Source of the DNA: Candidatus Odinarchaeota archaeon
GTDB lineage: Archaea; Asgardarchaeota; Odinarchaeia; Odinarchaeales; Odinarchaeaceae
Reading direction: 5' to 3'
DNA: 9,362 bases
NCBI GenBank assembly: GCA_038826135.1
Contig: JAWBON010000047.1
Coordinates: forward strand, 1 to 9,362
The notes under the pieces: model-generated
What the model was told of the DNA's origin: nothing
What the model saw: only the letters and a program-made list of their open reading frames with translations
Databases searched by the model: none
Translations under genes and position numbers: made by a program
In this document: positions 1 to 9,362 of the stretch, piece after piece
Position numbering within the stretch: position 1 is the first letter of the stretch
Layout of the letters: every line of letters begins with the position of its first letter

Positions 1-1529
1 AAATCTTTATGTCTTTTAAAGCTTCTAATCAGTTTATCATTTTCTTTAGAGGTAGCGTCGAATCTTTCAACAAACAATTTTTTATTTAACCTGTCTCCTA
101 TCCCGTAATCTAAAAGATCTTTAAGAACCTTGTATGAGGGAGTAAAAACACCTATATTCGCCGGTGTAGCGTCAACCGCCTCTGAAATTTTATCTATTAT
201 CTTATTGTAATTGCTTTCAACCCGCTGATTTAACGCGGTGCTAACACCTTCAACAATTAAAGCTAATACATTTTTTTTATCAAACGGTGATTTTAAAACA
301 GCTTGAACGGTTGAAGATGGTAACCCTGTAACGTCTATGAAGGCTTGTAGAGGTTGAATTGTTCCTGAAACAGATATCGTAGCATAGCACTGGCTGTAAA
401 TAATTCTAGTTATTCTTCTAGGGTCTAAAGCCACTATCTCTATTCTCGTATAGCTTCCACCGTCTCCTGTGAAATATTTTCTAATCACCTGGCAGTAGTC
501 TCTTCTTCCAACAGTATCCATCCAGTAAATTGTGAATTCTGCTAGTCGATGAATATAAGAGTGTGGCAGCTTTCCATCTGATATCATCAGTCTCTGAACC
601 GTCTCACCTTTTTCATGCATATCCTCCAAGAACCCCATCAGGTCACCGTAATCCGCTCCCCTCTGCAACGCGTCTTCAACAGTGTATTTTGGGACGAGTA
701 TCTCCTCCTCCTGACCTATTAAAGGTTCAAGTTCCTCGTATATTTTAAGAAATCTCTTGCAGAAAACTTTTATTTCACTTAACCTGTATTTTTCAGCTTC
801 ATTAATAGCTAATTTAATAGAGTTTTTAGACAGCGCGTCGCTTGATATGTTTAAAGCTATTTCAGGTAGGTTATGAGCTTCATCTAAAACAACTATTAGA
901 TCAGAGATTTTCCTCTTAAGATTGTTTAAAAAAAGTTCTCTAATATAAGGATTGAAAAGATACATGTAATTAGCAGCTATAATATTCACGTCCGGCAATA
1001 TTTTTTTAGCAAACTCGTAGGGGCATATTTCCAGTTTTCTACACACGCTGATTAATTCATCATTGCTTAAAGGGGTTGATAATGCAGCATTCTCCAATCT
1101 TTCATATAATCGGTTTCTCTCAACTAAATTAGTATAATATACGCATTTACCAAGCTTCTGAAGCTCTTTACACACGTTCATCGCAGAAGTCGGATCAGGG
1201 CAATATCTCCTCACAAACTGGTTGAAGCACATCTCCACTCTGCCTCTGAGAGAAACCCCTTTAACAGGCTTTCTTTTAGCGATGAGTTTAAGCTCGCTCA
1301 TAACCCGGTCTATCTGTTTATGTGTTCTAGCCAGATACACCACTGGGTGTTGTGAGCTTAAAGCACTAGGTAGCACACCTGACAGCAAACCAACTGTTTT
1401 ACCTAATCCGTTACAGCCTTCTATAACAGCGTGGCCGCCTTTACGCGATATCTCCCGAGCTATTTCTATAAGCTCTCTCTGACCCTCCCGGACACTCTCA
1501 TATGGGAAAAACTCATCTAAATCGATCAT
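1..1529 (-). CDS. xpd: XPD/Rad3/DinG-family SF2 5'-3' DNA helicase with 4Fe-4S domain (partial, runs off left edge)
   Basis: Hand translation from ATG at 1529 (in-frame TAA upstream at 1566-1568) is open for 509 codons to the window edge: MIDLDEFFPYESVREGQ... It shows Q motif (FPY...REGQ), Walker A EGCNGLGKT (37-45), motif Ia LARTHKQ, Fe-S cysteines C101/C120/C129/C169 (…EMCF…NVC…GKCVYY…ICPY), Walker B LDEAHN (215-220), motif III SGT (388-390) and motif IV GVFTPSY (460-466). It is absent from the ORF track because its stop lies outside the window. Confidence 0.93.
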   Translation of the reverse strand, partial: MIDLDEFFPYESVREGQRELIEIAREISRKGGHAVIEGCNGLGKTVGLLSGVLPSALSSQHPVVYLARTHKQIDRVMSELKLIAKRKPVKGVSLRGRVEMCFNQFVRRYCPDPTSAMNVCKELQKLGKCVYYTNLVERNRLYERLENAALSTPLSNDELISVCRKLEICPYEFAKKILPDVNIIAANYMYLFNPYIRELFLNNLKRKISDLIVVLDEAHNLPEIALNISSDALSKNSIKLAINEAEKYRLSEIKVFCKRFLKIYEELEPLIGQEEEILVPKYTVEDALQRGADYGDLMGFLEDMHEKGETVQRLMISDGKLPHSYIHRLAEFTIYWMDTVGRRDYCQVIRKYFTGDGGSYTRIEIVALDPRRITRIIYSQCYATISVSGTIQPLQAFIDVTGLPSSTVQAVLKSPFDKKNVLALIVEGVSTALNQRVESNYNKIIDKISEAVDATPANIGVFTPSYKVLKDLLDYGIGDRLNKKLFVERFDATSKENDKLIRSFKRHKD

Positions 1530-1748
1530 ATTCAACTCATCTTCATCCGAGCAGGAGTAACCTGTTTAATAGAATGCACCCCGTCTATTTCCAAAGTTTT
1601 TAATCACCCTAATTAATATATAGATGTTGCTGGCTTTTTAGAGAAACCATCACCCTTACCTGATTAGATTTTAAATTTCGGGAAGCGAAGGTAGCAAGTT
1701 ATAAATATCTCTTTTAAATAATTTAATTAGCGTCACATTAGTTAATGA

Positions 1749-1758
1749 TTTTATATAA
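1749..1758 (+). promoter_or_regulatory. Candidate archaeal TATA box for aglB
   Basis: TTTTATATAA lies 44-53 bp upstream of the aglB ATG, compatible with a short leader. The region is AT-rich with other TATA-like words (1699-1707, 1712-1720), so the assignment is not unique. Confidence 0.4.
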
Positions 1759-1790
1759 TTTCATGAACGGTTTTACAGAGCGAGTCTAGT

Positions 1791-1795
1791 AGGAG
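1791..1795 (+). promoter_or_regulatory. Shine-Dalgarno-like site of aglB
   Basis: AGGAG ends 6 nt before ATG 1802. Confidence 0.5.
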
Positions 1796-1801
1796 ACGAA
1801 T

Positions 1802-4800
1802 ATGGGTTGGAAAATTGCGAGTTTCAGCGAAAATATTAGGGGTCTAATAAGCTTTAAGCGTGAGAAGTTTAAGCTTAAGAGTTTAATACTTTACATTTCA
1901 CTTATATCAATATTCTTAATAGCTTTATTCGTAAGATTAACACCAGCAGCCTACGAGGCGATATTGAAAGGCTTCGACCCTTACTTTCAATTCAGGCAAA
2001 CCCAGTATATAGTTGAAAACGGTTTTTCAGCATGGTTTAACTGGCATGACCCGTTCTCCTGGTATCCTTGGGGTAGAGATATACCTGCGAACAGTTATCC
2101 GGGTTTACCGTTCGCAGCTGCAGCTGTATATCTTTTTCTCACAGGAATCGGTTTACCGATCAATCTTTTAGAAATGTGTTGGGCTTGGCCGGCTTTTATG
2201 GGGGCTTTAACAACGATTGCAATGTATTTTCTAGGTAAAGAATTCGGGTCGAAGAAGGTTGGGCTTATCGCTGCTTTCTTCCTAGCTCTTATGCCCGCAT
2301 ATTTTCAGAGGACGATCGCCGGGTTCTTCGATAATGAGACTGTCGGTATACTTTTAATGGTTTTAACCACGTATTTTTACATAAGAGCTATTAAACGGGA
2401 ATCTGTGTTTTCAAGTCTTTTAAGCGGGCTGGCATTAGCTTATTTAACTATTACATGGGGTGCTAACATTTACTTCTTCTACCTGATACCTTTATCTAAC
2501 TTAATCTTTTTAATTCTTAAAAAATATAAGCCGTTTTATTTAATCCCCTATGCTTTAACAATCGGAATCCCGCTTTTAGTCGGATCCCAGATTCCCCTGC
2601 TCGGAGGAGCTAATATAATATTCAACGGAACCGGGATTATTTCGATAGGTGTGCTGGGGATCCTTGTATTATACGAGTTAATAGGCAGGTTTAGGAAATC
2701 CCCTACTTACGCTAAGATAAAACCTTATACGCTTCCTATAATAGGCGGGATTATAGGAGTTATAGCTCTCAGCGTAATCGTGCTCTATTTTATAGCTCAA
2801 ATTAATATAATATCCCCTATTATAGGGGTGGTCGCTAGTCTCCCTGCTAGATTTTTATCTATAATTAATCCTTTAGCTAGATCAGAGGTTTACTTGGTAG
2901 CCTCTGTAGGTGAGCACGCTGTCACCTCTTGGGGGGTATTCTACTACTATCTTTTCATCCCCATATTTCTATTCCCTGTGGGAATATACTTTGTTATCAA
3001 GCGTTTAGAAACCACGGATATACTTCTTTTAACTGCCTTAATCACGTCACTGTACTTTTCAGCCTCCATGATTAGATTACTGCTTGTTCTTGCACCTTTC
3101 ATCTGTTTATTCGCAGCTTACGGGCTTGTAAATGTTATGAAACCCTTCTCCTCTATAATAAGTAAGGAGACAATCACGGTATCGCTTAGGAAGAGACGGG
3201 TCAGTAAAACTGTTTCACGCGAATACAGTGTGATAGCGTTCGGAATAGTCTTCATTCTTTTAGCTGCGAATTTATGGCATGGAATAGACGTATCCCGGCA
3301 GTTCGCTCCCTCCGAGATGGTTGGTTTAGGTGTTTACTATGATTGGCAAGAGTCTTTTCAATGGATGAGAAATAACATAGGCACCGGTAGGGTGATCCTA
3401 TCATGGTGGGATTACGGTTACTGGATAACCGCTGTTGCTAATGAAACCACGTTGATGGATAACGGAACCTTTAATGAGACGCAGATTGCCATCCTCGGCT
3501 TAGCTTTAATGTCAGGGGAGGTTGAAGCTCTTAAAATAATGCGCCAATACGGTGTAGAATATGTTCTCGTTCACTTCGGATACTTTATACCCTCCCTCAG
3601 CGGTGATGAGGGTAAATGGATTTGGATGGTTAGAATAGCTTCAGACAACTATCCTGAAATCATAAATGAAAGCCAATACTATAATGCTACAGCAGGTAAA
3701 CCTACATCAAAATTCTTCGACAGTCTCATATACAAGTTACTATTCTATAAGGAGCCTGGATCATATGAGTTAGCATCCTACGTCAGTAATAGTATGGATA
3801 AGCTAGGTTATCCTAAATACCAGTCTTATCCTACAAGTCAGCGTTGGATGTTCATCGGAGCTGACAGTGATTACCCTGTTTTCAATGCAGCTTACATCTC
3901 ATCTCATAACCTGGTTAAATTATACAAAGTCGATTACACCATTCTCGACACATGGCTTGAAATAGTGAATACCACAGTTTACACTTTTCCAGATAAGACC
4001 TGCGCGCTAGTAACGGTTAGAAACAACGGTTCTGAACCCGTCACCGTTGACACATCCTCGTCTTCAATATTAATAAACGGGAGTAAGCTCTCCACTGTAG
4101 GAGGCTCAGCCCATGTGGCTGAAGGTTCAGCGTTAATGAACCCGGGGGAAACCTGTACTGTTAAAATAGATGTTAACTCAAACTCCACGGTTGGAACAGC
4201 TTTTAACACGACAATAAGGTCTGTGGAGTTTTACGGTTACCGTAAATCTTCAGATATAAACATTGTTAGAGCCGCAGGCTCTTTAAGCATATCTATTATT
4301 AACGCTACCGCTTACAGTAATGAGACAATATTTTTGAATGTTGAAAACACGGGTGATGAATACTTAACTGTAACCAAGATTTATGTTAACGGCTCATCGA
4401 GCGGTGTGAATATTCAAGGTGATTTAACTCTCGCTCCGGGGCAGGTTCAAATGTACACGCTTACCTTCAACCCTGTTAACTATCCTTCACTTAATCTTAA
4501 CGTATCGGATATAGTTAACATAAATATTTCCACATGGGAGGGGGTCTCCGATACTTTAACAGGTGTAGTGGTTCAAAGCCCGCCCGGCTATAATTTCACG
4601 GTAAGCGAGGTTAACGTATTCAGTAACGAGACTGTTTTATTCAACATGTTTAATAACGGCTCATACCCGCTGGGCATCTCTCATATAATATTATCTACTG
4701 GGATCGGTAGTGTAACATTTTACAGGTCCTCTATAACCGCTCTTAACGGAAGTTTAACAATTAATCCAGGTTCAACTATAAGATATAAAGTCGCTTGGGC

Positions 4801-5500
4801 GCCTTCTCTAATAGATTTAAACCAGACTGATATGGTTAACATAACAGTTTGCACATATGAAGGTCTAGAATACACAGTTCAGAATATTACTGTAACGGAA
4901 CCTGTAGGCTACGATTACACAGTTACAGGTCAAGTATATGATAATGAAACAGCTTACCTTACTGTAAGTAATAACGGGTCTTATCCTATAACTTTGAGAA
5001 CTGTTACCGCTAACGGCACGATTGTAAATACTATAACTCCCATCAACGGCTCAATGACATTAAACCCTGGTGTGGCTACCTTGTATAAGATTGTCTGGGA
5101 TCCGTTTATATTTAATGTGAGTGCAGGCGAGTACGTTGAGTTGAAGACTATAACCTTCCAGGATATTAACCGGACAATCTCATGCTTGGTAGAATCCTCA
5201 AATTACTCTATAATGATAGATCCATCTATAACATTTATCTACTCTAATAATACTATTTTTATCACTTTGAATAATACGAGCCCGTCTTTTTCAATTAATA
5301 ATCTCACTATACTCGTTGAAAACCAAACTTCCGGGGAGAGTCAATACTTAACGTGGACGGGTGTATTAAACACAGGCGAATCAGTAAATTTGAGTTTTAA
5401 TCTTGATGAGATGCCTTCTTTGAATGCTGGTGAAACACTGCGGGTTGCGGTGAAATCGGTTGAAAATGCAAGTTACCAGGTGCTAGAAACTGTATTATAA
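1802..5500 (+). CDS. aglB: Oligosaccharyltransferase catalytic subunit AglB/STT3 with long C-terminal tandem-repeat extension (1232 aa)
   Basis: Multi-pass hydrophobic N-terminal half followed by a soluble domain. STT3 motifs occur in canonical order: FDPY (D59), WYPWGR, FFDNE (177-179), SVGEH (E371), SMIRLLLVLAP (R425), WWDYG (535-539; nt 3404-3418), DNGTFN (553-558) and DK motif D602-x2-K605-x3-M609. LYKV at 707-710 ends the core. Confidence 0.97.
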   Translation: MGWKIASFSENIRGLISFKREKFKLKSLILYISLISIFLIALFVRLTPAAYEAILKGFDPYFQFRQTQYIVENGFSAWFNWHDPFSWYPWGRDIPANSYPGLPFAAAAVYLFLTGIGLPINLLEMCWAWPAFMGALTTIAMYFLGKEFGSKKVGLIAAFFLALMPAYFQRTIAGFFDNETVGILLMVLTTYFYIRAIKRESVFSSLLSGLALAYLTITWGANIYFFYLIPLSNLIFLILKKYKPFYLIPYALTIGIPLLVGSQIPLLGGANIIFNGTGIISIGVLGILVLYELIGRFRKSPTYAKIKPYTLPIIGGIIGVIALSVIVLYFIAQINIISPIIGVVASLPARFLSIINPLARSEVYLVASVGEHAVTSWGVFYYYLFIPIFLFPVGIYFVIKRLETTDILLLTALITSLYFSASMIRLLLVLAPFICLFAAYGLVNVMKPFSSIISKETITVSLRKRRVSKTVSREYSVIAFGIVFILLAANLWHGIDVSRQFAPSEMVGLGVYYDWQESFQWMRNNIGTGRVILSWWDYGYWITAVANETTLMDNGTFNETQIAILGLALMSGEVEALKIMRQYGVEYVLVHFGYFIPSLSGDEGKWIWMVRIASDNYPEIINESQYYNATAGKPTSKFFDSLIYKLLFYKEPGSYELASYVSNSMDKLGYPKYQSYPTSQRWMFIGADSDYPVFNAAYISSHNLVKLYKVDYTILDTWLEIVNTTVYTFPDKTCALVTVRNNGSEPVTVDTSSSSILINGSKLSTVGGSAHVAEGSALMNPGETCTVKIDVNSNSTVGTAFNTTIRSVEFYGYRKSSDINIVRAAGSLSISIINATAYSNETIFLNVENTGDEYLTVTKIYVNGSSSGVNIQGDLTLAPGQVQMYTLTFNPVNYPSLNLNVSDIVNINISTWEGVSDTLTGVVVQSPPGYNFTVSEVNVFSNETVLFNMFNNGSYPLGISHIILSTGIGSVTFYRSSITALNGSLTINPGSTIRYKVAWAPSLIDLNQTDMVNITVCTYEGLEYTVQNITVTEPVGYDYTVTGQVYDNETAYLTVSNNGSYPITLRTVTANGTIVNTITPINGSMTLNPGVATLYKIVWDPFIFNVSAGEYVELKTITFQDINRTISCLVESSNYSIMIDPSITFIYSNNTIFITLNNTSPSFSINNLTILVENQTSGESQYLTWTGVLNTGESVNLSFNLDEMPSLNAGETLRVAVKSVENASYQVLETVL
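3950..5497 (+). repeat. Five diverged protein-level tandem repeats (~97-110 aa) in the AglB C-terminus
   Basis: Approximate units are residues 717-826, 827-929, 930-1036, 1037-1133 and 1134-1232. Recurrent words are [YF]-[SD]-N-[EN]-T (units 2-5), N-[NT]-G-[SD]-x-P/Y (units 1-4), L-[TM]-[LI]-N/A-P-G-like (units 1-4; LNTG in unit 5) and T-[WY]-E-G (units 2-3). DNA-level identity is limited to short stretches (e.g. aataacggctcataccc vs aataacgggtcttatcc). Confidence 0.8.
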
Positions 5501-5668
5501 ATTCGAATCCTCCAGTTTCTTTAACTGGCGTCTATATTTCCCATAATTATCTGTTAAAGAAAACTTAGCAGGATGCGGTATCTTAGTCTGGCTTGAACAG
5601 TACGGGCATATAGGTTTAAGTATAGTGTATTTGCCGCATACCGTGCATTTTCTCATATATTTTGTCAT
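5495..5668 (-). CDS. nop10: H/ACA RNP protein Nop10 (57 aa)
   Basis: Hand translation: MTKYMRKCTVCGKYTILKPICPYCSSQTKIPHPAKFSLTDNYGKYRRQLKKLEDSNL*. It has the archaeal Nop10 zinc ribbon (CxxC…YT…CPxC) and the HPAKFS…D.YGKYRR signature. It sits at its usual position after aIF2-alpha. It is below the ORF-track length cut-off. Confidence 0.93.
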   Translation of the reverse strand: MTKYMRKCTVCGKYTILKPICPYCSSQTKIPHPAKFSLTDNYGKYRRQLKKLEDSNL

Positions 5669-5721
5669 AAAACCGCCTGTAATCTATGTTTCGTTTAAGA
5701 GCAGATAGCCCACCATTAGCA

Positions 5722-6519
5722 TTAACTAATTTTCTTCCAGTCCCCGTCTCCGCCTAGGCTTCTAATAGTTTTTAAAATCATGTTAGCTGAATTGGATAAT
5801 GCTTTTTCAGCTGTTTTATAATCCGGGGCTTCTATTTCAAACTGATATCTCGGAGACCCTAATAAGAATATTCGTCCTTTTACACCAGGTTCGTTTTCTA
5901 ATTCTTCAAGACCCTTCATAAGAGCGGTTTTTACCGCATCCACTCCGTCGGGTTTATAACAGGTGACGTCTATTTCAGCCAGCATTTTAACCGTCGGTAT
6001 TTCAACATGCTCTAACGCCTCCCGATATATTACATCCCGCCATGCGGCTGGTATCTTAGCTTCTTCAAGAGCAGCCACCCCGTTCTTTTTTACAGCTTGC
6101 AGACCCTTATATATTTCACCGTATGTGTCTTCCAGCCTCCAGCCCACCTCCTGGTAGGCTTCATCTATAGTTTTACCCAGTTTATCAGCTGCTAATTTAA
6201 GTATGCCCTCCGCGTTTTTAGCGCGTTTCCATGCTTGTATTTTCTCTTTTTTCTGCTGTTCAGTCACTCTTCTCAGGGAAAGATCGATTTGTTTTTTCTC
6301 CCTGTTCACTCTGAGAACTTTAGTAACTATTTTCTGCCCTTCTTTAACAAAGTTTCTTATATTCTTTATCCAGCTAGATGCTATTTCCGATAAGTGAACG
6401 AATCCTCTAAGCCCAGGATACTCCTCTAAATCAACATAGGCTCCATGAGAAGTAATGTCTGTTACAGTACATAAAAGCAGGTCGCCCTCTGAGGGCATCT
6501 CCCTCCTAGTTTTTACCAA
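5722..6519 (-). CDS. eif2a: Translation initiation factor 2 subunit alpha (aIF2-alpha), ~265 aa
   Basis: S1 domain (P.EGDL…V..I..HGAYV.L.EY…GFVHLSEIAS.WIKNIR…KVLRV…QIDLSLRRV), helical domain, and C-terminal domain with GSPRY. The start is placed at TTG 6519 (MVKTRREMPSEG) rather than 6534, because GGAGGT lies 7 nt upstream of 6519. Confidence 0.95.
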   Translation of the reverse strand: MVKTRREMPSEGDLLLCTVTDITSHGAYVDLEEYPGLRGFVHLSEIASSWIKNIRNFVKEGQKIVTKVLRVNREKKQIDLSLRRVTEQQKKEKIQAWKRAKNAEGILKLAADKLGKTIDEAYQEVGWRLEDTYGEIYKGLQAVKKNGVAALEEAKIPAAWRDVIYREALEHVEIPTVKMLAEIDVTCYKPDGVDAVKTALMKGLEELENEPGVKGRIFLLGSPRYQFEIEAPDYKTAEKALSNSANMILKTIRSLGGDGDWKKIS

Positions 6520-6526
6520 AACACTA

Positions 6527-6532
6527 ACCTCC
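6527..6532 (-). promoter_or_regulatory. Shine-Dalgarno site of aIF2-alpha
   Basis: GGAGGT on the minus strand, 7 nt upstream of TTG 6519. Confidence 0.65.
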
Positions 6533-6578
6533 AAAATATATTACTAACAGTTTACGTGCGGGAGGATAACATGAATTT

Positions 6579-6767
6579 CTATAGGACGGTTACTATTTTC
6601 GTTTTAAATCTGGTTTTACCACCAGTAGGCTCCGCTATCACTCGACCGCATGTTTCGCATTTAACCTCAGTTGCTGCGCATCCGAACACAATCTGCTCTG
6701 AGCCGCAGTCTAAGCATTTAACTTTTAAGAATTTACTTTTAGGTTCAGGTATTTTCTCCTTAACCAA
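6579..6767 (-). CDS. rps27e: 30S ribosomal protein S27e (62 aa)
   Basis: IPEPKSKFLKVKCLDCGSEQIVF…VKCETCGRVIAEPTGGK is the S27e signature with both CxxC pairs. TTG start. Confidence 0.96.
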   Translation of the reverse strand: MVKEKIPEPKSKFLKVKCLDCGSEQIVFGCAATEVKCETCGRVIAEPTGGKTRFKTKIVTVL

Positions 6768-6772
6768 ATAAG

Positions 6773-6779
6773 ATCACCT
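6773..6779 (-). promoter_or_regulatory. Shine-Dalgarno site of rps27e
   Basis: AGGTGAT on the minus strand, 5 nt upstream of TTG 6767. Confidence 0.7.
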
Positions 6780-6783
6780 TAAT

Positions 6784-7059
6784 TTAGGCAAACTCTAATT
6801 TTTTAAGCCTCATACCTTTCCGCTGAATAACGTAGCCGCACTCCTTACACTTATATTTTAACAGCTGTTTCTTAGTTGTTTTAGCAAATTTTTTCTGGAT
6901 TGGTTTAGGTTGACTACCGTATCCTGCTTTCTTCCTAGCGTATCTTCTAGCACCCTCTGATAACGGGCTGTCCCTACCCTTCTTATATAATGCAACTGTA
7001 TGCTCGGTGTGAGTTTTACATTTAGGACAGTATGTGTTAACCGTTTTTACCATTCTCAT
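6784..7059 (-). CDS. rpl44e: 50S ribosomal protein L44e (eL42), 91 aa
   Basis: TYCPKCKTHTEHTV..YKKG….L..G.RRY.RK..GYGSQPKP…K.AKTTKK..LKYKCKECG is the L44e signature with zinc-finger cysteines. The start overlaps the gins15 3' end by 23 nt. Confidence 0.96.
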   Translation of the reverse strand: MRMVKTVNTYCPKCKTHTEHTVALYKKGRDSPLSEGARRYARKKAGYGSQPKPIQKKFAKTTKKQLLKYKCKECGYVIQRKGMRLKKLEFA

Positions 7060-7534
7060 ATTTTCTACCCCACATTATTTCAACAGCAGCGTTTCTTTTA
7101 ATAAGTGCGAGTGCGTTTTTAACCGGTAGTGTGGCCACATCCTCGGCGTTGAAAGGCCCGTAGTTTTGCAGGTCTGAACCTACAATGGTAGGAATTGATT
7201 GCAGTAATCGAATTATTAAATATTTCGGTTCATGACTCTCGCTTTCTAAATGTTTCCTGCTGTTATCCTCCGGATTTAAATTCACCGTTTCCCTGTCTAG
7301 TTTAGTGCTTTCAACGCGGCTTTTATGATTAGTTTCTTCTTCAAAATATTCTACCAGTAATTTAAGATTGGCTATTTTCCGTTCACATATTTTTTTGACT
7401 ATAGGCGTCTTAGCTTCTAATGCGCTTTGAAGAGATTTTAAATATTCTATTATTTTATTTTTAATTTCGCTTTCTACCTTACCGTCGTTTTTAACTTTGG
7501 CCGCCATCCAAGCCCTATATATTTCATCATACAT
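7037..7534 (-). CDS. gins15: GINS complex subunit, Gins15/Gins51 type (A-B domain order), 165 aa
   Basis: The C-terminal B domain YLIIRLLQSIPTIVGSDLQNYGPFNAEDVATLPVKNALALIKRNAAVEI (105-153) is typical of Gins15. The N-terminus is helical. It lies between priS and rpl44e, its established archaeal context. GGGGAG is present upstream (7545-7550). Confidence 0.85.
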   Translation of the reverse strand: MYDEIYRAWMAAKVKNDGKVESEIKNKIIEYLKSLQSALEAKTPIVKKICERKIANLKLLVEYFEEETNHKSRVESTKLDRETVNLNPEDNSRKHLESESHEPKYLIIRLLQSIPTIVGSDLQNYGPFNAEDVATLPVKNALALIKRNAAVEIMWGRKYENGKNG

Positions 7535-7565
7535 TATTATTCAACTCCCCTGATCTAGAAAATGG

Positions 7566-7579
7566 TTTAAATATATTTA
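7566..7579 (-). promoter_or_regulatory. Candidate internal promoter (TATA-like) upstream of gins15
   Basis: The 50-bp priS-gins15 spacer holds an AT-only tract, TAAATATATTTAAA on the minus strand, 32-45 bp upstream of ATG 7534. It includes the 12-bp palindrome TAAATATATTTA (7568-7579). Confidence 0.35.
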
Positions 7580-7584
7580 TTATG

Positions 7585-8853
7585 TTAAGTGCTCTGAGAT
7601 ATTATTTCCGCAACGTTTTTACATGCGAGGAACACTCCCACGCTCGTAGGGAGCTCGGCAACTTCATTGTAGAAGGGCCCGTATGAGGAATCGTTTATCA
7701 CTATTCTGGGAGCCCTGTTTATTTTAACTTTCACATAGCCTTTAAAAACCTGTGAGTCCTTCAACGGGTTGAATTCTTCTAATTCCTCTCTTGTAAGAAG
7801 CTGGGTTTTAAACCCGGTTTTACCGTTAAGGGAGTTAGGGAGTCGTATAAGCCTATGGATGTCTGCTGTTACCGGTTCATCTATTTTACCAGCGTAAAGC
7901 TTGATAGCGGCTTCAATTATTTTCCCCCAATCGTTTATCTTAAGTTTAGCCAGATCCCAGCTGATACCGTTTACGCCGGGTATTCGTGTATCCTTTAATG
8001 ATAGGCTGGTTACTAGGAAGTCTCTGTTATCTAATAATATTTTTCTTTTAGGTTTATTGAATCCTATACTGGTAAGCGCTTTTTCATCAGTTTCTGATAG
8101 GAATCTTGAAACATACCTGTTTATTCTACCCCGCCAACCGTAATCGTCTGATTTAGGGCCGACTATTATCCTCCCAGGTATTTGTATAAGACCGTGGAAC
8201 TCCGGGGTCACACCGTTTCCAGTAATATAGTCGATTAACTCTTTTCTAGCGTTAGCGTCTAATGTTTTAATTTTATCATCCTCTACGTGAATATGGTAGC
8301 CTCTATGCCCTGAAAAAGCGAGGAATATTTTAGCCGGGTCTAAACTTAGATCTGATATTAGGAACTCATCTAGTACCTTAATTATTTCTTTTTTCGCAGT
8401 GTTCAAGCAATCACGGCATATCCAGGTGATTTTAGAAATATCTTTATTACCGCACTTCGGACAGCCTGCAGGGGGATCTCCTTTACCTTCAGCCTTACAT
8501 TTACTGCAGATCCAGATGTCATGCTCTTTTTTGCATGCAGTGTCTAAGTGATCAGCGTCTACATCAAATATTAGATCACATCCAGTCCAGTTTTTTCCCG
8601 TCATATCCGGAGCTGCAGGGTTTGTATAATATGCAGCTGAGTGATAGCAGTCGGAGGGGCCTAGCCTTTTACAGAAATCGATTAACTGTTTTAAATCTTC
8701 AAAAACTATGTGTCTGAGAAAATTAGGGTTATCGAAGAATAGGAACCCCCACTCTCTCCTAGCCGGTTTATCGACTTTAAACTCTTCAAATGTTATTTTT
8801 GAATAATATTCCTGGAATTTACTTCTTAGAAATATTCTTGTTTCCTCATCTAT
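7585..8853 (-). CDS. priS: DNA primase small (catalytic) subunit PriS, ~422 aa if started at ATA 8853
   Basis: AEP motifs are DLIFDVDADH (DxD at nt 8557-8565), FSGHRGYHIHV and VTADIHRLIRLPNSLNGKTG. The frame stays open 83 codons upstream of the ORF-track ATG (8604) and encodes conserved PriS N-terminal words (TRIFLRSKFQEYY, RREWGF, LRH, YHSAAYYTNP). The product identity is secure; the start codon is inferred. Confidence 0.93.
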   Translation of the reverse strand: MDEETRIFLRSKFQEYYSKITFEEFKVDKPARREWGFLFFDNPNFLRHIVFEDLKQLIDFCKRLGPSDCYHSAAYYTNPAAPDMTGKNWTGCDLIFDVDADHLDTACKKEHDIWICSKCKAEGKGDPPAGCPKCGNKDISKITWICRDCLNTAKKEIIKVLDEFLISDLSLDPAKIFLAFSGHRGYHIHVEDDKIKTLDANARKELIDYITGNGVTPEFHGLIQIPGRIIVGPKSDDYGWRGRINRYVSRFLSETDEKALTSIGFNKPKRKILLDNRDFLVTSLSLKDTRIPGVNGISWDLAKLKINDWGKIIEAAIKLYAGKIDEPVTADIHRLIRLPNSLNGKTGFKTQLLTREELEEFNPLKDSQVFKGYVKVKINRAPRIVINDSSYGPFYNEVAELPTSVGVFLACKNVAEIISQST

Positions 8854-9362
8854 TTTCTTTCACCAATTTCTTTCTGTTATAGTATCTTAATGGATGTGAT
8901 ATTTTACTGCATGTTTCATCCATATTTGAACATAATGAATATGTTTTCAATGTTTTACATGATGGTGGAGTGTATCTTGGTTTACTTGCATCTTTGCCTT
9001 TTATATGCTCTATTTGATATCTTGTTAATTTTTCATTGAAATCAGGCGCCGCTTTGAATAATTCAATAATTTCATCCTCGCTCATACCTATGTTTAATAG
9101 AAAAGATGTGAGTGTAAATCTGCCTTGATGTGATATGTTTTCTCCTAGTAATATTTTTGTTAAGAGTTCGCGGATGCAAGGCGGGAACGCTTCTTTTCTT
9201 ATAGGCCCTTCTATTTTAGTGTCTGGGAAACCTATGTTCTTCTTTAACTTCACCCAATCTGCTTTTAAATATTCAATAAGGCCTAGGAAACTATTATCCA
9301 ACTCTTTTAAATCGGGTTTAACAAGTTTTCTTGAGGCTAAATCTAATCTAACTCTCTCACTT
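8846..9362 (-). CDS. priL: DNA primase large subunit PriL, C-terminal 4Fe-4S domain (partial, starts beyond right edge)
   Basis: The frame is open from the right edge (…SERVRLDLASRKLVKPDLKELDNSF…), so TTG 9301 is not the true start. It contains FPPCI, HQGRFTLTSFLLNIG, PDFNEKLTRYQIEHI, YTPPSCKTLKTYSLC…C…HPLRYY with four Fe-S cysteines. Confidence 0.93.
   Translation of the reverse strand, partial: SERVRLDLASRKLVKPDLKELDNSFLGLIEYLKADWVKLKKNIGFPDTKIEGPIRKEAFPPCIRELLTKILLGENISHQGRFTLTSFLLNIGMSEDEIIELFKAAPDFNEKLTRYQIEHIKGKDASKPRYTPPSCKTLKTYSLCSNMDETCSKISHPLRYYNRKKLVKENR
8860..8864 (-). promoter_or_regulatory. Shine-Dalgarno-like site for priS inside the priL 3' end
   Basis: GGTGA on the minus strand, 6 nt upstream of ATA 8853. 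It matches the GGTGAT-type SD seen before rps27e. Confidence 0.5.

Follow-up and report, generated by a model that had tools for sequence, protein, structure and literature searches.

A predicted tail of five Ig-like modules on the sole oligosaccharyltransferase of an Odinarchaeia genome

The locus

The window is the whole stretch of 9,362 nucleotides that was analysed, a short MAG contig (9.4 kb) of Candidatus Odinarchaeota archaeon. On its forward strand lies the only STT3 gene of the 1.26-Mb genome, ORF 1802-5500, with the following features.

1802..5500, + strand: aglB/STT3 gene, one uninterrupted frame of 1232 codons plus stop (1232 aa)
1802..3271, + strand: N-terminal polytopic GT-C membrane domain, residues 1 to ~490, with Pfam PF02516 at 32-438
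3272..3937, + strand: extracellular catalytic core, residues 491-712, from the AF2 model and motifs
3404-3418, + strand: WWDYG motif, residues 535-539, read from the translation
N547/N554/N558, + strand: sequon cluster after WWDYG, read from the translation
3605-3628, + strand: DK motif DEGKWIWM (DxxKxxxM/I type), residues 602-609, read from the translation
3956..4276, + strand: Unit 1 (U1), residues 719-825, the most divergent, directly after the core; unit profile i-E 8.8e-27
4277..4576, + strand: Unit 2 (U2), residues 826-925; unit profile i-E 2.4e-30
4577..4894, + strand: Unit 3 (U3), residues 926-1031; unit profile i-E 4.1e-34
4895..5182, + strand: Unit 4 (U4), residues 1032-1127; unit profile i-E 9.9e-32
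5183..5497, + strand: Unit 5 (U5), residues 1128-1232, the terminal module; unit profile i-E 1.4e-25

The extracellular tail of this sole oligosaccharyltransferase (OST) runs from residue 713 (nt 3938) to the stop codon, which ends at nt 5500.

The catalytic core

Pfam PF02516 (STT3) matches residues 32-438 at an E-value of 1e-54 (187 bits against a cut-off of 24.5), and a Pfam STT3/PglB core match covers residues 531-588. The membrane domain contains about ten hydrophobic segments, the last predicted transmembrane helix beginning near residue 470. The AglB residues invariant in six homologues include D59, D177, E179 and V369/E371/H372, while W-W-D-Y-G, D602 and K605 are invariant in an alignment of 22 Asgard sequences. 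The polytopic N-terminal domain, the WWDYG and DK motifs and the CC-unit fold place the protein in the AglB/STT3 family (GT66), and sequence and model together indicate that ORF 1802-5500 is a genuine, apparently active STT3/AglB. The core's last residues are LVKLYKVDY (704-712). Three short Asgard AglBs of 677-740 aa end within about 25 residues of the aligned core boundary, and eukaryotic STT3 likewise ends close to it.

An AF2 model of residues 490-830 (pLDDT 83, pTM 0.76) has human STT3B as its best structural match, with a VIA Z of 22.2 and 32% identity over 209 aligned residues. Euryarchaeal AglB and PglB match it in the range Z 9-16, among them AfAglB-S2 (Z 16.3), AfAglB-L (Z 13.1) and PglB (Z 12.7). 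On whether the first unit shares fold and position with P1 of AfAglB-L or PfAglB-L, the 3WAJ match at Z 13.1 spans model range 12-322 with just 166 residues aligned, and Foldseek alignments of about 390-460 columns have an rmsd of 13-20 Å. The first 12 ranks of the Foldseek search of this model hold eukaryotic STT3 only (28-33% identity, E down to 7e-16). The NCBIfam model for the archaeosortase A-associated euryarchaeal AglB, TIGR04154 (archaeo_STT3), scores 112 bits against a cut-off of 450. As modelled, the catalytic core resembles eukaryotic STT3 more closely than it does euryarchaeal AglB.

A tail of five Ig-like modules

Residues 713-1232 comprise five units of about 100 aa. Compared with shuffled sequences, local alignments between units are strongest for U3-U4 (z 21), U2-U3 (z 15), U2-U4 (z 12) and U1-U4 (z 8), the remaining pairings of U1 and U5 being weaker (z 1.3-5.3). 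A profile built from U2-U4 alone still detects U1 (i-E 2.5e-5) and U5 (2e-4), and a profile of all units finds five domains in the tail at i-E 1e-25 to 4e-34. Recurrent words mark the units: YSNET, FSNET, YDNET and YSNNT in the first hairpin, NNGSEP, NNGSYP and NNGSYP of the N-x-G type, and MNPGE, LAPGQ, INPGS and LNPGV of the PG type. The consensus of the unit family reads aY-x-N-g-T ... v-x-N-T-G ... i-N-g-t ... L-x-P-g-E ... T-x-E-G. The linkers between units are short and contain proline, with P927, P928, P1034 and G1036 invariant. No tandem repeat is present at the nucleotide level, which makes the unit duplications old.

The AF2 model of residues 696-1232 shows five separate all-beta domains with a mean pLDDT of 87 (83-92 for the U4 strands at model positions 344-436 and about 90 for the U5 stretch); its pTM of 0.47 leaves the geometry between domains uncertain. 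In Foldseek searches the tail model matched tandem Ig-like arrays in the PDB and, in AFDB, proteins named CARDB, DUF11, FN3 and choice-of-anchor D. A0A1Q9N6V3, a 1232-aa AFDB entry without a name, was matched as well, at 70% identity. Searched by profile against PDB sequences, the tail gave no match. The prediction is thus of a tail that is five independent Ig-like beta-sandwich modules. The protein ends with the last beta-hairpin of U5 and no anchor follows. Among the C-terminal ends of 19 representative-search matches and 17 sampled Asgard AglBs, no hydrophobic helix was found, and the unit's final hairpin motif is seen at the ends of the unit-bearing tails in the same set.

An earlier note on this DNA, made from the sequence alone, had proposed that the STT3 core ends at about residue 712 and is followed by five repeats of about 100 aa that fold as beta-sandwiches. 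Coordinates, unit profile and AF2 model agree on this layout, and the repeats that it asked to be assessed proved significant, with z up to 21 and all five units found by profile. The words it quoted are present in the tail, the position of the last transmembrane helix bears out its statement that there is no C-terminal anchor, and the model and fold searches speak for independent folding of each unit.

Relation of the units to known domain families

The same note likened the units to CARDB and archaeal-pilin-type domains, a likeness that stands for the pilin/FlaF and ASH/CARDB-class folds and fails for membership in Pfam CARDB. CARDB (Pfam PF07705) gave no match at E <= 1 with either the whole protein or the tail alone, and the link to it consists solely of fold-level AFDB neighbours bearing that name. 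Pfam PF22544 (HYDIN/VesB/CFA65-like Ig, ASH class) reaches a borderline 27.1 bits on U2 against a cut-off of 25.5 when the tail is scanned alone, and 21.9 bits when the whole protein is scanned. DUF4352 (Pfam PF11611) scores 18.5 bits against 25.9, on U1 only, and NCBIfam choice-of-anchor D (NF012200) gives sub-threshold matches that include U3. ASH/HYDIN/VesB, CARDB, DUF11 and choice-of-anchor D domains have a common motif logic, a hydrophobic strand ending in N-x-G and a later L-x-P-G-E, but the AglB units form a separate tight family with no CARDB or DUF11 Pfam match.

The closest solved folds to U1 are FlaF/FlaG (ArlF/ArlG; PDB 4P94, 5TUG, 5TUH; VIA Z 10-11), cell-envelope proteins of the archaellum stator and the nearest single-domain folds, together with the beta-sandwich domains of archaeal type IV pilins and archaellins (6W8U, 8FK7, 8FJS, 8Q30; VIA Z 8-11 overall). 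These superpose with an rmsd of 2.4-3.1 Å over about 90-106 residues at 16-22% identity, and Z values of 8-11 are only modestly above background for common beta-sandwiches. NCBIfam ArlF/ArlG models match U1 weakly (E 1.5e-4), their 22 and 16.6-21.8 bits lying far under the cut-off of 110. Unlike these proteins, the tail has no pilin-type N-terminal helix or signal. The modelled likeness of U1 to ArlF/ArlG is real at the level of the fold, yet does not amount to family membership.

Distribution across archaea

Five of seven Odinarchaeia genomes, one of them a single-contig 1.4-Mb genome, encode the five-unit AglB. Databases hold five proteins of 1232-1239 aa with the same layout (tail identity 38-72%) plus a 1050-aa partial, and the same 1232-1241-aa frame occurs in at least five independent assemblies. 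Beyond this class, AglBs from MAGs labelled Baldr-, Loki-, Hel-, Thor-, Hod-, Frey- and Jordarchaeal have 1-8 units after the core by the unit profile, and the core-tail junction sequence is conserved across Asgard classes. A Baldr-type AglB has 4 units, Loki-type 4-5, Hod-type 2 and Frey-type 1; STT3 proteins of 1586-1715 aa carry 6-8, and the three of these that are named are labelled Helarchaeota or Lokiarchaeota. The tail is absent from all eukaryotes and from several Asgard lineages. The survey of AglB lengths and repeat numbers proposed in the earlier note yields 0 to 8 units on Asgard AglB, depending on lineage.

No other ORF in the genome matches the unit profile. A search of 1.84 billion representatives gave 35 matches, with WWDYG present in 21; the other 14 lack it and, except for P0036, have no hydrophobic segment. 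Most of these 14 are probably gene fragments, and by this measure the unit family appears almost only on Asgard AglB. The rarity that the earlier note implied for a five-unit array on an OST does not hold, given arrays of 1-8 copies in many Asgard lineages and, in Thermoplasmatota AglBs of 2160-2540 aa, extended runs of CarboxypepD_reg-type domains. Sequence databases already contain OSTs with beta-sandwich arrays. No paper describing an Asgard AglB Ig-like tail was found, and the architecture is a real, apparently undescribed enzyme variant that is not a one-off.

Sequons

The tail contains 31 sequons. Shuffling that preserves composition gives 12.2 +/- 2.9 (z 6.5), and none of 2000 shuffled sequences attains 31. 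Its density, 5.96 sequons per 100 aa where the genome median is 0.42, is the highest of any stretch of the genome, and a set of 15 among the 31 is retained by all seven full-length homologues. Because of this density and because half of the sequons are invariant, the tail is very probably N-glycosylated, presumably by AglB itself. Across lineages 51 of 83 units have the first-hairpin sequon. Some units keep the conserved hairpin Asn without a sequon, and the motif may accordingly be conserved in part for structural reasons unrelated to a glycan.

A proposed role for the tail

Three observations identify the tail as an add-on outside the catalytic machinery: its copy number varies from 0 to 8 with a constant core, short Asgard AglBs stop at the same core boundary, and the core matches human STT3B at Z 22. 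The best overall explanation, to which we give somewhat better than an even chance, is an AglB-dedicated Ig-like add-on tail, probably glycosylated, that acts as a spacer, tether or shield stalk. Taken on its own, the mechanism, a glycan-coated and fairly stiff spacer, tether or shield for the enzyme, is a plausible proposal that falls short of an even chance. The stalk would reach outwards from the active site, which lies close to the membrane, into the coat of the cell surface. Extended, it might measure about 20 nm, as estimated from typical Ig-domain dimensions, with its length tuned by gain and loss of units, and it could correspond, in repeated and enlarged form, to the peripheral P1/P2 beta units of long euryarchaeal AglBs. 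The analysis establishes the gene itself, the number and fold of the tail domains, their conservation, their restriction to AglB and the surplus of sequons; tail glycosylation, rod-like geometry and the spacer or tether role are what we infer. The resemblance of U1 to the envelope proteins FlaF/FlaG favours such a stalk. Against it, a module that simply binds the envelope should turn up on other surface proteins too, and several Asgard lineages and all eukaryotes manage with no tail. Confinement of the unit family to AglB hints at an OST-specific job.

That confinement also suits a rival, in which PapD/ASH-class modules would catch or retain unfolded, newly exported chains close to the active site or would scan along long substrates. 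Glycosylation efficiency would then rise on proteins and not on short peptides. Sequence-level ties to the ASH/HYDIN/VesB Ig class point the same way, as does the resemblance in fold to the pilus chaperone YadV (Z 7.5), and the pTM of the 490-830 model would be compatible with U1 packing on the core. Nonetheless, variation in copy number beside an unchanged core is odd for a geometry-dependent substrate guide, distal units would lie far from the active site, and heavy glycosylation would mask the surfaces involved. We regard substrate handling as unlikely.

The authors of the A. fulgidus AglB-L structure suggested that units outside the CC may add thermal stability (PMC3703281), and the Asgard tail might similarly be passive and decorative, like the P1/P2 units of hyperthermophile AglB-L, with stabilisation of the catalytic domain as its sole function. 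Contact with the core is possible for U1 only, so that the four units beyond it have no means of stabilising the core. Arrays are longest, at 6-8 units, in MAGs labelled Helarchaeota or Lokiarchaeota, many members of which live in sediments of moderate temperature. Purifying selection acts, moreover, on sequon positions and linkers along the whole tail. We give pure stabilisation a slim chance.

Slimmer still is the suggestion of the earlier note that the tail performs in cis the work of the lumenal beta domains of ribophorins and OST48. The strongly STT3-like core is in keeping with it, but the same genome and its relatives encode a ribophorin I homologue (here a 576-aa frame on contig C60) and OST3/6-like genes, which weakens the idea. 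Ribophorin and OST48 are absent from the tail's Pfam and NCBIfam matches and top fold-search rows, although such lists cannot exclude similarity. Units are also found in a Hodarchaeota-labelled MAG, and Hodarchaeota is a lineage reported to be close to eukaryotes. A search for OST48 in seven Odinarchaeia genomes gave no match and carries no weight, its control search being equally blank everywhere. An assembly or annotation artefact joining an STT3 gene to a separate surface-protein gene is refuted by the uninterrupted frame, by the agreement of at least five independent assemblies, a single-contig genome included, and by the junction conserved across Asgard classes.

Among prokaryotic proteins, Asgard AglB is the nearest relative of STT3, the eukaryotic catalytic subunit. 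Units occur from Odin- to Hodarchaeota-labelled MAGs, so the module may predate the split that led to eukaryotes. It could be an ancient AglB-dedicated Asgard invention, a self-glycosylated arm that organises the OST at the surface by positioning it in the surface coat, clustering enzymes or presenting substrates, and that eukaryotic STT3 later shed once its role had passed to separate lumenal subunits and the ER lumen; we put this forward as speculation with a small chance of being right. Work on Asgard N-glycosylation and the translocon treats AglB as an STT3 look-alike, with no mention, in the passages searched, of an extracellular Ig-like array that can form 40-55% of AglB (PMC11284389, PMC11417166, PMC8993221). 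If conserved, variable in copy number, exclusive to AglB and themselves the densest glycosylation target in the genome, the units define a domain family that has no Pfam entry and change what should be modelled or expressed in studies of Asgard OSTs. We expect cultured Loki-type strains to carry such tails. Under the same condition, the units would also make it possible to test how an OST of one subunit takes its place at the archaeal cell surface, and what was lost en route to the eukaryotic complex.

Comparison with known oligosaccharyltransferases

Long euryarchaeal AglBs (A. fulgidus AglB-L, 3WAJ/3WAK/7E9S; P. furiosus and P. horikoshii AglB-L, 2ZAI/3VU1) consist of CC, IS and peripheral P1/P2 units, and their structures match the 490-830 model. 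Like them, the Odinarchaeia enzyme is a single-subunit archaeal OST with extra beta-rich units after or around the CC. AglB-L, however, has one or two non-repeated units packed on the CC, in place of five homologous Ig-like modules in a string, and a profile search of PDB sequences did not detect the unit family in AglB-L proteins. The function of the extra AglB-L units is unknown, and P1 units differ even among solved AglBs (PMC3703281).

The giant AglBs of Thermoplasmatota, which measure 2160-2540 aa or more and carry arrays of the CarboxypepD_reg/prealbumin type, share the layout of an STT3 domain followed by a long tandem beta-sandwich array. Their arrays contain PF13620, PF13715 and PF17210, none of which is found in Odinarchaeia AglB, and their core is of the euryarchaeal type.

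Eukaryotic STT3 (human STT3A/STT3B and yeast Stt3; 6S7O, 6S7T, 8B6L, 6EZN) is the best structural and sequence match for the extracellular core, and both have WWDYG with a sequon cluster behind it as well as the DK motif. Its lumenal domain aligns to the core of the model alone (model residues 1-229, protein residues 490-718) and to nothing on U1. In contrast to the Odinarchaeia enzyme, STT3 is without an Ig-like tail and works in a multi-subunit complex.

Catalytic core of the oligosaccharyltransferase

The window is one complete contig, C47, of 9362 bp. The only STT3 gene of the source genome (1.26 Mb, 93% complete) is the one in the window. The N-terminal 440 residues of its product match Pfam STT3 (E 1e-54), while residues 531-588 match the Pfam STT3/PglB/AglB core domain.

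1802-5500, + strand: aglB/STT3, single open frame of 1232 codons
Residues 535-539, + strand: WWDYG motif, read from the translated sequence
Residues 602-609, + strand: DK motif DEGKWIWM, read from the translated sequence
Residues 535-563 (nt 3404-3490), + strand: sequon cluster N547/N554/N558 just past WWDYG, from the sequence

Both catalytic motifs are invariant in an alignment of 22 Asgard homologues, and N554 and N558 hardly vary across the Asgard AglB alignment. The cluster after WWDYG looks like the "double sequon" that, according to an eLife 2022 paper, is common to eukaryotic STT3 and Asgard/TACK AglB. The core ends in LVKLYKVDY (residues 704-712). In the alignment of 22, three short Asgard AglBs (677-740 aa) end no more than about 25 residues from this boundary, and the longer ones run on. 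An AlphaFold2 model of the core with the first unit of the tail (residues 490-830, 22-sequence alignment; pLDDT 83, pTM 0.76) matches human STT3B most closely (VIA Z 22.2, 32% identity). The first 12 Foldseek ranks all go to human, yeast or canine STT3, and euryarchaeal AglB and PglB come behind them at Z 9-16. As modelled, the extracellular core is markedly nearer to STT3 than to AglB.

Five Ig-like units follow the core

The tail begins at residue 713 (nt 3938), as the earlier note proposed, and its count of five repeats is borne out by a profile built from all units, which reports exactly five domains (i-E 1e-25 to 4e-34). The repeats are significant: sliding-window Smith-Waterman local alignment of the tail with itself reaches scores of 192 against a maximum of 54 for shuffled sequences, with a period of 100-110 residues. 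Unit borders, U1 to U5, were set at 719/826/926/1032/1128. U2, U3 and U4 are strongly similar pairwise (z 12-21), U1 is clearly akin to U4 (z 8) and U5 is weak in pairwise comparison (z 1.3-4.6), but a profile made from the homologues' U2-U4 alone still recovers U1 (i-E 2.5e-5) and U5 (2e-4). Sliding windows and profiles were needed, as a self-comparison by plain BLASTP gives no off-diagonal matches. Tandem Repeats Finder detects no DNA-level tandem repeat, so the unit duplications are old. The family consensus, drawn from an alignment of 92 units, is aY-x-N-g-T ... V-x-N-T-G ... i-N-g-t ... L-x-P-g-E ... T-x-E-G; pairwise scores do not match individual Odin units to orthologous units in other classes. 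The linkers are short and contain invariant prolines and glycines (P927, P928, P1034, G1036). No hydrophobic helix closes the C-terminus, in keeping with the anchorless end first noticed. A crude hydropathy scan placed a C-terminal transmembrane helix in four relatives, which on inspection is the hydrophobic final β-hairpin; the idea of doubly anchored Asgard AglB forms was therefore dropped.

The predicted structure agrees with this division. An AlphaFold2 model of residues 696-1232, made from an alignment of eight homologues, has a mean pLDDT of 87 and consists of five separate all-β domains, each with seven to eight strands; with a pTM of 0.47, it does not define their relative orientation. 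In the PDB, Foldseek matches this model only to tandem Ig-like arrays (HYDIN/ASH-type ciliary proteins, titin, RTX adhesin repeats, S-layer proteins), and in AlphaFold DB to proteins named CARDB, DUF11, FN3 and choice-of-anchor D, as well as to A0A1Q9N6V3, a 1232-aa entry without a name and with 70% identity. The best single-domain matches of U1 are the archaellum stator FlaF/FlaG (Z 10-11), followed by the β-sandwich domains of archaeal type IV pilins and archaellins (Z 8-10, up to 22% identity). In a scan of the tail by itself, one unit passes the Pfam HYDIN/VesB/CFA65-like Ig cut-off, barely (27.1 vs 25.5 bits); ArlF/ArlG, choice-of-anchor D and DUF4352 lie far under theirs. Querying every PDB sequence with a profile of the tail returns only chance-level matches (chymosin, E 0.13). 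The initial reading of a resemblance to CARDB/pilin-type Ig-like domains stands at the level of the fold, which is Ig-like and resembles the pilin/FlaF type and the ASH/CARDB class; it fails for membership of the Pfam CARDB family, whose profile is not matched at all. The units are Ig-like β-sandwiches of the broad ASH/pilin-like class, outside every named family.

Occurrence in Odinarchaeia and other Asgard archaea

An assembly artefact joining two genes is excluded by the recurrence of the layout. Five database proteins of 1232-1239 aa (tail 38-72% identical) and a 1050-aa partial share it, and in five of seven Odinarchaeia genomes, one of them a single-contig 1.4-Mb genome, whole-genome searches show the STT3 core followed by the tail. 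In one of the other two, the STT3 match reaches to about 30 bases from the contig end, so the gene looks truncated; the second is 78% complete.

The tail is not as rare as the earlier note implied, since unit arrays occur on AglB in many Asgard lineages. Across 145 of the 151 genomes sampled in the phylum, STT3-bearing open frames span about 680 to 1361 aa, stepwise by family. Seventeen sampled Asgard AglBs were fetched and scanned with the Odin unit profile: proteins of 1213-1350 aa carry four to five units, a 1132-aa protein four, a 1016-aa protein two, and proteins of 766 and 826 aa one each. Seven of the 17 have no significant unit: those of 677-740 aa and four others of 809-955 aa. The exhaustive profile search of 1.84 billion representatives returns only 35 matches, among them STT3 proteins of 1586-1715 aa with six to eight units. 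WWDYG is present in 21; the remaining 14 also lack a hydrophobic segment, P0036 excepted, and most of them are probably gene fragments. Unit-bearing AglBs come from MAGs labelled Lokiarchaeota/Promethearchaeia, Helarchaeota, Baldrarchaeia, Thorarchaeota, Hodarchaeota, Freyarchaeum and Jordarchaeales, and the tail-less 677-aa AglB is labelled Borrarchaeum. No other ORF of this genome matches the profile. A pattern scan of genome contigs, using patterns specific to Odin-type sequences, confirmed five loci.

One source labels P0051 (cluster of P0015), a 1135-aa four-unit AglB, "Thermofilum sp. ex4484_82". Its 90%-identity cluster includes proteins labelled Baldrarchaeia and Odinarchaeota, so the name probably reflects an error in binning or naming and does not place the units in TACK archaea. 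Two AglBs of about 910-920 aa, L011 (genome G130, family f6) and L014 (G111, f26), have C-terminal extensions that are unrelated in sequence and unmatched by the unit profile, which indicates at least two kinds of Asgard AglB tail.

N-glycosylation sequons

Of the protein's 38 N-x-S/T sequons, 31 lie in the tail, N840, N942 and N1048 among them, against 12.2 ± 2.9 expected from composition-preserving shuffles of the tail (z 6.5; none of 2000 reaches 31). Its density of 5.96 sequons per 100 residues is above that of every genome ORF of at least 150 aa (median 0.42, top whole ORF 4.32). All seven full-length Odinarchaeia homologues, at identities down to 39%, share 15 of the 31, and the first β-hairpin has a sequon in 51 of 83 units, counted across all lineages. 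In some units the hairpin Asn is retained although no sequon is there, which means that structure may account for part of the conservation. The C-terminal domain of AglB/STT3 is extracellular. Given this topology and its sequons, the tail very probably stands at the cell surface under heavy N-glycosylation, presumably attached by AglB itself.

Elsewhere in the genome, an orphan 1247-aa ORF on contig C26 (G000:C26:312-4052, + strand; L033:312-4052) has 37 sequons and only faint prealbumin/CarboxypepD_reg-like Pfam matches. It is a candidate for the organism's major surface glycoprotein.

Role of the tail

Copy number varies from 0 to 8 on an unchanged AglB core, which is complete without the tail, as short Asgard AglBs and eukaryotic STT3 lack it. 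The variable number of units, the constant core and the short Pro/Gly linkers argue for a length-tunable stalk rather than a catalytic or precisely positioned substrate-binding element. The tail would form a glycan-coated, fairly stiff extracellular arm, some 20 nm long when extended, at about 4 nm per unit, as estimated from typical Ig-domain dimensions, that places, tethers or shields the enzyme in the cell-surface coat. We infer this spacer or tether role tentatively, as a real possibility that falls somewhat short of an even chance. The main rival, an arm that handles substrates specifically for the OST, draws on the module family never having been seen on any other protein; the stalk-like features speak against it, and we consider it unlikely. 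The earlier note's proposal that the tail performs in cis the work of ribophorins and OST48 is weakened by the ribophorin I homologue and OST3/6-like genes found here and in related genomes. A purely thermostabilising tail, as suggested for the peripheral P1/P2 units of AglB-L (PMC3703281), fits poorly, as the four distal units cannot touch the core and the longest arrays are in MAGs labelled Helarchaeota and Lokiarchaeota.

Contig C60 encodes the ribophorin I homologue, as a frame of 576 aa. The OST3/6-like gene is on C25, apart from aglB probably because of a contig break beside the helicase gene. In five related genomes it lies 2-4.6 kb from aglB, upstream in the four with both matches on the + strand. 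A search for OST48 (PF03345) matched nothing and is uninformative, as its control likewise matched nothing.

OST3/6-like membrane protein genes in related genomes
G006:C1:706140-706493
G004:C1:596497-596853
G003:C39:15509-15850
G002:C73:3496-3834
G005:C11:4955-5308

Genes flanking aglB in the window
3-1535, - strand: XPD/Rad3-type helicase (DEAD_2 + HBB domains), cut by the contig end, divergent from aglB
5722-6534, - strand: aIF2-alpha
6579-6767, - strand: 62-aa zinc-ribbon ORF, S27e look-alike
6784-7059, - strand: ribosomal L44e
7037-7534, - strand: Gins51-like protein
7585-8604, - strand: PriS with weak Gins51_C-like C-terminus
8846-9361, - strand: PriL

The string at 5722-9361 resembles a replication/translation gene cluster that has been described in archaea.

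Comparison with known systems

Among the passages matched in papers on N-glycosylation in Asgard archaea, the evolution of AglB and the Asgard translocon, none mentions a C-terminal Ig-like array on AglB. The module family and its architecture are real and conserved and apparently undescribed. The tail-bearing proteins are in public databases, where their only annotation is "STT3 domain-containing" or hypothetical. For the core, the closest described relative is eukaryotic STT3. For the whole protein it is the long euryarchaeal AglB, whose P1/P2 units are, in contrast, single and non-repeated. Outside Asgard archaea, a length-restricted search finds 52 STT3 proteins of 2160-2540 aa; six carry organism names, five of Thermoplasmatota type (Thermoplasmata, Methanomassiliicoccales) and the sixth only Euryarchaeota. 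The extra mass of these long proteins consists of CarboxypepD_reg and related β-sandwich domains. The joining of an OST to tandem β-sandwiches therefore recurs in Archaea, with the Asgard module family as a version in its own right. The Asgard tail, whose function we infer, is one example of an arrangement that is widespread among archaea.

Follow-up and report, generated by a model that had tools for sequence, protein, structure and literature searches.

A candidate Shine–Dalgarno-directed AUA start for the primase gene priS in Odinarchaeia

From which codon is the catalytic primase subunit PriS translated in Odinarchaeum? The question is raised by a contig of 9362 bp (C47), which was analysed whole and is referred to here as the window. 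It belongs to a MAG (G000) of an uncultured hot-spring Asgard archaeon (Odinarchaeia); the MAG has 1.26 Mb and is 93 per cent complete. The features of the locus, all encoded on the reverse strand, are listed in table 1. A TGA (positions 8862–8860), part of the motif GGTGA, closes the priS frame on its 5′ side. In the 86 codons running from 8859 to the ATG at 8604, that ATG is the sole occurrence of ATG, GTG, TTG or CTG. An earlier note on this DNA, made from the letters alone, had drawn attention to this start-less stretch, and its description holds codon by codon. On the basis of composition alone, the chance of 83 codons without a canonical start is about 3.6 per cent, so the length of the run is in itself unremarkable. 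What is remarkable is that a conserved N-terminus lacks a start codon in every close relative.

Table 1. Features of the priL–priS locus in the 9362 bp window (SD, Shine–Dalgarno).
Feature	Position	Strand	Basis or remark
priL, primase large subunit, C-terminal part	8846..9362	(-)	PF04104, E 5.7e-33; translation; gene cut by contig end
SD GGTGA	8860..8864	(-)	within priL codons L-V-K; complementary to genus 16S 3′ end GGATCACCTCCT
spacer AAGAAA, 6 nt, SD to start	8854..8859	(-)	sole two priS-frame codons before ATA
ATA, proposed priS initiation codon	8851..8853	(-)	invariant in seven Odinarchaeia lineages; aligns with ATG of L013 and L017
priS CDS as proposed, 422 codons + stop	7585..8853	(-)	open frame; PF01896; solved PriS 1zt2, 1g71, 1v33
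ATG, first canonical codon of priS frame	8602..8604	(-)	gene-caller start, 83 codons too late for the proposed CDS
mini-ORF MRKQEYF*, 7 codons, third frame, ATGA overlap with priL stop	8826..8849	(-)	ATG at 8849
gins51	7037..7534	(-)	Pfam
ribosomal protein L44e	6784..7059	(-)	Pfam
S27e	6579..6767	(-)	Pfam
aIF2-alpha	5722..6534	(-)	Pfam

The identity of the gene is clear. The frame from 8859 matches PF01896 (PriS; E 6.4e-20) and the solved structure 1zt2 (E 1.5e-29), with the acidic DxD motif seen as DVDADH. Its partner PriL is encoded immediately 5′ by the ORF matching PF04104; full-length PriL has 359–368 aa in relatives. The gene order PCNA–priL–priS–gins51–L44e–S27e–aIF2alpha, with PCNA 5′ of priL, is common to the more distant Odinarchaeia lineages L104, L105 and L106. 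The N-terminal 83 residues of PriS, all encoded upstream of the ATG at 8604, align to the solved PriS of S. solfataricus (Sso), starting at Sso residue 13. In an alignment of 10 Asgard lineages, they contain 12 invariant columns, including the REWGF strand. The proposal that the start-less codons encode conserved PriS sequence is well founded on both counts.

Public annotation misses this part of the protein. The PriS proteins deposited for relatives have 339 (96% identical), 392, 392, 392 and 358 aa. Among the six closest public entries (55–96% identical), a GTG in frame serves as the called start of one (426 aa); the other five are truncated and miss between 30 and 83 N-terminal residues belonging to the catalytic fold. 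The 339 aa protein (P0003) is called from the position of the ATG at 8604, as anticipated by the earlier note, which had expected gene callers to cut PriS by 83 aa. In the closed genome of Ca. Odinarchaeum yellowstonii, PriS is annotated as a 392 aa ‘hypothetical protein’.

At the junction, priL ends with AAT AGA TGA, its TGA stop lying at 8848–8846. An ATA at 8853–8851 stands 6 nt downstream of GGTGA and overlaps priL by 8 nt. Both this overlap and the ATGA-linked mini-ORF in the third frame had been described correctly beforehand; we judge that the mini-ORF arises incidentally from the D/N-E codons and the stop of priL. The arrangement GGTGA-N6-ATA, then (G/A)ATGA, is found in three other species of the genus, at a protein identity of about 76 per cent. 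One of these genomes, G002 (Ca. Odinarchaeum yellowstonii), is closed, with 1,418,269 bp. The letters of the spacer differ between species (AAGAAA, AAAAAA, AGAAAA, GAGAAA) and its length is retained. Across the four genus genomes, the first canonical codon of the priS frame is codon 21, 33, 33 or 85. A contig from a second, independent hot-spring sample spans 8700–8886 without an indel, as judged by comparison at the contig level. A sequencing or assembly error, including the 1-nt error considered earlier, was rejected: neither an indel nor an ATG occurs in the four genus genomes or in the second-sample contig, and the same junction recurs in all of them. The junction also contains an A-rich run, which reaches eight letters (A8) in G002 and G003; low-level slippage may occur at this run.

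Other openings of the frame were considered and discarded. Reading the TGA at 8862 as a sense codon opens eight codons (GAT ACT ATA ACA GAA AGA AAT TGG) followed by TAA, and these contain no start. A second ATA, at 8835, stands behind GAGGA, an SD-like motif that is not conserved in G002. A scan of metagenomes for further Odinarchaeia junctions returned only a 5′-truncated fragment and distant lineages, and a scan of genome contigs for further priL–priS junctions returned none that was new.

More distant Odinarchaeia allow the elements of the junction to be separated. Three such loci were reached via their truncated public proteins. In L104 (70% identical), GGTGA-GAGAAA-ATA is kept, and priL extends 30 nt further (AAT AGA CCT ... 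TAA), so that the priL stop and the TGA/ATGA are absent from the site (ATAGACCTA) and the two genes overlap by 35 nt. In L106 (62% identical), priL ends with ...GGA GGC GAA TAA and, without a change of frame, priS continues with AAA ATA AAC..., with a gap of 3 nt between the priL stop and the ATA; here, GGAGG replaces GGTGA at an aligned spacing of 6, and the ATA is the sole near-cognate codon of a frame with a one-codon leader. In L104 and L106, the priS frame contains just one or two sense codons ahead of the ATA, which is the one near-cognate codon common to both. In L105 (55% identical), the sequence reads AAG GTG AGA GAA ATA: GGTGA-N5-ATA is present too, together with a GTG that lies in the priS frame three codons 5′ of the ATA and overlaps the priL stop as GTGA. 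This lineage may initiate at GTG rather than ATA.

In total, the ATA is invariant in seven Odinarchaeia lineages with three to four different junction architectures, and GGTGA is conserved in five. Outside the Odinarchaeia, the same column holds the ATG at which priS starts in L013 and L017, two other lineages of Asgard archaea. The sister family has an ATG start two residues later, and further lineages start with TTG or GTG. Two comparisons suggested by the earlier note thus gave positive answers: the ATG of relatives aligns exactly with the ATA at 8853, and the four genus genomes as well as L104 all carry GGTGA-N6-ATA.

The credibility of GGTGA as an SD was assessed within the genus. The 16S rRNA 3′ end, GGATCACCTCCT, read from genus relatives, is complementary to GGTGA; the 16S gene was searched for in the source MAG and not found. 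For spacing statistics, G002 was joined from 71 stretches, and the stop-to-stop frames of G002 and G000 were paired by reciprocal best BLASTP, which yielded 1042 non-shadow pairs of at least 120 codons each. Across 202 ATG starts that are both conserved and confident, aligned SD spacing ranges from 3 to 8 with a mode of 6; the priS value is 6. Part of the conservation of the SD could come from the protein, because the motif lies inside the priL coding sequence.

From these comparisons, we consider it likely that priS is translated by SD-directed initiation at the AUA at 8853. The conservation of the codon, the spacing of 6 and the aligned ATG all favour this start, which was the main inference of the earlier note. 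PriS would then be made as a protein of its own, separate from PriL. GGUGA (8864–8860) would pair with the 3′ end of 16S rRNA and position the small ribosomal subunit, and the AUA 6 nt downstream would thereby be set in the P site. Initiator Met-tRNA would read AUA with a third-position mismatch, giving Met as the inferred first residue. The predicted product is a 422-residue PriS with the N-terminus M-D-E-E-T-R-I-F-L. As a weak initiator, AUA probably keeps PriS synthesis low relative to AUG. In the genus, the nearby priL stop, with its 8-nt overlap, may contribute re-initiating ribosomes. The fidelity factor aIF1/SUI1 is encoded in the genome; tolerance of the start codon would therefore not come from loss of aIF1. 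No CAU tRNA was called by aragorn in G000 or G002, probably because these tRNAs contain introns. The seven supporting lineages are few and related.

The alternative that survives best is termination–reinitiation alone, in which the start would depend wholly on ribosomes ending at the priL stop, with the SD and the choice of codon playing a lesser part. The 8-nt overlap in the genus and the 3-nt gap in L106 are consistent with it, and coupling of this kind has been demonstrated in archaea (PMC6728339). Like the archaeal ATGA/TGATG couplings (PMC6728339, PMC10666635), the priL–priS junction concerns subunits of one complex, has an overlap of a few nucleotides in the genus and carries its SD in the upstream gene. 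Unlike them, it has ATA as the start, its ATGA in the genus is in the wrong frame, and the distance ranges from an overlap of 8 or 35 nt to a 3-nt gap. In L104, 35 nt separate the ATA from the priL stop downstream of it, whereas coupling is reported to require genes that overlap or lie very close together (PMC10666635). Conservation of the SD and of its spacing also speaks against this reading. We therefore regard reinitiation as the sole cause as unlikely, and the coupling of the priS start to priL termination, which had been part of the original proposal, is not conserved between the genus, L104 and L106.

A programmed +1 frameshift, or transcriptional slippage on the A-run, near GTG AAA GAA AAT AGA TGA would instead produce a PriL–PriS fusion and no free PriS. 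The genus and L104 do have priS in the +1 frame of priL, all of these genomes carry an AAA_A or AAA_G on which tRNA-Lys could re-pair, and G002 and G003 offer their A8 run. The junction also resembles prfB, with a downstream frame at +1, an SD 5′ and a zero-frame stop. In prfB, the SD stands at 3 nt; here, it lies 9–12 nt from the priL stop, a spacing that is wrong for prfB-like shifting, and there is neither a conserved shift site nor a conserved frame relation. The candidate slip sites are at differing positions between species, and in L104 the priL stop lies away from the site. In L106, a +1 shift cannot apply, because the TAA of priL is in the same frame as priS; the relation in L105 is different again. 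No fused PriL–PriS was found among proteins of at least 743 aa with a PriS match of E <= 1e-20, which is weak evidence, and other near-cognate starts of the genome (see below) have no upstream gene to shift from. Since both the frame relation and the overlap vary among the lineages as the SD–ATA pair stays constant, recoding would need to have arisen anew in every one of them, whereas initiation at the ATA fits them all. A fusion, which the earlier note had listed among its alternatives, is therefore very unlikely.

Even less probable is that PriS is made only from the ATG at 8604 or another downstream codon, the 83 codons being a relic, a pseudogene or an assembly error. This would agree with the output of gene callers and with the unexceptional length of the start-less run. 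It is opposed by the conservation of the 83 codons as protein across Asgard archaea (the 12 invariant columns with REWGF), by their alignment with the Sso PriS catalytic domain from residue 13 onward, by the differing position of the first canonical codon in relatives (21, 33, 33, 85) and by the recurrence of the junction in a closed genome and independent assemblies. Finally, a start at the ATG at 8849 followed by a -1 shift at U_UUC_UAA into the priS frame, also raised earlier, can practically be dismissed: ATGA is present in all four genus genomes and T_TTC plus a stop in three of them, but G001 has TAT TCC TAA and hence no slip site, the ATG is absent in L104 and L106, and the priS-frame D-E-E-T-R codons 5′ of the supposed shift vary as coding sequence does, by synonymous changes at third positions.

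The paired frames of G000 and G002 also indicate whether AUA initiation at priS stands alone. In 43 of the 1042 pairs, the protein alignment begins at least 10 residues 5′ of where each genome has its first canonical codon, some of these being artefacts (rRNA and tRNA regions). We examined identical codon columns at least four codons upstream of any canonical start in the two genomes for an SD of at least 5 nt at a spacing of 4–8. A conserved SD precedes near-cognate codons in 10 of 108 cases and other codons in 8 of 512 (odds ratio 6.4, Fisher p = 2e-4); several of the eight matches at other codons merely adjoin a near-cognate match.

By these comparisons, about nine genes, priS among them, appear to have SD-led ATA, ATT, CTG or ACG starts conserved between the two Odinarchaeum genomes. 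ATA is the candidate start of priS (C47), a HIT-family gene (C39), an unnamed gene of 182 aa (C10) and hel308 (C9); ATT that of radA (C25), whose first canonical codon in G002 is at frame position 91, and of a 133 aa gene (C1); CTG that of a HisH-like amidotransferase gene (C18); and ACG that of genes for a ClC channel (C72) and a GNAT acetyltransferase (C31). The assignments in this list are from Pfam. Cases with a weaker SD are cinA (ATC), hemK/mtq2 (ATA), moaA (ATA) and two further ATA genes. In G002, the ATA of the C10 gene comes immediately after a TAA, which leaves no frame further 5′ that could feed it. Frameshifting cannot explain several of these genes, for no upstream gene overlaps them; on this basis, starting at near-cognate codons seems to be a trait of the organism. 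A broader reading, which we offer tentatively as possible rather than probable, is that Odinarchaeia, and possibly Asgard archaea generally, have a relaxed start-codon stringency, with at least 1 per cent of genes, including priS, radA and hel308, kept on SD-led AUA, AUU, CUG or ACG for low expression.

Such starts are not without precedent. NCBI translation table 11 includes ATA, ATT, ATC and CTG among its alternative initiators, so that the ATA of priS is already one of the possible prokaryotic initiators, and in E. coli the genes infC and pcnB have AUU starts. For bacteria, experiments have established SD-directed starts at AUA and AUU: in S. aureus, they serve infC (AUA), ccpN (AUA), cvfC1 (AUU) and citZ (AUA), and reporters give about 10 per cent of the AUG output (PMC13009471). 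The priS junction resembles the S. aureus cases in its near-cognate AUN codon, in its well-placed SD, in its conservation among relatives and in having been missed by gene callers; by analogy, attenuated translation would be expected. It differs from the bacterial cases in that priS belongs to an Asgard archaeon with eukaryotic-type initiation factors, has an SD of 5 nt rather than an extended one and encodes an essential replication enzyme in an overlapping operon. Reviews of archaeal initiation name AUG, GUG and UUG only (PMC7531240), and in ribosome profiling of H. volcanii near-cognate sites were set aside (PMC7261190). A search of the literature on start codons of Odinarchaeota found nothing relevant.

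The priS gene may thus be a further case of near-cognate initiation, a mode known from a few bacterial genes, and as such it is well supported by comparison. It would give Asgard archaea a clear and phylogenetically backed example of an essential replication gene that starts at AUA. A weak start on the catalytic subunit, directly 3′ of priL, is a candidate means of setting subunit ratios. The truncated PriS entries, if expressed or modelled, would represent a crippled protein. More widely, these observations suggest that Asgard proteomes, from which the origin of eukaryotes is being reconstructed, contain systematic annotation errors where gene callers accept ATG, GTG and TTG alone. If the reading of relaxed stringency is true, Odinarchaeia would offer a prokaryotic counterpart of eukaryotic near-cognate initiation.

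Besides priS, eight genes of the Odinarchaeota genome that holds the window (G000) have a predicted near-cognate start (ATA, ATT, CTG or ACG) led by a Shine–Dalgarno (SD) motif and conserved in the closed genome of Ca. Odinarchaeum yellowstonii (G002), as revealed by comparison of the two genomes. With priS counted, three members of this set (priS, radA and hel308) act in DNA replication or repair.

Features of the window, of other G000 contigs (C) and of the related locus L105
Feature	Position	Strand	Remark
XPD-like helicase	window 3-1535	-	DEAD_2 and HBB domains; cut by contig end
STT3/AglB oligosaccharyltransferase, 1,232 aa	window 1802-5500	+	
priL to aIF2alpha, part of the PCNA to aIF2alpha cluster	window 5722-9362	-	
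HIT	C39:9037-9531	-	predicted start ATA
unnamed gene, 182 aa	C10:14289-14837	+	predicted start ATA
hel308	C9:14167-16386	-	predicted start ATA
gene of 133 aa	C1:40280-40681	-	predicted start ATT
radA	C25:3105-4130	+	predicted start ATT
HisH-like GATase	C18:7696-8307	-	predicted start CTG
ClC channel	C72:2672-4411	-	predicted start ACG
GNAT	C31:6282-7010	-	predicted start ACG
conserved frame, 304 codons	C79:1183-2097	+	orthologue G002 166605-167499 (-)
isopropylmalate or homocitrate synthase-like gene	C4:23155-24699	-	
priL-priS junction of L105	L105:1495-1515		

Two further frames lack canonical starts over long distances. The conserved frame on C79, 83% identical between G000 and G002, is free of ATG, GTG and TTG over 291 codons in G000 and over 81 in G002; GGTGA immediately precedes its opening, and no near-cognate codon was found there at SD spacing. 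The synthase-like gene on C4, which has a conserved N-terminal extension (WRGGI.FSF..LPEK), is without a canonical start over 122 codons in G000 and 53 in G002. Its sole conserved start candidate is an ATA directly abutting GGAGGA, an abnormal spacing; another ATA in G000 is replaced by GTC in G002.

Aragorn, with intron detection included, called only 31-34 tRNAs in the whole G000 and G002 genomes, and no tRNA-Met (CAU) in either. The tRNA genes seem to be heavily interrupted by introns, and this tRNA set is therefore unreliable.

In the window, the STT3/AglB protein has a weak Ig-like match within its long C-terminal part. The gene order PCNA-priL-priS-gins51-L44e-S27e-aIF2alpha, which joins replication genes with translation genes, is kept across Odinarchaeia (the window, from priL onwards, and the more distant loci L104, L105 and L106). 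In L105, the most distant of these relatives, the GTG within GGTGA shares the priS frame, and the stop of priL overlaps it as GTGA. In the genus of the window this GTG lies in the priL frame, and the gap from GTG to ATA is 7 nt, not 6. Because both frame and gap differ, the junction sequences suggest a 1-nt register change by which the priS start may have shifted from GTG to ATA or from ATA to GTG.
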